Part shown: one piece after another, positions 1 through 64,000 of the stretch | Position numbering within the stretch: the first letter of the stretch is position 1 | Layout of the letters: every line of letters starts with the position of its first letter | DNA from: a virus | Lineage: Duplodnaviria; Caudoviricetes | Length of the DNA: 64,000 nt | IMG/VR virus record: IMGVR_UViG_2974637922_000001 | Span: 132,843 to 196,842 of that record | Strand: one strand, 5' to 3' | Translations under genes and position numbers: made by a program | The notes under the pieces: model-generated | The model's database searches: none | What the model was told of the DNA's origin: nothing | Seen by the model: only the letters and a program-made list of their open reading frames with translations

Positions 1-1
1 C

Positions 2-1135
2 TGGGCAAAGGCAGACGCTGCTGATCCTGAAACTGGAGCAAAGGATACTATTCCTGGTTTGGTTGCTCTAGGTCAATCTTACAGTGGAGGTATTAACCCA
101 GCTGCCAAGAAAATCATAGAACAGGGTGGTGAAGAATCCATGAAACAAGCTTGGATGACTCAGAGAATTTCGGGTATTGATATCAGAACACAGGCAGACG
201 CCGAGAAGAAAGATACAGAACCTGATAGTCTTGATACTTTTATGGACGTACCTATGGGTAAATCCGGTGGTGTTGTTAATAGACTATCGGACGCTACTTC
301 TTTTGGATATGATCTTCGTAATATGACTATGTATTACCCACGTGCGGATCATAAAAATAAGTATGACCAAAACTCTTGGTCTGGTAACCCCAGAAAAGGT
401 TCAAACCGAGGTTACTATGCAGTTCTAGACGGTTGGAGAAAGTCTGTTCTATCTGGTGCCATGTATGGTCCTGAGATTAGTAATTTGGTAGATAGTCATA
501 GGGAAGAACTTACCAACGAAGTCCTCAAAAAGAGGGGAGATGAACCAAGACTAAGATCTGAAACTGAAGTTGATGAAGAACTCAGAAAGTTTAAGAAGAA
601 CTATGTTAAGTATCAGTACTCTATGCCTATGAGAGCCATTGCTTCTGCTTGGACAACTGGTATGATATCAAGACAGGATTATATCAAAGAGCTAAAGAGA
701 CTTAGTGATAAGGCTCTTGGTCAATTAGGTCCTGGTGGTGAGGTACATAGAGCTAGATTGGTAAAGGAAAGGGACGAGTCTCTTAATCAATATCTATCTG
801 AAATTGAAACTCATCAAGGTGTTGACGAACTATCTGAGGTTGACGAGGAGTGGTTGATGGAGAATATTGGAAGCAATCCTGTTATGAATATGGCTTTATC
901 TGAGTTTGGTAGAGGAGTTTTACGTAAGAAGTATCCAGCTGTTCTAGACGCGTTTGACGCGGGTATTGCTGACGGCAGTGTTTCTTCAGGTAACTCTTTG
1001 ACTGTTGGAAATAAAAAGAACGCTAAGAAACTTGTAGATCCGTCACAAGGGAAGTTCTTTGAGCACTTTGACTTGACAAACCAAGAAAACAGTGGTATGA
1101 TGGATACGTTAAAGAGGTTGAGGAAAACCCGTTAA
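2..1135 (+). CDS. Hypothetical protein, 5'-partial (frame open to the window edge)
   Basis: ORF 59..1135 has no stop upstream to position 2; no family recognised. Confidence 0.6.
   Translation, partial: WAKADAADPETGAKDTIPGLVALGQSYSGGINPAAKKIIEQGGEESMKQAWMTQRISGIDIRTQADAEKKDTEPDSLDTFMDVPMGKSGGVVNRLSDATSFGYDLRNMTMYYPRADHKNKYDQNSWSGNPRKGSNRGYYAVLDGWRKSVLSGAMYGPEISNLVDSHREELTNEVLKKRGDEPRLRSETEVDEELRKFKKNYVKYQYSMPMRAIASAWTTGMISRQDYIKELKRLSDKALGQLGPGGEVHRARLVKERDESLNQYLSEIETHQGVDELSEVDEEWLMENIGSNPVMNMALSEFGRGVLRKKYPAVLDAFDAGIADGSVSSGNSLTVGNKKNAKKLVDPSQGKFFEHFDLTNQENSGMMDTLKRLRKTR
1073..1101 (+). promoter_or_regulatory. Consensus host sigma-70 (early) promoter for the dam-sigma operon
   Basis: TTGACA-17 bp-TATGAT with an extended TG. 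Confidence 0.7.
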
Positions 1136-2016
1136 TGGCAAAACCATTATTCAAATGGACTGGGGGTAAGGGGCGACTCCTTCAAAAGTACACAGACCTA
1201 AACTTTTTCCCCGACTCTAGTCAGTTTGATACTTTCGTTGATTTGTTCTTTGGTGGGGGTGCTGTGACTATGTGGGTTGCTGAAAAGTATCCAGATAAGA
1301 AACTTATTATTAACGATCTCAATACTGAGATGATGAATCTGTATATTCAGATTCGAGATAACTGGGAAGAATTCAGGGAACACTACCTGCGCATCAGTGG
1401 GGTGTTTATTGAAACCCCTCAGGATAAAAGGAAAGCTTTATATAATTGTTATAAGAAACGATATGCCTGGAACTATAAGTGGTTGAGTGAAGCTGAGATA
1501 GCTGCTAACCTTTTGGTTATGTTAAAGACAAACTTTAACGGTATCTGGCAGGGATATATTATGTACGGCGGTAGATACTCTACACCCCCTGGACATATCA
1601 ATTACAAACCCACACTCTTTGATATCAATAAAGTAGAACAGTTCCGAGACGTTCTTTGTAGGTCTACAATATATAACCGTTCTTTTGAAGACGTACCTAT
1701 CCCTGAGAACTCTTGGGTATTTGCTGATCCTCCATATCGTGACACCAAGAAGATGTACTCCGACCAGTTCGACGATGAACTGCAGAGTAAATTAGCTAAC
1801 TTTTTAACTTCCAATAGCTGCTTATATGCGGAGTCTAATAAGGAAACCGGTGACGGTTTTTGGCAGGCACATTATCCAGAAGAACACATTAAGTTTCTAG
1901 ATCATAAGTATACCTGTGGTCACGGTGGTGCAGTAAACCCTGTAACTGAAGTTCTTATAAAGAACTATGGGAATAATATCCCACAACCAACTACCCTTGA
2001 TTCCTTTTTTAACTGA
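1135..2016 (+). CDS. dam: DNA adenine methyltransferase (D12/Dam family)
   Basis: KPLFKWTGGK, DLFFGGGAV, IND, ADPPY motifs; target specificity not determinable. Confidence 0.9.
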   Translation: MAKPLFKWTGGKGRLLQKYTDLNFFPDSSQFDTFVDLFFGGGAVTMWVAEKYPDKKLIINDLNTEMMNLYIQIRDNWEEFREHYLRISGVFIETPQDKRKALYNCYKKRYAWNYKWLSEAEIAANLLVMLKTNFNGIWQGYIMYGGRYSTPPGHINYKPTLFDINKVEQFRDVLCRSTIYNRSFEDVPIPENSWVFADPPYRDTKKMYSDQFDDELQSKLANFLTSNSCLYAESNKETGDGFWQAHYPEEHIKFLDHKYTCGHGGAVNPVTEVLIKNYGNNIPQPTTLDSFFN

Positions 2017-2018
2017 TT

Positions 2019-2711
2019 ATGCAAAAGAAAAACCGTATCTCCCACGAAGAAGAAATCAAACTATGTCGCCAAGCACAACTACATGATCATACATCCAAGT
2101 ATGCTATGACTAAAATGGTTAACGCTAATATTGGGTTGGTTGAAAAACTTGCCAACAAACTCTACATCAAGAATGATCAATACTCTTTTGATGACCTATA
2201 CCAAGAGGGTGTATTTGGTCTTATCAGAGGAGTGAATAAGTTTGATCCTAGTGTTGGGTGTAGGTTTTCCACATATTCATACTACTGGATCTATAGTTAT
2301 ATCATGAGGTATTGTGAGAATAACCTAGGTAAGATCCGTATTCCCACTCACCTCCGTGAGAAGATGAGGAAACAGAAAGATAATAAGGTAGAGTTGGACA
2401 GACTAAAGTCCAAAGTCCCGTCAGTAGTATCATTAAATACAATAGTGGGTGAATCACTATCCTTGGATAATGTAGTTACATACACCGAGAATATCTCATT
2501 TGATGATGAGATGGAACATGTTTTGGTTGTTATGGATGAGGTTTTGGATGAAAGAGAACACCAGGTTCTCTGTAGTAGGTTTGGTATTGGTGGCGAGAAG
2601 CCACTATCCCAGAGAGAGTGTGCTAAACTACACAATGTTACCCATGGTGCTATCTATTTGATTGAGAAGAAATCAATCAAGAAAATCAAACACCATATGG
2701 GGTATAAATAA
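2019..2711 (+). CDS. Sigma-70 family RNA polymerase sigma factor
   Basis: Region 2 DLYQEGVFGLIRGVNKFDPSVGCRFSTYSYYWI, IRIP, region 4 LDERE..SRFGI..LSQRECAK. Confidence 0.9.
   Translation: MQKKNRISHEEEIKLCRQAQLHDHTSKYAMTKMVNANIGLVEKLANKLYIKNDQYSFDDLYQEGVFGLIRGVNKFDPSVGCRFSTYSYYWIYSYIMRYCENNLGKIRIPTHLREKMRKQKDNKVELDRLKSKVPSVVSLNTIVGESLSLDNVVTYTENISFDDEMEHVLVVMDEVLDEREHQVLCSRFGIGGEKPLSQRECAKLHNVTHGAIYLIEKKSIKKIKHHMGYK
2703..2710 (+). promoter_or_regulatory. T4-type late promoter
   Basis: TATAAATA upstream of ATG 2728. Confidence 0.75.
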
Positions 2712-2727
2712 TACTATAGTAGATTCT

Positions 2728-3942
2728 ATGACGATGAGATCGTTTCTAACATTCCTAACTGAGGCTCGTTCTCGTGCATCTAAAAGAGCCAAAGAGTTGG
2801 GACTCACTGGCAACGGTCATGGTGGATGGGAAGATAGCGAAGGTAACCTAGTCGCTATGACTGTGAAGGGTGATCTGGAGTTTGTGAAGGGAAGAGAACC
2901 CAAAGAGGAAGAAGAACCCGATGAAAAGACTTCTGCCCCTGAAGAGGAACCAACATCCAACAAAGCGCCTGGGGTAGATCCAGAAAATACAGATACCCCA
3001 CAACAGGAACAACCAGCACCTGTTCCCAAAGATAAAGGTATTCTAACTGTTGCTTTCGGTAGGTTTAACCCTCCTACTATTGGGCATGAGAAGTTAATTA
3101 ATACGGTAGCATCATATTCCGAGGATGGAGATTATATTATTGTTCCTTCCCGTAGTGAAGATAAGAAGAAGAATCCTCTAGATGTTGATACAAAAGTCAG
3201 CATCATGAGGCAGATGTATCCACAACATGCCGAGAAGATTGTTAACGATCCACATAACAGAACCATCTTTGATGTTATGCGTAAGGCGCATAATGATGGT
3301 TACGCTGGTATTAGGATTGTTGGTGGTGGAGATAGAGTTAAGGAATATGAGAAGTTAGCCAACGCATATAACGGATCTACCTATCAGTTTGATGAAATTG
3401 ATATAGTAAACGCTGGTGACAGGGATCCAGATGCGGAAGGTGCGGAAGGTATGTCTGCCTCCAAGATGAGAAAGGCGGCAGCTGATAATGACTTTGCTTC
3501 TTTTAGAAAGGGAATGCCAAAGACTCTCAGTAACGACCAGATGGTTTCTATCTACACTCAGGTTCAGAAGTCTATGGGTGTAACACCTAAGGAAGCTGTA
3601 ATTGAAAACTGGAAAGTTGCTCCTAGACTGTATCCACAGGAACTGAGAGAGGCTTATATCCAAAACGAAATCTATAATATTGGTGATACTGTCAGTCATG
3701 ACACCACTGGTATGGTAGGTAAGATCGTAAGAAAGGGAACCAATCACCTCATTTGTGTAACAGAAAGTGAAGAGATGTTTAAGACCTGGACACAGGATGT
3801 GAGTCCTGCCGACCTAAAACCACAACCAGCAATCTCTACTCCAAAGGAGAGGGAAGTTGGAACAGATTCCCTCAGATCTTTCCTTCAGAGAATCACTCCA
3901 GGGGAGAAAGAGCAATCCTTTATAAATAAACATAAGAAATAA
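2728..3942 (+). CDS. Cytidyltransferase-like protein (conserved in cyanomyoviruses)
   Basis: AFGRFNPPTIGHEKL (HxGH-type), KKNPL, MSASKMR; start placed after the late promoter. Confidence 0.85.
   Translation: MTMRSFLTFLTEARSRASKRAKELGLTGNGHGGWEDSEGNLVAMTVKGDLEFVKGREPKEEEEPDEKTSAPEEEPTSNKAPGVDPENTDTPQQEQPAPVPKDKGILTVAFGRFNPPTIGHEKLINTVASYSEDGDYIIVPSRSEDKKKNPLDVDTKVSIMRQMYPQHAEKIVNDPHNRTIFDVMRKAHNDGYAGIRIVGGGDRVKEYEKLANAYNGSTYQFDEIDIVNAGDRDPDAEGAEGMSASKMRKAAADNDFASFRKGMPKTLSNDQMVSIYTQVQKSMGVTPKEAVIENWKVAPRLYPQELREAYIQNEIYNIGDTVSHDTTGMVGKIVRKGTNHLICVTESEEMFKTWTQDVSPADLKPQPAISTPKEREVGTDSLRSFLQRITPGEKEQSFINKHKK
3921..3928 (+). promoter_or_regulatory. T4-type late promoter
   Basis: TATAAATA upstream of ATG 3962. 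Confidence 0.75.
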
Positions 3943-3961
3943 GACAGTTCCTTTTTAGAAG

Positions 3962-5458
3962 ATGGATTTCAACGTAACCGAAGCTGTCGAGCTAATCGTA
4001 TTGTTAGCCGAGACAGAACAGCTAACACTACAAGATGCTCTACAGGAGTTCCTATCAGAGACCGAATTGGACTCTGAAACGGCATCCCATCTAAAGGGTG
4101 CCCTCTTTGAGAAATATTCACTCAGGGAGATGGCTACTGACGCCGTAACAAACGCTATGATGAAAGTGTTTGTTAGTCGTCCAGTAGTAGAAGAGGAAGT
4201 GGAGACTCCTGATGGTAATCTCTATTTTGTAGAGGTTGAACTAGAGGAGGAAGTTCTAGAAGGTTATCTAACCCTAGAAGAAATCCAGAATATGAGAGTG
4301 GATGCTGATGTTCTATCCGTTAAGTTAGTTGATGAAGGTGTTCGTGACACTGACGCCGAGAAAGGAACAGAGGAAAGAAAGAAACGCCTTGAGAAGAAGC
4401 GTGGAATGAAGTTGGACGACCATCCTCAGTATCTGGAAACAGATATGAAGAAGCGTCAGGAGAATAACGAGAAGGCTCGTAAGGATATGGATAAAGTGAA
4501 GGGTCAGAAGAACCCCCACTTCGAAGAGTATGATATTTCTGAAGGTCGCAAAGAAGGTGAGTCTTCTAAAGATTACGCCGATAGAATGACTAAGAAGTAT
4601 TCTGGTGGTAAGTCTAAGTCCTATGATCCCATGAAGGATAAGAACTTCGACCATGACAAGGCAGAAAGAACCCGTGGTTCTATGGAAGAAGGTCTAGACG
4701 CCGTAGGTGGCGAAGACGCTGACATTAATAACGATAATAAGGTTGATAAGACTGATAAGTATCTACACAATCGTCGTAAGGCTATCGGAAAGGCGATGAA
4801 GAAGGAATCAGCTTGGGCTGAGTATCTAAATCGTAGAGGAATCTCTGAGGAAGTATTCTCTGAAGGTGACCTAATTGATGCAGGTCGTAAGAATGAGGGA
4901 GAAAGAAGGGGAAAAAAGATTACCGGGGAGGGTGTTGATAACTCCTCCTCTGTGAAGTTGATGCCTCGTATCGCTGAAGCTGCTATTATCACTGAGAAGT
5001 CAGAGAGTAAGTCACAACAGCGTCTCTTTGGTATGGTAAGAGCAGCTCAGAAGGGTGAGAAACCCGCCTCTGGTAAGGTTGCTGAACTAGCTTCTAAGGT
5101 TGGTAAGAAAGACGTTCTAGACTTCGCTAAGACAAAACACAAGGGTTTGAAAGAGAACTGTTGTGATAAGTGTGGCACTCCTGATTGTACTTGTGATGAG
5201 AAGCCCAAGGCTAAGAAAAAGAAAGCTAAACTAGATGAAGCAGGGATGCCTATTCTAGAGTATTCTAGAAACAACGCTGAAGGTCCTACACCTGAAATGA
5301 TTGATCCTCCAAAGGATGAAGAAGGTAAGAAGGGTGTAAAGAACCCTAAAGGTAAGGCTAAGAGACCTGGTGCAGGTGACAGAAGACCTAACGACGGTGG
5401 TTCCGAACTACCATTCGATATGGGAACCGTACCTGGTGGCGGCGGTTGTGGTTGCTAA
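3962..5458 (+). CDS. Late, highly charged protein; probable virion/internal head protein
   Basis: Late promoter; modules such as LDAVGGEDADINND and SKSQQRLFGMV seen in T4-like cyanophage proteins. Confidence 0.6.
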   Translation: MDFNVTEAVELIVLLAETEQLTLQDALQEFLSETELDSETASHLKGALFEKYSLREMATDAVTNAMMKVFVSRPVVEEEVETPDGNLYFVEVELEEEVLEGYLTLEEIQNMRVDADVLSVKLVDEGVRDTDAEKGTEERKKRLEKKRGMKLDDHPQYLETDMKKRQENNEKARKDMDKVKGQKNPHFEEYDISEGRKEGESSKDYADRMTKKYSGGKSKSYDPMKDKNFDHDKAERTRGSMEEGLDAVGGEDADINNDNKVDKTDKYLHNRRKAIGKAMKKESAWAEYLNRRGISEEVFSEGDLIDAGRKNEGERRGKKITGEGVDNSSSVKLMPRIAEAAIITEKSESKSQQRLFGMVRAAQKGEKPASGKVAELASKVGKKDVLDFAKTKHKGLKENCCDKCGTPDCTCDEKPKAKKKKAKLDEAGMPILEYSRNNAEGPTPEMIDPPKDEEGKKGVKNPKGKAKRPGAGDRRPNDGGSELPFDMGTVPGGGGCGC

Positions 5459-5484
5459 ATAGTGATGTAGTTTTTAGGTATTAC

Positions 5485-5661
5485 ATGTCAAAAGTAGTGA
5501 GTCTACTCAAGCCAGCACTTCTCTGGTTACGTGATTCTACCGAAGTGAAGAAGTTAGTAATTGAACTCCTCCAGCGTTACGCTGAGAGTACGAAGACTGA
5601 TGTTGATGATTTACTCGTCGCCACAGTCAGTAAAGCACTCCTCCCCGAAGGAGTTGAGTGA
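5485..5661 (+). CDS. Small hypothetical protein
   Basis: ATG start after a CTAAATA late-like motif; 58 aa. Confidence 0.6.
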   Translation: MSKVVSLLKPALLWLRDSTEVKKLVIELLQRYAESTKTDVDDLLVATVSKALLPEGVE

Positions 5662-5834
5662 TGGAGTGTTTGTTAGTATCCCATACTACGTTTTGGGTAC
5701 TAACAGGCGCGTTACTTCTTTCTGAAGCTATCGGTGAAACCAAATGGATTAAATCCAATGGAATTTTGTCATTCATCTTTGAACTTTTAGAGCAACTAGC
5801 TCGTATAGTCCGAAAGGCACTATATCAACGTTAA
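5661..5834 (+). CDS. Small hydrophobic hypothetical protein (not in ORF track)
   Basis: MECLLVSHTTFWVLTGALLLSEAIGETKWIKSNGIL..., 57 aa, TGATG-coupled to the previous gene. Confidence 0.6.
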   Translation: MECLLVSHTTFWVLTGALLLSEAIGETKWIKSNGILSFIFELLEQLARIVRKALYQR

Positions 5835-5868
5835 CCTAGGGGGTATTCAAAACCTTCTAGGTTTTTTC
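5833..5868 (+). terminator. Rho-independent terminator
   Basis: AACCTAG...CTAGGTT stem followed by a T tract. Confidence 0.6.
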
Positions 5869-5870
5869 TA

Positions 5871-5878
5871 TATAAATA
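5871..5878 (+). promoter_or_regulatory. T4-type late promoter
   Basis: TATAAATA. Confidence 0.75.
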
Positions 5879-5913
5879 AAACTACCGGATATTCACACTA
5901 AAGGAATCAACAA

Positions 5914-6720
5914 ATGGCACTCTGGGGAAACAAAGACAATTTATCAGGTCCAACTCCAGTTACTATTGTCGGCACAGCAACCTCCGAGTTTTGGACTGCT
6001 GCCGCAACTGGAATTGGCACTATCGCAACAGGAACAACCATCGTATTAGGTGATGGTGGTTCAGCAGGTTTTGCAGTCATCGAAGCAAGTTTGGGGGCAG
6101 ACCTAGTAAAGGTTAACCACCTATCAGCACTTGCTGGATCTAACTCGGCTGTATATTCACTACAACCTATTTCACTTAAGAACGATCCTGGATACGCACC
6201 TACTTCAGCCGATGGCTCACTAGGACGTACTCAGAGACCAGTTGGTTTGAGTTCTGCAAACATGACAGCATCAGCTGGAACTGTGTGGGAAGCTGATCAC
6301 AGTGGTTGGGTTGGAGTTACAACCTACATGGACAACTCAGCAACACCTCCAGTGATGCGTGTTAAGAAGGAAGTTCTAGTCGCTATGTCTGGTATTCAGA
6401 CTGGTGGACGTGAGTATCCTGGTATGTTCAGTAACGCAGCTGCCGCAGTTGTTATTGGTGCAGCATCCGTAAGTGGTTCTGCCACACCTGTAGCACTCAC
6501 ACCATCAGCATATACAGTATCTACTGCTTCAGCAACCGCTGGTGACCTAACCTATGTTTGGTCTACTAACGATGGTTCTGCTACAATTACTGGTGGCACT
6601 ACAACTACCGCTAACATTGGATTCAGTACAGCTGGTAGCTACAACGTTACTTGTACAGTTTCTTCTGGAACTGCCTCTGATTCACCATCAGCAGATACAC
6701 TTGCAGTAGTCGCTAGCTGA
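5914..6720 (+). CDS. Virion structural protein with a C-terminal PKD/Ig-like domain
   Basis: MALWGNKD start, HSGWVGVTTY, RVKKEVLVAM; C-terminal TYVWS..FSTAGSYNVTCTVS; late promoter. Confidence 0.7.
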   Translation: MALWGNKDNLSGPTPVTIVGTATSEFWTAAATGIGTIATGTTIVLGDGGSAGFAVIEASLGADLVKVNHLSALAGSNSAVYSLQPISLKNDPGYAPTSADGSLGRTQRPVGLSSANMTASAGTVWEADHSGWVGVTTYMDNSATPPVMRVKKEVLVAMSGIQTGGREYPGMFSNAAAAVVIGAASVSGSATPVALTPSAYTVSTASATAGDLTYVWSTNDGSATITGGTTTTANIGFSTAGSYNVTCTVSSGTASDSPSADTLAVVAS

Positions 6721-6736
6721 TAACCAAGAGTAAGAG

Positions 6737-7120
6737 ATGAGATTTGACGAACTAAATGATGATAATTATCTCTTGTTTGCTATCAAGTTTTACGAGAACC
6801 CTCACGCGGTAACCCGTGATGATTTTGAGGATGATCTGAAGAAGATTAAGTATGTTAAACGTCTACTAAGACGTTATAGAAATATGGGTGTGTTAAAAAC
6901 GCACCTCATACTTAATCACTTGATAGTATTATTCAATGTATTTGGGGATGCTGCCGTTCCCCTCCTGTTCTATAACATAGAAAAGGACCTATGGCCAGCA
7001 CTGAAGGGGTTCCTTGTGTTTATGCACAAACTTCCTGAGTTTCCTAGGACACTTATGGACGAGGTTCCCTTAGACGAATATTGCCTAGAACAACTGGAGA
7101 ACATAGATGAGTCATCCTAA
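6737..7120 (+). CDS. Conserved T4-like phage hypothetical protein
   Basis: MRFDELNDDNYLLFAIKFYENP...HLILNHLIVLFNVFG, typical upstream of gp61. Confidence 0.8.
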   Translation: MRFDELNDDNYLLFAIKFYENPHAVTRDDFEDDLKKIKYVKRLLRRYRNMGVLKTHLILNHLIVLFNVFGDAAVPLLFYNIEKDLWPALKGFLVFMHKLPEFPRTLMDEVPLDEYCLEQLENIDESS

Positions 7121-7292
7121 ACTAGATATTCTAATAGAAGCCTTCAGGAAACTGAGGGAAGACGCAGGGATGACTGTAGGTGGTGGTAACATTGCCGGTA
7201 TGCCTCCAGAAGATACTGATCCCCCTGTGGATCTAAAGAAGAAAAAGAAGAAGGTATTATCTACCTTCCGTAGAAGTTTACCCAACCAGTAG
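7107..7292 (+). CDS. Hypothetical protein
   Basis: ORF overlapping the previous gene; poly-Lys C-terminus. Confidence 0.65.
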   Translation: MSHPKLDILIEAFRKLREDAGMTVGGGNIAGMPPEDTDPPVDLKKKKKKVLSTFRRSLPNQ

Positions 7293-7299
7293 GAAATTT

Positions 7300-7686
7300 A
7301 TGTTCCAGAGGAATGACAATGTGAAATTGGCAGTCCTTGAGGAGAAACTAAGTACAACATCTGAAGTTATCTCCAAGCTTGATGAAAATATCGAGCAACT
7401 TAGTCATCTGAGTGTCAATGTCAGCAAAATGTTAGCTGTCCACGAAGAAAAGATAGAGGTTTCCAGAGAAGCCCACCTAGAAACTGAAAAGGAAATAGGA
7501 GAACTATCAGACAGATTAGAAGAAAAGTATAAATGTTTAGCTAAAAGACTCACTGCTTTGGAGTTTAGAGTCTGGATGGCTGCGGGCGCCTTTGCTATTA
7601 TAGGTATCTGCCTCCAAATTGGTATTATAGAGGGCGTCACATTATCCCAAAAGTCTGTTATAATGGAGGTGTCCCAGACTGAGTGA
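7300..7686 (+). CDS. Coiled-coil protein with a C-terminal transmembrane helix
   Basis: KLAVLEEK..KMLAVHEEKI; VWMAAGAFAIIGICL. Confidence 0.7.
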   Translation: MFQRNDNVKLAVLEEKLSTTSEVISKLDENIEQLSHLSVNVSKMLAVHEEKIEVSREAHLETEKEIGELSDRLEEKYKCLAKRLTALEFRVWMAAGAFAIIGICLQIGIIEGVTLSQKSVIMEVSQTE

Positions 7687-7693
7687 ATACTGA

Positions 7694-8674
7694 ATGGATT
7701 TTGTTGATTCCAAGTTCATAAGTCTAGTATCCTCTCGCTTAGAGAAGTTCAAACAGAAGAAGTCTGACCTGTATAACTGCAGGTGTCCCATTTGTGGAGA
7801 CTCTTCTAGGAACCGAACTAAAGCGAGGGGATATATTTATGCAGTGAAACAAAATACAAACTACAAATGTCACAACTGTGGTGTGAGTATGTCATTCTCT
7901 AACTTCCTGAAGGAGATAGATCCAGTATTACATAAGCAATATGTCTTTGAGAAGTTCAAGGGAAAGAACTCTACGCCCATCAAGAACGTTAAGTCAGTTC
8001 TGGATAAGTTTTCCTACGAACCCAAGTTCAAGAAGAAGACAAAGATTGATTTGCCCTCCGCCTTTGATGTAAAACTATCTAAGGAGTATCTGGATAACAG
8101 AAAGATTACCTCTGGGGAGTTTTATTACACAGATAACTTCAAAGAGTTTGTGAATGTAATCAAACCAAGAACGTTTGATGACGAACGTGGGGGACCTAGA
8201 ATTGTAATTCCCCTGTATGACAGGGATGGTGTATTGTTTGGGTTACAGGGAAGATCTCTTCTCCCCAGTAAGGTTAAATACATCACAATCATCCTTGATG
8301 AAGACCAACCAAAAGTGTATGGTTTGGAGAAGATAGACCCCACACAGAGGGTTTATCTAGTGGAGGGTCCTTTCGATTCCACATTCATAAATAACTCACT
8401 CGCTATGTGTGGTGCTGATGTAGTATTAGATACACTGGGACTACAAGAACTAGTATATGTGTACGATAACGAACCTCGTAACAGGGAGATCTGCAATAGG
8501 ATCAATAAAGTTATCGATCAGGGTAAGAAGGTTGTTATTTTCCCCACAAATATAGAACAAAAGGACATCAATGATATGATCTTAGCAGGGCATGATATAA
8601 TGACTGTATTGGGATCCAATGTCTACCAAGGACTAACTGCTAAAATTAAGTATAACGAATGGAAAAGATTATGA
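7694..8674 (+). CDS. gp61: DNA primase (T4 gp61)
   Basis: Zn finger CPICGDS..KCHNC, TOPRIM VEGPFDS, YDNEPRN, KDINDM. Confidence 0.95.
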   Translation: MDFVDSKFISLVSSRLEKFKQKKSDLYNCRCPICGDSSRNRTKARGYIYAVKQNTNYKCHNCGVSMSFSNFLKEIDPVLHKQYVFEKFKGKNSTPIKNVKSVLDKFSYEPKFKKKTKIDLPSAFDVKLSKEYLDNRKITSGEFYYTDNFKEFVNVIKPRTFDDERGGPRIVIPLYDRDGVLFGLQGRSLLPSKVKYITIILDEDQPKVYGLEKIDPTQRVYLVEGPFDSTFINNSLAMCGADVVLDTLGLQELVYVYDNEPRNREICNRINKVIDQGKKVVIFPTNIEQKDINDMILAGHDIMTVLGSNVYQGLTAKIKYNEWKRL

Positions 8675-10971
8675 ATTCTGTGATCAGTGTTGTTAAGAGG
8701 TCTGGTGACAAGGAAGTACTTGACATTAACAAACTTCACGTAATGGTCGAGGCTGCTTGTGACGATCTATCTGGAGTCTCTGCCTCACAGGTAGAGATGA
8801 ACTCAAATATTCAGTTCTATGATGGAATTACAACTGATGCAATTCAGGAAATTCTTATTAAGAGTGCTTCTGATTTGATTGATCTTGATCACCCAAACTA
8901 TCAGTTTGTTGCTGCTAGGTTGTTGTTGTTTGCTGTACGCAAACAGGTTTTTGATCGGATGCATGAACTACCTGATGTTAAGTCGCATGTTAGGAAGTGT
9001 GTAGACGCAGGTGTTTATGATGCCGAAATCTTTGATCTCTATAGTGACGAAGAGTTTGCTGAGTTTGATAAGATTATTAATCACGACAGAGACTACATCT
9101 TCACCTTTGCTGGTCTCCGTCAGGTGGTGGATAAGTATTTGGTTCAGGATAGAACCAACAATAAGGTATATGAAACACCCCAGTTCATGTATCTCCTTAT
9201 CGCCGCTACTATCTTCTCTCAGTATTCTAGAGAGACACGAATGTCCTATGTGAAACGTTACTATGACGCAATCTCAAAGCACCGCATCAATATTCCAACG
9301 CCTATTATGGCAGGCGTTAGAACGCCCCTTAGGCAGTTCGCTAGCTGCGTTCTTATTGATTCCGACGACAGTCTCGATTCTATCTTTAGTTCTGATATGG
9401 CTATTGGCAGATACGTTGCGCAAAGAGCTGGAATCGGGATCAACGCTGGAAGAATCCGTGGTCTCAACAGTAAAATCCGTGGTGGAGAGGTAAGCCATAC
9501 CGGGGTAATTCCATTTCTCAAGAAGTTTGAAACTACCGTTAGGTGTTGTACTCAGAATGGTATTAGGGGAGGTTCGGCAACAGTTCACTTCCCTATCTGG
9601 CACCAAGAGATCGAAGATATCATGGTGTTGAAGAATAACAAGGGTACAGAAGACAACCGAGTGAGGAAACTTGACTACTCCATCCAACTATCAAAGATTT
9701 TCTATGAGCGTTTCATCCAGAATGGAGAAATTAGCTTGTTCTCACCGCATGACGTACCAGGTTTGTATGATGCTTTTGGTACTGATGACTTTGACACTCT
9801 ATATCGGATGCATGAACTCAATGATGCTGTTCCAAGAACGACACACAAAGCACAAGAGTTAATCATGGATCTCTTGAAGGAGAGATCTGAGACTGGTCGT
9901 ATCTACTTAATGAATATCGATCATTGTAACTCCCACTCGTCCTTCTTGGATAAGGTGGAGATGTCCAACCTCTGTCAGGAGATTACACTACCTACAAGAC
10001 CCCTAAACCATATCGATGATACCGAAGGTGAGATTGCTCTCTGTATCCTCTCTGCGTTGAACGTAGGTAAGTTACGCAACCTAGAAGAGATGGAGGAGCT
10101 ATGTGACTTGGCAATTCGTGGTTTAGATGAACTCATTGACTTCCAGAACTACCCCATCAAGGCAGCTGAAATTGCCACTAAGAATCGTAGGTCTCTAGGT
10201 GTTGGTTACATTGGGTTGGCACACTACCTAGCGAAACATAGAGTTGGGTATAATGATCAGGAAGCATTCCAATTGGTTCATGATCTAACTGAACACTTCC
10301 AGTACTATCTAATCAAGGCAACAACTAATCTCGCCAAAGAGAAAGGAGCTTGTGGTTGGTCTGATCGTACTAAGTATAGTCAGGGTATTCTACCTATTGA
10401 CACATACAAGAGTGATGTGGATGAGATTGTTCCCAACGTCCTCACACTAGACTGGGAAGCTCTACGAGCCGATTGTCTGAAGTATGGAGTCCGTAACTCC
10501 ACTCTATCCGCACAGATGCCCTCTGAGTCCTCCTCAGTCGTCTGTAACGCCACTAACGGTATCGAACCACCCAGAGGGTTCCTATCGGTGAAGAAGTCCA
10601 AGAAGGGAACCCTGAAACAGATTGTTCCTTCCTATCCATACCTCAAGCAGTTCTACACTCTCCTATGGGAAATGGGTAGTAACGAGGGATACATCAAGAT
10701 TGTGGCTGTGATGCAGAAGTTCTTTGACCAGGCTATCTCTGGGAACTGGTCTTACAACCCTAAGGACTACCCAAATAATGAGGTTCCAATGAGTGAGATG
10801 GTCAAAGATTGGCTCACTACATATAAGTACGGTTGGAAGACTTCTTACTACCAAAACACATATGATATGTCCACCGATACTGGGGAATCTGACACCAAAG
10901 AAGAACTAGAAACATTACTGTCACAGATCGAACTCCTCGAAGATGACGACTGTGACAGTTGTAAAATCTAA
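8671..10971 (+). CDS. nrdA: Ribonucleotide reductase class Ia alpha subunit
   Basis: ATP cone, PTPIMAG, ASCVL, SNLCQEI, C-terminal CDSCKI. Confidence 0.97.
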   Translation: MNSVISVVKRSGDKEVLDINKLHVMVEAACDDLSGVSASQVEMNSNIQFYDGITTDAIQEILIKSASDLIDLDHPNYQFVAARLLLFAVRKQVFDRMHELPDVKSHVRKCVDAGVYDAEIFDLYSDEEFAEFDKIINHDRDYIFTFAGLRQVVDKYLVQDRTNNKVYETPQFMYLLIAATIFSQYSRETRMSYVKRYYDAISKHRINIPTPIMAGVRTPLRQFASCVLIDSDDSLDSIFSSDMAIGRYVAQRAGIGINAGRIRGLNSKIRGGEVSHTGVIPFLKKFETTVRCCTQNGIRGGSATVHFPIWHQEIEDIMVLKNNKGTEDNRVRKLDYSIQLSKIFYERFIQNGEISLFSPHDVPGLYDAFGTDDFDTLYRMHELNDAVPRTTHKAQELIMDLLKERSETGRIYLMNIDHCNSHSSFLDKVEMSNLCQEITLPTRPLNHIDDTEGEIALCILSALNVGKLRNLEEMEELCDLAIRGLDELIDFQNYPIKAAEIATKNRRSLGVGYIGLAHYLAKHRVGYNDQEAFQLVHDLTEHFQYYLIKATTNLAKEKGACGWSDRTKYSQGILPIDTYKSDVDEIVPNVLTLDWEALRADCLKYGVRNSTLSAQMPSESSSVVCNATNGIEPPRGFLSVKKSKKGTLKQIVPSYPYLKQFYTLLWEMGSNEGYIKIVAVMQKFFDQAISGNWSYNPKDYPNNEVPMSEMVKDWLTTYKYGWKTSYYQNTYDMSTDTGESDTKEELETLLSQIELLEDDDCDSCKI

Positions 10972-11028
10972 TCCATAACGTGATATAATAGGATCACTAC
11001 TTAAACCATAAACTAACTCTCACCAACT

Positions 11029-12195
11029 ATGAAGTTTCTAACAAATACAGGAAATATCGAAGGAATGACCGTGTTTAATCAGAATGAAGTTGATGCTAAG
11101 ACCCAACCAATGTTTTTTGGTAAGCCTCTGGGGATACAACGTTATGATACCTTCAAGTATCCTATCTTTGAGAAGCTAACTCAACAACAACTAGGATACT
11201 TCTGGAAGCCAGAGGAGATCTCTCTTCAGAAAGATAGGTCTGACTATCAGAAGTTGCGTCCAGAACAGAAACACATCTTTACTTCTAACTTAAAGTATCA
11301 GATTCTTCTAGATTCTGTACAAGGTCGTGGTCCTGGTATGGCTTTTGCTCCCTATTGTTCTCTCCCAGAACTAGAAGGATGTCTTAAGGCTTGGGAGTTT
11401 ATGGAGATGATTCATAGCAGATCTTATACTCATATTATCAAGAACCTATACCCAGATCCTTCTGAAGTATTTGATACTATTCTGACAGATGAAAAGATCC
11501 TTGAGCGAGCAAAGACGGTTACAGCGGCTTATAACGAATTCATTAATGCCGCTCACGAATACGACAACGGTAACACATGGCAACACGCAAATGAAGACGT
11601 ACCTACGGCTCTTGTCAACCGTTATGACCTTAAGCGTAAGCTTTACCGTGCTATGGCTAACGTTAATATCCTAGAGGGTATTCGTTTCTATGTTTCCTTT
11701 GCATGTTCTTTCGCCTTTGGTGAGTTGAAGCAGATGGAGGCATCAGCCAAGATCATTTCACTCATTGCCCGTGACGAATCACAACACCTAGTTATCAGTC
11801 AGAACATTCTGAAGAACTGGAGGAATGGTGATGATCCTGATATGATTAAGATTGCTGAGGAACAGAAGCCTTGGTTGATTGAAACCTTTAAGTTGGCAGT
11901 GGATCAGGAGAAAGCCTGGGCGGAATACCTCTTTAAAGATGGTTCTATGATTGGTTTGAACGAGAAACTACTAGGAAACTATGTTGAGTGGATTGCTAAC
12001 CGTCGTATGAAGGCTGTTGGTCTAGAACCCATCTACGATATCGCAGCTAAGAACAACCCCCTCCCCTGGACAGAACACTGGTTGAACTCCAAGAGTGTTC
12101 AGGTTGCCCCTCAGGAGACTGAGATTACCTCCTATATCGTTGGTAATGTGAACCAGGATGTGAAATCAGATCAGTTTGCTAACTTCTCCCTATAA
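11029..12195 (+). CDS. nrdB: Ribonucleotide reductase class Ia beta subunit
   Basis: FWKPEE, LDSVQGR, EMIHSRSY, EGIRFYVSFA, RDESQH, QETEITSY. Confidence 0.97.
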   Translation: MKFLTNTGNIEGMTVFNQNEVDAKTQPMFFGKPLGIQRYDTFKYPIFEKLTQQQLGYFWKPEEISLQKDRSDYQKLRPEQKHIFTSNLKYQILLDSVQGRGPGMAFAPYCSLPELEGCLKAWEFMEMIHSRSYTHIIKNLYPDPSEVFDTILTDEKILERAKTVTAAYNEFINAAHEYDNGNTWQHANEDVPTALVNRYDLKRKLYRAMANVNILEGIRFYVSFACSFAFGELKQMEASAKIISLIARDESQHLVISQNILKNWRNGDDPDMIKIAEEQKPWLIETFKLAVDQEKAWAEYLFKDGSMIGLNEKLLGNYVEWIANRRMKAVGLEPIYDIAAKNNPLPWTEHWLNSKSVQVAPQETEITSYIVGNVNQDVKSDQFANFSL

Positions 12196-12200
12196 TTTGA

Positions 12201-12842
12201 ATGGAACTATATTATGAAAAGTTAGATAAGAATCTCTATGTATTAGATGATTTCTTTACTATGGATGAATTCATGCCGTTACATGATGAACTACACGGCA
12301 TGTACCATACTTTTTTGAGAAAGAGGGAGAACTATGTGGGTGGTGAAAACCCATATTGGTTTGCACTCAGTAAGAATAATACTCCAAATTCATCACCAAA
12401 TAACGGACTCGGGGAAAATATGGTTTTCCTCGATAGAGCCACAAAGATAAGATGGGCAATAAACAAAATACTGAGACCTGATTTCTCCTTTTACCTGAAG
12501 AGAATCAATACTAACCTGCAATGGAAGTTTCAGGATTCATCTTTCCATTTAGATTCGTATAGTAATGAACTAGACGAGAAATACTGGGGTTGGACTTTCC
12601 TCGCCTGCACCCAAACGGATTGGGATTATGAGTGGGGAGGTGAGTTTGTGTGTCAGGTTGCAGACAGAACCTACAAAAACATCTCATACTCACCAAATAG
12701 GTGTATACTATTCAATGGGGATTGTTCCCATAGGGGAGCTGCCCCCAATATCTTTGCACGGGATTTTAGAACTACCGTAGCTTGGACATTTGTATCTGTG
12801 GACGCACATATAACCCCCGATGCAACTAGCCATATTTCCTAG
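12201..12842 (+). CDS. 2OG-Fe(II) oxygenase
   Basis: FHLD (HxD), WGGEF, PNRCILF, SHRG..P, R. Confidence 0.8.
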   Translation: MELYYEKLDKNLYVLDDFFTMDEFMPLHDELHGMYHTFLRKRENYVGGENPYWFALSKNNTPNSSPNNGLGENMVFLDRATKIRWAINKILRPDFSFYLKRINTNLQWKFQDSSFHLDSYSNELDEKYWGWTFLACTQTDWDYEWGGEFVCQVADRTYKNISYSPNRCILFNGDCSHRGAAPNIFARDFRTTVAWTFVSVDAHITPDATSHIS

Positions 12843-12889
12843 ATAGTCACGTCACATGATAGAATGACGTATATCACGAGGAGGATGTC

Positions 12890-13105
12890 ATGTCGAGTGA
12901 ACCATTTCTTGAATGGATGGTGAAGCCGCCCATTTCAGATGAAGAGTTGATGTTGATTTGCCTAAAGAATGCCCCGTGTGGCACGAATAGGAAGCAAGCA
13001 ATGAAATTGATCAGAGTGTTGGAAGTAAAGTTGGCGGAACCTACGGGATTTGCTAATATATTTCCACAACCCAAACCAGGTGGGGAGTCTGATTATGCTG
13101 GGTAA
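12890..13105 (+). CDS. Hypothetical protein
   Basis: Strong RBS (GAGGAGG); 71 aa. Confidence 0.65.
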   Translation: MSSEPFLEWMVKPPISDEELMLICLKNAPCGTNRKQAMKLIRVLEVKLAEPTGFANIFPQPKPGGESDYAG

Positions 13106-13223
13106 TGTTTTACTTTGGATATCAATTCCCTTTGTAGTTGCTACCATATTCTTTGGTATCTACAGAGGTGAAAATTATTATTATGAGAGTAGTGACTATG
13201 ATGGAAATGGAACATCGCATTAA
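13095..13223 (+). CDS. ndhP: NdhP-like small subunit of cyanobacterial NDH-1L (not in ORF track)
   Basis: MLGNVLLWISIPFVVATIFFGIYRGENYYYESSDYDGNGTSH: one TM helix plus the FG..YY.S..Y.GNG..H C-terminus characteristic of NdhP. Confidence 0.75.
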   Translation: MLGNVLLWISIPFVVATIFFGIYRGENYYYESSDYDGNGTSH

Positions 13224-13416
13224 GATGCGTTACGAATTCGCTATGAGTTCGTTCGCTAGAATGTACGGAGTGAGAGCTGTTTCTGGATCAGGGCACCATG
13301 TCAAATTCTGCAAAAGGTGGGCAGATACTAGTGTTGAGGAAGCTCCTAATGGAACTCTAACTGAAGTTGATTTCTACTTCAGGGATTTGTGGGACATTTG
13401 GGGGGAGTATATATAA
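13201..13416 (+). CDS. Hypothetical protein (start uncertain)
   Basis: ORF MEMEHRIKMRYEFAMSSFARMYG. Confidence 0.6.
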   Translation: MEMEHRIKMRYEFAMSSFARMYGVRAVSGSGHHVKFCKRWADTSVEEAPNGTLTEVDFYFRDLWDIWGEYI

Positions 13417-13499
13417 TGAGAACATATATTCCAGCGTTTTTCATACTAACCTTTGTGATAGTATTTGTTACTTGGGGATTGAATAACGCCTACCCATAA
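13416..13499 (+). CDS. 27-aa single-TM peptide
   Basis: MRTYIPAFFILTFVIVFVTWGLNNAYP, TAATG-coupled. Confidence 0.55.
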   Translation: MRTYIPAFFILTFVIVFVTWGLNNAYP

Positions 13500-13507
13500 A
13501 ATTACAT

Positions 13508-13651
13508 ATGATTGCTTCGTATAAGAAACTCGAAACGGAAAACTTCATGTTGCGTTTGGAAGTCGAGAGACTACGAATGGCACTACAAGAGACCCAAAAC
13601 GAGTGGTCACACCCAGAGTCTTGTGTTAGAAAACAAAGTCTCTGGAAATAG
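13508..13651 (+). CDS. Small hypothetical protein
   Basis: MIASYKKLETENFMLRLEVERL..., ends at a terminator. Confidence 0.55.
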   Translation: MIASYKKLETENFMLRLEVERLRMALQETQNEWSHPESCVRKQSLWK

Positions 13652-13654
13652 GTT

Positions 13655-13693
13655 AGGGGGGTGGTTGCCACCTCCCTTTTTTTGTGCTATAAT
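13655..13693 (+). terminator. Terminator hairpin overlapping a sigma-70-type promoter
   Basis: AGGGGGGTGG-TTG-CCACCTCCCT-T tract; TTGCCA-17-TATAAT. Confidence 0.65.
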
Positions 13694-13760
13694 ACCTTTG
13701 TGAAGGGAAACAGGGGCTGCTTAGCATCTAAATACTTAATGAGAGGAGTTATCATTTAAT

Positions 13761-13895
13761 ATGGCATACAGAGTTTGGCATTCACCAATAAAGAGTATTA
13801 TCCTACAAACCTATGAGGAGGTAGTTGTATACTATGCAATGCAAAGAGCAGCACATAACACTACTCCAGAAGGTTGGGAAGAAGTTGCTGCATAG
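13761..13895 (+). CDS. Small hypothetical protein
   Basis: GAGGAG RBS; MAYRVWHSPIKSIILQ..., 44 aa. Confidence 0.5.
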   Translation: MAYRVWHSPIKSIILQTYEEVVVYYAMQRAAHNTTPEGWEEVAA

Positions 13896-13918
13896 ATATG
13901 GTAGAATGATTATGTTAT

Positions 13919-14359
13919 GTGAAAGAAGTAAATTATGAGAACCCATGGATATATCTGGAGAGACCTTTCACTGATGATGATATTCTGGACTACTTTGGTT
14001 TTGTTTATCGTATTACCAATAAGACAACAGGGAGAAAGTACCTGGGAAGAAAGGTATTTTGGTTCCACAGAAAGCCTCCTGGTAAGAAACGAAGGGTAAA
14101 GAAACCATCAGACTGGAAGAAGTACTATGGATCCAGTGATGAACTTAAAGCAGATATTCAACTCTTAGGGAAAGATATCTTCACCAGGGAGATTATATCA
14201 TTGCATAAGACCCTAGGAAAGACAAACTTTGCAGAGACAGAAGCACTCTTCCAATACAAAGTATTGACAGAGAAACTTGACGATGGGTCTCCAATGTATT
14301 ATAATGCGAATATACTTTCGAGATACTACAGGAAAGACTACTTTGATTATGAGGACTAA
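13919..14359 (+). CDS. GIY-YIG family (Seg-like) endonuclease
   Basis: GFVYRITNKTTGRKYLGRK, YYGSS, REII, YYNANI. Confidence 0.8.
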   Translation: MKEVNYENPWIYLERPFTDDDILDYFGFVYRITNKTTGRKYLGRKVFWFHRKPPGKKRRVKKPSDWKKYYGSSDELKADIQLLGKDIFTREIISLHKTLGKTNFAETEALFQYKVLTEKLDDGSPMYYNANILSRYYRKDYFDYED

Positions 14360-15447
14360 TGAGTTATTTTACTGATCGTTTTGGTGATACCTATAAGGTT
14401 ATCCGTAACTATATCTCTAGTGAAGAAGCAAATACTTTAGGAGAGAACTATAAAGAGTTTGTATCTACTGATGGGGTGCCTACAGAGGCAACCATGATTA
14501 CTTCGAATGCATATGATTTCTACAACCGACCTGAACAGGTAGCACTACTATCAGAGAAAGTATCACATATTAATGAACTATTGGGTAAGAAAGTTCTTCC
14601 TGCCTATTCCTTTGTTAGACAATACGGAGTTGGATCCTTTCTAGGCAAACATACGGACAGAAAGTCCTGTGAGGTATCTCTGAGTATCCACCTGTGTGGT
14701 GATAAGGAATGGCCGTTCTGTATAGAGGATAAGGAAGGAAACCCCGTAGAACTCATCCTACACCCCGGAGATGCAGTTCTATATGATGCACCTAATGCAA
14801 CTCACTGGAGAGAAGAATATGATGGTGAGTTCTATATTCAAACCTTTCATCACTATGTAACTTTAGGTGGTGAGTATGAGAATCTATTCTTTGATAATAA
14901 TGATAAAGAATTCTCACTAACCAATTATATTAAACAATATAAGGAATCAGTACCTCCTGATATCTGTGATATGATTGTTAAATACGCAGAACAATTCCCC
15001 AATAGGTGGGAAAATGCTACTACTATACAATCTATAAAAGATAATACTACTGATACTAGGATATGTGAGAGTTGGAATGTTTTACCAACTGATAGTATTG
15101 ATGATGTTGTTTATAAGTATATAACTGAAGCATCTTCTAAGTTCTGTAATACCTTCCCACACTTTAATCTTACTCAGGACACTGGATATCAGATTTTAAG
15201 ATACAAACCAGGTGGTAAGTATGACTACCATACAGATCAACATGCCACTTATAACAGGGAAGTTACTATTATTCTAAACCTTAATGATGACTACGAAGGT
15301 GGTAACCTATGTCACATTAAAGACAACCATATGATAAAGATGGGTAAGGGTGATATCATTATTTTCCCTGCTAACTTTATGTACCCACATCGTATTACTC
15401 CCATAACATCTGGTGTTAGGTATTCTATTGTGACTTGGGCAGTCTAA
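14359..15447 (+). CDS. Tandem two-domain 2OG-Fe(II) oxygenase
   Basis: KHTDR..CEVS..HWRE in domain 1; YHTD..LNDDYEGG..YPHRITPITSGVRYS in domain 2. Confidence 0.85.
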   Translation: MSYFTDRFGDTYKVIRNYISSEEANTLGENYKEFVSTDGVPTEATMITSNAYDFYNRPEQVALLSEKVSHINELLGKKVLPAYSFVRQYGVGSFLGKHTDRKSCEVSLSIHLCGDKEWPFCIEDKEGNPVELILHPGDAVLYDAPNATHWREEYDGEFYIQTFHHYVTLGGEYENLFFDNNDKEFSLTNYIKQYKESVPPDICDMIVKYAEQFPNRWENATTIQSIKDNTTDTRICESWNVLPTDSIDDVVYKYITEASSKFCNTFPHFNLTQDTGYQILRYKPGGKYDYHTDQHATYNREVTIILNLNDDYEGGNLCHIKDNHMIKMGKGDIIIFPANFMYPHRITPITSGVRYSIVTWAV

Positions 15448-15469
15448 ATACTCTGTTATTTCGGTTACA

Positions 15470-16690
15470 GTGATGAGAATTGATTTCAGTAACTTTTTCC
15501 AATACTATGATGGTGATCTAAAGAACCATGTAGAATCAATTGCTCTACTAGAGCGTGAGATTGAAAAGGTTGCTCCCCATCTCCTCCAGGACGAAGCAGA
15601 GTGGGTTAAAGTATATCGTAATACTGCTGAGGTTGAGAAACCAGATAAGGTTATTGCCTTACCCGTACCTTACTTCCCCCAGACAGATAACTACACACAA
15701 CCAGAGAGGACTTGTAACTCCTCCTCCTGTGCTATGTGTCTAGAATACTTTAGACCTGGAACTCTAGTTGGTTCTAAAGGTGATGACGCGTATATCAGAA
15801 AGGTATTTGCTGTAGGTGATACTACAGATCACTCAGTTCAAACTAAAGTTCTAGCAGACTATGGTGTAGATTCTGAGTTCAACTATTCACTCAGTTTTGA
15901 TAACCTAGATCACGAACTTGAGAACAAGAGACCTGTTGTGATTGGTATCCTCCACAGAGGAACCCTAGCACACCCCACAGGGGGTCATATGGTGGTTGTG
16001 ATAGGTAAGACGGCAGAAGGTGATTACATCTGTCACGACCCCTACGGAGACCTTAACGACGGATATACAACCAATGTATACAACGGTCAGTCTGTTGTGT
16101 ATAAGAGAAATGTTCTAGAGGCTAGATGGACTCCTGACGGTCCTACCAGTGGTTGGGGGCGTACTTTCCAGGCGAAAGTAACCGCAAAAAAGTCTGAGGA
16201 GGGTAAGTTGCCCTCCGCTGGTGTTGAACTTATCAAAGAGTTTGAAGGACTTCATGTTCTAAAATCTGATGGAATGATCCATGCTTATCCTGACCCTCTA
16301 TCTGGTGGTGAACCCTGGACTATTGGTTGGGGTTCTACTAGGGATCTTGATGGATCAGCATTCCATCCTGGGGATAAAATCACCAGAGAGAAAGCAGACA
16401 TCCTCCTAGAGGAACAACTCAGAAGGGATTATCTTTCTAAGTTAGAACAAACCATCCCCTATTGGGATGAGATGAACGACAACCAACATGGAGCCCTGCT
16501 TAGTTTTGGGTATAATCTAGGAGCCGGTTTCTACGGAAGTCCTGATTTTAACACAATAACCCGTGTTTTGCGAGACAAAGAGTGGAATAAAGTCCCCGAC
16601 GCGTTATACTTGTATCGTAACCCCGGAACTCCTGTAGAGGAGGGTCTTTCTAGACGACGGATTGCAGAAGGAGAACTTTGGGAGAGCTGA
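15470..16690 (+). CDS. Endolysin: C39-like peptidase fused to a GH24 lysozyme
   Basis: RTCNSSSCAM, GGHMVV, HDPYG; IKEFEG..AYPDPL..WTIGWGST, GLSRRRIAE. Confidence 0.85.
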   Translation: MMRIDFSNFFQYYDGDLKNHVESIALLEREIEKVAPHLLQDEAEWVKVYRNTAEVEKPDKVIALPVPYFPQTDNYTQPERTCNSSSCAMCLEYFRPGTLVGSKGDDAYIRKVFAVGDTTDHSVQTKVLADYGVDSEFNYSLSFDNLDHELENKRPVVIGILHRGTLAHPTGGHMVVVIGKTAEGDYICHDPYGDLNDGYTTNVYNGQSVVYKRNVLEARWTPDGPTSGWGRTFQAKVTAKKSEEGKLPSAGVELIKEFEGLHVLKSDGMIHAYPDPLSGGEPWTIGWGSTRDLDGSAFHPGDKITREKADILLEEQLRRDYLSKLEQTIPYWDEMNDNQHGALLSFGYNLGAGFYGSPDFNTITRVLRDKEWNKVPDALYLYRNPGTPVEEGLSRRRIAEGELWES

Positions 16691-17110
16691 ATGATTGCAC
16701 TTGATATATTCTGTGACTGGTTCACTGGGAGATGGAACAACCGTGCTCAGGCACATTCCAACCCCAGAGGTCAGGCATATGTGATGGCTAGACACGATAG
16801 GATATCAGACACAGAGTTTCGATGTGTTTATCACTACCATAGGGATAAGACCCCTTATAGGGACTTTACCCTGAATATCAACGGACATGATAGTGATATT
16901 ATTCTGTCTGATAAGGAAACCAGGTTAGTTTATTCTTTATATAACGGAGCGTATACCTGTCACTTTGATAAGATAATCAAAGGAAAAAGATATGTATTTG
17001 ATTCTGTATTAGCGAATACTTTCTATAAACTTAATGATCAGTGTTTTGATGGAACCCGATTAGTTCGGGGTCTAGAAACCGGTGAGTTTTATGACTTTAG
17101 AAAGGAATAA
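16691..17110 (+). CDS. cpeT: CpeT/CpcT-like phycobiliprotein lyase
   Basis: WFTGRWNNRAQAHSNP, PYR, DQCF..RG..YDF. Confidence 0.7.
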   Translation: MIALDIFCDWFTGRWNNRAQAHSNPRGQAYVMARHDRISDTEFRCVYHYHRDKTPYRDFTLNINGHDSDIILSDKETRLVYSLYNGAYTCHFDKIIKGKRYVFDSVLANTFYKLNDQCFDGTRLVRGLETGEFYDFRKE

Positions 17111-17112
17111 TA

Positions 17113-17298
17113 TTATCTAATCCCCACCCACCATTCGCGAGCACAGTTTGCGATTTGTTCTGCGGTGGGGTTTTCTACGCGGATAATCTCAGAGCACTCA
17201 TCTATCATTTCCTCTAGATGTTTATTGCAGGTAGCGAGATCGTTCATTTGCTTGTGCCTTGATATTTTCGCAGTCATGAGAATACTAACAATGATCAC
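17113..17298 (-). CDS. Small hypothetical protein on the opposite strand
   Basis: Only plausible minus-strand gene; CTAAATA late-like motif just upstream on the minus strand. Confidence 0.5.
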   Translation of the reverse strand: MIIVSILMTAKISRHKQMNDLATCNKHLEEMIDECSEIIRVENPTAEQIANCAREWWVGIR

Positions 17299-17438
17299 AT
17301 ATAGAGTTATTTAGTTCTCAGAGAACTCTCAGTTGTGAGAAATGTGTAATATGATATAATGTAAATATCTTCATATTTTCTTCATATACATAATGAAGAA
17401 ACTATTAAGTTTCACATTGTCGTTTGTAAATTAAAGTT

Positions 17439-18083
17439 TTGGATTCCAATAAGAGATCGATTATTAGAAAACTAGCAGCTATTGCTGCGATTGGCTTCGT
17501 GGGTATTCCCGCTGGAGCTGGTCTAATCCCTACTCTAGAACAGTTTCAAGAAGAAAATGGATATGGTACTGAGGAAGTAGTAGAGGATACAACTGAAGAG
17601 GTAGTAGAAGAAGTAGCAATGACAAGGCGTTGGGTTCTCCCCAATGGAACACATAATGAGAAGATAGTACTCAGTGCCCTACAGGATAGGGGTATTACTG
17701 ATAAAGTTGCTCTAGCGGTTGTTTTAGGTAATATCAAACAAGAGTCACGATTCCATTCCAACATCTGTGAGGGTGGTGCAAGGGTCAACTATCATGGTTG
17801 TAGATATGGTGGGTATGGTCTTATCCAATGGACTACTTCAGATAGATATAGAGGACTTGGACACTACGCTTCTAGGATTGGTGGTGATCCTTCCAGTGTA
17901 GAAACTCAGGTTGGATATATCTTCAGAGAGAGGCAGTGGTTAGACATTGAATCATCCCTCAAAAGAAATGGTCATAGTGTTGGTTACTACATGAATAGGG
18001 CATATTACTGGTTGGGATGGGGTCACCATGGAGCCAGAACCCACTACTCACATGACTATGCTGCTCGTCTCATCTTTAAATAA
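17439..18083 (+). CDS. Phage tail lysozyme (Phage_lysozyme2-like) with an N-terminal signal anchor
   Basis: ALAVVLGNIKQESRF, GYGLIQWT..R. Confidence 0.8.
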   Translation: MDSNKRSIIRKLAAIAAIGFVGIPAGAGLIPTLEQFQEENGYGTEEVVEDTTEEVVEEVAMTRRWVLPNGTHNEKIVLSALQDRGITDKVALAVVLGNIKQESRFHSNICEGGARVNYHGCRYGGYGLIQWTTSDRYRGLGHYASRIGGDPSSVETQVGYIFRERQWLDIESSLKRNGHSVGYYMNRAYYWLGWGHHGARTHYSHDYAARLIFK

Positions 18084-18097
18084 ATAGATGAAACCCA

Positions 18098-18493
18098 ATG
18101 AAAGTCCCAGAGTTTAAAGTCAGTTTTCAGTTTGGTAAGAAGAAGAAAAACCCCCTACGTCTATACATTATAGGGGCAGTTTTGAGCTTTGTTATCGATA
18201 TGATACATACTTTTATGAGGGTTCCCACAAAGGACCTCTGGGCTTTGGTTGACGAATTGGGAAAAGAGCTTAGAATAGAAGATATCAATGAGCTCGTTTT
18301 GAATAGTCCCGAACTACTACAGGCTAGAATCGAACGAGAAGTTGATGGAGCTATTGAGGACCATCTTAAAGAAACAGGTCACAAAGACCCAGAGATTGAA
18401 TCAGTATTTACTGAAACACTAAAGGGAGAAACCCCCTTAGGTGGTGAACTAAGAATCCGTGGTAAGTGGGTTCCTGAAAATAAGGAGGACTAA
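18098..18493 (+). CDS. Hypothetical membrane protein
   Basis: ORF with one TM segment. Confidence 0.65.
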   Translation: MKVPEFKVSFQFGKKKKNPLRLYIIGAVLSFVIDMIHTFMRVPTKDLWALVDELGKELRIEDINELVLNSPELLQARIEREVDGAIEDHLKETGHKDPEIESVFTETLKGETPLGGELRIRGKWVPENKED

Positions 18494-18654
18494 TGAAACG
18501 ACACAACAAAGTGATGCACCTTATCCGTGAGTCTCTTCGTAATCCAGAAGCATATTCTGAGGAAGAGATTACATATATGAGAGAGCAACTCAAACTACTG
18601 GAGGGTGAGAAGGAAACTATTAAACGGGAGAAGAATCGTGGATTTGGATCTTAA
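18493..18654 (+). CDS. Small hypothetical protein (not in ORF track)
   Basis: AAGGAGG RBS; MKRHNKVMHLIRESL..YSEEEITYMR..RGFGS. Confidence 0.65.
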   Translation: MKRHNKVMHLIRESLRNPEAYSEEEITYMREQLKLLEGEKETIKREKNRGFGS

Positions 18655-19084
18655 ATTCATTGGAGATGAGTGTCTTAGGAAACCATCAGTAAATGTTGAA
18701 GATATCACAGAGGATGTGGTAACTTTATCCAAGGCAATGAAACAGAAGATGATTGAGTGTAATGGTATTGGTCTAGCAGCCCCACAGGTTGGTAGGAATA
18801 TCAGACTTATAGTTGTGCGACTAATGTGTGGTATGACTGTGGAGATGATTAATCCACGCATCAGTTGGACTTCTGATGACAGATGCATACTTGATGAAGG
18901 TTGTCTTAGTATCCCTGGAAAAACACACCCTGTTGAGAGGTATAAATCCATTAGAGTTAAATTTCAGGACATTACAGGACAACATAAATATTGGAAATTA
19001 TCTAAGATGGACGCACGAGTGGTTCTACATGAGTATGATCATTTGGAAGGTTTATTGATGGTTGATTACCAGAAGACTGGTTAA
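18638..19084 (+). CDS. def: Peptide deformylase
   Basis: GIGLAAPQVG, EGCLS, HEYDHLEG; GTG start with GGAG RBS. Confidence 0.93.
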   Translation: MDLDLKFIGDECLRKPSVNVEDITEDVVTLSKAMKQKMIECNGIGLAAPQVGRNIRLIVVRLMCGMTVEMINPRISWTSDDRCILDEGCLSIPGKTHPVERYKSIRVKFQDITGQHKYWKLSKMDARVVLHEYDHLEGLLMVDYQKTG

Positions 19085-19100
19085 CTTTATAGTATTAACA

Positions 19101-19292
19101 ATGATTATGAAAACGAAGAGAGAGCGTCTTGAAGATGTCATTATGGAATATCTAGATGAAGAATACTCGTCTCGACGTATCTACGAAGAATTCCTATCAG
19201 TAATGATTAATGAATGTCAAGGTAGGGAAGAAGCATCTAAGAAAGCCTTAGAACTTAGAGACTTGATGTTGGGTGATAGACCTGTATTTTAA
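19101..19292 (+). CDS. Hypothetical protein
   Basis: ORF track; start uncertain. Confidence 0.6.
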   Translation: MIMKTKRERLEDVIMEYLDEEYSSRRIYEEFLSVMINECQGREEASKKALELRDLMLGDRPVF

Positions 19293-19310
19293 CAAAGGAG
19301 ATTATCAATT

Positions 19311-19622
19311 ATGACTAAAGAAGTTAGCGATTTGAAACTCACACGACTTGAGTGTGTGAAGTGTGGCGCCACTTGGATCAATGGTAATCATGTATGGAAG
19401 ACTGGTAATACTGGAAGTGAAACCGATCTAGCTGGGTTAGTTTGCAATAAACTAGGTGATGACGATTGCATCAACCCCCTAAGGGGTGCTGAGACAGGTG
19501 ACACTTGGGAACAACGCCTTGGTGACCTGGATACTGGATTCAATGCAAGGAGAGAGCGTCTAGAAGACCAGAGAGCAAGGTTCAAAGAACAATATGGAGA
19601 AGACCCTCACTTTGACGATTGA
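19311..19622 (+). CDS. Conserved cyanophage Cys-rich hypothetical protein
   Basis: CVKCGATWINGNHVW, DLAGLVCN, CINP. Confidence 0.75.
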   Translation: MTKEVSDLKLTRLECVKCGATWINGNHVWKTGNTGSETDLAGLVCNKLGDDDCINPLRGAETGDTWEQRLGDLDTGFNARRERLEDQRARFKEQYGEDPHFDD

Positions 19623-19668
19623 GGAAGTGGCACACCCCCTAGGCAAACCTATGGGGATGCGTTATAAT
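19613..19668 (+). promoter_or_regulatory. Early promoter with an upstream imperfect palindrome
   Basis: TGACGATT..AAGTGGCACA, then TAGGCA-17-TATAAT. Confidence 0.6.
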
Positions 19669-19690
19669 ATGAAGGTAATCAACCAGAGAG

Positions 19691-19906
19691 ATGACACAGC
19701 TTAAAACAAAGTTCCGCAGGTATATCGGTGTTCTCACTGAAGCCGTATCTCGTTCCATCGAGTTAGACTACTCACAACCCAAACTCTATAAGAAGGTCCG
19801 AAGGTTCTACGAGGAACAGGGAGTCTCCTTCACTGGAGACGAGGTAGATGACTACCAAATTGTTATGGATTGTTTAACTGAAGATCTAGTAAAGGAGCCA
19901 GTATGA
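19691..19906 (+). CDS. Conserved cyanophage hypothetical protein
   Basis: PKLYKKVRRFYEEQGVSFTGD. Confidence 0.7.
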   Translation: MTQLKTKFRRYIGVLTEAVSRSIELDYSQPKLYKKVRRFYEEQGVSFTGDEVDDYQIVMDCLTEDLVKEPV

Positions 19907-20139
19907 AGACTATTCTTGAGAGAGAAGGTTTCCGTTTCATTGAGAAAGGTATTATTGAACTCAATGGAATGCCAGACTACCGACTACAGAAACAAGATCA
20001 CTATTCCCAACGATGGAATGATGTTTATCTCTTCGATAACAAGATGCAGTGTCTAACTGCTATGGAAGATATCGAATATTGTAAGTGGTTGTGTGGAGAA
20101 CCCTGTTATGTTCGTGATGTTGTTGGTTCCTATTCATAG
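19903..20139 (+). CDS. Conserved cyanophage hypothetical protein
   Basis: LNGMPDYRLQK..YLFDNKMQCLTAMED. Confidence 0.7.
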   Translation: MKTILEREGFRFIEKGIIELNGMPDYRLQKQDHYSQRWNDVYLFDNKMQCLTAMEDIEYCKWLCGEPCYVRDVVGSYS

Positions 20140-20373
20140 ATGAGAACTACATCCTTCCTAAGGTATCTTGGAAATACCTTACTAGTGTTGGGTCATTTCA
20201 CACTCCTTTGGGGGGATACACAGACCGCCTTGACTATCAAAATCATAGGTGGTCTTTCTTTGTTACCCTTTGCCATCTCCTGGAAGTTGTGGGATGTTGT
20301 GGCACTTGAGTTAATATTTGGAGGTATGGATGTAACCAAGTTCATCCAGTTAGTGTTCGGAGAGACACTTTAA
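20140..20373 (+). CDS. Small membrane protein
   Basis: Hydrophobic 77-aa ORF. Confidence 0.65.
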   Translation: MRTTSFLRYLGNTLLVLGHFTLLWGDTQTALTIKIIGGLSLLPFAISWKLWDVVALELIFGGMDVTKFIQLVFGETL

Positions 20374-20399
20374 ACTTTTCCCTGGCGCGCCCCAATCAC

Positions 20400-20425
20400 A
20401 CCACTCCTCACGGGGTGGTTTTTTA
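20400..20425 (+). terminator. Rho-independent terminator
   Basis: CCACTCC-TCAC-GGGGTGG followed by a T tract. Confidence 0.65.
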
Positions 20426-20457
20426 TTGCTTATAACTAGTGTAACTTGGGTTACATT

Positions 20458-20754
20458 ATGAAAGCCGACGCACAACTAGAACACCACGCCAATTGCTGGA
20501 ATGCTATTCGAAATAATGATAAGGAATACTTTAAGATAGGAGTTGGTGTTTATAAAACCATCAACGCTGACAGGGAATACTATATCAATAGTCGTATTGA
20601 AACTGATAAGAAGAGTGATATATCAGAAATGGATCAAGTGAAAGAAGCCCACTCTAAACACTTAAGTTACTTCATTGGATACAAATCAGAAGTAACAGTT
20701 GAAGCTATCAGTAGTGATTGGAAATCTACATTATACCGGGTTACTACCTGCTAG
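20458..20754 (+). CDS. Hypothetical protein
   Basis: ORF track; ATG start chosen. Confidence 0.55.
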
Positions 20755-20786
20755 GGTGTGTTATAATAGATGAAATGCATGTTGTG

Positions 20787-21785
20787 ATGAAAGCTTTAAT
20801 CTCTGGAATTACAGGTCAAGATGGATCCTATCTTGCTGAACTTCTACTTAAGAAGGGGTATGAAGTCCATGGTATTATTCGTAGAACCTCCTCGTTTAAT
20901 ACAGGAAGAATCGATCATATCTTCGATCAGTTACACCTCCACTACGGGGATTTGACTGACTCCCTGAACATAGTCTCTATCATTAAGGAAGTAGAACCTG
21001 ATGAGATCTACAACCTAGGGGCACAGAGTCATGTGAAGGTATCATTCGAGATCCCTGAATACACTGCACAAACAGACGCTCTGGGAACTCTACGAGTATT
21101 GGAAGCAGTCCGTCTCCTAGGTATGGAGAATAGAGTTCGTATCTATCAGGCATCCACTAGTGAGTTGTATGGATTAGTTCAGGCAGTTCCACAGAAAGAA
21201 GATACCCCATTCTATCCACGATCCCCATATGGTGTAGCGAAACTCTATGGTTACTGGATTATAAAGAACTACAGAGAGAGTTATGGGATGCACGCTAGTA
21301 GTGGTATCCTATTCAATCATGAGTCACCACGACGGGGTGAGACCTTTGTAACTCGTAAGATTACTAGGGCACTCTCTCGTATCAGTACAGGACTACAAGA
21401 TGTTCTCTACCTAGGTAACCTAAACGCCAAGAGGGACTGGGGACACGCAGAGGACTTTGTAGAGGCTATGTGGTTGATGCTCCAACAGGATAAACCTGAT
21501 GACTATGTGATTGCCACCGGGGAACAATACTCAGTTCGTGAATTTGTAGAGGCATCTGCTGAATACTTTGGTATGAAGATTGAGTGGCAGGGTGAGGGAT
21601 TAGATGAAGTGGGTATAGATAGATTCACTAAGAAAGTCGTTGTTCGTGTCAGCGATAAGTATTTCCGTCCAGCAGAAGTTGAGTCTCTCTGGGGAGATCC
21701 TACCAAGGCTAAAGAGGTATTAGGTTGGAAACCTAAGCATACCTTTAGTTCTTTGGTTGAAGATATGTGTATTTACGGTCAGTGA
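20787..21785 (+). CDS. gmd: GDP-mannose 4,6-dehydratase
   Basis: [59 protein letters not shown]. Confidence 0.96.
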
Positions 21786-21787
21786 TT

Positions 21788-22714
21788 ATGAAAAAGGGTT
21801 CAACGGTAGCAGTATTTGGTTCGGGTGGATTGGCTGGAAGTGCCATCACCAGGGCACTCAGGTGTTCCTTTATGGCACATAAGATTCTTACCCCTAGGAG
21901 TAAGGAACTAGACCTAAGAGAACAGGCAGATGTTCGTAGTTGGTTTAAGGAGAACAAAGTTGATTATGTATTCTTAGCCGCCGCCCTAGTTGGTGGTATT
22001 ATGGCTAACAAGACTAGAAAGGCAGAGTTCTTACACGACAACCTAATGATGCAGTGTAATGTAATTGACTCTGCATACTATAGTGGAGTAAAGAAACTCC
22101 TATTCTTAGGTACCTCTTGTATCTATCCAGCAGGAAGACACCATCCACTAGTGGAACATGAACTACTCACAGGACTATTAGAACCAACCAATGACGCATA
22201 CGCAATCGCAAAGATCGCAGGGATCAAACAATGTGACTTCTACCGAGAACAATATGGATTTGATGCTATCTCTATCATGCCTCCTAATCTATATGGTCCT
22301 GGAGATAATTTCAATGAGGGATCAGGACATGTCCTCGCCTCATTGATGAATAGGTTTCACCTAGCGAAGGAAGCAGGTGCATCTAGAGTTGAATGTTGGG
22401 GTGATGGATCACCTATGAGGGAGTTTCTATATGTGGATGACTTAGCAGATGCTTCCTTATACTTTATGAATAGTTATAGTGAGTCTGGGCACATTAATAC
22501 TGGGACTGGTAGGGATGTAACTATCAAACAACTAGCGGAGACTATTGCTGATGTAGTTGGATACAAAGGTGAGATAGGTTGGGATACAACTAAACCCAAC
22601 GGAAACCCAAGGAAACTACTTGACAGCAGTAGGGCAAACCTGTTAGGATGGGAACCCAAGGTTAAATTTGAAGACGGAATCAAACTCACATACAACTGGT
22701 ATCTAGCACAATGA
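21788..22714 (+). CDS. fcl: GDP-L-fucose synthase / GDP-colitose synthase (Fcl/ColC family)
   Basis: GSGGLAG, AAALVGGIMAN, LGTSCIYP, LEPTNDAYAIAK, PNLYGPGDNF, WGDGSPMREFLYVDD. Confidence 0.92.
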   Translation: MKKGSTVAVFGSGGLAGSAITRALRCSFMAHKILTPRSKELDLREQADVRSWFKENKVDYVFLAAALVGGIMANKTRKAEFLHDNLMMQCNVIDSAYYSGVKKLLFLGTSCIYPAGRHHPLVEHELLTGLLEPTNDAYAIAKIAGIKQCDFYREQYGFDAISIMPPNLYGPGDNFNEGSGHVLASLMNRFHLAKEAGASRVECWGDGSPMREFLYVDDLADASLYFMNSYSESGHINTGTGRDVTIKQLAETIADVVGYKGEIGWDTTKPNGNPRKLLDSSRANLLGWEPKVKFEDGIKLTYNWYLAQ

Positions 22715-23904
22715 CAAAGATTACAAATGGATATACGTGGCCTCTTATGAAGGACACTGTGACCAAGAGAGATAGGTTGAGGATGGCAAAGTTTATCCTC
22801 ACCAGTGATAGACTAACACAAGGTAAAGAAGTTCGTAAGTTTGAGGAGCAGTGGAGTGAGTGGCTTGGAGTTAAACATTCTCTTTTTGTTAGCAGTGGCA
22901 GTACCGCTAACCTACTTCTTGTGTCTGCTTGGAAGGAACTATACGAGATCCCAGACCAGGCGAAAGTAATTGTACCTGCTTGTACTTGGGTAACTAACGT
23001 TGCTCCTATTATCCAGTGTGGATTGACTCCAGTCTTTTGTGATATCAATCTAGAAGATTACTCTTTTGATTTGGATAAACTACAAGAACTACGTGATGAA
23101 TATCACGATGACATCAGAGGTATCTTTGTTACTCACCTCCTAGGATTTCCTGCTAATGTGGAAAAGTTTCGTGATGTTTTCCCCGACGCTCATATTCTAG
23201 AAGATGTATGTGAGAGTCACGGAGCAGTCCTCCCTAGTGGTGATAAGGCGGGAACCTTTGATGTTGGTGGCACATTTAGTTTCTACTTTGGGCACCACAT
23301 GACTACCATTGAAGGTGGTATGGTGAGTACTAATGATCCAGAACTCTATGATCTAATGAGAATGAAGCGTTCTCATGGGTTAGCGAGAGAATCACTATAC
23401 TTTGAAACATACAAAGAGAAGTATCCTGATGTAAATCCACAGTTTCTCTTCGTTACTGAGGGATATAACTTCCGTAATACTGATCTAGCTGCTGTATTAG
23501 GACAGTCTCAACTGAAGAGACTAGACAGTATGATTGGGATTCGTAACAGGAACTATGAGTTATACCAACAATTACTAAAGAAACACGAACATGACCTTAC
23601 ACATGAGTATGGTGGTTCTTTCTATATCCCCTCCACACAGGGGGATGTAAGTAGTTTCTGTTTTCCATTTGTAGTTGATAATATGCACTGTTATCTTAAG
23701 TTAAAAGAACTTCTAGAAGAATACTATGTTGAGTATCGACCTATTGTGAGTGGTAACCTCCTACGACAACCATTCTTGAGAGAATATTCTGCTGAGTGTC
23801 CCAAGGCAGATATAGCCCATGAAAAGGGACTATATATTGGGAATAATCACTTTGTAGATGAGTCTAACTTTCACATGTTAGATGAGATTTTGAGCCAACT
23901 TTGA
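22711..23904 (+). CDS. colD: PLP-dependent DegT-family enzyme, ColD-like GDP-4-keto-6-deoxymannose 3-dehydratase
   Basis: VSSGSTANLL, LEDVCESHGA, FSFYFGHHMTTIEGG (His in place of the Schiff-base Lys), GYNFR, RPIVSGN. Confidence 0.75.
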   Translation: MTKITNGYTWPLMKDTVTKRDRLRMAKFILTSDRLTQGKEVRKFEEQWSEWLGVKHSLFVSSGSTANLLLVSAWKELYEIPDQAKVIVPACTWVTNVAPIIQCGLTPVFCDINLEDYSFDLDKLQELRDEYHDDIRGIFVTHLLGFPANVEKFRDVFPDAHILEDVCESHGAVLPSGDKAGTFDVGGTFSFYFGHHMTTIEGGMVSTNDPELYDLMRMKRSHGLARESLYFETYKEKYPDVNPQFLFVTEGYNFRNTDLAAVLGQSQLKRLDSMIGIRNRNYELYQQLLKKHEHDLTHEYGGSFYIPSTQGDVSSFCFPFVVDNMHCYLKLKELLEEYYVEYRPIVSGNLLRQPFLREYSAECPKADIAHEKGLYIGNNHFVDESNFHMLDEILSQL

Positions 23905-23905
23905 T

Positions 23906-24700
23906 ATGACATTTTCATTTAATCATATGGGCAACTTGGGGCATCTGGGAAACCAGATGTTTCAGTATGCCGCACTCATTGGTATGGGGGCTAAGCATGG
24001 GAGGAGTATTTGTATCCCCCATAAACAAAGTTTTGGGCAATCATACTACCAAGAACTTCGTAGTAATATCTACGATGCCTTCAACCTCTCACCTAATGGT
24101 GTAGGTATCAGTAGGTTCCCCACAGTTCAGGAAGGTAGTTTCCACTTTGATGAGAACTTATTTGAGAACCCACCAGATGAGAACTGTAACCTCTATGGAT
24201 TCTTCCAGAGTGAAAAGTGGTTCTCACATATCAAAGAAGGTATTAAGAAAGAGTTCACTCTAAAGGATGAATACCGGGAAGTGGCACAACTGATGAGAGA
24301 ACAACTCTCTGGTCAGGTTGTTGCTATTCATGTTCGTAGAACTGACTACCTATCCAATCCAAACCACGGAGCATTGGGTTTAGATTACTATGAGAAGGCA
24401 CTGGAGTTGGTTCCTAATAACCTTACAGTAGTTGTATTCACTGATGATCCAGAGTGGGCTAAAGAACAACCACTCTTTCCAGATGATAGGTTCTTTGTAT
24501 CAGAGACAGACTGTCCCTATACAGACCTTGCTCTTATGAGTATGTGTGATTATCATATTATTGCCAACAGTTCATACTCTTGGTGGGGTGCATACTTATC
24601 TGATAGTAAGAAAGTAATTGCTCCTAAACAGTGGTTTGGGGAACCACTTAAAACAAATAACCTGAAAGATCTTTATTGTGATGGGTGGGTGAAACTATGA
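23906..24700 (+). CDS. GT11 alpha-1,2-fucosyl/colitosyl-transferase
   Basis: GHLGNQMFQYA, GFFQSEKWF, IHVRRTDY, IIANSSYSWWGA. Confidence 0.92.
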   Translation: MTFSFNHMGNLGHLGNQMFQYAALIGMGAKHGRSICIPHKQSFGQSYYQELRSNIYDAFNLSPNGVGISRFPTVQEGSFHFDENLFENPPDENCNLYGFFQSEKWFSHIKEGIKKEFTLKDEYREVAQLMREQLSGQVVAIHVRRTDYLSNPNHGALGLDYYEKALELVPNNLTVVVFTDDPEWAKEQPLFPDDRFFVSETDCPYTDLALMSMCDYHIIANSSYSWWGAYLSDSKKVIAPKQWFGEPLKTNNLKDLYCDGWVKL

Positions 24701-25320
24701 GTAACTTTGCAAGTGCTAAACAGTTTATCAAGAATGGTATTGATACACAACAGGAGTCTATCTCTGGTGGTGGCAGCACTATGGCTTCCACAGTTGCCTT
24801 CAGATACTTCCTACCAAAGTATATCAAACAGTATGGTATTGAGAGTATCTTAGACATTGGGTGTGGTGACTGGCATTGGATGTCTACTATCAGAGAAGAG
24901 TTTCCTGATGTAGACTATGAGGGATGGGATGCCTCTGAGGATATGATTAATCCCATGACTGAGAAGTATGGAACAGAGAATACTAGGTTTGAGGTAAAGG
25001 ATATCATTGATAACAAGTATCCCAAAGTGGATTTGGTTATCGCTCGTGATGTTCTATTCCATCTCAAAGAGGATTACCTAAAGAAGGTTCTCAAGAATAT
25101 CAGTAAGGCAGGTGTGAAGTATCTACTAGCAACCACCTTTCCAGGTTTACCTAAGAACGAAGAACTCACTCCTAAGAAATATGACGGTTGGGGATTCAGA
25201 CCAATCAATCTGGATATCGAGCCTTATAATATGAAAGATTATTGTATCAATGATTTCAAGGAAACGACAGCCCCTAACAGAGGATACTATCGTCATGTCT
25301 ATTTGTATGAGGTAAAATGA
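24697..25320 (+). CDS. Class I SAM-dependent methyltransferase
   Basis: SGGGST, ILDIGCGDWHW, DLVIARDVLFHL. Confidence 0.85.
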   Translation: MSNFASAKQFIKNGIDTQQESISGGGSTMASTVAFRYFLPKYIKQYGIESILDIGCGDWHWMSTIREEFPDVDYEGWDASEDMINPMTEKYGTENTRFEVKDIIDNKYPKVDLVIARDVLFHLKEDYLKKVLKNISKAGVKYLLATTFPGLPKNEELTPKKYDGWGFRPINLDIEPYNMKDYCINDFKETTAPNRGYYRHVYLYEVK

Positions 25321-25469
25321 AGATCGAAATTGAACTATCTAAAGATGTAGAATACAAAGGAGAGAAACTAGGTGAGTATATCTGGAACCTAGAAGAGGGA
25401 ATTAATCATGTTACTGGTTTTGGTGATTCACTTGAGGAATGTTTTAAGGAAATTGTGAGGTTTAGATGA
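25317..25469 (+). CDS. Small hypothetical protein
   Basis: 50-aa ORF filling the gap, ATGA-coupled on both sides. Confidence 0.6.
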   Translation: MKIEIELSKDVEYKGEKLGEYIWNLEEGINHVTGFGDSLEECFKEIVRFR

Positions 25470-26197
25470 AGAAAGTAGCTATTATCTTTATTGGAACAGG
25501 TAGATACCTAGAGTTTCTACCAAAGTATTATGAACAGGCAGAAGCAAACCTCTTCCCTGACAGACCCAAACACTACTATGTGTTTACTGATGGTGACTTA
25601 GGTAATGAACTACCTGACAATGTAACTGTATACGAACAGGAACATCTTCAATGGCCATACATCACCCTCTATCGTTTCGGTATTATCCAGAAACACCTAG
25701 AGGAGATTGAGAAGGAGTGTGGTTTCCTACTCTTTATGGATGCTGATACACAGGTAGTATCCCCTGTATCGTTCGATGAAGTATTCAGGAAGGGAAAACC
25801 CTATACAGGTGTTCATCACCCCTGCCACGCCCTGAATATGCCACCACACAATGAGTTTCCTGGTAGTCTAGAAACTAATACAGCATCCAAGGCAGCATGT
25901 AAACCTGGTGATGACTTCTCTGTATATTGGCAAGGTTGTGTATGGGGTGGAAACATAAAGGGTGCTCGTAAGATTATTGATACTCTCCACCACAGAACTA
26001 AACAAGATGAGGAGAATGGAATCATTGCCAAGTGGCATGATGAAAGTCATATCAATAGATACTTCCTTGATAACAAAGATAAGGTGAATACCCTATCACC
26101 TAGTTTCGCATACCCAGAGTCCTTCACTGAGTATATGGAAGACTACGAACCTAAGATTGTACACCTAGCAAAAGAGAATTCTAAGTATCAGGTATGA
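25466..26197 (+). CDS. GT6 family glycosyltransferase (ABO/alpha-1,3-Gal(NAc) transferase family)
   Basis: IGTGRY..F, YYVFTD, WPYITLYRF, MDAD (DxD), YWQGCVWGG, AKWHDESHINRY. Confidence 0.9.
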   Translation: MKKVAIIFIGTGRYLEFLPKYYEQAEANLFPDRPKHYYVFTDGDLGNELPDNVTVYEQEHLQWPYITLYRFGIIQKHLEEIEKECGFLLFMDADTQVVSPVSFDEVFRKGKPYTGVHHPCHALNMPPHNEFPGSLETNTASKAACKPGDDFSVYWQGCVWGGNIKGARKIIDTLHHRTKQDEENGIIAKWHDESHINRYFLDNKDKVNTLSPSFAYPESFTEYMEDYEPKIVHLAKENSKYQV

Positions 26198-26817
26198 GTT
26201 ACTTCACAGATTATGACAACGAATTCACAGTATTTGAGGCACCAAAGAACGGGGGAACTACTCTCCGTCTTTGGATATACTACGCAGGAACAGGGGAGTT
26301 GGTGAAGTCAGCGGAGTCTGAATACTACGCTGGCACTGGAGAAACATACAAACAACTCCAAGAGTGGGGTTATGTGAATGGGGAATACGAGAACCCCAAG
26401 ACCCAGATGGTATGTATCAAGAGAGACCCTGTAGATAGGTTTGTAAGTGCCTTCTATGATAAGGTAATCAAAGAGGGGAGAATCAAAGTAACCATCGATG
26501 AGTTTCTCTCAAACTATGAAGAGATACTTGATAAGTCTACCCTCAAGATGAATGATGGTAAGACTAACTTCATGAAGTTTCACTTTGAGTCACAGACATA
26601 TCACTTTGGTAAAGATAGAGATCTATATCATAAGGTCTTTGATATCTCAGAGGTTGGTACTGGTCTGAAGAAGTATCTGGAGAGTAAGTGGAATATAGAA
26701 CTACCTGATGTCCATGCTAGAAATAGTGGTGGTGGTAGAAAGTTTGATCTCTCCAGGGGACAACTGAATAAGGTAAAGGAAATTTACACACAGGACTATT
26801 ATAATGGGTGGTACTGA
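26194..26817 (+). CDS. Sulfotransferase family 2 protein
   Basis: 5'-PSB APKNGGTT and 3'-PB RDPVDRFVSAF. Confidence 0.8.
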   Translation: MSYFTDYDNEFTVFEAPKNGGTTLRLWIYYAGTGELVKSAESEYYAGTGETYKQLQEWGYVNGEYENPKTQMVCIKRDPVDRFVSAFYDKVIKEGRIKVTIDEFLSNYEEILDKSTLKMNDGKTNFMKFHFESQTYHFGKDRDLYHKVFDISEVGTGLKKYLESKWNIELPDVHARNSGGGRKFDLSRGQLNKVKEIYTQDYYNGWY

Positions 26818-27589
26818 AGGATATATCCTGATAGGTATTGGTGATAGGTATCTACAGATGACAGAGAACCTCACTAAAACTCTAAAGAAACATGGAGATA
26901 ATAGAGGATCCCTAACTATCACAAGATCGGATAATAGGGAACTCTATAGTGAGTGTAACACTGAGTTTGAGAGGAATGGAACTCTACCTAAGATTACCTT
27001 AGATAGATACTTACCTTTTGATCACAATATATTCCTAGATGCTGATATGTTATGTGTAGGTGATACACAACATGTATGGGATCTATTCAGGAGTAGTGAT
27101 CAGTTTGTTCAACAGGTAGGATGTTTGGGAAGAGATCCTAACTTCCACGCTCACCAGTATGAGAGTGAGTTGGGTTTTGAGATTCCTAGAGTCCATGGTG
27201 GTTGTATCTACATCAATAGAGAGAAACTAGACCCAGGGTTCTTTCCCTATATGAGAGAGTGTTTCCTAAACTATAAACAAATATTTCATAATAGTGGTCT
27301 AACCTATAAGAATAGTAGACCAGATCAACCACTATACGCTCTAGCAAATGGTATGTGGGGATTTAAACCTGTGGATCTATACACTAACCCTATCATGACT
27401 ATTGTGAATGATAGTACCCCACCCCCACTAGATAGTGTGTTCTTCAATAAGAAGAGGGGTCCTAAGTTAGATACTCCTGTTCCCTTTGTTCATGTATTCC
27501 GTGGAGAAGAGGGTATGTCTAGGGGTTATACTAGAGGTGACCAGAAGATGTTGTTGTCCCATTATGATTACTACCTGAACTATGAATAA
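26804..27589 (+). CDS. GT-A fold glycosyltransferase (GT8-like)
   Basis: PFDHNIFLDADML, HGG, DQP. Confidence 0.65.
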   Translation: MGGTEGYILIGIGDRYLQMTENLTKTLKKHGDNRGSLTITRSDNRELYSECNTEFERNGTLPKITLDRYLPFDHNIFLDADMLCVGDTQHVWDLFRSSDQFVQQVGCLGRDPNFHAHQYESELGFEIPRVHGGCIYINREKLDPGFFPYMRECFLNYKQIFHNSGLTYKNSRPDQPLYALANGMWGFKPVDLYTNPIMTIVNDSTPPPLDSVFFNKKRGPKLDTPVPFVHVFRGEEGMSRGYTRGDQKMLLSHYDYYLNYE

Positions 27590-28370
27590 AACTATATGGA
27601 TGTGTTGGTTCCAGGGTTGGGATAAGGCACCAGAGATTACAGAGAAGTGTTTAGAGTCCTGGAAACACTACAATAGTGATTGGGATATTGTTCTACTAGA
27701 TGAATCCAACTACAAGGATTACATCTCCATTGATAAAGAACTACCAGGACTGAAGACAAACTATATCTCACTGGGTGATATCCTTCGTCTCTTTCTACTA
27801 AAAGAGCATGGTGGAGTATGGGCAGATGCAACTATCTTCTGCAACAAACCAGTGGATTGGGTTTTGGATTATGAGGATTCTTTCATCTTCACCAGGAAGG
27901 ATAAGATGATTGCCTCTTGGTTTGTTGCTGCTCAGAAAGATTCCCATGTTGTAGATGTATGGTATAATAAGATGTTAGAGTTCTGGAAGTATCGTATGGA
28001 AAATACAGATACTTTCGAGCAACAATATGGTTGGATACACGCTTTGTTCCGTCAGTCCTACGCTCAGGATAGGGGGTTCAGGGATATTGTAGATAGTATG
28101 GATAAGATTGATTGCATGAGTGATGGTCAATCTAGAGGTAAGGGTCCGCACTTTTTTGCACCCTACAGTAAATACTTCTACAACCCTATCAGTGACACGA
28201 TAAAGAATCGTATAGACTCTAAAGTTGATCCACTATATAAGTTGTCTTACAAGGCAAACACAGACTGGAGAAGTCCAGAGAACAGGGGTATCCACCCAGC
28301 AGACCAAAAGATTATGTTGGAATATCCAACTAATAGTGAACTACATTATCTACTCAACACATTAAAATGA
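27582..28370 (+). CDS. Capsular polysaccharide synthesis protein (GT32-like)
   Basis: IWMCWFQG, DILRLFLLKEHGGVWADAT, YKLSYK. Confidence 0.85.
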   Translation: MNKTIWMCWFQGWDKAPEITEKCLESWKHYNSDWDIVLLDESNYKDYISIDKELPGLKTNYISLGDILRLFLLKEHGGVWADATIFCNKPVDWVLDYEDSFIFTRKDKMIASWFVAAQKDSHVVDVWYNKMLEFWKYRMENTDTFEQQYGWIHALFRQSYAQDRGFRDIVDSMDKIDCMSDGQSRGKGPHFFAPYSKYFYNPISDTIKNRIDSKVDPLYKLSYKANTDWRSPENRGIHPADQKIMLEYPTNSELHYLLNTLK

Positions 28371-29272
28371 CAAATAAATCATTGGTTACCGGTGGCGCGG
28401 GTTTCATCGGGTCACATATTGTGGACCGACTTATTACACTAGGACATCAAGTCGTAGTGATTGACAATGAATCCTCTGATGGTCATGATGAATACCATTG
28501 GAACAGAAGCGGACAAGTACAAAACCATAAGGCAGACATTCGTGACTACGATGCAATCAAACACTTGTTTGGTGGAGTCAATAATGTTTTTCACCTTGCC
28601 GCTAAAGCATCAGTACAGGCGTCAGTAGATAACCCCCTACCAACTATTGCCACACAGGTAATGGGAACCGCCAATGTATTGGAGGCAGCACGACAATCTG
28701 GTGTGAGTAAGTTTGTATATTCCTCTACTAGTGCTTGTTATGGTAACAACAACCCCATTCCTAATGTAGAAACGATGAGAGAAGATCCTCTCAACGCCTA
28801 TGCTATTGGTAAGTTATCTGGGGAACAACTAGTTCGTGCCTATCACTACCTCTATGGTATGAAGACGGTGGCATTCCGTTATACCAATGTGTATGGGGAG
28901 AGGGCAAGACACGTAGGACACTACGCTCCTGCTGTTAGTAAGTTCCTAAAGATGAGAGCACAGGGAGAACCTCTAACTATCTTTGGTGATGGCGCCCAAC
29001 GCCGAGACTTTATTCATGTATCTGATGTAGTCAACGCTAATTGCTGTATTACCTATGAGGAACTAGAGCAGTGGGGTGAGACCTATAACATTGGTTATGG
29101 TAAGAACTGGAGTATCCAAGAGATCGCAGACTCTATCAGTCAGGAACAGATTCACCTATCTGCTCGTACTGGTGAGATGCGTGAGACGCTTGCTGATATT
29201 GGGAAGGCAAAGGCAGAGTTGATGTGGAAACCAAAGACTGACATCATGGATTGGATTAGGGTACAACTCTGA
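28367..29272 (+). CDS. NAD-dependent nucleotide-sugar epimerase (UDP-Glc/GlcNAc 4-epimerase-like)
   Basis: TGGAGFIGSH, FHLAA, YAIGK, RYTNVYG, GDGAQRRDFIHV. Confidence 0.88.
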   Translation: MTNKSLVTGGAGFIGSHIVDRLITLGHQVVVIDNESSDGHDEYHWNRSGQVQNHKADIRDYDAIKHLFGGVNNVFHLAAKASVQASVDNPLPTIATQVMGTANVLEAARQSGVSKFVYSSTSACYGNNNPIPNVETMREDPLNAYAIGKLSGEQLVRAYHYLYGMKTVAFRYTNVYGERARHVGHYAPAVSKFLKMRAQGEPLTIFGDGAQRRDFIHVSDVVNANCCITYEELEQWGETYNIGYGKNWSIQEIADSISQEQIHLSARTGEMRETLADIGKAKAELMWKPKTDIMDWIRVQL

Positions 29273-29889
29273 TGCCAGTATTTCAGAAGGACAACAAGAA
29301 AGTTCTATTCATCCATGTTCCCAAGACTGCAGGAAGTTCTGTGAATAAACTCTTTGTGAATAATGGATATGAAATGTCCTACTATTCTGAGAGTTCTAAA
29401 GATCTATACAATGGATTATGTGGACCACAACATCTGGACTCACTTCTATTGGAAGATGAGTTCCAAGATTTCTCTCAGTTTGATTATATCTTCTCTATCT
29501 TCAGAGACCCAGTAGACAGACATCTATCTGAGTTCACCTGGGCACCCTGGGGACTAATGGGTAGAAACATCTACACACCAGAAAGATTTGATGAGTGGTG
29601 TCCTAAGATATTCAGAGCGTATCAGGACTCACCATATAGGATGGATAATCACATTAGACCTCAACATGAGTTCTATGTCAATGGATGTGATGTGTATGAC
29701 TATGAAAATATCAATACACTCACAGAGAAACTATGTGATAAAATAGGTCTAGATAATAAAGAGATGCCATATGAAAGGTCTTCACGATATGATAGTGAGG
29801 ATTATGTCATCTATGAAGATACTTACAATTGTATTACTGAATTTTACAAAGGAGACTATCAATGGCAAAAGGATTCAGTCCTGTTGTGA
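29272..29889 (+). CDS. Sulfotransferase family 2 protein
   Basis: FIHVPKTAGSSV, RDPVDRHLSE, HIRPQ. Confidence 0.85.
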   Translation: MPVFQKDNKKVLFIHVPKTAGSSVNKLFVNNGYEMSYYSESSKDLYNGLCGPQHLDSLLLEDEFQDFSQFDYIFSIFRDPVDRHLSEFTWAPWGLMGRNIYTPERFDEWCPKIFRAYQDSPYRMDNHIRPQHEFYVNGCDVYDYENINTLTEKLCDKIGLDNKEMPYERSSRYDSEDYVIYEDTYNCITEFYKGDYQWQKDSVLL

Positions 29890-30740
29890 CTAAGGATAAG
29901 AACAAGTCCCAGTTCAAACTACAGGGTGTTCCTAGGATTTACTACATCAGTTTAGATGATCATGCTCATCGTCAAGACTATATGGAGTCCCAGTTTGAAG
30001 ACTGGGGCATCACTAACTTCGAAAGAATCTCTGCTCATGATGGTAGAGGTGATAATGATCTGAGTGATATTCTCAAAGGATCTTATCCAAAGATGATGAG
30101 TTCTGGTGAGGTTGGTTGTGTAACCTCTCACCTAAAGGCACTAAAACACTGGTTAGATACTACAGAGGGTGAAGAGTTTCTCCTTATGATGGAGGATGAT
30201 TGTGATATCTCCACTGCTGCCCACTGGGGTTTCTCCTGGAGGGAGTTTATTGGGAATATTCCATCCCATGTAGATTGTGTTCAGTTAGCAGTTATCAACC
30301 CATCAGAACTACATATCAAACTCCATATCAGGTTTGTGAATGATTTCTCCACTGCCTCATACCTAATCCGTAGATCACACGCAGAGAAGTTAGTTAGACT
30401 CTATTGTAGGGGTGATAAGTATAAACTTGATAGTGATATCAAACCCAGAGCAGTTGCTGATGATCTTATCTACAACTCTGGTGTGACTCTTGCTATGCCT
30501 CTATTTGCCTTCAAGATTGCACTAGGTTCCAGTATCCATGATGTCCATATCAATACCTTCCACAAGAGTAGTCATGATGGTATCTGGGAGTTTTGGAAGA
30601 AAACAGCACCAACTATTGAGAACTGGAAACCATTCTTCAACTATGATGCCTATCTGGGAACCCTACCACCCAATGTTGTGGTTCAACAATGGCAGCAAAA
30701 ACAGGAATCCAAAGCAAAAGATTCAGGGGCTTCGCAATAG
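29862..30740 (+). CDS. GT25 family glycosyltransferase
   Basis: YYISL..R, RISAHDG, GEVGCVTSH, MEDD. Confidence 0.85.
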   Translation: MAKGFSPVVTKDKNKSQFKLQGVPRIYYISLDDHAHRQDYMESQFEDWGITNFERISAHDGRGDNDLSDILKGSYPKMMSSGEVGCVTSHLKALKHWLDTTEGEEFLLMMEDDCDISTAAHWGFSWREFIGNIPSHVDCVQLAVINPSELHIKLHIRFVNDFSTASYLIRRSHAEKLVRLYCRGDKYKLDSDIKPRAVADDLIYNSGVTLAMPLFAFKIALGSSIHDVHINTFHKSSHDGIWEFWKKTAPTIENWKPFFNYDAYLGTLPPNVVVQQWQQKQESKAKDSGASQ

Positions 30741-30759
30741 AACATATATATGTTATAAT
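30731..30759 (+). promoter_or_regulatory. Sigma-70-type promoter for hli-petF
   Basis: TTCGCA-17-TATAAT with an extended TG. Confidence 0.55.
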
Positions 30760-30784
30760 ATTTACATTCACCCATGAGGTTATT

Positions 30785-30904
30785 ATGAAATTTGGTTTTA
30801 CCCCCGAAGCAGAAATCCTAAACGCTCGTTTGGCAATGTTGGGATTCGTTATCGCCGTAGGCACTTACTTGACCACAGGTCAGATTATTCCAGGAGTTCT
30901 TTGA
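30785..30904 (+). CDS. hli: High-light inducible protein
   Basis: [21 protein letters not shown]; GAGG RBS. Confidence 0.93.
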
Positions 30905-31197
30905 TGGCGTTTTCTGTAACACTTAGATCACCTACTGGTGAAGATAAAGTTGTAACAGTGGAGGGAGATCAATACATCCTAGATGCCGCAGAGGAAGCGG
31001 GTGTAGATCTCCCATATTCATGTAGAGCTGGTGCTTGTTCATCCTGTGCAGGTAAGATTGTATCTGGAAAGGTGAATCAAGAAGACCAGTCATTCTTAGA
31101 TGATGATCAGATCGAAGCAGGTTTCGCACTCTTATGTGTAGCTTATGCCGAATCTGATTGTGTGATTGAGACGGAAAAAGAGGAAACCCTTTACTGA
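30904..31197 (+). CDS. petF: Plant-type [2Fe-2S] ferredoxin
   Basis: [29 protein letters not shown]. Confidence 0.97.
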
Positions 31198-31202
31198 GAC
31201 TG

Positions 31203-31352
31203 ATGTCTAATCCAAACGCTCTATATGAAGATATGGAGAAACTGAATGCCCTCTACGAAGAACTTTGTTGGGGGCATAACGATGAACTACAATTTTCCCA
31301 TGACGGGGAGAGCATTATTATTACCAATAAAACCCAGGAGAAACAAAAATGA
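31203..31352 (+). CDS. Conserved cyanophage hypothetical protein (not in ORF track)
   Basis: MSNPNALYEDMEKLNALYEELCW... Confidence 0.7.
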   Translation: MSNPNALYEDMEKLNALYEELCWGHNDELQFSHDGESIIITNKTQEKQK

Positions 31353-31558
31353 CAGTAACAACTGAAGACGGCGGCCGCACAAACATGTACGCCACTGAAC
31401 CCACTATGTTTATTGATCCTTCTTACACTGAGAAGTATGGTTTAGAAACACACGCGGAACGAGCTGAAACAGCAAACGGGCGTTGGGCAATGATTGGATT
31501 TGTTTCTGGTATTGTATCCTATGTTATTACTGGTAACTTCTTCTTTGGTGTTATCTAA
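31349..31558 (+). CDS. hli: High-light inducible protein
   Basis: TTEDGGRTNMYA.EP, AETANGRWAMIGF. Confidence 0.92.
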   Translation: MTVTTEDGGRTNMYATEPTMFIDPSYTEKYGLETHAERAETANGRWAMIGFVSGIVSYVITGNFFFGVI

Positions 31559-31564
31559 TATTAG

Positions 31565-31593
31565 AAGGAGGGTTTGATACCCTCCTTTTTTTG
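31565..31593 (+). terminator. Rho-independent terminator
   Basis: AAGGAGGG-TTTGATA-CCCTCCTT followed by a T tract. Confidence 0.75.
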
Positions 31594-31639
31594 TGCTCCC
31601 ATAAATACCTTCTAGGCACCCACACACCTTCGTATCAAA

Positions 31640-33955
31640 ATGGCATTTAAGATTAATGGCGTAGTACGCATTGATAATAGTGGCAACGGTTTTCTGGGAA
31701 TTGTAACCGCTACCGACGCTAATATCACAGGAGTTCTCACTGCCACTGAGGTGGATGCGAAAGTATCATCTAAGGCAATAACTGAACAAACAGATGGAAC
31801 CGTAGATGATGTAACTGGTGCAGATGAACTATTACTATTAGATGCTGAGACTGGTGGATTACTAAGAGTATCAATAGATGAGTTCGTGCAGGGTTCAGGC
31901 ATTGGAACTCTAGTAACGGACTTTGATAACTTAACTGTTACTGGTATCACAACCGTTGCCACCCTCAAAGGTATTGGATCTAATAACATCAGTGTAGGGA
32001 GCACACTTTCCTTTGCTGATGGTACAGAGATCATCATGGGTGACTCTGGTGACTTCAGTATTCATCATGATGGTGACCATACTTACCTAGATGAGACGGG
32101 GCAGGGTAATCTAAAACTCCGTACAAATAACTTTAGAGTAACAAATATAGCAGAAACAAAACCAGCTATTACAGCACAGGTTACTTCTGGTGTTGAGTTG
32201 TATTTTGATGGTAATAAGAAGATAGAAACTACAAATACTGGTGTTCTTGTGAGTGGTATGCTCACTGCTGATAGATTAAGATCAGGTGATATTGCTGCTA
32301 GAAATGTAATCACACTGGGTATTACCACTATCCAAGATCATTTGGAAGTGAATGATAGTACTGGTTCTGGTACCGAATATAATCTTAATGTTAAGACTAA
32401 TGGTAGTTCTACCTTTGGTGTCTTAGGTAATGGAAATATTCTACTTGGAAACAGTTCCGGTGCTCCATTCATGGCGACGAATGATCACCACGCAACTTCC
32501 AAGAAATATGTAGATGACGCCATCGCTGATGATCCTAGCGGTGCTGCGGCTTGGGGTACTGTTGCCTCAAACAACAGTGGTGGTGCTAGTAGTATTACTT
32601 TACTGGGTGGGATGAATGTAGCAAGTGTCACAGCTGGCACATCAAATGCAAAAGGAAATTTCGTGGTTACATTTGCCACTCCAATGCCTGATGCAAACTA
32701 TTCAGTAACCGCTAGTTATAATAACGCTAATGTTAACACATATGGGGATATTAGTGTAGGTTCTAAAACAGCAAGTAGTTTTGAGGTTCAAACTTTTGAA
32801 TCATCAAATCTGCCTGACTGGCAGGGGTTTGGATTTGTCGTCTTCGCAACCAATGCCCTCCCACCAACAGGCGGCACCGGCACAGATAGCTGGGCAGCTG
32901 TAGATCAAACTATTGTTAATGGTGCTTGTAATGTACCGGCAAGTTTTAACGTTGCTTCAGTAACTAGAACTGGACTGGGCCTATATGACGTGGTGTTTAC
33001 AACGCCGATGCCTACTGATAAATACAGCGTTGTGGGTAGCATTACCCGAGACACATTTTCTAATTTCTGTACTTCTAATAGGTCGGCTACTGGCTTTACA
33101 GTAAAGAACACCTATCAGAATCGCGATAACGGTGCTACTCAGTATGCAGACAACCCTTTCTCCTTCACCGTCAACGCCACCAACGCAACGCTACCTGAAA
33201 CTATTACAACGGATCAGTTTACCTCTGCGTTTAATGCTCCTACCTTCAAAAACATTCTCATCAATGGAAATCTGACAATTAATCAACGTAATGTTAATAT
33301 TACATCTGTTTCTGCCGGTGAATATGGTGAAGATCGTTGGAAAAAGACATTAGGTGGGATGACGCAGATTGTTGAAGATGGTAATTATCTACCAAGTTCT
33401 TCTTACACTTTATCTGGAACAGGTATTACTACAACTACAGCAAACTCACCTGCTTCTGGTGACTGGGACATCTCAACAACCTTTGGTGATATTCCTATTA
33501 CTGCTCGTTCTATCCAACTTGAATATGGCAACGTAGCCTCAGCGTTTGACTTGAGACCGGTTGGGGTGGAGCTGAGTTTGTGTCATCGTTATTTTTATAG
33601 AATAATAAGGTCCGTCAACAGCACTCCTTTTACTATTAAATCTAACAGTAACTCAAACGACATTCCCGCTGTAGGCTCGATCGAGTGTTCTTACAGTGTA
33701 GTTTTTCCAGCCATAATGAGAACCCAACCTACTGGCTCAAATTACAGTAACAACGGAGCAAATAACTATTTGGCAATTCCAGGATATAGGGCTATTACTA
33801 ACTCTTTTCTGGCAAGCGATGTAAGTTTTTCATACGCATCCTCTGAAGCCGCAGTAATTTTAGTGGATACGACCTTAGGGAGCATCGGAGTAGTTCAAGG
33901 AGCTGCGTTCCCGCTAGAGGCGGCTTTTAGTTATGACATCGACGCCGAACTTTAA
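31640..33955 (+). CDS. Tail fibre / receptor-binding-like protein
   Basis: CATAAATA late promoter; HATSKKYVD, duplicated NVASVT..VTF.TPMP..YSV domain, KNILINGN..INQR..DRW, ELSLCHRYF. Confidence 0.8.
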   Translation: MAFKINGVVRIDNSGNGFLGIVTATDANITGVLTATEVDAKVSSKAITEQTDGTVDDVTGADELLLLDAETGGLLRVSIDEFVQGSGIGTLVTDFDNLTVTGITTVATLKGIGSNNISVGSTLSFADGTEIIMGDSGDFSIHHDGDHTYLDETGQGNLKLRTNNFRVTNIAETKPAITAQVTSGVELYFDGNKKIETTNTGVLVSGMLTADRLRSGDIAARNVITLGITTIQDHLEVNDSTGSGTEYNLNVKTNGSSTFGVLGNGNILLGNSSGAPFMATNDHHATSKKYVDDAIADDPSGAAAWGTVASNNSGGASSITLLGGMNVASVTAGTSNAKGNFVVTFATPMPDANYSVTASYNNANVNTYGDISVGSKTASSFEVQTFESSNLPDWQGFGFVVFATNALPPTGGTGTDSWAAVDQTIVNGACNVPASFNVASVTRTGLGLYDVVFTTPMPTDKYSVVGSITRDTFSNFCTSNRSATGFTVKNTYQNRDNGATQYADNPFSFTVNATNATLPETITTDQFTSAFNAPTFKNILINGNLTINQRNVNITSVSAGEYGEDRWKKTLGGMTQIVEDGNYLPSSSYTLSGTGITTTTANSPASGDWDISTTFGDIPITARSIQLEYGNVASAFDLRPVGVELSLCHRYFYRIIRSVNSTPFTIKSNSNSNDIPAVGSIECSYSVVFPAIMRTQPTGSNYSNNGANNYLAIPGYRAITNSFLASDVSFSYASSEAAVILVDTTLGSIGVVQGAAFPLEAAFSYDIDAEL

Positions 33956-33997
33956 ACTCCTTAATTCCTTACAATAGAACTATCACACTTTAAAACT

Positions 33998-34240
33998 ATG
34001 GCTTATACTTACGCATTTACTGATGCTGATAACAACAGCATCAAACGCACTGATGAAGACGGTAACGTTGCATTCGTTCCAGTCGCAGAAGGCAATCGTG
34101 ACTACGCAGAATATCTATCCTCTGGTATCACTGCCGATGCATACGTAGCACCACCGGAACCAGAACCCCTTACTCCAGAAGAGAAACTAGCCAACTCTGG
34201 ACTGACAGTTGATGAGCTAAAGAGTTTGTTAGATCTATAG
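33998..34240 (+). CDS. Tail-fibre-associated small protein (chaperone-like)
   Basis: VP...NRDYAEYL, LTPEEKLANSGLTVDELKSLL; directly follows the fibre gene. Confidence 0.65.
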   Translation: MAYTYAFTDADNNSIKRTDEDGNVAFVPVAEGNRDYAEYLSSGITADAYVAPPEPEPLTPEEKLANSGLTVDELKSLLDL

Positions 34241-34241
34241 G

Positions 34242-34312
34242 TGTGACAGCCAGCAAACTGGCACAGGGGGTTGGCACCCTGGGGAATCTGTGTTATAATA
34301 AACACATAAATA
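34242..34312 (+). promoter_or_regulatory. psbA promoter region: palindrome + early promoter + late promoter
   Basis: TGTGACAG..ACTGGCACA; TTGGCA-17-TATAAT; CATAAATA. Confidence 0.7.
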
Positions 34313-34345
34313 AGATATGTAAAGTTCTTATTACAACACTTCCAT

Positions 34346-34450
34346 CTAACCGAGACCTACGGGGAAGTAAAATACGTCTCTAATACCTACACCGGAGGGT
34401 GGTGTAGGAATAATACTATCGTCAGCTCCCCCTGGCACTACTTACCCTTT
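34346..34450 (+). ncRNA. PhotoRC-II-like structured RNA in the psbA 5' UTR
   Basis: GAGAC..GTCTC stem and CCTACACC-GGAG-GGTGGTGTAGG hairpin upstream of a cyanophage psbA; family assignment from memory. Confidence 0.6.
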
Positions 34451-34457
34451 TTACACA

Positions 34458-35537
34458 ATGGCTTCAACACTTACACGCCGTCAAGGCGCATCTATCTGGG
34501 ATCAGTTTTGTTCCTGGGTCACATCAACCAACAATCGTCTTTACGTCGGTTGGTTCGGTGTTCTAATGATTCCTACATTGTTAGCCGCAACTGTATGTTT
34601 CATTATCGCTTTCGTGGGTGCTCCCCCAGTGGACATCGACGGAATCCGTGAACCAGTAGCTGGTTCACTCATGTATGGAAACAACATCATCTCTGGTGCA
34701 GTTGTTCCTAGTTCAAACGCAATCGGTCTACACTTCTACCCAATCTGGGAAGCAGCCACACTCGACGAATGGCTCTACAACGGTGGTCCTTTCCAACTAG
34801 TTGTCTTCCACTTCCTTATTGGTATCTACGCCTATATGGGACGTGAGTGGGAACTCTCTTATCGTTTAGGTATGAGACCTTGGATCTGTGTAGCATACTC
34901 TGCACCAGTTGCAGCAGCTTCAGCAGTATTCCTAGTCTATCCTTTCGGTCAAGGTTCATTCTCAGACGCGATGCCCTTGGGTATCTCTGGAACATTCAAC
35001 TACATGTTGGTCTTCCAAGCAGAACATAACATCTTGATGCACCCCTTCCACATGTTGGGAGTCGCAGGTGTCTTCGGTGGTTCATTGTTCTCAGCGATGC
35101 ATGGTTCACTTGTTACCTCTTCACTTGTCCGTGAGACAACTGAAACTGAGTCACAGAACTATGGTTACAAGTTCGGCCAAGAAGAAGAGACCTATAACAT
35201 CGTGGCAGCCCATGGCTACTTCGGTCGTTTGATCTTCCAATACGCTTCATTCAACAACTCACGCTCACTCCACTTCTTCTTAGCCGCATGGCCAGTTGTG
35301 GGTATCTGGTTCACCGCACTTGGTGTTTCCACAATGGCATTCAACCTCAATGGTTTCAACTTCAACCAGTCTGTTATCGACGGACAAGGTAGAGTATTGA
35401 ACACCTGGGCGGATGTTCTTAACAGAGCTGGTCTTGGGATGGAAGTAATGCATGAGAGAAATGCACACAACTTCCCACTAGATTTGGCAGCAGCTGAGTC
35501 CACACCAGTGGCTCTAATTGCACCATCTGTTGGTTGA
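34458..35537 (+). CDS. psbA: Photosystem II D1 protein (uninterrupted)
   Basis: [39 protein letters not shown]. Confidence 0.99.
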
Positions 35538-35559
35538 TCACTCAACCTGTGGTATGATA

Positions 35560-35588
35560 AAGGGGGACTTCGGTCCCCTTTCTTTTTC
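35560..35588 (+). terminator. Rho-independent terminator with a UUCG tetraloop
   Basis: GGGGAC-TTCG-GTCCCC followed by a T-rich tract. Confidence 0.8.
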
Positions 35589-35607
35589 TTTTGTAATGTA
35601 AAGTTTT

Positions 35608-35838
35608 ATGTCTCACGATCTAATCGAATTGCTCACTTACTATGTGATCGGTGGTGCCCTTATCATAGGACCACCCGCTATCTTTCTCATCATTGCTATG
35701 ATGGCAGCACTCCAAAATACGAAAGGTCGCATGGTTGGATACAAAGATCACAAAACTTATGGTGATTCATCCATCTACGATCCGGCACCAAAATTGCCAG
35801 TAGATCAAACAAAATTCTTCTTGGAACTTAACAACTGA
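35608..35838 (+). CDS. Small membrane protein between psbA and psbD
   Basis: 76 aa with a TM segment. Confidence 0.7.
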   Translation: MSHDLIELLTYYVIGGALIIGPPAIFLIIAMMAALQNTKGRMVGYKDHKTYGDSSIYDPAPKLPVDQTKFFLELNN

Positions 35839-35849
35839 GGTAAACAAAA

Positions 35850-35897
35850 ATGACGACAAGTACACTTACAACACCACAAAGGGGGTGTATTCGTTAG
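35850..35897 (+). pseudogene. psbD: Stranded 5' remnant of the original psbD
   Basis: GAGG RBS, then MTTSTLTTPQRG (cyanophage D2-type N-terminus), breaking inside the Trp codon (TG|T) and stopping. Confidence 0.7.
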
Positions 35898-35967
35898 TCT
35901 GGAAGCAACTGACACAAATACCATAGGGGTATTGGCAAAAACCAGATATCTGTGTTATACTGGGTAG

Positions 35968-36150
35968 GGATAGGTAGAGTATTCAGGGGTGAAAAGACTA
36001 CCTATACCCCCCAATAATACACAGCAATAATACACAGAGAATACTTATAATAAAACCCCTACGGGGTTTGCCTACGGGCAACTGAAAGAGATATATGTAT
36101 AGGGGCAACTGATATAACTGCTATGCCCGCTACGCCAACCTGAAAAACCA
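35968..36150 (+). ncRNA. Putative structured non-coding RNA
   Basis: Downstream of TTGGCA-18-TATACT; no ORF; ATAGGTAG/CTACCTAT stem and two cUACGg hairpins. Confidence 0.4.
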
Positions 36151-36157
36151 CAAAGGT

Positions 36158-36234
36158 AGTATAACACCAGAAGTAGTTATTGGCAACTATCTAGAAACTA
36201 TCTAGTTGCCGCAGGGGTTTTTATGCGTTATAAT
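36158..36234. promoter_or_regulatory. Back-to-back divergent sigma-70-type promoters
   Basis: Minus: TTGCCA(36186-36181)-17-TATACT; plus: TTGCCG(36206)-17-TATAAT; the -35 boxes form the arms of a GGCAACTA..TAGTTGCC inverted repeat. Confidence 0.6.
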
Positions 36235-36257
36235 AATAATACCCTGAATACAAAACT

Positions 36258-36422
36258 ATGAGTATGGTGAAGCAACACCTGTGGCAAGAGCAACACGCCC
36301 CTACCGCAGAAGATATAGAAGAGTATGAGTTATACTGCTACTACCTAGATATGGTAGAGCGGTATAATACTACTGCCCCTATGAAGTTTTTAGAAGAAGT
36401 GTTTAGTGAAGAGGTAGAGTGA
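36258..36422 (+). CDS. Small acidic protein coupled to the HNH gene (not in ORF track)
   Basis: MSMVKQHLWQEQHAPTAEDIEEYELY..., 54 aa; GTGA overlap with the HNH start. Confidence 0.6.
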   Translation: MSMVKQHLWQEQHAPTAEDIEEYELYCYYLDMVERYNTTAPMKFLEEVFSEEVE

Positions 36423-37051
36423 AGCAACTAATACAAAACCCAAACAACTATACAATAACCCCAGAGGGGGTTGTATTATCTAACAAATACAAACGCCCCC
36501 TATCACTACAATATGATAGAGGGGGCAACCCCTTCTACCAGATAAAACGCCTAGGGGGTGGTAGTAGGCAACAACTATACCAAAACAAACTACTACCCCA
36601 ACACTACCCCTTCTACTGGATAAACCAGTTAGAAGAGGGTGAGGAGTGTAGGAATATAACTTATATCTACCAACACCCTATGCCCCCCTACAAATACTTT
36701 ATAACCAACAGAGGTAGGGTTTGGAGCAACCTATCTAATAGGTTTTTAGAAACCCAACACAACTATGGTAGGGGTGGATACTATGATAGAATAACCATAG
36801 ATACACACTCTGTGAATACACACTGGTTGGTAGGTAGATACTTTTTAGAGAACTGGTATGCTGGTTGCTTTGTTTGCCATAGGTGTGAAACTCTACCCTA
36901 CCCAAACAGAAACTACCCTACTAACCTGTGGGTAGGCAACAACAGCAGCAACCAGTTAGATAGTGAGAGCAAGCAGAGAACACTACACAGAAGAAAGAGA
37001 GTGAGTGAGTGTATGAGAGGCAACCAAAACTGGCGGGGCAAACACAAATAA
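36419..37051 (+). CDS. NUMOD4/HNH homing endonuclease (I-HmuI-like)
   Basis: Two NUMOD4-like starts (NYTITPEGVVLS; YFITNRGRVWS), HWLVGRYFL, VCH..N..NLWVG..SN. Confidence 0.8.
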   Translation: MKQLIQNPNNYTITPEGVVLSNKYKRPLSLQYDRGGNPFYQIKRLGGGSRQQLYQNKLLPQHYPFYWINQLEEGEECRNITYIYQHPMPPYKYFITNRGRVWSNLSNRFLETQHNYGRGGYYDRITIDTHSVNTHWLVGRYFLENWYAGCFVCHRCETLPYPNRNYPTNLWVGNNSSNQLDSESKQRTLHRRKRVSECMRGNQNWRGKHK

Positions 37052-37126
37052 CACACAAACTCTGTATAACTGATCTACTACGCTTTCTAACCTAGCACTT
37101 TGTTGCTCTGGACTAACAGGGAGTTA

Positions 37127-37150
37127 TGTGTTATAATATAAACATAAATA
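37127..37150 (+). promoter_or_regulatory. Dual early/late promoter for psbD
   Basis: TGTGTTATAATA..CATAAATA, same architecture as the psbA promoter. Confidence 0.65.
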
Positions 37151-37170
37151 CATATAACTTCACAAAAACT

Positions 37171-38229
37171 ATGACTGCTTCACTTGCACCCCCAAAAAGC
37201 AACGGGGGTTGGTATGATATTTTAGAAGACTGGTTGCAGAAAGATAGGTTTGTCTTTATTGGCTGGTCTGGATTACTACTTCTTCCCACTGCTTATCTTG
37301 CCATTGGCGGCTGGCTTACTGGCACAACTTTTGTCACAAGTTGGTACACCCATGGTCTTGCTTCTTCCTATCTTGAGGGTGCTAACTTTCTCACGGCGGC
37401 TGTCTCGACTCCTGCTGATGCTATGGGTCATTCTCTTCTTCTACTTTGGGGTCCTGAATCTCAGGGCGACTTCCAGCGGTGGCTCCAACTTGGAGGGCTT
37501 TGGTCCTTTGTTGCTCTCCACGGTGCCTTCGCTTTAATTGGATTCATGCTTCGTCAGTTTGAACTGTCACGACTCATTGGTATCCGTCCCTACAACGCTA
37601 TTGCATTCAGTGGTCCTATCGCTGTATTTGTCAGTGTGTTTCTTCTATACCCACTAGGTCAATCTTCCTGGTTCTTTGCCCCCTCCTTTGGTGTGGCAGC
37701 AATCTTTAGATTCCTATTGTTTCTTCAGGGTTTCCACAACTGGACACTGAACCCCTTCCATATGATGGGAGTTGCTGGTATACTAGGTGGAGCACTACTA
37801 TCTGCAATCCATGGCGTTACTGTTGAAAATACCCTATATGAAGATGGAGAACAGAATAACACCTTCACTGCGTTCGATTCCACCCAGGAGGAAGAGACCT
37901 ATTCGATGGTTACTGCGAACCGCTTCTGGTCGCAAATCTTCGGGGTTGCGTTTAGTAATAAGCGTTGGCTTCACTTCTTTATGTTGTTTGTTCCTGTCAT
38001 GGGTCTTTGGGTCTCAAGTATTGGGATCATTGGGCTTGCTCTTAATCTTCGTGCTTATGATTTTGTGAGCCAAGAGATTAGAGCAGCAGAAGATCCTGAG
38101 TTTGAAACTTTCTACACAAAGAACATCCTTCTTAACGAAGGACTAAGAGCATGGATGGCACCTGTGGATCAACCACATGAGTCATTTGTATTCCCAGAAG
38201 AAGTTCTACCTAGAGGTAACGCATTGTGA
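37171..38229 (+). CDS. psbD: Photosystem II D2 protein (352 aa) with a divergent N-terminus
   Basis: [35 protein letters not shown]. Confidence 0.98.
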
Positions 38230-38471
38230 TTAACGCACTCTTCACTTTTATATTTGCTGCGGTGATGTGGGTGCAAGTCCCACAGTGGCAGGATGATTGG
38301 TCTAAGTGCGCAGTAGATGTACCTGATGTTCAATGTCATTGGTATATCACAGCACCCGATAGCACCATGGGTGAAGGATTTAGTTGGGCGAATGCCCCTT
38401 GGTTCAGTGCTGAAGGTCTCCTTGATATTGGAGAACTTCACAACACAGTTCAATCACTTCAGGAGGCATGA
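38226..38471 (+). CDS. Conserved hypothetical protein downstream of psbD
   Basis: [24 protein letters not shown]. Confidence 0.7.
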
Positions 38472-38683
38472 TGAATATATTATTTTTAGTATTATACTTC
38501 GTCTGTTTCTGTCTCATTGCAGGTGGTGCCGCAGCTATGATGTATGCAAACATACAATCTATCTGGAACACACCACCCGCTCCACCTAAACCAATTCATC
38601 CTGAGGCACCTGTAGCAGGTGAAGAGGTTATGTATGTCGATCTAACAAGAGAAAAACTGGAAGATTTGTACCATGAACATTGA
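38468..38683 (+). CDS. Small membrane protein (DUF2973-like)
   Basis: TM helix followed by IHPEAP..GEEVMYV. Confidence 0.65.
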   Translation: MMNILFLVLYFVCFCLIAGGAAAMMYANIQSIWNTPPAPPKPIHPEAPVAGEEVMYVDLTREKLEDLYHEH

Positions 38684-38795
38684 ATACCTTTTAGGTTGGG
38701 TTGCTATTCTTGTTTTGTTTATAGCAACACAGAATACTGATGATGACGATGATCCAGAAGGTGGTATGATGGTTCCTTCCACTCAATCTACATAA
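38673..38795 (+). CDS. Small TM protein with an acidic DDDD..GGMM motif
   Basis: MNIEYLLGWVAILVLFIATQNTDDDDDPEGGMMVPSTQST. Confidence 0.6.
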   Translation: MNIEYLLGWVAILVLFIATQNTDDDDDPEGGMMVPSTQST

Positions 38796-38804
38796 CAAAA
38801 CTAC

Positions 38805-38833
38805 AAGGGGATTGCTAACAATCCTCTTTTTTT
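38805..38833 (+). terminator. Rho-independent terminator
   Basis: AAGGGGATTG..CAATCCTCTT followed by a T tract. Confidence 0.7.
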
Positions 38834-38917
38834 GTATCGTTATTTTGTTTGATTGTTATATATTGTGTGTATTCTCACACAAACCATATACATAGAGTGT
38901 AGAACAAGAGGAGTATT

Positions 38918-39118
38918 ATGTTATCACATAATCTTATTTCGCATAACCAATTAGAAGGTTGGCGAGAATCTTTTCAGAAGATAGATAAATCTACCAATAG
39001 AACAACAGACGAACTAAACCTAATTAATGATTACTATGATTGCTTAATAGAGTGTGATGATAACCAATCAGCATGTAAGCGTATCTGTAAACATGTATTG
39101 ACATCTCCACCAATTTAA
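38918..39118 (+). CDS. Picocyanobacteria-type small Cys-motif protein
   Basis: ISHNQL..W, DYYDCLIEC..SACKRIC; GAGGAG RBS. Confidence 0.7.
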   Translation: MLSHNLISHNQLEGWRESFQKIDKSTNRTTDELNLINDYYDCLIECDDNQSACKRICKHVLTSPPI

Positions 39119-39130
39119 ATATGTTAGAAT

Positions 39131-39157
39131 GGAGGGTATAACAACCCTCCTTTTTTT
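39131..39157 (+). terminator. Rho-independent terminator
   Basis: GGAGGG..CCCTCC followed by T7. Confidence 0.7.
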
Positions 39158-39331
39158 ATGCGATTCGATCTTTCAATAGAGGATTATACTATCATCCTCA
39201 ATGCCCTACATTACTACAAAAAGAAGACAGTAGAGAAGCGGGGCAACTTCAAACAGTATAGCGAGGAGCGAGTCAACGATCTTAGGGACCGAATGGCCCA
39301 CCAAATCGTCTGGGAACAGGGTGAAGAGTAG
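39158..39331 (+). CDS. Small hypothetical protein
   Basis: MRFDLSIEDYTIILNALHYY..., 57 aa. Confidence 0.6.
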   Translation: MRFDLSIEDYTIILNALHYYKKKTVEKRGNFKQYSEERVNDLRDRMAHQIVWEQGEE

Positions 39332-39446
39332 CAAATACCACCGTTTTCAGGAACCTCTCACCAAACCTTTGGGATACACTATGGAAAAACGGGTTGTTGA
39401 TCGCCTATAATAAGGGGGTAGAACACAACTGGAGAGAAAATCCACT

Positions 39447-39830
39447 ATGAAAATCCAACAATCAATGCTTCGTCGTCTCGCCGCTAAGAAGGGGAAGAAG
39501 CAGAACGGATTCACACTAATTGAACTGATGGTGGTTGTTGCTATCGTTGGTGTATTGTCGGCTGTTGGTCTCCCTCAGCTATTGAAAGCACAAGACCGAG
39601 CAAAGATCTCAGTAGCACAACAGGAAGCAGTCAACTACGCTAAAGAGTGTTCTATCTCCATCCTTACAGGTGGTGATGGTCCTGTCGTTGCTAACTTTTC
39701 AACAGTTCCTGCCGACCAAACCTGTGCCGCTGGTACTGATGTAACCGCTTTATCTGATACTGAGACAGTAGTAACCTGGACAGTAGAAATGGAAGGCGGC
39801 ATCCCTGGCGTTCCTTCTTCCGATGAGTGA
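39447..39830 (+). CDS. Type IV pilin-like protein (prepilin N-terminal cleavage/methylation domain)
   Basis: Basic leader, then KQNG|FTLIELMVVVAIVGVLSAVGLP. Confidence 0.93.
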   Translation: MKIQQSMLRRLAAKKGKKQNGFTLIELMVVVAIVGVLSAVGLPQLLKAQDRAKISVAQQEAVNYAKECSISILTGGDGPVVANFSTVPADQTCAAGTDVTALSDTETVVTWTVEMEGGIPGVPSSDE

Positions 39831-39836
39831 TCTATT

Positions 39837-40400
39837 ATGAACCTAATGTCCACCATGGTGGGACTTAGCATCATGGGGGCTTCTGCCCCCGCTATGATGA
39901 AAATGTCCATGGCACCATATGAAGCACAACTAAGAGCACAAAACCTAGGTGTAGCCGAAACTGCTGCTGTAGTATTCGCCGCTACTTACGAAGGTAAGCT
40001 CGAACTCCCAGAAGATACAGACACCTGTGTATCAAAACTACGTGAAGGTACTGCAAACGCTTTTAGCGTTACCTGTACTGAAGGTGATGGTAGGTATGTT
40101 CAGTCTGTAACTCGTGCATTCCGTCTAGCTGTTCCCGATGAAGGACTAGACGGTGGTAATGCAACTGATACAAGCAGAGAGTTTGCATTTGAAACTCCTA
40201 CTCGTTTCTCAGGACACCAATGTCCTGGTTATGATTCCTGGGGAGTCAACGGTTACAATGACAAAAACTACTCTGCCTTAGGTGGAGCTTGTATTCCTAA
40301 CGATGGATGGAATCAAACTAATTATCAGTTCTCTGATCCAGACGCTTGGCTTTATGACATCAACAACCGTAATGGTTGGGGAGCACATCCTGACTACTAA
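39837..40400 (+). CDS. Minor-pilin-like protein without a canonical leader
   Basis: Hydrophobic N-terminus MNLMSTMVGLSIMG resembling a pilin alpha-1 helix; paired Cys residues; adjacent to the pilin. Confidence 0.5.
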   Translation: MNLMSTMVGLSIMGASAPAMMKMSMAPYEAQLRAQNLGVAETAAVVFAATYEGKLELPEDTDTCVSKLREGTANAFSVTCTEGDGRYVQSVTRAFRLAVPDEGLDGGNATDTSREFAFETPTRFSGHQCPGYDSWGVNGYNDKNYSALGGACIPNDGWNQTNYQFSDPDAWLYDINNRNGWGAHPDY

Positions 40401-40582
40401 TGATTGAGTTACTCGCATCTAGCATTATCATTTACGGTAATGCCAACGGGGTGTGGTCTCCCTCACATCCCGATATTTATCCTTATTCAGAACCACCTAC
40501 ACGAGTAGAAAAACCTGAAACTCCAAAAACATCTACGACTAGCGGAAATGGAGATATCATTTTCCCTCAACTATTAGAATAA
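40400..40582 (+). CDS. Small hypothetical protein, last gene of the pilin operon
   Basis: TAATG-coupled; followed by a terminator. Confidence 0.55.
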   Translation: MIELLASSIIIYGNANGVWSPSHPDIYPYSEPPTRVEKPETPKTSTTSGNGDIIFPQLLE

Positions 40583-40603
40583 CTAAAACTAGGAAACACA
40601 CAC

Positions 40604-40636
40604 AGGAGGGCAACCCTCCTTTTTTTGTGCTATAAT
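40604..40636 (+). terminator. Terminator fused to a downstream -10 element
   Basis: AGGAGGG-CAA-CCCTCCT-T tract-GTGCTATAAT. Confidence 0.7.
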
Positions 40637-40659
40637 TACTAGTGAGTTGTGAGACTACT

Positions 40660-40941
40660 ATGGATGAAAGAATAAGAACTTTATATGTCTTTCAGTCGGA
40701 TGATCGTCTCATAACTCATGACGGGCATGTTCAACTAGGTTGTCACAACATGACTATGGAAGAGTTTATGTCTTTCGATAGGGAGAATATCCGATACATC
40801 GAAACCTACTGGTTGCCTGATGTATTTGGAAATAGGTATAAGCGTTCTAACTTCCAAGCACACCAGAGGGTATCTGGGGAGAAGGGTGTATTAGAACTAT
40901 CTAATAACCAACCAGGAAACAGACTTGATAGGTCTGTATAA
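40660..40941 (+). CDS. Hypothetical protein
   Basis: ORF track; ATG start chosen. Confidence 0.6.
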   Translation: MDERIRTLYVFQSDDRLITHDGHVQLGCHNMTMEEFMSFDRENIRYIETYWLPDVFGNRYKRSNFQAHQRVSGEKGVLELSNNQPGNRLDRSV

Positions 40942-40969
40942 GGCACCTATATACACAAAAAGGATTCCT

Positions 40970-41179
40970 ATGGGACCTATAATTGTATTTGCTTGTTTTC
41001 TACCTATAGTTGCTATATTCATTGTAATAAAACTAGCTGTTTGGGTAGAAGCTGTTAACTCCGAAACAAACTATGTCAGAGAAGAACCTTCAAGACAACG
41101 AGGACCTTGGGTGGAAAACCCATATGAGGATATTGATGTTGAGGAAGAGGAGTATGGAGATCGCACAGACTATCGATGA
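40970..41179 (+). CDS. Small membrane protein
   Basis: TM helix plus an acidic tail. Confidence 0.6.
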   Translation: MGPIIVFACFLPIVAIFIVIKLAVWVEAVNSETNYVREEPSRQRGPWVENPYEDIDVEEEEYGDRTDYR

Positions 41180-41306
41180 AGCGATTAACGACTATTATTC
41201 GCTTCATGGACTCCCTGTTCCCGATTGGAAACTGAAAAAGAATCCAGACTGGTGGATTGAATACTTACTTTCTCTTGGATTAACTGATAACAATGAACCC
41301 CTTTAA
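41154..41306 (+). CDS. Small hypothetical protein
   Basis: GAGGAG RBS; MEIAQTIDEAINDYY..NPDWWIEYL. Confidence 0.6.
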   Translation: MEIAQTIDEAINDYYSLHGLPVPDWKLKKNPDWWIEYLLSLGLTDNNEPL

Positions 41307-41463
41307 GATACTCGGACCTTTCCTAAACCTATTGGTGGTGTATAGTCTATGGTATTCTGACTTATACAGTAGGAATCGATACTACGCATATGGTATTGTA
41401 TTACTACACATTCTCGTACTGGCATCAATTCCAACCATACCCGCAATTCTATATTGGTATTAA
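41293..41463 (+). CDS. Small membrane protein
   Basis: 56-aa hydrophobic ORF filling the gap before talC. Confidence 0.5.
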   Translation: MNPFKILGPFLNLLVVYSLWYSDLYSRNRYYAYGIVLLHILVLASIPTIPAILYWY

Positions 41464-41465
41464 TT

Positions 41466-42116
41466 ATGAAGATCTTTTTAGACACTGCTGACTTGAATGA
41501 GATCAGAGAAGCATCATCCACTGGTTTGATTGATGGGGTGACTACCAACCCAACACTCATTCTAAAGAGTGGTAATGACCTATACTCCACTGCAAAACTA
41601 TTACAACTAGAATACCCCACATTTGAGAGTATCTCCACTGAGGTGGTTGCAGACACCGCAGAGGAGATGGTAGAGCAGGCACGTCAGTATCTTAATATTG
41701 GATCTGCAATCACTGTTAAGGTTCCTTGTACTGTAGAGGGTCTTAAGGCGTGTAGAACACTCTCAGAGGAGGGTGTGAAGACCAATGTGACCCTTGTGTT
41801 CTCTGTATCCCAGGCTATCCTGGCAGCTAAGTCAGGAGCCACCTATGTGTCTCCCTTTGTTGGTAGGGTGAATGATAACTCCTTCAGTGGAGTTGCACTT
41901 ATCCAAGCTATCTCAGAGACCTTCTCCCTACACAGGGTGAAGACAGAGGTATTGGCAGCTTCAGTTCGTGAAGCAAACCAAGTAGGACGTTGTTTTGCAG
42001 CTGGTGCTGACATTTGCACCATCCCAACCAAAGTATTCTGGAAGATGTACGAGCACATTCTCACAGAGAAAGGTTTAGAACTCTTCCAAAAGGACTGGGA
42101 GAACTCAGTACGATAA
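41466..42116 (+). CDS. talC: Transaldolase (TalC/FSA family)
   Basis: MKIFLDTAD, GVTTNPTLI, VKVPCT, NVTLVFS, YVSPFVGR, LAASVR. Confidence 0.96.
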   Translation: MKIFLDTADLNEIREASSTGLIDGVTTNPTLILKSGNDLYSTAKLLQLEYPTFESISTEVVADTAEEMVEQARQYLNIGSAITVKVPCTVEGLKACRTLSEEGVKTNVTLVFSVSQAILAAKSGATYVSPFVGRVNDNSFSGVALIQAISETFSLHRVKTEVLAASVREANQVGRCFAAGADICTIPTKVFWKMYEHILTEKGLELFQKDWENSVR

Positions 42117-42179
42117 AGTGTGAATATCCACACTTTAAGTATTATATAAATATTAAAGAATACATATTTCTTTGCATAA

Positions 42180-42386
42180 ATGAAACGTCCAGCCTTTTAT
42201 TTGGTTGCGAGTGTTGTTATTGTTCAGATGTTAATGGCGGCGGGGGTATTATTTGGTTGTTTTGCACGACCGGATCCCCGTTGTACCGGAGATAAGGCAT
42301 CTGATTTACTGAATAATATTATTGTACAAACTTTCGCACTCTATGCGGCTGAGAAAGTTTCCCATAAAGATGATAAACAAGTATAG
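42180..42386 (+). CDS. Small late membrane protein
   Basis: TATAAATA at 42145; hydrophobic N-terminus. Confidence 0.6.
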   Translation: MKRPAFYLVASVVIVQMLMAAGVLFGCFARPDPRCTGDKASDLLNNIIVQTFALYAAEKVSHKDDKQV

Positions 42387-42425
42387 TGTGGTAGAATAGG
42401 GGAGAACACCTCCACCTATTTTTTT

Positions 42426-42914
42426 ATGCCTATCAATAAAGAGTATTATGATAAATGGTATGGGATATGGAGTTCCCAATCAGAAGATGTATTGGAAGTT
42501 ACTGCCTTAGTTAGAGCTATTGAATGTACTAATGGGTGTATTCAGTGGGCGTTTAGGGACGATGATGACAGGTCACTACCCATTGAGAAGACCAGAGAGG
42601 CTATGAAACTCTCCATGGGTGTGATGAAGAATAAGGTTTTACCATTCCCTGATGGTGGGAAGTTTGTTATCCCAGAGGATGTAGTTCCCCTCATGGATAA
42701 GTCCAGAGATATTTACATTAGAGGATTCAAACAAGGTGATGAGGATGCCTACCAAGAGTTTATGGCACTATCCAAGTCACACTTTGTTGTAATGGGTAGA
42801 GAGAGGATGGATAGAAACTTCCAGAAGGTGAAGGATCATTTCATAGATGTGTTTAGTGACTACTGGATTGAGATGGGTAGGGGATATGTTTATGCCCTTG
42901 GGGAGTATGTATAA
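42426..42914 (+). CDS. Hypothetical protein
   Basis: 162-aa ORF. Confidence 0.7.
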   Translation: MPINKEYYDKWYGIWSSQSEDVLEVTALVRAIECTNGCIQWAFRDDDDRSLPIEKTREAMKLSMGVMKNKVLPFPDGGKFVIPEDVVPLMDKSRDIYIRGFKQGDEDAYQEFMALSKSHFVVMGRERMDRNFQKVKDHFIDVFSDYWIEMGRGYVYALGEYV

Positions 42915-42938
42915 ATATCTGGTATCGCTTCTCCTCCA

Positions 42939-43130
42939 ATGGACGAAAATAGTGCATCACGTATTTTAGATTCAGCAGGAAAAGGTGGGCATGTTAATCC
43001 TACCGCCCTGGCTGTTACCATACGTGCCGCAGTGAAGGAATGTCTAGACCATAATGGTATGGTTAGTATGTCATCCCTCTACGAACTCAGTTGTCAGTTG
43101 GAAAAGAAGGGAAAAGAGTGGTATGATTAG
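42939..43130 (+). CDS. Hypothetical protein
   Basis: TATAAATA at 42910; ORF. Confidence 0.55.
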   Translation: MDENSASRILDSAGKGGHVNPTALAVTIRAAVKECLDHNGMVSMSSLYELSCQLEKKGKEWYD

Positions 43131-43150
43131 TAAACTTATTTGGTGATGTC

Positions 43151-43351
43151 ATGAGTGAAAAACTTTGGGTGAAGATGGCGGAAGTATTCTACAATAAGGA
43201 TGCCGAGACCGCAGAGCGAATGGGAGTTGAGAACTTCTTCAATAAAGCAGCATCTAGAATGATTGCAGTTGTTGCTGAGAGTATTGATGGGGAGGAGAGA
43301 CTATACCTAGAAGAGCAATCCAAAATAGCAGAGGCTGAGCAACGAGTATGA
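43151..43351 (+). CDS. Hypothetical protein
   Basis: ORF track. Confidence 0.55.
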   Translation: MSEKLWVKMAEVFYNKDAETAERMGVENFFNKAASRMIAVVAESIDGEERLYLEEQSKIAEAEQRV

Positions 43352-43575
43352 ACACTTACTATGTGATAGTATACACACTAGTATTCTTTGTTGGTGTGTG
43401 TATTATTGAACCCAACCTACTCAAGTGGATAGAACTCCAGTTTAAGTGGGCAGGTATAAACGTTAGAAGAGCTATACTTATCGTTCAATTTCATCCACGT
43501 AACTTTGTTACCAACTGGATAATTCGTAGGAAGTTTCAGAAGATTATCAGAGAACATAGTCAACCTAAAGAGTAG
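43348..43575 (+). CDS. Small membrane protein
   Basis: N-terminal TM helix; HPRNFVTNW. Confidence 0.6.
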   Translation: MNTYYVIVYTLVFFVGVCIIEPNLLKWIELQFKWAGINVRRAILIVQFHPRNFVTNWIIRRKFQKIIREHSQPKE

Positions 43576-43584
43576 GAGTTAGTT

Positions 43585-43761
43585 GTGATTGAGACTTTGG
43601 CATTTGTTTTCCTTTCATGCCAAGATGCACGTCAGGTTGCAGATCGTGCAATGAATACTGAGAGTATTACCAAAGAAGTAGCCATAGAAGTTATTATTGA
43701 ACTTGATATAGCTTCTGGCGGCAAATGTAACTTACCTGGAATAACTGATGGGCATGTTTGA
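43585..43761 (+). CDS. Small hypothetical protein
   Basis: AGGAG RBS and GTG start; 58 aa. Confidence 0.5.
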   Translation: MIETLAFVFLSCQDARQVADRAMNTESITKEVAIEVIIELDIASGGKCNLPGITDGHV

Positions 43762-44137
43762 TACTATAAGATGCTCCTATGATATTGGAGAACTCACTGA
43801 TGTAGAATGTCAGTCTAAGAATATAGATGATTGGGGAGGCACTATGTCTTTCTATTGGGTAGATCCTAATGGGAGGTTGTGGTCTCCCAGTTATGCTGGA
43901 ACCTATGACTTTGTTCCTGAAGAGGGACCCTTCCCTGAGCTCGGAAAGGGGAAGCTTAGTCATGTACAATATTTGGGTACTACACCTAATGGAACTCATG
44001 GGAAGTATCAGTTCGTATCTATGACAAGATGTATAGAGATATATGATACAAAAACACATGCAGATGGGTATGTAGAGTTTGTGACATGTTATTTGTCATT
44101 CTACCAAGGACTACTGAGAGATTACTTTTATAAATAA
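43748..44137 (+). CDS. Conserved phage hypothetical protein
   Basis: MGMFDTIRCSY..CQSKNI..YWVDPNGRLW. Confidence 0.7.
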   Translation: MGMFDTIRCSYDIGELTDVECQSKNIDDWGGTMSFYWVDPNGRLWSPSYAGTYDFVPEEGPFPELGKGKLSHVQYLGTTPNGTHGKYQFVSMTRCIEIYDTKTHADGYVEFVTCYLSFYQGLLRDYFYK

Positions 44138-44162
44138 GTCCATACAGAGTTGTTTTTAACCA

Positions 44163-45677
44163 ATGGATCTCCAATCATATATCCAACTTAAAGAGGCGTA
44201 CACCAACGTCCACTCCCCAAAGGTAGAAGTCACTAGAGAAGAAGTTGATTCTTTCATTGATGCCTTATTGGAAGAAGGATACGATCTAAGTGAGTTTACT
44301 TGGGAAGAAGTCCGTGATGCTTACCTAGAAGAGGGTATTGCTAATAATCCTCGTTATGGAGTTATTGGTCAAGGTGCAAGACTTCTTCAGAAAGGTTTTG
44401 GTAACAAACAACAGGGAGATGCTGCTAGGGATTATGAGACATCTGTAAATAATATTAATAGTCGTAGAAATCAAAATTCTAGTACATCAACTGCAACTGC
44501 TAACGAGATTGCAGCAGAAACCAAAGGTAGGAAAGCTCAGACAGGTGGTGGATCTAGTTCTAGTGGATCTAGTTCTAGTGGATCAGGTGGATCAGGTGGA
44601 TCAAGTCTCTCTGATTCTGTTGCTAGAAAACAGAAAGAGGCTGATGCCAAACGCGCAAGACAAAGGGAGACTGGTGGAACTGGAGCCACCGACAATAAGC
44701 CCGCTGGTGGTTCTGGTGGCTCCGGTGGCTCCGGTGGCTCCGGTGGTTCTGGTGGCTCCGGTGGCTCCGGTGGTTCTGGTGGATCCGGTGGCGGCAGTAA
44801 TAGACCAGTAGCAAAGGCTAAGCCAGTACAGACAGCACAACAGAAGGCAGACTCTTCTACTAACGCACAGTATGACAAGTTGAGGAAGTCTGATCCAGCT
44901 GCCGCTAAGAAGTTTGGTATGGCTGCATCACAGAAGAAGTTTGGTAATCAACTAAAGCCAAAGACTCCAAATCCATTGATGAGGGGTATGAATACTGCTT
45001 CTACTAAGCCAGCAACTACTCCCAAACCAGCAACTACTCCTAAGCCAACAACTCCAGTAGCAGACTCATCTCCTGTTAGGGCAATGAGTAAGACTACCCC
45101 CACACCAGCTGCCTCCAAGCCAAAGGCAACACCTATCAAGTCAAGTCGCCTAAACAAGGCACTATCCAGTGTTGGTGAAGCAGTGGAATTTGATTCCTTT
45201 GATATCATCCTAGAATACCTAGTTGATTCTGGTTTCCCACAACAGGAAGCTCTCGTCATCATGGCGGAAATGCCTGAAGAGAAGCGCGAAGAGATTCTCG
45301 AAGCTATGAAGCATCGTGACGCCAAGACTGGTGAAGTCACAGACAAGCCTGAAATTGGCAAGACATACTACCCCCATGGTGAGCGTCAGAAGTCTTCTGT
45401 AGCTCTTCGCAAAGAGAAGGAGAGGGCAGATGCTAAAAAGAAATCAGTGAAGGAGGATAGAGCTTCCCTCGCAGATGCCTATCGGGCAGTTTATTCTGAG
45501 GAAGCTTCCGATACTAAAAAGGATAAGCACCTAGAGCGTGGTGGTCACTCTGCTAAGACTGACTATAGTAAGCCACCTTCTACTGGTAACACCTTCGGTA
45601 AGAAGCCATCTATGAGTGAGGAAGATCGTAGTGAGGCTATGGCTAAGATTGTGGCTAGAATGAAAGGTAAGAAATAA
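44163..45677 (+). CDS. Late low-complexity (Gly/Ser, Lys/Pro/Thr) protein; probable virion internal protein
   Basis: TATAAATA at 44129; LLEEGYDLSEFTWEE and FDIILEYLVD.G modules. Confidence 0.7.
   Translation: MDLQSYIQLKEAYTNVHSPKVEVTREEVDSFIDALLEEGYDLSEFTWEEVRDAYLEEGIANNPRYGVIGQGARLLQKGFGNKQQGDAARDYETSVNNINSRRNQNSSTSTATANEIAAETKGRKAQTGGGSSSSGSSSSGSGGSGGSSLSDSVARKQKEADAKRARQRETGGTGATDNKPAGGSGGSGGSGGSGGSGGSGGSGGSGGSGGGSNRPVAKAKPVQTAQQKADSSTNAQYDKLRKSDPAAAKKFGMAASQKKFGNQLKPKTPNPLMRGMNTASTKPATTPKPATTPKPTTPVADSSPVRAMSKTTPTPAASKPKATPIKSSRLNKALSSVGEAVEFDSFDIILEYLVDSGFPQQEALVIMAEMPEEKREEILEAMKHRDAKTGEVTDKPEIGKTYYPHGERQKSSVALRKEKERADAKKKSVKEDRASLADAYRAVYSEEASDTKKDKHLERGGHSAKTDYSKPPSTGNTFGKKPSMSEEDRSEAMAKIVARMKGKK
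44706..44786 (+). repeat. 9 x 9-bp tandem repeat (GGTGGHTCY) encoding (GGS)9
   Basis: Read directly from the sequence. Confidence 0.9.
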
Positions 45678-45689
45678 TAGTGTTATAAT

Positions 45690-45721
45690 AACCCCATAGG
45701 TCCATTCCCATGGGGTTTTTT
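45690..45721 (+). terminator. Rho-independent terminator
   Basis: AACCCCAT..ATGGGGTT followed by a T tract. Confidence 0.65.
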
Positions 45722-45755
45722 GTTATGAATACATAAAACTAAATGGACTTACTCC

Positions 45756-46130
45756 ATGAATACATATGGTTCTCCCGAAGGTTATCTCTTTAACCTTCAT
45801 ACCTGCTCAGCATCAGAAGCGAAGCGAATGTGGAAAGAATCTATAAAGAATGATTGGAAACATAAATGTGCTTATTGTGGATCAGAACATGAAATTACTT
45901 TAGATCATATAGTACCCAAAGCAAAAGGGGGCACTAGTCACACAACCAATATCGTAGCCTGCTGTCGTTCTTGTAACGCCAGTAAGGCATATGAGGATTG
46001 GATTATCTGGTATATTCAACAGCCATTCTTCACTGAAGAGAGGAGGGAGGCTATTGAAAAGTGGATGGAGAAGGGTCTCCTCAACAATAACTTAGTTGCA
46101 TATCCACCCAGAAGAAATGTCGTTTATTGA
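45756..46130 (+). CDS. HNH endonuclease (McrA-like Zn finger)
   Basis: CAYCG..TLDHIVPKAKGG..NIVACCRSCNASK. Confidence 0.9.
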   Translation: MNTYGSPEGYLFNLHTCSASEAKRMWKESIKNDWKHKCAYCGSEHEITLDHIVPKAKGGTSHTTNIVACCRSCNASKAYEDWIIWYIQQPFFTEERREAIEKWMEKGLLNNNLVAYPPRRNVVY

Positions 46131-46136
46131 GTCTTT

Positions 46137-46265
46137 ATGGATTCCTATCACCCGTCTAGGGCAGATCAAGAACTAGAACTAGAACAGCAAGAACTAAAAA
46201 CAATCATAGGAGGATCTATATTATCCTTCTTCACTGTACTTATACCTTTTATTATACTTCTCTAA
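46137..46265 (+). CDS. Small C-terminally anchored peptide
   Basis: 42-aa ORF with a hydrophobic C-terminus. Confidence 0.45.
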   Translation: MDSYHPSRADQELELEQQELKTIIGGSILSFFTVLIPFIILL

Positions 46266-46346
46266 AACCTTTCAGTTCAGGCGATATAAATAAACCTAAG
46301 AAGAGTATATGCGTTCTTCGTCGGATAGCCTGAATCGACAAAAGAG

Positions 46347-49300
46347 ATGATCTCAACAGCGACTAAGATTAAATTTAAAAGGTCTGGTGTAGCCGGACGT
46401 AGACCCTCCTTAGCTGATCTTCAGTTAGGTGAATTGGGGATCAATTATAACGATGGTAAACTATTTTTCCGACAGGAAAATGAAGTAGTTGGCTCTCGTA
46501 TCATTGAACCTGGACAGGGTGATGTAATCGGTAAGACTATTTTCGTATCCACAAAGGGTAACGATAACAATAGTGGTCTTAACGAAAGGGATGCCAAGAG
46601 AACTGTTAAAGCGGCCGCCGCAGTAGCAGAACCTGGTGACTCCATCAAACTGTATCCAGGTCAGTACATCGAAGATAACCCTATCGTATTTAAGGATAGG
46701 GTATCTGTAGAGGGTATGGAGCTTCGTAACGTTCTCGTTACTCCAGCCAACCCCAGTAAAGACTTGTATCAAGTTGGTGAGGCGTTCCACGCTACCAACC
46801 ATTCCTTTGTGTCCAATAGGGATTCAACAGATGGTGCCTCTATTATCACCTATCGTCCTCTAGAGGGAACTGCGTCTGACAGGTATTTTGACGCGGCTAG
46901 ACTCATCAGGGACAATCTTAGCTTCATTGCTAACGAGACAGTAGGTTTCCTAACCAGTGGATATTCAGGCTTTGCCGCTGGTCAGAGATCACAGGACGCT
47001 GCTCGTGCTCTAGAACTAAACAAGAACTTCATAGTAGAAGAAGCATTTCAATATATCAACTCTCCTGATTATACAGGAGCCACATACTTCAACCCAGACC
47101 CAGCACAGTGTAAGAGAGACCTAGGAAATATCATTGATGGTTGGAGATATGATCTCATCTCTGATGGTAACACCAGATCTACTGGTCTTGGTCTAACCTA
47201 CTACGCACCTATTCCCTTTGTGAATAGTGCTAATGTTGCTGACCTTGTATACAACAGAAATAACGGTGATGTTCTAATTGAAACCGACGTAGATACACAG
47301 GTTTCAGTTGGTGAGAAGATCAAACTACAGGATATCAGACTAGAGTGTGGTTCCTACAATAACGACTTCTTTATCACTGGTTTCAAGTATGATAACACCA
47401 GTGGTATTGGAACAGTTAATCTACCCTTTATCCATAACGTCAAGGTTGGAGACCTTGTTAAGTTTGATGGTTTAGAGTTTGATTGTCCTGCCTATGGTGC
47501 CATTGAATATGGTATCCAAGACTTCAAGTATAATGAAACTACTGGTGGAAGTGTTGTCACACTCACCGAAGATCATGATCTAAAGATTGGTGACACCATT
47601 GAACTAAGAGACCTTCAGTTCGATTGTCCCGCCTATGGTGGTGACTTCACTAACATCATCAACCTAGAATACAATAAGACCAGTGGTCAGGGTGTTATCA
47701 CATATGACAAACCCGCCGATCTCAAGTCTGGTGACGTTGTTATCCTCTATGACCTCACACTAACTTGTGATGCTTATGGTAACGCTATCTCAGTTACTGA
47801 TTTCTCTTATGATAACTTCACTGGTATCACTGAAGTAGAAGTAAATAGACCCCACAACCTCCGTCCCGGAGACCTAATCAAACTAGAGAACCTTAAGTTC
47901 TCTTGTGATTCCTACCTTAATGAAACATACAAGGTCTCTAACTTTGTATATAATGAGAGCACTGGTGATAGTGTCCTCACCCTAACTGAACCACATAGTT
48001 TAGTTGCTGGTAAGAACGTCAGACTTGCTGACCTAGTTTTCTCCTGTAACTCCTATGTTCCAACCGCTAAAGCAATCTCTGATTTCCAGTATGATGAAGT
48101 AGTTGGTATCTCTACTATTACTCTAGCATCTCCACACAACTTATCAGTTGGTGAGCAGTTCAGACTAGAGGATTTAGTATTCTCCTGTAACTCATATTCC
48201 TTCACTGATATTCCTATCATTGATGCACCATATGATAATGTAACTGGTTATGTAACCCTATCGTTCTCTGGTGACCACGGACAACAGGTTGGTGAGAGAG
48301 TAAGACTCAGAGATATTGAGTACTCCTGCCCTGGTGGTTCAGGTATCACTACAACCTTGTTCCCTGATGGGACCTTTGGTTATGAGTTTGAAATCCTAAG
48401 TGTTCCAAACACTAAGAAGATGATTCTTAATGTTGGCACCTCCACTATTGAACACTCCTATGTGAGTGGTGGTACTGCTACCGTTGGTATTACAACTACT
48501 ATCTTCCCTGATGGAACACAAGGTTTCGACTTCAATGTATCCAGTGTTAATAGTTCCACTGTTATCGAAGCAAGTGTTGGTATTTCTACCATCGCTCACA
48601 ACTATGTTTCTGGTGGATCATTATTCGTTGGTTTCACTACCACAGTATTCCCTGATGGAACACAAGGTGAGATCTTTGAGGTTATGGAAACTCTAGATGA
48701 TAGAGTAGCATACATCGTAACTGACGCGTCATACACCAACACCACTGGTAAGTTGGTAGTAACAACAACAGGAAACAATGATATTCCTGTTGGATCAAGA
48801 GCAAAACTAGATGGTTTACTCTGGACTTGTTCATACGATCCTTCAAAACAACTTAAGTTCCCAGAGAACAGGAAGTTCCGTTATGAGGTTATCGCAAAAC
48901 CAGATGGTACAACACTAGAGTTCAATGTTGGTATCTCTACGATTCCACACACATTTGTTCCAGCTCCTATAGATGTTGAATACACAGTCAAGGAGGATCC
49001 AGTTAAGTTTAAGGTTCATGTTGGTACAGTTTCCTTCCCACACACCTACTTCGGTGGTGGAACAGTATGGCACAAACTACCATTCACTCCACCTTTCACC
49101 CAAACACAGATCAAGGACGTATCACAACAGAAAGATCCAGTCCAGTTCTCTAACAATACTCCTAACGGATGTGCTAATGTATTCTCCGCTATCAGTAATT
49201 GTATTGGTGTTGTTACTAGTATCGTAGCAAATGGATTAGAAGGATCAGGTATCTCCACAACTTATCCAGGTAATGGTGGTAAAGGTGTTCCAACTATGGA

Positions 49301-50444
49301 TGAGATGCCTTCACAGGGTGTTGGTAACATTATCAAAGGTCCATACATCAGAAACTGTACGAACTTCGTTCCCAAGTCTATTGGTATGAGAATGGATGGT
49401 TTCGACGCGGAACCTGGTGATGAAATCTCCAATGGTGTTCAAGGTTCATCTAACGTTGACTCCTTCACCCAGTTCAACCCTGGTGGTGTTGGTTGTTCCA
49501 TCTCTAACGGAACCTACCAACAGTTGGTTTCTATCTTCACTATCTGTTGTGATGAAGCAATCGTATGTGACTCTGGAGCACAACTCGACCTCACTAACTC
49601 CAACTCTTCCTTCGGTAGATTGGGTCTAGTCGCAAGAGGTATTGGTGATAAACTCTCCAAGTGTATCGACAGATATACTGGTATCGTCGCCAAAGAGGCA
49701 TCAATCGAAGATGACCTAGTTGTTGTGAAGGGTATTGGTGATAAGAGACCCTACGATGGTCAGGGTATTTTCTTCGGAGAACTCTTCAGGGATGTGGTTA
49801 GTATCGAAGTTCTGGACGGTGGTTCAGGTTACAACGATGATATTCCACCTAACGCGTTTGTCGCAGAACCTACTGGTCCCGCTGGTATTAAGGCGGAAGT
49901 TTCACCAACAGTCAGAGATGGTGTTGTTGTTTCTATCGAGGTTATCGCAAATGGTAACCAATACAGAGAGAAATTCCCTGAGGTTGTAATATCACCTCCT
50001 AAGAGTCCTCTTGGTAGAACCGCAAAAGCAAGGGCAATTACCGAACCTCTCTACTATAATGTAGAAAGTTCTTCCCCACCTGAAGAGGGTACAACTAGTA
50101 TCATTTTCAAACAGCGTCTAAATAATACCGTATCGGTAGGCACAACTGTATTCTTCTCTAGATTAAGTCTACAGATTGCCTCCTCTCACTCCTTCGAATA
50201 CATTGGTGCTGGTAACAGCATTAACGGAGCAAGACCTTCTGAAGGTGGAGTTCCAATTAAGGAAAATGAGATCGTGAAGGAAGACGGTGGTTCAATTGTC
50301 TATACCTCCACTGACCAGGCAGGTAACTTTAACATTGGTGACGATTTCGTTATCAACCAGTTCACTGGTACTATCACTGGTAGATCGTTCGATCAATCAG
50401 TCCTAAATAAAGTTACTCCACTCATCATCGCCCTAGACAGTTAA
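46347..50444 (+). CDS. Large virion structural/fibre protein with ~45-aa internal repeats
   Basis: TATAAATA at 46285; IKFKRS..GELGINYNDGKLF, FVSTKGNDNNSG, repeated Y...TG...H.L..G..L.DL.F.C, ASSHSFEYIGAG. Confidence 0.85.
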   Translation: MISTATKIKFKRSGVAGRRPSLADLQLGELGINYNDGKLFFRQENEVVGSRIIEPGQGDVIGKTIFVSTKGNDNNSGLNERDAKRTVKAAAAVAEPGDSIKLYPGQYIEDNPIVFKDRVSVEGMELRNVLVTPANPSKDLYQVGEAFHATNHSFVSNRDSTDGASIITYRPLEGTASDRYFDAARLIRDNLSFIANETVGFLTSGYSGFAAGQRSQDAARALELNKNFIVEEAFQYINSPDYTGATYFNPDPAQCKRDLGNIIDGWRYDLISDGNTRSTGLGLTYYAPIPFVNSANVADLVYNRNNGDVLIETDVDTQVSVGEKIKLQDIRLECGSYNNDFFITGFKYDNTSGIGTVNLPFIHNVKVGDLVKFDGLEFDCPAYGAIEYGIQDFKYNETTGGSVVTLTEDHDLKIGDTIELRDLQFDCPAYGGDFTNIINLEYNKTSGQGVITYDKPADLKSGDVVILYDLTLTCDAYGNAISVTDFSYDNFTGITEVEVNRPHNLRPGDLIKLENLKFSCDSYLNETYKVSNFVYNESTGDSVLTLTEPHSLVAGKNVRLADLVFSCNSYVPTAKAISDFQYDEVVGISTITLASPHNLSVGEQFRLEDLVFSCNSYSFTDIPIIDAPYDNVTGYVTLSFSGDHGQQVGERVRLRDIEYSCPGGSGITTTLFPDGTFGYEFEILSVPNTKKMILNVGTSTIEHSYVSGGTATVGITTTIFPDGTQGFDFNVSSVNSSTVIEASVGISTIAHNYVSGGSLFVGFTTTVFPDGTQGEIFEVMETLDDRVAYIVTDASYTNTTGKLVVTTTGNNDIPVGSRAKLDGLLWTCSYDPSKQLKFPENRKFRYEVIAKPDGTTLEFNVGISTIPHTFVPAPIDVEYTVKEDPVKFKVHVGTVSFPHTYFGGGTVWHKLPFTPPFTQTQIKDVSQQKDPVQFSNNTPNGCANVFSAISNCIGVVTSIVANGLEGSGISTTYPGNGGKGVPTMDEMPSQGVGNIIKGPYIRNCTNFVPKSIGMRMDGFDAEPGDEISNGVQGSSNVDSFTQFNPGGVGCSISNGTYQQLVSIFTICCDEAIVCDSGAQLDLTNSNSSFGRLGLVARGIGDKLSKCIDRYTGIVAKEASIEDDLVVVKGIGDKRPYDGQGIFFGELFRDVVSIEVLDGGSGYNDDIPPNAFVAEPTGPAGIKAEVSPTVRDGVVVSIEVIANGNQYREKFPEVVISPPKSPLGRTAKARAITEPLYYNVESSSPPEEGTTSIIFKQRLNNTVSVGTTVFFSRLSLQIASSHSFEYIGAGNSINGARPSEGGVPIKENEIVKEDGGSIVYTSTDQAGNFNIGDDFVINQFTGTITGRSFDQSVLNKVTPLIIALDS

Positions 50445-50448
50445 GATC

Positions 50449-50799
50449 ATGGCAGCAGTTGCTTTAAATACGTTCAAAACGGTCAGGCATTTAGTTTCTG
50501 ATTCCAATGTGGGGATTTATACATCCCCCATTGGTGTTGCCTCTATTGTCCTATACGCTCAGGCGACACACGTTGCGAACGATGAAAGTGTATATTTCAT
50601 TAACTTTTCACATGCTCGTCCCGACGAGGATCCTGTGCAGTTTGAAATCATTAAGGATGGTCCAGTTATCCCTAATGACGCACTAAACCTATTAACAGGT
50701 AGATTAGTTCTCGAAACTGGAGACGAACTTAGAGTATCAGGAAATACGACCGGAGATGTGAAGGTTGTTGTTTCTATTCTAGAGACTGCAAAGTCTTAA
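50449..50799 (+). CDS. Small virion structural protein
   Basis: LNTFKT..IYTSP.G..GRLVLETGD..SILET. Confidence 0.75.
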   Translation: MAAVALNTFKTVRHLVSDSNVGIYTSPIGVASIVLYAQATHVANDESVYFINFSHARPDEDPVQFEIIKDGPVIPNDALNLLTGRLVLETGDELRVSGNTTGDVKVVVSILETAKS

Positions 50800-50831
50800 T
50801 AGCATAACACACACACCCAAAGCGTAGACCA

Positions 50832-53800
50832 ATGCCTCTAAATTATCTTACCGGAAGAGTAAGTAGATTACAAGTTGGATTTCCAGGGTTTTCAACAGCA
50901 AAGGACCTTACAGTTGATGTAGCAGGTGCCATTGGTATTGATACCCAAAACCCAAGAGCAGCTGCCGACTTCCCAGATGTCAGTATCCGTGGTGATATTG
51001 TTGACTCTGTTGGATTTACCGGTGGTATTGGGTATTTTCTAGCGCAAGATGTTCAGGGTGTTCGGTGGGTAGAGGCTCCACCTATCAACTCTAACGCCAT
51101 CTTAGTGTTAGATAACGGAGTTATCGTTGGTGCTGGATCATTCATTGGTCTAAACTTTGACTCTGGTAAGGATGAGGACTTCCTCTCGGTTGTTCCTGAC
51201 CCACTAAACCCACAGATTGCAAAGATTGCATATGATGTTCGTTGGGTAAGATATAATTACGGTAATAATAAAGGTATCTCCACAGGTTTTGGAGATAATG
51301 GTGACTACTCCTCTATCCCTGGTTATGGAACCACAGAGGCAGTTGGTGTTACCTCAGTTGGTATTGGTACTAACCAACCACTAGATGACTTCCAAGTTGG
51401 TATTGGATCTACTGGTGTTACTATCAACGGACCTCTAGGTCTAGTTGATGCAGAAATTATTAAAGCAAAATCAATCTCGGTTGAAGGAAACCTAGAGGTT
51501 GAATCACTTATTGTTAGACCTGGTGTTGCCACTCTAACCACTCTAGATGTATTGAACGAGGCGTTCATACCAGTAGAGTATGTTGGTTTCTCCAGCATTC
51601 AAGATGCAAATATTGATGCTCTCTTTGCTAATCAGTTACTAGCAGGTATTACTACCCTAGGTTTCGGTGGTGAAGATGTATTCATCCTCAACGACTTATA
51701 TGTTCAGGGTGGTTTAGGTACCTTCGATGGCGACGTATTCGTTGGTGGAGACCTAACTGTTAAGGGTGAGACGTTCTTCAACCAGATTAACGCAGTCAAC
51801 TTATCAGTATCTGGTATTGCCACTATCGTCCAAGCGGAGATAGCTGTTGGTTTAGTTACCGATCTAAAAGTATCTGGTTTCTCTACACTATCAGATTTCT
51901 CATTCAACATTGGTGTTGGTACATACCTAGAACTAGAAGATCTAGATGTATCTGGTGTTGGTAGTTTTGGTGTTGTCAACTCTGGTGATATTAATGTTAG
52001 TGGTGGTTTAACCGCTAGTGAGATTGATGCAGATAAGGGATACATTGGTATTCTCACAGCAGACTCTATTGTATCTGGTGCAGGTACTATTGGTTCTATC
52101 GAGTCTGATGGGAACCTAACAACACTTAATGATATTATTGTTGGTGGTGCTTCAACCTTCGTTGGTTTGGGTACTTTCCAAGACGATCTCTTTGTTGGTG
52201 GTGACCTCTTTGTTAGAGGTGATGTTACCTTTAAGAATATTAATGGTGAACAACTACTAATCAGTGGTATTGGTACCATTAAGGAACTAGTCTTTGATAG
52301 TGGTATTGGAACCTCACTAGAAGTGAGAGATCAGATTACGACTGGTATATCTACGATCAATGAAGCAGATATTCAAGATGCCGCTGTTGAGAGACTTACT
52401 GTTGGTGATGCAGAGATCATCGGTATCGCAACTATTACCGAGATTGATGTAGATAGAGGTAGAGTTGGTATCCTAACTGGTACAGACCTCTCCTATGCTG
52501 GTATCGGTACTATCACGGAGATTGATGTTGACCAGGGTAGAGTTGGTCTAGTCACTGGTGACACACTACTATACTACGAACAGTCTAGGATCAATAGAGT
52601 TACCTTCTTTGATAACTACCTATCAGTTAATCAGAGTCTAAGAGTTTCTGGTCTCTCCACCTTTGTTGGAACAGGTACATTCTTCAATGACTTGTATGTT
52701 GGTGGTGACCTATATGTTGCTGGTGAACTAAACTTCAAACAACTCAATGGTGAGAACCTATACCTAACTGGTGTTGGTACCATCTATGATCTACGTAACA
52801 CCGTTGGTTTCATCACCAACCTATTTGTAGAAGAGTCTGTAACTGGTTTAGCAACCATCAGTAGTCTAGTTGGTTCTTCCGCTACCATCACAGACTTCAC
52901 TGGACAGTCACTACTCATCCAGAATCCATTCAACCCAATGCCTTTGGATCCAACTGGGATCCCAGGACAGGGTGTTATTGATAGTCTCCTAGTTAGAAAC
53001 CTAACTTCTTCTAACAACATTCTAGCCAATGACATTGATGCCAACTTCGTTGACACCGATGATCTAAAGGCTGGTGTTGGTACTATCACTGACCTAGAGT
53101 GGACTACCGCTGTTGGTGATGACACTACTACCAATACTCTACAGGTTACTGATACAGCAACCATTAACATCATCGATGCCAATCAGATCGATGCCGAAGA
53201 TGCTAATATTGGAGTTGCCACCCTCTCTAGTCTCCTAGTAACTGGTGTCACTACCTTCAAGGGTCAGGTTGATATTGAGGATATTGAGTTCGTTGACCAG
53301 AGTGTCACCGGTATTTCCTCTATCAACATCCTCAAGTTCAATGTTGGTTATGGAACCTACCTAGAGGTTACTGACTCAGTAACTGGTGTTGGAACTATTG
53401 GTCTTGCCAGTATCACAACCGCTCAGGTATCTTTCCTAGATGTAAGAGATGAGGTAGTTGGAGCATCCACTATTGGTGTTCTAACAGTAACTGAAGGATT
53501 TGCAGTAACTGGTTTCTCCACCTTCGTTGGTTTCACCACGATGAGTGGCGACCTATTCGTTGATGGTAACTTAACTGTTACTGGTTTCGTTAGTTTCACA
53601 CAACTAAACGCCGATCAATCACAGATTGGTATCCTAACTGTATTCGATGCGTTAGACGCTAGAACGGGTGTTGGTACATTCAAACACCTAGAGACAGTAG
53701 ATAGTGCAGTTCTATCGGGTGTATCTACCATTGGACTCACAACCTTCAAGAATGGTGATGTTAATATCAATCGCAACTTAACAGTTGGTGGTATCACTAC

Positions 53801-56438
53801 CTTCATTGGTAATGTTTTCATTGAAGATACTGAGTTTGTAGAACTAAGTGTTACCAACCAGGCTAACATCAACAAACTATTTGTCAACTCTGGTATCGCA
53901 ACTCAGTTCGGTATCGGTGTTGCCACTATCACCCAGTCACTAACAGGTATCGCCACTATTGGTGACCTCAATGTAACTGGTCTTTCTACCTTCGTTGGTC
54001 TCGCTACCTTCAAGGGTGACGTTAGTATTGATAGTTACCTAGAAGTATCTAAGGATGTTGTAGTTGGTTCAGCACTAACAGTTCCTAACCTCACATTTAC
54101 TGATGGTGATGGACAGTTCCTCAATATTCAGGAAGAGGTTGTTGGTGTATCCACTATTGGTTTCGCTAGTATTACAGATGAGATAGTAGGAACTTCCACT
54201 ATCTTTAGATCCAATATTCGTGACCTAGCAGTATCCGGTCTCTCCACCTTTATTGGTGATGTGTTGATGGGTTCCAACCTAGATGTGGTTGGTGATATAT
54301 CTGGAACTAATATATCAATTGCACAATCAGTAACTTCTGACACCCTATTCACTAGGTTTGCTGATATTGAGGGATCCAATACTGGTGTTGCTACTATTGG
54401 TTTCGCCACTATAACCGAACTCTTCACTGAGGATCTAACGGTTGTAGGAACCTCCACCTTCGTTGGTTTCACAACGATGACGGGAGACCTAAACATTGAG
54501 GGTAACCTTAATGTAACTGGTGTTGTTACCTTCCAACAGTTAGACGCAACTCAGTCACAGATTGGTATCCTAACGGTATTCAACTACCTAGACAACCAAG
54601 GAGACCTAAGAGTAGTTGGTTTCTCCACACTCGGTGACTTCTCAGCCAACTCCGGTATCCTTACCAGTATTGAATCTGGTGAGATTGATGTAACCGGTGA
54701 TGTTTCTATCGGTGGAACACTAGGTGTTGCTGGTGAAGTTGGTTTCTCTAGTAACTTCTATACCGTTGGTATTACTACCCTCGCTTCTGGAACTGGTATT
54801 GTTACTACTGGTGGTGACCTCTATGTTGGTGGTAACCTATTCGTATATAACGATATTGTATATGATGAAATCATTGGTCGTAACCTAGACATTAGTGGTA
54901 TTGGTACTATCGCAGACCTCAGAGTAGGTCTTGGTAGTATCGCAGACCTTAGAGGTACAACACTCAGGTATCAGACTGGTATTATTACTTCACTCAGAGC
55001 AGAAGATTCTGAAGTTGGAAGACACATTGGTACCTCAGTTGTTGTAGAGAACATAACTGCTACTGGTCCTTCTACTTTCGTTGGTGTTGTTACTACTACT
55101 AACGAACTCTTTGTTGGAACTAACCTATTCGTAGGTAACAACGCAGATATCCAAGGTGATATCTTCGGTAGAAACCTAACACTCGAACTAAACGCCTCTG
55201 GTACTACACTAGACTTTGATTCAGGTCAGATCGATGACCTTATCTCACAGTATATACTCTCTGATGACTTGTTTGTCACTGGTATTACTACTTCAGTTGC
55301 GGCACAAATCAACTTCCTGAATGTATCTGGTGTAACTACTTCACCTATCATTAACTCCACACTACTAACCAACTCTGGTTTAGTTACAACTGGTAGTCTA
55401 TATGTTCAGGGTCTAGCACAGGTAGAAACAACTCTACTTGTAGATGGTAACTCCATCTTCAATGGTCCAGCACTCTTCAATGATACAGTTACAGTCAATG
55501 ACGACATTAATGTAACAGGTGATATCACCTTCAACGATATCAGTGGTATTAATGGTAACTTCGCTGGTATTGTTACCGCAACGAAACTCAAGTCTAACTT
55601 CCTAGAGGTTAATGGTCAAACAGCCATTACTGGTTTAGCAACCTTCTTCAGTGGATTGAATGTAAGAGGTGGTCCTCTAGTAGTAGATAATCAGATCTTC
55701 GCTAACTCTGGTTTCGTTACTACCATTCAGGGTACTGACTTAACATATACTGATGGTATTTTCTTAGGTGATCTACAGGTCAATAAGGATACAACCATCA
55801 ACCAGAACCTAAGAGTTGTTGGTATCACTACCTCAACCAACTTAGATGTATCAGCACAAACTGAAACCTCACTACTAAGTGTAACGGGTGTAGGTACTAT
55901 TCCAATCTTATACTCCACCAATGGTGAGTTTAAGACTTCACTCAAGACGGATCAACTCTTCTTTAATACTGGTTTAGGTACATACCTCAGTGTTACTGAT
56001 CTAAATGTTGTTGGTGTTGCTACTATCCCAACACTAGACATTGAATTCCTAGAAGCTGACAGAGCTGAAATTGGTATTCTAACCGTCACAAATAGAACTG
56101 ATATCAGTGATACTTCCAGTATCTTTAGTTACAGACTAACTACATCTGGATCAGCCACCAACGTAACTCTCTACGACTCCTCAGTTTATAGAAGTTTCGA
56201 GGCAAATATCCAAGTATCCACTGGTAGTAGTTTCCAATCTAGTAAGATGCATGGTTTGAGTGATGATAACTCTACACCAAATGTACTCTTCAATGAAACT
56301 TCTTACCTCTCTAATGGTGGTGAGTTGGCTGAGTTTGATGTATCAGGTTCCGCTGGTAACAATGTTATCCTAACAGTTACTCCATATACAGTTGGAATTA
56401 CAACCTATATACTTTCAGTAACCGCGGTAAGGGTCTAA
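50832..56438 (+). CDS. Giant Gly/Thr/Val-rich fibre protein (1868 aa)
   Basis: Many GIATI / STFVG / DLYVGG repeats; C-terminal YRS..IQV domain. Confidence 0.85.
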   Translation: MPLNYLTGRVSRLQVGFPGFSTAKDLTVDVAGAIGIDTQNPRAAADFPDVSIRGDIVDSVGFTGGIGYFLAQDVQGVRWVEAPPINSNAILVLDNGVIVGAGSFIGLNFDSGKDEDFLSVVPDPLNPQIAKIAYDVRWVRYNYGNNKGISTGFGDNGDYSSIPGYGTTEAVGVTSVGIGTNQPLDDFQVGIGSTGVTINGPLGLVDAEIIKAKSISVEGNLEVESLIVRPGVATLTTLDVLNEAFIPVEYVGFSSIQDANIDALFANQLLAGITTLGFGGEDVFILNDLYVQGGLGTFDGDVFVGGDLTVKGETFFNQINAVNLSVSGIATIVQAEIAVGLVTDLKVSGFSTLSDFSFNIGVGTYLELEDLDVSGVGSFGVVNSGDINVSGGLTASEIDADKGYIGILTADSIVSGAGTIGSIESDGNLTTLNDIIVGGASTFVGLGTFQDDLFVGGDLFVRGDVTFKNINGEQLLISGIGTIKELVFDSGIGTSLEVRDQITTGISTINEADIQDAAVERLTVGDAEIIGIATITEIDVDRGRVGILTGTDLSYAGIGTITEIDVDQGRVGLVTGDTLLYYEQSRINRVTFFDNYLSVNQSLRVSGLSTFVGTGTFFNDLYVGGDLYVAGELNFKQLNGENLYLTGVGTIYDLRNTVGFITNLFVEESVTGLATISSLVGSSATITDFTGQSLLIQNPFNPMPLDPTGIPGQGVIDSLLVRNLTSSNNILANDIDANFVDTDDLKAGVGTITDLEWTTAVGDDTTTNTLQVTDTATINIIDANQIDAEDANIGVATLSSLLVTGVTTFKGQVDIEDIEFVDQSVTGISSINILKFNVGYGTYLEVTDSVTGVGTIGLASITTAQVSFLDVRDEVVGASTIGVLTVTEGFAVTGFSTFVGFTTMSGDLFVDGNLTVTGFVSFTQLNADQSQIGILTVFDALDARTGVGTFKHLETVDSAVLSGVSTIGLTTFKNGDVNINRNLTVGGITTFIGNVFIEDTEFVELSVTNQANINKLFVNSGIATQFGIGVATITQSLTGIATIGDLNVTGLSTFVGLATFKGDVSIDSYLEVSKDVVVGSALTVPNLTFTDGDGQFLNIQEEVVGVSTIGFASITDEIVGTSTIFRSNIRDLAVSGLSTFIGDVLMGSNLDVVGDISGTNISIAQSVTSDTLFTRFADIEGSNTGVATIGFATITELFTEDLTVVGTSTFVGFTTMTGDLNIEGNLNVTGVVTFQQLDATQSQIGILTVFNYLDNQGDLRVVGFSTLGDFSANSGILTSIESGEIDVTGDVSIGGTLGVAGEVGFSSNFYTVGITTLASGTGIVTTGGDLYVGGNLFVYNDIVYDEIIGRNLDISGIGTIADLRVGLGSIADLRGTTLRYQTGIITSLRAEDSEVGRHIGTSVVVENITATGPSTFVGVVTTTNELFVGTNLFVGNNADIQGDIFGRNLTLELNASGTTLDFDSGQIDDLISQYILSDDLFVTGITTSVAAQINFLNVSGVTTSPIINSTLLTNSGLVTTGSLYVQGLAQVETTLLVDGNSIFNGPALFNDTVTVNDDINVTGDITFNDISGINGNFAGIVTATKLKSNFLEVNGQTAITGLATFFSGLNVRGGPLVVDNQIFANSGFVTTIQGTDLTYTDGIFLGDLQVNKDTTINQNLRVVGITTSTNLDVSAQTETSLLSVTGVGTIPILYSTNGEFKTSLKTDQLFFNTGLGTYLSVTDLNVVGVATIPTLDIEFLEADRAEIGILTVTNRTDISDTSSIFSYRLTTSGSATNVTLYDSSVYRSFEANIQVSTGSSFQSSKMHGLSDDNSTPNVLFNETSYLSNGGELAEFDVSGSAGNNVILTVTPYTVGITTYILSVTAVRV

Positions 56439-56458
56439 AACACCTCTCCCACTCCCTC

Positions 56459-56466
56459 TATAAATA
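56459..56466 (+). promoter_or_regulatory. T4-type late promoter
   Basis: TATAAATA. Confidence 0.75.
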
Positions 56467-56509
56467 TCTGTATATCTAACACTGCAGATTATAGGGGGAA
56501 TGTGAACCC

Positions 56510-59500
56510 GTGGCGAATCAGAATTTTCGTGTCAAAAAAGGTATAGAAGTTGGCTTAGGTGCCACTTTTCTATACGCAGACGACAGTGGAGTTGGCATTA
56601 ATAGTGCTAGCCCACGATCAAACCTAGACGTTCGAGGTAGATCCCAAACAGAGGAACTACTGGTAGACAACTATGCAGAGGTGCAAGGACCCTCTACATT
56701 CGTTGGACTAGGTACCTTTGGGGGTGATCTATATGTTGGGAATGATCTATATGTAAAGGGCAACCTATCATTCACCAGTTTTGAATCTGAGACTGGTAAT
56801 GTAACAGGTGTTCTTACCACAAGAGACTTTAATGTAACCGGATTATCTACGTTTGCGGGAGACGCCACCTTCCAAAGTGACGTAAATATCTCTGGTGCTT
56901 CTTCAATTACTGGAAACTTAGTAGTTTCTGGTGCCTCTACGCTCACAGGTATCGTCACAACTGGCGATGACCTCTATGTGGGTGGTAGTTTATATGTATT
57001 CAATGATATCTTCTATGATGAGATTACTGGTAGAAACCTCAGTATCTCTGGTATTGCCACACTCAGACAGTTAGAAATCCAACAGGACCTAGAAGTTGCA
57101 GGTCTCTCCACATTTGTTGGTTTAGTATCGTTCAGAGATGCAGTAGGTACAAACCTAACAGTTTATAATCTTTCCGCCAATACTGGTAACTTCGTAGAGA
57201 TTAACGTCGATGGTGGAGGAGGAGGCGGTGGCGGTACTGGTATCGATAGTACCTCCGTCAATACCGAGTTCTTAAACGTCACTGGTGTTGCAACATTTAA
57301 CAATGGTATTGCCACCAACTTCAGTGCAGAGTTTATTGACGCTGGTGTAACCACAACTACCGACCTCCACTTCACTAATGGTTACGGTGTCAATCTCAAT
57401 ATGAGTGGCATCACAACTGTTGGTATTCTAACAGTCTATGAGAATATCTATGACTCTAGAAACCAAGTTGGATATGGTGACTCACTACTAGTCACACAGG
57501 GTGGGAAACTAGTATGGACTAGACCTGATATTGCAGGTATTGCCACTTCATTCCAACCAGGTTCTACCTTCTATGTAAGTGAGAATGGTAGTAATACCAA
57601 TGATGGTAGAAGTCCAGAGAAAGCATGGGGCTCTATTGCATATGCCGTATCACAGATTGGAGATACTTCTCACGATATTCTAGAGGTTACTGCTGGTGAA
57701 TACACAGAAACCTTCCCTATCACAGTCCCTAAAGGTCTAACCATTTCTGGTGCTGGACAAAGGGCAACCATTGTTAGACCGTCACAGGCAACAGAAACCA
57801 ATGATGGTTTCCTACTAAACGATAGATCCACTATCCATAACATCACAGTTACTGGATTCTACAAACCACAAGGTTCTATCAACTACGCCTTCAAGTTTAG
57901 TGTTGGAGCAGCAATCACCAGTAGAAGTCCTTATGTTGATAAGGTCACGGTCATCAACAAAGGTACTCAGACAAGTGCCAGTGACCCATATGGTTATGGT
58001 TCAGCTGACTCCTACCCAACCACAGCACCTGGTGGTGCTGGTGTTTTAGTTGATGGTAGTGTAGTTGCAACCAACTCACTAGAAGCAGCAATTCTCCTCA
58101 ATGAGGTTACACTATTCACTGCTGGCAACCAAGGTATTAAGATTACCAATGGTGGTAGAGTAGAGTGGTTGAATGGTTTCATCTACTTCGCTTCTGAAGC
58201 ACTTGTAGGTCTTAGTGATAAGACTACTGGTTTAGCGGGTGCTGGTAAGGCAAGACTAACCCTAGAGAACGCCTCTGGTGGATTGGTTGGTGGTAATACC
58301 GTTCAATACTATGATAGTGATGGAACCACAGTTCTTGCTTCTGGTACCATTGATAATGTATCTGGTAGTTATGTAACACTAACCAACGCTGGTGTTGGTA
58401 CATTCACAACTCCTAGAAATAGAACAGCCAAGAAGGTTGACTTTGTTAATGGAGCACAACTATCCACAGCACAGGCAAGGTTCGGTACATCCTCACTAGA
58501 TGTAACTGGTGCCGGAACTGATAACATCACAGTTGATTCCACTTCAGACTTTGGGTTTGGAACTGGAGACTTCACCGTTGAATTCTGGATATACAGAACT
58601 GGTAATATTAATGGTAAGGTAATCTGTGACTTCAGAGATACCGCCGCTACAGATCAAGCAATTACTATCCAAGGTGATGGTGGTAATGAGACTGATGTTT
58701 ATATTGGTACTACATCCGTTGTCACTGGTACAGTTCCTACCACACTGAATGCTTGGAACCATATCGCTGTTTGTAGAGTTGGTTCTACCATCACTCAGTA
58801 TATTGATGGTGCTGTTTCTGGTAGTGGAACTGCTGCTACTGATCTAGGTGTTGCTAGACAACTAACCTTTGGTGATAGGTACGACAATAGTAACAACGGT
58901 CCTACAGCATACCTAGATGAACTTCGTGTCACTAAGGGGGCAGCAAAATACACAGGAGCATTCACTTCACCTTCAGTAGCACTCACAGGTGATAAGGATA
59001 CTTCTATCCTACTACACTTTGATGGTATCAATGGAGCAACCTCCACTACAGATGATATCATTGTCCTCCAGGATATTCGTATCACTGGTGGTAACACAGC
59101 AGATAAAGTTACCCTAGCAGACTACAGTCAGTTTGGTGCTGACCTCAGGTCTATCGCTTGTGCCATTGAATATGGTAACCAGGGTATGATTGGTGATGGT
59201 GATGGAGTAACTCTCCGTGCTATCTCTATCAACTTCAACCATGTAGGTGCTCTTGGTGATATCACTAACGATCCTAACCTAGCGATTCAATCGAACGAGG
59301 TTATCGAACTCAATGGTGGTCAAGTATCCTATGTAAGTATTGACCAGAAGGGTGACTTCAGAGTTGGTGAAGCATTCTATGTGAATCAGGAGACTGGTGA
59401 AGTATCCTTTACAGATACTGTAACAGACCTAACTGCTTTATCCTCACTCACTATTACTGATGGTACTAATAGTAGTATCATTACTCCTACTTCTGGTAGG

Positions 59501-62500
59501 TTTGGTAATGTTCTTATCAGTGGTCAGAGTGTAGAGAGTGTAACCGGAGACCTTAACATTAAGACTGGTGGTTCCGGTGAGATCAATATCTTTGGTAACA
59601 CCAATGTTATTGGTATTCTAACCGCTCAGATCATTGAGATTAATGCTATTCAGAAGGGCGATACAGCAATCGCTCTAGATGATACTGGAACTGATGGGAC
59701 TATCCGTTTCATCACAGACGGACAAGAAGCACAACGCATTACAAACCAACAGAGAGTTGGTATTAACACCACCACCCCAGTTACTCAGTTAGAAGTTAAG
59801 GGTGGAACACAACTAGAGAACTTAAATGTAACTGGTATTGCCACACTTAATGGTGTTGGTATTGCTACTATCGGTGGTGATCCTGACTTCAGGAACTTAA
59901 ATATCACTGGACTATCAACGTTCGCTGGTGTTGGTACTTTCCTCAGTGACTTGTATGTTGGTGGTAACCTCAGTGTCCTAGGTGATATCAAGTTTGATGA
60001 AGTTGATGCGAGAAACGCCAACATCACTGGTATTGCCACAGTTGGTTTCGCCTCTATCACAGATGCCAGAGTTGGAAGTGCCCTCACTAACTTGGGTCAC
60101 ACTCAACTCAATACTCTGAATGTAAGTGGAGTATCTACACTATCACTACTAGAAGTCAGTGGTAACTCAGTATTTACTGGTATCTCTACCTTCAATAACA
60201 ATGTAACTATCAATGGTGACCTCACCATTAATGGTTCTCAGAATGTAGATAGTTTTGGAACTGGTGATTTAATAGTTAGTGGTATTGCTAGTATCAACCA
60301 GGCGAAGATCGCCACTGGTATTGTTACCACACTAACTGCCACTAGAACAGAGTCAGCAGAACTAAAAGTAACTGGTCTCTCCACCTTTGTTGGTGTTGCT
60401 ACCTTTGCTAACGATGTATTCGTGGCAGGTAACCTCAATGTTCTAGGAGATATTGCATATGATGAAGTTACTGGTAGAAACCTAAACATCTCCGGTATCG
60501 CAACCATCGGGTTCGCCTCTATCACAGACGCCAAGATTGGTGTCGCCACTATTACAAAACTTGATGTCACTGAGATCAATGTAGATGGTGGAACAGGTAT
60601 TGATGATAACTCAGTAACTACAGAGAACCTAGTTGTTAGTGGTATCGCTACCATCAACTCAGGTATCCTCACAACCCTCCAGGCGGAGGTAGGAAGTATC
60701 ACAAACCTCACCGCTGGTGTTTCTACCTTTACTGGTATTGTAACCACTACAGAGGATCTATACGTTGGTGGAAACCTCTACGTATTCAATGATATCTTCT
60801 ATGATGAAATCACTGGTAGGAACCTTTCTATCTCTGGAGTATCTACATTAGGTTTCGCTTCTGTTAGAGATCTAAGAGTATCTGGTGTCGCTACATTCCT
60901 TGGTGATGTGGAGATCAGTGGATCACAGATTGTTGACTCACTAATAACTGGTGACTTGGAAGTTACTGGTGTTACTACAACTAAGGAACTAAGATTTACA
61001 GACGCTGTTGGTGTAGGACTCACACTCACCAATCTAGTTGTAACTGGTAACGCGGAACTCAATGGTTCTGGTATTGTTACCGCTGGTCAAGACATCAACT
61101 TCAGAAACCTAGAAGTTGCTGGTCTATCAACCTTTGTTGGTCTCCAGTCCTTCAGGTCAGCAGTTGGAACGGCACTCACAGTTTATAACCTAAGAGTTCC
61201 TGAAAATGGTATTGTTTCACTACCTGGTATTCCTGTTCAGGGTGGGGACGCTGAGTTTAGAAACGTCAATGTAACTGGTGTATCTTCCTTCAGTGGAGTA
61301 TCAACTTTCGGTAGTGACCTCTATGTGGATGGAAACCTATTTGTTTCTGGTCTAGACTTCAGAGAGACACTTGCTGGTGAAAACCTATTAGTTGCTGGTG
61401 TTGGTACTGTTAATAATCTCAATAGTAATATTGGTATTATCACTCATCTACAGGCAGGTATATCAACCTTCACTGGTATCACCACCTTCCAGAGTGATGC
61501 CTCCTTCTTGAGTGATGTATATGTAGATGGAAACCTTAATGTTACGGGTGACATTAGATATGATGAGGTGAATGGTAGGAACTTGAATATCAGTGGTATC
61601 GCTACCATTGGTTACTCCTCTATCACAGACGCCAAGATTGGTGTTGCTACTATCTCCACACTATCCTTTGGTGATGGTGTTGGAACAGCACTCACACTTA
61701 CAGACCTCACGGTAACAGGTGACGCCAACCTCAATGGTTCTGGTATTGTAACCGCTGGTTCTGATGTAGCGTTTAGAAATCTAGAAGTAACTGGACTATC
61801 TACCTTCACTGGTGTTGGTACTTTCCTCAGTGACTTGTATGTTGGTGGTGACCTCTTTGTATTCAATGATATCAAGTATGATGAGATTAATGGTAGAAAC
61901 CTAAACATCTCTGGTATCTCCACACTTGGTTTCACTTCTATCTCCGACATCAGAGTATCTGGTGGTTCTACCTTCTTAGGTAATGTAGAGATTGATGGAA
62001 ACCTAGATGTAACTGGTGACCTAACCTTTGATGAGTTTGATGCCACTAACGCTAACATCACTGGTATTGCCACTATTGGTAACCTACTAGCGGGTGTGGG
62101 AACTATCACCACACTATCATCTACTGATGGTGAGATTACAACACTAACCTCTACTGATACTGTTGTTGGTACTCTAACCGCCACTGATGCCACTATCACT
62201 ACACTAGGTGTTACTGATAGTATAGTTGGAACCTCTACCATTACAACACTCAGTGTTACTGATAGTGTAGTTGGAACTTCTACTATCACAACACTCAACT
62301 TCACTGATGGTGTTGGAGTAGCACTCACACTCACTGACCTCAATGTTCTAGGTGAAGCTAACCTCAATGGTTCTGGTATCGCAACCGCTGGTTCTGATAT
62401 AGAGTTTAGGAACCTCAGTATTACTGGTCTCTCCACCTTTGTTGGTGTAGCAACCTTCCAAGATGACTTGTATGTGGCAGGTAACCTGAATGTATTGGGT

Positions 62501-62986
62501 GACCTAACCTATGATGAAGTGAATGGTAGAAACCTTAACATCTCTGGTATCGCTACCATTGGTTTCGCCTCTATCACAGACCTAAGAGTATCTGGTGTAA
62601 CTACCTTCCTCGGTCCTGTTAATATCGATGGTGGTCAGCAAACCGACTTCATTCAAACCACAGACTTGATTGTCACTGGTGTTGCCACTATTGGTTACGC
62701 AACTGTCACTAAGTTGATCGCTGATCACAGTGATATGAGGAACCTGAATGTATCAGGTATCGCCACTATTGGTAGTCTCGTATCAGATGGTAATGGTGGA
62801 ATCATTGTAGATGGTGCTGTATCTATCAGTGGTATTGTTACTATTGGTGAAAACTCTATCATTCTCGATGGTAGAAAGGATGTAGAAGCAATCTACTTGG
62901 GTGATACAGGAAGAGCAATCGTCTCTGGTATATCTTTATTATTATATGATGTACATTCGAGGAACAGGTACAGTGAAACCATTTGA
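56510..62986 (+). CDS. Giant fibre protein (2158 aa) with beta-helix-like and LamG/ConA-like domains; C-terminus possibly truncated
   Basis: MANQNFRVKKG start, FYVSENGSNTNDG, GTGDFTVEFW..WNHIAV..YLDELRVTKG, repeated YDE..GRNLNISGIAT. Confidence 0.85.
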   Translation: MANQNFRVKKGIEVGLGATFLYADDSGVGINSASPRSNLDVRGRSQTEELLVDNYAEVQGPSTFVGLGTFGGDLYVGNDLYVKGNLSFTSFESETGNVTGVLTTRDFNVTGLSTFAGDATFQSDVNISGASSITGNLVVSGASTLTGIVTTGDDLYVGGSLYVFNDIFYDEITGRNLSISGIATLRQLEIQQDLEVAGLSTFVGLVSFRDAVGTNLTVYNLSANTGNFVEINVDGGGGGGGGTGIDSTSVNTEFLNVTGVATFNNGIATNFSAEFIDAGVTTTTDLHFTNGYGVNLNMSGITTVGILTVYENIYDSRNQVGYGDSLLVTQGGKLVWTRPDIAGIATSFQPGSTFYVSENGSNTNDGRSPEKAWGSIAYAVSQIGDTSHDILEVTAGEYTETFPITVPKGLTISGAGQRATIVRPSQATETNDGFLLNDRSTIHNITVTGFYKPQGSINYAFKFSVGAAITSRSPYVDKVTVINKGTQTSASDPYGYGSADSYPTTAPGGAGVLVDGSVVATNSLEAAILLNEVTLFTAGNQGIKITNGGRVEWLNGFIYFASEALVGLSDKTTGLAGAGKARLTLENASGGLVGGNTVQYYDSDGTTVLASGTIDNVSGSYVTLTNAGVGTFTTPRNRTAKKVDFVNGAQLSTAQARFGTSSLDVTGAGTDNITVDSTSDFGFGTGDFTVEFWIYRTGNINGKVICDFRDTAATDQAITIQGDGGNETDVYIGTTSVVTGTVPTTLNAWNHIAVCRVGSTITQYIDGAVSGSGTAATDLGVARQLTFGDRYDNSNNGPTAYLDELRVTKGAAKYTGAFTSPSVALTGDKDTSILLHFDGINGATSTTDDIIVLQDIRITGGNTADKVTLADYSQFGADLRSIACAIEYGNQGMIGDGDGVTLRAISINFNHVGALGDITNDPNLAIQSNEVIELNGGQVSYVSIDQKGDFRVGEAFYVNQETGEVSFTDTVTDLTALSSLTITDGTNSSIITPTSGRFGNVLISGQSVESVTGDLNIKTGGSGEINIFGNTNVIGILTAQIIEINAIQKGDTAIALDDTGTDGTIRFITDGQEAQRITNQQRVGINTTTPVTQLEVKGGTQLENLNVTGIATLNGVGIATIGGDPDFRNLNITGLSTFAGVGTFLSDLYVGGNLSVLGDIKFDEVDARNANITGIATVGFASITDARVGSALTNLGHTQLNTLNVSGVSTLSLLEVSGNSVFTGISTFNNNVTINGDLTINGSQNVDSFGTGDLIVSGIASINQAKIATGIVTTLTATRTESAELKVTGLSTFVGVATFANDVFVAGNLNVLGDIAYDEVTGRNLNISGIATIGFASITDAKIGVATITKLDVTEINVDGGTGIDDNSVTTENLVVSGIATINSGILTTLQAEVGSITNLTAGVSTFTGIVTTTEDLYVGGNLYVFNDIFYDEITGRNLSISGVSTLGFASVRDLRVSGVATFLGDVEISGSQIVDSLITGDLEVTGVTTTKELRFTDAVGVGLTLTNLVVTGNAELNGSGIVTAGQDINFRNLEVAGLSTFVGLQSFRSAVGTALTVYNLRVPENGIVSLPGIPVQGGDAEFRNVNVTGVSSFSGVSTFGSDLYVDGNLFVSGLDFRETLAGENLLVAGVGTVNNLNSNIGIITHLQAGISTFTGITTFQSDASFLSDVYVDGNLNVTGDIRYDEVNGRNLNISGIATIGYSSITDAKIGVATISTLSFGDGVGTALTLTDLTVTGDANLNGSGIVTAGSDVAFRNLEVTGLSTFTGVGTFLSDLYVGGDLFVFNDIKYDEINGRNLNISGISTLGFTSISDIRVSGGSTFLGNVEIDGNLDVTGDLTFDEFDATNANITGIATIGNLLAGVGTITTLSSTDGEITTLTSTDTVVGTLTATDATITTLGVTDSIVGTSTITTLSVTDSVVGTSTITTLNFTDGVGVALTLTDLNVLGEANLNGSGIATAGSDIEFRNLSITGLSTFVGVATFQDDLYVAGNLNVLGDLTYDEVNGRNLNISGIATIGFASITDLRVSGVTTFLGPVNIDGGQQTDFIQTTDLIVTGVATIGYATVTKLIADHSDMRNLNVSGIATIGSLVSDGNGGIIVDGAVSISGIVTIGENSIILDGRKDVEAIYLGDTGRAIVSGISLLLYDVHSRNRYSETI

Positions 62987-63560
62987 AGTTTATACAACAT
63001 ACCTGGCTCTGAAACGCCATTTTAGTAGTTCCTACGATTATTTTAAGTATAGGGGAAAAACAAGGTGTTCTGAATCTTCCTTCTACTCCCGCAAAGACCG
63101 ATACTTCTTCGAGCGCATGAGTAGGAAGCTTAGCGACGAAGAAGTAAAACTCTACTTCCTCTCTTGTTTCTTAGCAACTGATAACCCCTCTTCTATTTGG
63201 GTTGGTGAGATCATGAGAACCGGGGAGGATAACTTTAGAGAACTAGTCAAGAGGCATCAAAGTATGTCTTACATATTCACACAGGAGTGTGAAGCAATTT
63301 TTTCACAACATAAGCTCCCAGAGGCATTCGACGCCACAATGGGTCACCCCCCAATTTTGAAGGGATATCTACGGGGAGAGGTGAGTATTGAGACTTTAGT
63401 GATACTCGAAATGATCTTTGGGTTCTCCAAGAACTTAGATCGTAAACTAAAAGATCCTGTATGGGACATAGTGTGTATGAAAATGAAGAAATATAGACCC
63501 TTCCTAAATATTGAACTAGATAAGTTTAAGAAGATTCTAAGGAATATAGTGTATGTCTGA
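62973..63560 (+). CDS. gp59: Loader of the gp41 DNA helicase (T4 gp59)
   Basis: PFEVYTTYLALKRHF..YDYFKYRGK..RKDRYFFERMSRK, HPPILK, SIETL, KYRPFL. Confidence 0.88.
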   Translation: MKPFEVYTTYLALKRHFSSSYDYFKYRGKTRCSESSFYSRKDRYFFERMSRKLSDEEVKLYFLSCFLATDNPSSIWVGEIMRTGEDNFRELVKRHQSMSYIFTQECEAIFSQHKLPEAFDATMGHPPILKGYLRGEVSIETLVILEMIFGFSKNLDRKLKDPVWDIVCMKMKKYRPFLNIELDKFKKILRNIVYV

Positions 63561-63921
63561 GTTTTTCGATTCCGAACAAGTACAGAAAGCTCTAAGCGAA
63601 ATAGCTTTCCTACAGAATAAGGTGATGGCATTCACAGTTGTTGCTGCCTTCGCTGATGAAGAAGAACAAAGAGAGAATATCATGACACTCAGATTACTTC
63701 TGAGCAAACAGGAAAACATGTATAACAGATGTGCTCTGAGCGATAGTGAAGAAGCTAAAGAGTTAATGATAGAAGTGATGAAACACTTCTCTGAGCATGA
63801 TATTCCTACAAATCAACCAATGGGTGAAGTATTCAAAGCAATCCGTGAAAGGGTTGATGATATTGAAAACGATCTCAACCGGTTCATAGAAGAAGGGGAA
63901 ACAGATCCCTGGTTCTTCTAA
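63553..63921 (+). CDS. DUF1825-like conserved hypothetical protein
   Basis: FFDSEQVQ..LQ..LLSKQ..MY.R..LSD. Confidence 0.7.
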   Translation: MSEFFDSEQVQKALSEIAFLQNKVMAFTVVAAFADEEEQRENIMTLRLLLSKQENMYNRCALSDSEEAKELMIEVMKHFSEHDIPTNQPMGEVFKAIRERVDDIENDLNRFIEEGETDPWFF

Positions 63922-63931
63922 CACCAGTGGC

Positions 63932-63960
63932 TTGGCATCCAACCTATTATCCTGTATAAT
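63932..63960 (+). promoter_or_regulatory. Sigma-70-type promoter for the next gene (beyond the window)
   Basis: TTGGCA-17-TATAAT. Confidence 0.6.
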
Positions 63961-64000
63961 AAACAAGTTCAGCCGTTATCCAACGAATCCAAACAATCCT

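Follow-up and report, generated by a model that had tools for sequence, protein, structure and literature searches.

A free-standing HNH endonuclease gene lies inside psbD, the gene for the photosystem protein D2, in the DNA of a Synechococcus phage ACG-2014f-type myovirus, a marine cyanophage. The gene is part of a cassette that brings its own promoter and the first codons of psbD, and this cassette is probably an intronless homing element that replaces the 5' end of psbD and has psbD codons about 13-35 as its target. This reading is based on comparison of the window (the whole 64,000-nt stretch of DNA analysed) with sister isolates, metagenomic contigs and diverged copies of the cassette.

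Results

Layout of the psbA-psbD interval

Every feature that the original prediction had reported from the letters of the sequence was found at its place. All genes, promoter-like sites and cassette elements described below are located on the + strand. On the left side lie, in this order, an unbroken psbA (D1; 34458..35537, ORF list and sister-genome annotation), a terminator-like hairpin at 35560-35581 (terminator scan) and ORF76 (35608..35838; ORF list, PHROG), which belongs to phrog_961 and has an unknown function. In the sister genomes of isolates without the cassette, psbD starts 12 nt 3' of ORF76. In the window, the expected GAGG ribosome-binding site (35837-35840) and ATG (35850) open a psbD stub, followed by the cassette of ~1.2 kb and then by a complete psbD, with 1283 nt between the 38-nt psbD start and the second psbD start. 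The predicted restart at 37171 is indeed that of a full gene (37171-38229, 352 aa; Pfam Photo_RC, E = 6e-72).

The dead left copy (35850..35903) was delimited by comparison with sister isolates. Over nt 1-38 (35850-35887) it matches the native psbD of these isolates exactly, beyond this point it diverges, and it contains an ORF of 15 codons ending at 35897, with a translation of MTTSTLTTPQRG followed by CIR and a stop (35850-35897). The stub had been described as ending abruptly after the 38-nt start. The start was confirmed, but the stub is longer, as decayed psbD runs on to 35903: the stretch 35888-35903 resembles psbD codons about 30-35 at 13/16 positions, ungapped. Codons 13-24 are absent from this left copy.

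The empty site shows what the cassette replaces

The empty site is present in metagenomic contigs from two studies, in which 35887 is followed by 31 nt and then directly by the equivalent of 37243. These 31 nt encode the canonical WFDVLDDWVKR. Since the joint 35887/37243 holds 31 other nt, the element supplies a promoter and psbD codons 1-24 (37171..37242), as had been proposed; the remainder of the functional psbD (37243..38229) was delimited by allele comparison. A wider definition of the element, with the whole 35888-~37393 tract as foreign, was rejected, because the empty-site contigs give a minimal difference of 35888-37242.

The anatomy of the cassette, its empty site and its linkage to the altered start thus agreed with the interpretation first given. 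The "synthetic" nature of the start did not: the replacement is a natural promoter and 5' end from a donor psbD, and the cassette therefore lies between two direct repeats of the psbD 5' region, the left one of which has decayed. An outward promoter-like site, P3 (37109..37137, scan), with a TG-extended TATAAT, would serve the transcription of the replacement psbD. Its homologue in a second phage background (L020, see below) is the native promoter of psbD, and the -10 box of P3 is conserved in L004, L011 and both L020 copies.

Within the replacement start, codons 13-24 (37212-37242) form a recoded patch and are hypervariable. Differences from the empty-site allele were found at 14/31 positions of the patch vs 3/597 in the flanks (p = 1e-17), and between the window and isolate C16 the numbers were 7/18 in the patch vs 3/367 (p = 1.5e-8). 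The five D2 substitutions pointed out originally are real and unusual: Y, E or Q occurred at the substituted positions in 0/120 of the nearest D2 N-termini (90%-cluster representatives), and the residues changed are invariant in these 120 sequences. Compared with the C9-type allele, the psbD of the window is 30% different to about 37393, 3% different to about 37570 and near-identical thereafter. The best outside DNA match was 77% for the "naive" C9 tract and 83% for the carrier tract, which makes C9 the odd one.

The HNH protein belongs with I-HmuI

The nuclease gene, ORF210 (36419..37051, 210 aa), encodes an I-HmuI-like HNH endonuclease with a NUMOD4-type N-terminal sheet and an HNH site, as judged by profile and predicted fold. 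The label NUMOD4-HNH given to it earlier had no direct Pfam match: no Pfam model matched ORF210 at E <= 1, including NUMOD4 (PF07463) and HNH_3 (PF13392), and PHROG HNH families matched weakly. The label was recovered through relatives, the I-HmuI profile and the predicted fold. Pfam identified NUMOD4 in 42/61 and HNH_3 in 1/61 of the ORF210 homologues, and the ORF210 family profile matched I-HmuI (1U3E) with E = 1.3e-15. Folding from the single sequence gave a pLDDT of 32, and an alignment-based AlphaFold model (pLDDT 90.7) was used instead. In a Foldseek search with this model, the sole significant match was 1u3e_M (E = 5e-5, probability 1.00, 116 aligned columns). Membership in the I-HmuI-like HNH group hence rests on profile and fold, because the Pfam models miss ORF210.

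The catalytic residues of ORF210 align with the HNH stretch of I-HmuI. In the alignment of the 61-sequence family, no variation was seen at H154, E157 and N169, conservation of N178 is at least 90%, and all four residues are kept in ORF210 and in 10/10 close variants. The dN/dS of ORF210 was 0.25-0.31 vs L011 and L004, and 0.69 vs L020; the latter value counted against the homing reading. Taken over copies that are 83-90% identical, these ratios indicate moderate purifying selection.

The cassette contains promoter-like sites, a putative small RNA and a partner ORF

A first promoter-like site with a TG-extended -10, P1 (35932-35961, sequence scan), is followed by a 5' hairpin at about 35962-36010, which is kept by compensatory changes in L012, L016 and L017, and by a terminator-like hairpin at 36182-36224 (terminator scan). 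Together, these elements (35932..36225) are probably the template of a small RNA. The window has an extra insert in this region (36006/28-36197/203) that the other, short cassette variants do not have. A second promoter-like site, P2 (36206..36234, scan; conserved in L004 and L011), precedes ORF54 and the HNH gene. ORF54 (36258..36422, ORF list) encodes a small acidic protein with a dN/dS of 0.28-0.35, and there is an overlap of 4 nt between its stop and the start of the HNH gene. The HNH family of ORF210 has ORF54 as a conserved partner, with the common motif EEYELY. Second copies of cassette sequence were not detected in the genome, where matches were limited to promoter-box size (20-24 nt), and an IMG/VR scan gave no matches to a protein pattern or to two DNA patterns, one from the P2 region and one from the psbD N-tail.

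The same site is occupied in a second background

Two further records, L020 and L022, have a psbA that is 80% identical to that of the window, yet their cassette is 90% and their psbD start 96% identical. The cassette has the same position in psbD as in the window, and a neighbouring gene is F-CphI-like (E = 6e-22). Their left psbD copy is decayed as well and has lost codons 13-24 by a deletion unlike that of the window. In L011, whose copy is 83% identical and whose D2 has Y in place of W, cassette, promoter and recoded start are still together; linkage between the cassette and the recoded start is hence kept in the diverged copies L011 and L020-L022.

Alleles with and without the cassette are mosaic

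Among the 9 ACG-2014f records listed, 1 has the cassette, 5 are naive and 3 are cassette-less but converted, and the protein cluster of the HNH gene includes at least 8 genome-size records. Alignment with relatives lacking the HNH gene, as advised in the original prediction, placed the breakpoints at nt 38/39 of psbD, but it did not confine the altered N-terminus to carriers: isolates C16, C24 and US4 have no HNH gene and nearly the same recoded N-terminus as the carrier, an outcome that the original prediction had named as counting against it and that applies here in part. Their patch is of the LLR type vs LQK in the carrier, so a simple deletion in the sampled carrier does not account for these cassette-less isolates. 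From their alleles we read C16, C24 and US4 as cassette-less conversion or loss products; they also allow the recoded allele to be older than the insertion. Three breakpoints share nt 38/39, namely the window junction, the US4 crossover and the boundary between C9 and the empty-site allele. Tracts of differing length begin there, and neighbouring genes are mosaic too. Within ACG-2014f, the cassette is carried by two left-flank haplotypes (window vs C25).

Among the isolates, psbA and the adjacent tail-fibre gene are also block-wise mosaic, and this neighbourhood therefore recombines even without ORF210. The observation agrees with a passive history, in which the psbA-psbD interval is a recombination hot spot, the cassette a one-time illegitimate passenger with an inactive or irrelevant nuclease, and the 5' variants imported patches; the recoded N-terminus of cassette-less genomes and the seemingly imported C9 tract point in the same direction. 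We nevertheless regard such a history as unlikely. It does not fit well with the recurrence of the same insertion point and a decayed left copy in a phage with 80% psbA identity, with the coincidence of three breakpoints at nt 38/39, or with differences that are extremely localised to codons 13-24. Furthermore, the diverged copies retain the catalytic residues and show moderate purifying selection, and exactly the patch was lost from both dead left copies.

Discussion

Probable homing by replacement of the psbD 5' end

According to the homing reading, the mobile unit would consist, in order, of the dead left psbD copy, a promoter with the hairpin RNA, a promoter with ORF54 and the HNH gene, the outward promoter and the working psbD 5' end. 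In a mixed infection, the HNH protein would nick or cut cassette-less psbD within nt about 38-105, where either nt 38/39 or nt 105 may be the position of the break, and the cassette-bearing genome would serve as the repair template. Cassette and recoded codons would be copied jointly, giving the cassette an advantage in transmission, and sometimes the recoded codons would be copied alone, giving rise to cassette-less converted alleles. The carrier would escape cutting for two reasons: recoding has altered the recognition stretch of its working psbD, including D2 residues that are otherwise invariant, and a deletion has removed this stretch from the dead left copy. With the promoter and the complete start that come with the element, psbD remains unsplit and needs no splicing.

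An active HNH protein with a target elsewhere, i.e. with another role or a distant site and a mere residence next to psbD, is still less probable than a passive history. Free-standing phage endonucleases can cut far from their own gene (PMC2988022), but cassette and recoded patch are linked in all copies seen, ORF210 is the single member of its HNH family in the genome, and no copy of the putative psbD target that would hint at another binding role was found in the cassette (score 11 vs a shuffle mean of 10.2).

Scarcely credible is a self-splicing intron of 1.3 kb with an endonuclease ORF that joins the 38-nt start to 37212, although the 35887-37212 joint is in frame and its product US4-like. 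Rfam detected no intron core in 35400-37500 at E <= 10 (chance microRNA-type matches only), and the flanks are not two gene halves, as in a group I intron, but the psbD 5' end in duplicate, with codons 25-35 decayed in the left copy. The downstream psbD is equipped with a conserved promoter, a start codon and a D2-like N-tail that C16 and C24 use as coding sequence, and the last nucleotide of the 5' exon would be G instead of U. With a start of its own that is coupled to ORF54, and with a separate promoter-like site, the HNH gene supports the intronless, free-standing element inside psbD that had been predicted.

Comparison with known homing systems

Intronless homing by free-standing endonucleases has been described for SegF, SegG and MobE of T4-like phages (PMC2988022). 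As in these systems, the nuclease gene is free-standing and its presence varies among close relatives, promoters of the downstream gene are associated with it, and the allele on the target side differs in the carrier; flanking markers are co-converted there (PMC2988022), and co-conversion may likewise have caused the mosaic tracts observed here. SegF, SegG and MobE are located between genes, whereas the psbD cassette lies inside a reading frame with a recoded duplicate of the 5' end and adds three promoter-like sites, a putative small RNA and the small ORF54 as a conserved partner. Closer in position are mobE in nrdA of Aeh1 and mobA in T4 gene 60/39, which are free-standing nuclease genes within a coding region (PMC2988022). 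The host gene there consists of two reassembling polypeptides; in contrast, psbD stays whole and its old start is a dead stub.

The likeness to I-HmuI of the Bacillus phage SPO1 (PDB 1U3E) is one of profile and predicted fold, comprising the N-terminal sheet and the HNH site, at a pairwise identity of about 24%. ORF210 has ~70 extra N-terminal residues, and the alignment contains no I-HmuI C-terminal domain. I-HmuI is an intron-encoded nickase, whereas ORF210 is free-standing.

The psbA intron and F-CphI of S-PM2 share with the cassette the psbA-psbD interval and a free-standing nuclease aimed at a photosystem gene, the latter being our inference for ORF210. As the original prediction had held, the two systems are distinct: F-CphI is of the Endo VII type and not related to ORF210, and neither F-CphI nor the 209-aa ORF that precedes psbD in S-PM2 was similar to ORF210. 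F-CphI targets psbA and the intron protects its carrier, whereas the psbD cassette is intronless and would be protected by recoding. The L020 background holds both an F-CphI-like gene and the HNH cassette.

Implications

More tentatively, the cassette may represent a separate strategy by which a homing element can reside in an essential-type gene with neither an intron nor an intein and without dividing the gene, which could be termed "5'-end replacement homing". Besides a promoter, such an element would carry the first codons as a recoded duplicate, leaving the old start as a stub from which the target is later deleted. It would have forced amino-acid changes at invariant D2 residues across natural cyanophage populations. 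The hairpin RNA and ORF54 would act as regulators of the nuclease, and the self-contained four-part module would be widespread in marine phages. If true, this would be a third route for the harmless entry of a homing endonuclease into a coding region, besides introns or inteins and gene splitting, and would tie selfish DNA to the evolution of an ocean-virus photosynthesis gene with changes at otherwise invariant D2 residues.

The co-isolated ACG-2014f phages of Synechococcus WH7803 comprise naive, converted and cassette-bearing alleles, and thereby offer a ready system for tests of homing, co-conversion and the life cycle of the element. In a cyanophage lineage with genomes of 221 kb, a weak signal of positive selection in psbD was previously reported and suspected to be an artefact (Gregory et al, 2016; PMC5112629). 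The cassette may explain this signal.

Results

Organization of the psbD locus

The window phage was of the ACG-2014f Synechococcus phage type (Kyanoviridae, Atlauavirus), and KJ019152 matched the interval across its full length at 98.4%. On the plus strand, psbA (34458-35537, without an intron) was followed by a terminator-like hairpin, ORF76 (35608-35838) and, at 35850, a short psbD start, MTTSTLTTPQRG, with three further codons and a stop. The first 38 nt of this start were identical to psbD of sister isolates, and identity ended abruptly at 35887. An A-rich spacer of 1283 nt (36% A) led to a complete psbD of 352 aa (37171-38229, plus strand). The original prediction of an interrupted psbD start, about 1.3 kb with a nuclease gene and then a full psbD was confirmed at these positions.

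An intron is very unlikely. A search of Rfam (E ≤ 10) returned nothing intron-like in the psbD insert, and the downstream psbD carried its own TG-extended -10 box (the promoter-like site P3, 37109-37137) and its own ATG. The ATG opens an N-terminal tail that resembles D2 and is coding sequence in isolates C16 and C24. The claim of an intronless element was supported by the same observations.

The HNH nuclease

The 210-aa ORF at 36419-37051 was not recognized by Pfam and matched PHROG HNH families weakly. A full HMMER search gave 122 relatives; when 61 of these were aligned, H154, E157 and N169 were invariant, N178 was nearly so, and NUMOD4 was present in 42. The family profile matched the I-HmuI structure 1U3E (E = 1.3e-15), and I-HmuI was the sole significant Foldseek match of an AlphaFold model built with the family alignment (pLDDT 90.7). 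Against copies 80–83% identical, dN/dS was 0.25–0.31. Based on family alignment, profile, fold match and dN/dS, the ORF is predicted to encode an HNH endonuclease of the I-HmuI kind that has diverged yet is maintained; the proposed NUMOD4-HNH assignment stands through relatives, profile and fold, not through a direct Pfam match. S-PM2 has an established psbA intron with F-CphI; the 210-aa ORF showed no relation to F-CphI or to the S-PM2 ORF upstream of psbD. A distant family member (L019:1-2654) lay between vWA (cobT-like) and AAA (cobS-like) genes, with consensus-like promoters on both sides and without the small ORF.

Empty site, recoded patch and population states

In contigs from two marine metagenome studies, only 31 other letters, encoding WFDVLDDWVKR, separated 35887 from 37243, and about 600 nt of flanks differed at just 3 letters. 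Relative to this empty site the element spans 35888-37242; besides the cassette it brings a promoter and codons 1-24 of psbD, close to the predicted promoter and ~26 codons.

Differences between psbD alleles were concentrated in codons 13-24 (37212-37242, the patch): 14/31 in the patch and 3/597 in the flanks against the empty site (p = 1e-17), and 7/18 and 3/367 against C16 (p = 1.5e-8). The patch was distinct in every allele class, with LQK in the carrier, LLR in converted alleles (recoded, without cassette), Y replacing W in the metagenome copy L011, and canonical codons in the empty-site allele and C9 type. Y for F, E for D and Q/L for K occurred in 0 of the 120 nearest D2 N-termini; these were drawn from a collection of 5.8 billion proteins as representatives of 90% clusters, which hide rare within-cluster variants. 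Directly 5' of the hypervariable patch, 41 nt of the normally variable D2 N-tail (37186-37226) did not differ between the window and L011, whose cassettes share 83% identity elsewhere (probability by chance about 5e-4); constraint on DNA or RNA, not protein, may be responsible.

Among the nine ACG-2014f records listed, one carried the cassette (C25), five were of C9 type with the canonical N-terminus WFDLLDDWIKR, and three (C16, C24, US4) had a recoded N-terminus without the cassette. By HNH protein cluster, at least eight genome-size records carry the HNH gene, some of them outside the reach of the DNA search. Comparing the psbA-psbD interval with HNH-less relatives, as had been proposed, mapped breakpoints at 35887/37243 for the empty site and at psbD nt 18 (C16, C24) and nt 39-41 (US4), where the recoded stretch joins the native start. 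The N-terminus had been expected only with the HNH gene; these three isolates nearly share it, and the carrier's exact patch is absent from them.

The element in other backgrounds

L011 (83% identical) kept the small acidic ORF54, the HNH gene and the -10 box, and its psbD start read ...WYDILDDYLLR. Three further contigs (L020, L021, L022) had a copy 90% identical. The background of L020 was a different phage (psbA 3' end merely 80% identical), with the cassette at the same psbD position as in the window. On the left side of the cassette lay a psbD promoter that shared 86% identity with the window's P3 region. There was also a psbD start, MTTSTLTQQRG, with decayed psbD codons 25-30 and 34-35 after it; shared cassette sequence began after the hexamer TCTGGA. 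In the window, 35888-35903 matched psbD codons about 30-35 at 13/16 positions, an alignment score reached by only 4 of 1000 shuffles. Since the left junction holds decayed psbD codons in both backgrounds, the psbD 5' region stands as a direct repeat on either side of the cassette, and its left copy is dead. This copy lacked codons 13-24 in both backgrounds, via different deletions.

L020 also carried an F-CphI-like Endo VII gene (L020:250-680; E = 6e-22) 3' of psbA and before the cassette, placing two different homing-type nucleases in a single psbA-psbD interval. Its ORF as called (86 aa) covers the catalytic C-terminal part only, so the gene may be truncated or frameshifted.

Cassette design

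A promoter and then a hairpin preceded the ORF54-HNH operon. The region 35932-36225 held a TG-extended TATACT promoter, a hairpin of the GGGTAGG... type whose loop has a conserved AGGGGT motif, and a terminator-like hairpin. Compensatory changes kept the hairpin stem in a resident ACG-2014f intergenic copy (L012:1490-1640) and in distant HNH cassettes (L016:78-170; L017:286-400). It had no Rfam match; in marine cyanophages it probably represents a small RNA, or a motif of 5' leaders, that is still unannotated. Just upstream of the HNH gene, overlapping its start, was a small acidic protein of 51–58 aa with the motif EEYELY (window 36258-36422; L016:198-374; L017:412-567), translationally coupled to HNH in relatives merely 40–43% identical; it may be a regulator, inhibitor or subunit of the nuclease. 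An outward promoter lay 3' of HNH in L004, L011, L016, L019 and L020. The combination of promoter-hairpin, small ORF-HNH and outward promoter looks like a reusable mobile module. Within the cassette, a 176–191-nt segment (36006-36203) with a TATAAT box and one GC hairpin is itself an insertion within the insertion, lacking in the variants of L004, L011 and two metagenome runs.

Discussion

Intronless homing is the reading best supported by these comparisons, and would be unusual in replacing the 5' end and promoter of the target gene. The original interpretation appears largely right in structure; its enzymology we infer. The HNH would cut cassette-less psbD, and the recoded patch would confer immunity. 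Repeated cutting may be what removed the patch from the dead left copy, and the cassette-less converted alleles could be by-products of repair or cassette loss. There are two candidate break points, nt 38/39 (a recurrent tract boundary) and nt 105 (the shared cassette junction).

The literature searched described neither an HNH associated with psbD nor 5'-end replacement. Free-standing nuclease genes, flanking-marker co-conversion, downstream-gene promoters embedded in or 3' of the nuclease gene, and gene-splitting insertions are established in T4-like phages (PMC2988022). A population study of the same isolates does not mention endonucleases; for the 221-kb lineage it reports that psbD shows a weak signal of positive selection (PMC5112629).

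At the DNA level the C9 tract (nt 39-225) was the odd one: its best outside match was 77%, whereas the carrier's tract reached 83% and the remainder of psbD 86%. Either psbD allele may therefore be ancestral. psbA and the nearby tail-fibre gene were likewise mosaic: the tail-fibre 3' module (about 33040-34300) and psbA blocks (34458-35537), with at least three haplotype blocks in psbA, were swapped among ACG-2014f isolates (compared with L002, L005 and L010), and C16 and US39 carried a different fibre module.

Follow-up and report, generated by a model that had tools for sequence, protein, structure and literature searches.

The principal selfish elements in T4-like phages are homing endonucleases, and the checks on them that are known so far are cis RNA hairpins, promoter choice and autorepression. 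Adjacent and partly complementary sRNAs are known from the type I toxin-antitoxin pairs IstR-1/tisB and OhsC/shoB. In T-even phages the homing-endonuclease genes I-TevI, I-TevII, I-TevIII and segB, like mobE of the Aeromonas phage Aeh1, carry a translational mask with a nested promoter (PMC2988022): an upstream arm is complementary to the translation-initiation region, and transcripts that start at a promoter between the two arms lack the masking arm. T4-like phages also contain promoter/stem-loop cassettes named PeSLs (PMC2839356, PMC4122927), in which a stem-loop just upstream of a sigma-70-like early promoter is followed by a start codon and which are repeated at indel borders (PMC4122927). 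In cyanophage S-PM2, CfrI, an antisense RNA of ~225 nt, links psbA with F-CphI, a homing endonuclease (Millard et al. 2010, as far as it is described in PMC2984593 and PMC12197685). Here we compare these systems with a locus found in a 64,000-nt stretch of DNA (hereafter the window) from the 197-kb genome of a T4-like, ACG-2014f-type phage of Synechococcus. We propose, with a probability of roughly 0.55, that this locus forms the front part of a free-standing homing-endonuclease cassette, provides its RNA-based control and would act as an antisense-like repressor of operon translation, both in trans and on read-through transcripts.

The element in question occupies positions 35869-37186 on the plus strand. 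Upstream of it psbA ends at 35537 and is followed by a conserved ORF of 76 aa (35608-35838). In the cassette-free genome KJ019146 this small ORF is followed by 12 nt and then by an intact psbD, and the empty site reads ...AGTACACTT|GCACCCCC.... The window retains the first six psbD codons from 35851, departs from psbD after ...ACACTT and resumes it at 37187, and the 1318 nt in between are therefore an insertion after codon 6. The same cassette was found in KJ019152 only, with 98.3% identity, and the AT skew is strongly positive over the cassette and not over its flanks. Absent from KJ019146, present in KJ019152 and distinct in its AT skew, the element is, as far as sequence can tell, a polymorphic and foreign present/absent cassette in the psbD gene of a marine cyanophage. 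Its parts follow each other in the order promoter P1, 5' hairpin, linker, terminator, promoter P2, leader of ~17 nt, 54-aa ORF, gene of an HNH-like nuclease, and psbD promoter and start.

Both borders of the insertion have consequences for psbD. On the left an orphaned psbD 5' end of 15 codons and a stop remains (35851-35898, plus strand), which beyond codon 6 resembles the psbD start of the S-CAM4 and ACG-2014e types (the matches lie within annotated psbD). On the right the cassette supplies a replacement psbD promoter and start (37109-37186, plus strand), namely a putative sigma-70-type promoter composed of TGGACT, a 17-nt spacer and TATAAT with a TG, and a new start codon at 37172 from which the recoded protein begins with MTASL instead of MTTSTL. 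As the cassette lies inside the pair of photosynthesis genes psbA-psbD and replaces the start and the promoter of psbD, its regulation may affect the expression of psbD, which is a key auxiliary metabolic gene of marine cyanophages.

Copies of P1 and its hairpin are found at three loci, adjoining indels. The region 35931-36008, which holds P1 and the hairpin, has an 85%-identical copy elsewhere in KJ019152 and in six other ACG-2014f genomes, upstream of a GDP-mannose dehydratase cluster. Since a resident terminator follows this copy and no nuclease genes accompany it, it constitutes an orphan promoter-hairpin-terminator unit (L002; fold z -6.2). The window genome is without such a copy at the equivalent site. 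A third copy, 75% identical, lies between gp45 and gp44 of KJ019152 within a second cassette of that genome (L024:1433-2473), which the window genome does not have. The parts of L024 are ordered as in the window (P1, GGGTAGG start region, hairpin, one AUAAUACACAG, canonical terminator, P2, leader and a homologue of the small ORF), but its nuclease differs, being EndoVII/HNH-like (phrog_1035, E 1e-31). One front end thus serves two unrelated nucleases, HNH-like and EndoVII-like, which gives no support to the idea, raised in an earlier note on this sequence, that the RNA is a partner of the HNH protein. A third cassette variant is present at the psbD site in a metagenome contig (L031) that is broken just after the hairpin and in which the replacement psbD promoter and start are arranged as in the window.

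Exact-pattern scans of viral contigs with P1 and its start region, with the loop and 3' stem and with the P2 block gave chance matches or nothing. When the nuclease, the small ORF and an alignment of the small ORF served as protein guides, the locus searches returned nothing, as did the phage searches, and a large protein database contained 1-3 relatives only, on short contigs. Beside the distant HNH homologue of S-H34 we found a terminator and a late promoter only, and no RNA module.

P1 (35932-35961, plus strand) consists of TTGGCA, an 18-nt spacer and the extended -10 element TGTGTTATACT. The earlier note had picked it out, and it is confirmed both by the sequence and by a promoter scan (10/12 matches, with the TG extension). 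It belongs to the same sigma-70-like class as the psbA promoter (34271-34299). The -35, TG and -10 elements are unchanged across the four P1 copies and the spacer, of 17 or 18 nt, varies in sequence, a pattern expected of a working promoter. As the same note had reported, the plus strand downstream is free of ORFs: none of at least 25 aa was found between 35838 and 36258, and the P1 RNA holds no conserved ORF.

The RNA initiated at P1 is predicted to begin with a 5' hairpin (35967-36009, plus strand) in which a lower stem of 11 bp, interrupted by a single bulge, leads through an internal loop to an upper stem UUCA/UGAA capped by a GGGG loop. The homologous hairpins of the orphan unit (L002:2536-2578) and of the gp45-gp44 cassette (L024:1535-1588) have other stem sequences and an identical GGGG tip. 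This build, with a bulge in the lower stem, an internal loop and an A-U-rich upper stem below the GGGG tip, is common to all versions, and they fold with -18.2 kcal/mol (z -2.8) in the window and with -19.8 and -17.6 kcal/mol (z -5.9 and -2.2) in the two homologues. Changes in the stem are compensatory, as when AUAGGUAG/CUACCUAU of the window is compared with AUUGGUAG/CUACCAAU of L002; a MAFFT alignment of the three hairpins is not in structural register. Rfam searches at relaxed thresholds of 35900-36300 and of the L024 module gave nothing above 16.6 bits, PhotoRC-II and wcaG, which occur in cyanophages, included, the PhotoRC-II match of the window being confined to 34326-34421, upstream of psbA. 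A tRNA/tmRNA scan found none.

Downstream of the hairpin lies a single-stranded linker (36012-36037, plus strand) in which a 13-nt unit occurs twice (CAATAATACACAG x2). One unit (AUAAUACACAG) is kept in the sister cassettes and the second copy is extra in the window; a complementary target for the linker motif was not evident. The linker is followed by a lineage-specific insertion of 143 nt (36040-36182), which carries the UAC/UACG hairpins and the GGGGCA hairpin. It is missing from L024 and L031, and a homologue search recovered it from KJ019152 only. This insertion replaced the 5' arm of the ancestral terminator and separates the linker from the terminator. The stem ATAGGTAG/CTACCTAT, the 13-nt tandem repeat and the GGGCA..TGCCC hairpin described in the earlier note (GGGGCA..TGCCC in our reading) are all in place. 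Of the two cUACGg tetraloops that it proposed, the second exists (GCC-UACG-GGC, 36070-36079), whereas the first folds best as a 7-bp stem AAACCCC/GGGGTTT closed by a UAC triloop. The structured RNA of ~190 nt that it envisaged is not supported as a conserved whole: most of it is the 143-nt insertion, which is not conserved, and what the cassettes have in common is limited to the 5' hairpin, a single linker unit and the terminator/P2 block.

The terminator of the window (36182-36222, plus strand) is degraded and retains an 8-bp stem GGCAACUA/UAGUUGCC, a 7-nt spacer and U5. Its energy is -12.9 kcal/mol, against -17.5 kcal/mol in L024 and -20.7 kcal/mol in L031, where the terminators are canonical with stems of 10-12 bp and a U-rich tail immediately after. 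With these canonical terminators the discrete P1 RNA is predicted to measure about 107 nt in L024 and L031 (fold z -4.0).

P2 (36206-36234, plus strand) is predicted from TTGCCG, a 17-nt spacer and TATAAT. Its -35 box overlaps the 3' arm of the terminator and the promoter as a whole stands between the two complementary arms described below, a layout that is repeated in L024. The 42-nt block made up of the terminator 3' arm, P2 and ACCC is the best-conserved part of the module, with 97.6% identity to L024 and 93% to L031; the identity of the small ORF between cassettes is lower, at 74-77%, and the leaders of the window and L024 are only 36% alike outside the shared CCC. Transcripts from P2 are predicted to start ~17 nt (window) or ~27 nt (L024) before the AUG, with unstructured leaders. 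The start sites and 3' ends of all RNAs given here are predicted from sequence. To judge from their predicted elements, P1 and P2 are both sigma-70-like, and of the late TATAAATA boxes there are eight in the window and none in the cassette.

The first gene of the operon encodes a conserved acidic protein of 54 aa (36258-36422, plus strand; phrog_10005) with three predicted helices. A comparison of six variants gave 28 invariant positions, and a search for a fold match gave none. Its ORF overlaps via GTGA the gene of a 210-aa HNH-like homing endonuclease (36419-37051, plus strand; phrog_12376), an overlap by which the two genes are, from their layout, translationally coupled. The nuclease matches the HNH families phrog_959 (E 1.9e-6) and phrog_59 weakly and no Pfam family at threshold, and its homologue in L031 has a weak NUMOD4 match.

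The loop of the P1 hairpin and the leader of the P2 transcript are complementary in the window. Arm A (GUAUUCAGGG, 35979-35988, plus strand) comprises the internal loop, the 5' strand of the upper stem and three loop nucleotides, and is thus partly inside the upper stem. Arm B (CCCUGAAUAC, 36242-36251, plus strand) occupies roughly nucleotides +2 to +11 of the transcript predicted from P2, at -16 to -7 relative to the start codon; it includes neither the AUG nor a Shine-Dalgarno sequence. In the DNA, GTATTCAGGG is the exact reverse complement of CCCTGAATAC, which ends 6 nt before the ATG at 36258. We compared the energy of the hairpin-leader duplex with that obtained for 2000 dinucleotide shuffles of the leader. 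The window pair reaches -19.4 kcal/mol against a shuffle mean of -11.9 (sd 2.3), and only 8/2000 shuffled leaders attain this value. The complementarity noticed earlier is therefore both exact and rarer than chance. Taken alone, however, this single match is weak evidence, because the 10-mer has four further occurrences in the 197-kb genome and because the leader is not the best partner in a genome-wide ranking by raw duplex energy, in which other sites are lower.

The conservation and covariation in homologous cassettes on which the earlier note had made its proposal depend were found for the hairpin and its pairing with the leader. In L024 the arm (1546-1561) and the leader of the same cassette (1657-1672) form 16 bp, one of them G-U, and their sequences are unlike those of the window pair (-24.6 kcal/mol, reached by 3/2000 shuffles). 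In addition, the loop region of the orphan hairpin (L002:2548-2558) is the exact 11-bp complement of the L031 leader (75-85), with -25.0 kcal/mol, reached by 2/2000 shuffles, and the leaders of L031 and the window differ at the same position as the hairpins of L002 and the window. As the L031 contig is broken after its hairpin, this third pair joins two different genomes, and the complete cassettes with independent arm pairs of their own are two, the window and L024. In all pairs the geometry is the same: the start of the P2 transcript (ACCC...) meets the apical G-loop and pairing continues down the 5' strand of the upper stem. After correction for accessibility the pairs score -12.4 (window), -10.3 (L024) and -13.0 kcal/mol (L002/L031), compared with -3.7 to -9.3 kcal/mol for non-cognate pairs. 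RNAcofold did not favour the cognate pairing; as it cannot model a loop paired to its target above an intact stem, it was replaced by duplex plus opening energies. The hairpin-leader complementarity thus appears to co-vary between cassettes, as an RNA-RNA regulatory pairing predicts. For L031-type cassettes we predict a hairpin arm that reads GUUUUCAGGGG or otherwise matches its own leader.

The mechanism that we propose is as follows. P1 would make a non-coding RNA starting with the stable GGGG-capped hairpin, which in the ancestral cassette would terminate about 105 nt on, at the intrinsic terminator. P2, overlapping this terminator, would initiate the small-ORF/nuclease mRNA ~17-28 nt before the start codon, and the first 10-16 nt of this mRNA would be complementary to the loop and 5' upper-stem strand of the P1 hairpin. 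Pairing would nucleate at the loop (GGGG with CCCC) and zip along the upper stem, yielding a duplex over the stretch where ribosomes land on the small ORF; as this ORF overlaps the nuclease ORF, blocking it would also hold down the nuclease. In the window, where the duplex leaves any Shine-Dalgarno sequence uncovered, occlusion rests on the usual footprint of the 30S subunit. Where transcription continues past the terminator, arm A may in addition mask the leader of the same transcript in cis, and since the 143-nt insertion has damaged the terminator of the window, this cis mode may weigh more there than in the sister cassettes. We infer that the P1 RNA is made, that its 3' end is the predicted one and that the mRNA is repressed by pairing and not protected, which would make the cassette RNA probably a built-in brake on the nuclease. 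The conserved promoter, the hairpin kept in three paralogous versions and the co-varying pairing are in line with an RNA-RNA regulatory pairing such as the earlier note suggested. The timing of nuclease expression that went with it finds no basis in promoter class: as both promoters are sigma-70-like and the cassette has no T4-type late box, the system looks like a constant damper on the nuclease and not like an early/late switch.

A simpler account, which we consider unlikely, is a mask that works in cis only: the arm would act on transcripts reading through from P1 or from further upstream (psbA), P2 transcripts would escape, and the RNA would have no sRNA function. The nesting of P2 between the arms and the weak terminator of the window agree with it, and so does L024, in whose leader a local hairpin of 11 bp hides the AUG, though only in read-through RNA, whose transcription starts upstream of P2. 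The precedents are I-TevI, I-TevII, I-TevIII, segB and Aeh1 mobE (PMC2988022), with which our locus has in common the T4-like phage, the homing-endonuclease gene, the upstream arm complementary to the translation-initiation region and the promoter (here the predicted P2) from which transcripts without the masking arm would arise; the local start-codon hairpin of L024 is of exactly their kind. In contrast to those masks, the arms are here 100-260 nt apart with an intrinsic terminator between them, and the upstream arm, served by a strong promoter of its own, forms the apical part of a distinct, stable hairpin. With a nested promoter of the sigma-70 type instead of a late TATAAATA one, the locus falls outside the middle/late class of the T4 masks, and a cis mask would have no late promoter for a temporal switch. 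In L024 and L031 the terminators between the arms are strong and canonical, so that most P1 RNA should end before the leader. Moreover, predicted folds of read-through RNA, including that from P1 of the window, keep the arm in its own hairpin and unpaired with the leader, and the orphan P1-hairpin-terminator units stand alone, with no leader downstream. Strong terminators and orphan units are difficult to reconcile with a mask that is purely cis. The mechanism that we propose includes masking of read-through transcripts, and the local hairpin of L024 speaks for it too; by analogy, the module may be seen as an elaboration of the T4 masked ribosome site with nested promoter, built with sigma-70 promoters.

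The same duplex could in principle have the opposite effect, shielding the 5' end of the P2 mRNA from RNase E and raising nuclease expression, and we regard this as improbable. It would lie within ~6-10 nt of the start codon, and pairing so near a start codon usually blocks 30S binding. On the other hand it would form at the very 5' terminus of a leader rich in A and U, RNase E rises during cyanophage infection, and RNA duplexes guard transcripts against RNase E in cyanophage-infected Prochlorococcus, as far as the account in PMC3113571 goes. The known phage controls of homing endonucleases are all negative (PMC2988022), as our antisense-like repressor would be.

The repetition of the module raises the question of recombination. 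P1/hairpin and stem-loop/P2 could be PeSL-like portable homology for gene shuffling, and the complementarity a by-product. Copies of the P1-hairpin unit at three loci adjoining indels would fit, as would the near identity of the P2 block between cassettes that are otherwise 75% alike; furthermore, the P1 spacer of the KJ019152 cassette equals that of the orphan copy in the same genome, suggesting gene conversion. The likeness to PeSLs extends to the short units of sigma-70 promoter and stem-loop repeated at indel borders and to the terminator and P2 block followed by a start codon, a block that is 93-98% conserved between cassettes. The P1 unit, however, is reversed: the PeSL stem-loop is upstream of its promoter (PMC4122927), whereas in P1 the promoter comes first and the stem-loop is transcribed. 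Complementarity to a downstream leader is not reported for PeSLs, and shuffling leaves unexplained both the compensatory stem changes and the joint change of arm and leader with complementarity kept in two cassettes. As the whole explanation it is therefore doubtful; recombination and regulatory roles are not exclusive and can coexist.

If the P1 hairpin RNA were a trans-acting sRNA travelling with homing-endonuclease cassettes, the orphan units in ACG-2014f genomes without a cassette could serve as immunity, in that they would silence, during co-infection, the nuclease of an incoming cassette with an exactly matching leader. The match between the L002 loop and the L031 leader is what points this way, and we put the idea forward as a rather unlikely one. 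If true, it would represent an RNA-based defence of a phage genome against the selfish element of another phage. Even less probable, to the point of being remote, is that the main target of the P1 RNA is the psbA 5' leader, its own or that of a co-infecting phage, instead of the nuclease operon. The best non-self duplex of the hairpin in the 64-kb window does fall at 34396-34449, just upstream of the psbA start, at -44.2 kcal/mol (mean -20.2, sd 4.8), and the sister hairpins rank this site 40 and 96 of 6394. Both structured partners would have to open fully, though, the runner-up sites are close behind (-39 to -42 kcal/mol), and the paralogues lend weak support that is not independent. Cross-talk between the P1 RNA and the psbA leader would be a side possibility of the trans-acting reading.

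With IstR-1/tisB and OhsC/shoB the cassette shares an sRNA gene that adjoins its target, a short complementarity (10-16 nt) in the 5' leader and the expectation that ribosomes will be kept from loading onto a potentially harmful gene. It differs from these type I systems in that the RNA gene precedes its target in a tandem, same-strand arrangement instead of being divergent, and in that it belongs to a mobile nuclease cassette of a lytic phage. The first ORF of the cassette also differs, encoding an acidic helical protein of 54 aa and not a hydrophobic toxin peptide; with no fold match either, we rejected this ORF as a type I toxin.

CfrI, to the extent that the sources cited above describe it, resembles the P1 RNA in being non-coding, in lying beside psbA and in its association with the free-standing homing endonuclease of a T4-like cyanophage. 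CfrI is nevertheless described there as a true cis-antisense RNA, whose opposite-strand transcript overlaps both the nuclease gene and psbA, whereas the P1 RNA is on the same strand, upstream of its target without overlap, and would act through a seed of 10-16 nt. No sequence relation between the two RNAs was found.

By prediction the P1 RNA has the features of a base-pairing sRNA, namely its own promoter, its own terminator (canonical in L024, L031 and L002, degraded in the window) and a complementarity to the initiation region that is kept through sequence change (10, 16 and 11 bp). Our literature search found no paper describing such an RNA. A dedicated and co-evolving antisense-like RNA gene within the cassette would add a new layer to the control of homing endonucleases and, if true, would be one of the rare base-pairing sRNAs that are encoded by a phage and whose target can be identified. 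The cassettes at the psbD site and at the gp45 site would then form a naturally orthogonal pair of RNA/leader modules.

Two further observations concern the window. The second HNH gene (45756-46130) is preceded by a promoter-hairpin-promoter layout, but its 9-bp loop-leader match is not significant (697/2000 shuffles reach it) and this candidate was rejected. The 143-nt insertion has also created, on the minus strand, a candidate leftward promoter at 36158-36186 (TTGCCA, 17-nt spacer, TATACT, TG extension), and the hairpin at 36053-36069 is a better terminator on the minus strand, where it has a U-rich tail. From this combination a convergent RNA running from 36186 to 36046, antisense to P1 read-through transcripts, is possible; its predicted structure is ordinary (z 0.0), sequence comparison lends it no support, and the unit overlaps the non-coding insertion only.

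The cassette, a mobile nuclease insertion in psbD (35869-37186), leaves behind a 15-codon psbD stump (35851-35898) of which codons 7-13 resemble psbD of S-CAM4 and of the ACG-2014e and ACG-2014j types. It also provides a psbD promoter of its own, together with a start recoded as MTASL (37109-37186), and a metagenome variant of the cassette (contig L031, 880-1000) has a layout at psbD identical to that of the window. Taken together, the likeness of the stump to other phage types, the cassette's own psbD promoter and start and the layout of the variant suggest that the cassette passed from one psbD lineage to another through recombination in flanking sequence.

A second cassette, present in some genomes and absent in others, lies between gp45 and gp44 in the relative KJ019152 (116899-117939; L024:1433-2473), and at this site the genome of the window has 12 nt only. 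The RNA front end and small ORF of this cassette are as in the window, and its nuclease is a different one, EndoVII/HNH-like (phrog_1035). The unit formed by P1, the predicted promoter at the front of the cassette, and its hairpin also occurs as an orphan upstream of a GDP-mannose dehydratase cluster in KJ019066 (L002:2503-2625), where it uses the resident terminator, and in six further ACG-2014f genomes including KJ019152. The matching cassette is absent from the bearers, and the orphan loop is exactly complementary to the leader of the metagenomic variant L031. Directly 5' of the orphan (L002:2410-2503) there is a sub-threshold match to the wcaG RNA, scoring 30.7 bits against a gathering score of 42. 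A palindromic element of the GTGGC(A/G)CAC type was observed a few bases 5' of the -35 box in several promoters of the TTGGCA...TGnGTTATAAT class (window 19600-19640 and 34240-34270; L002:2485-2500). The orphan P1 is among these promoters; the window's own P1 has no such element.

Within the 143-nt insertion of the cassette we found a candidate sigma-70-like promoter that points leftward and has a TG extension (36158-36186, minus strand), and the hairpin at 36046-36069 has a U-rich tail on the minus strand. The two would yield a predicted RNA, about 105 nt long and antisense to transcripts that read through from P1. This unit was observed in this cassette lineage only. The small ORF contains, at 36277-36286, CCTGTGGCAA, identical to the 5' arm that the terminator had in its ancestral form and has since lost, a copy found in this cassette only. 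On read-through RNA it could pair with the remaining terminator 3' arm (36205-36214), thereby enclosing the leader and start codon.

Upstream of the resident HNH gene (45756-46130, PF01844), the region 45680-45760 contains TGTTATAAT, then a terminator-like hairpin, then TGTTATGAAT. The 9-bp loop-leader match at this locus is not significant, being equalled in 697 of 2000 shuffles.

Across the whole window, the top non-self duplex partner of the P1 hairpin (35966-36013) is the psbA 5' leader, at 34396-34449, a short way before the psbA start codon. The duplex has -44.2 kcal/mol, about 5 sd under the mean, with the apical CAGGGG opposite CCCCUG and the 5' arm opposite CUACUUACCCU. For the sister hairpins, the same site ranked 40 and 96 of 6394 windows. 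This complementarity could reflect chance, common ancestry of both hairpins or a second target. The interval from the psbA promoter (34271-34299) to psbA contains a PhotoRC-II RNA motif at 34326-34421 (69.4 bits, E 5e-11).
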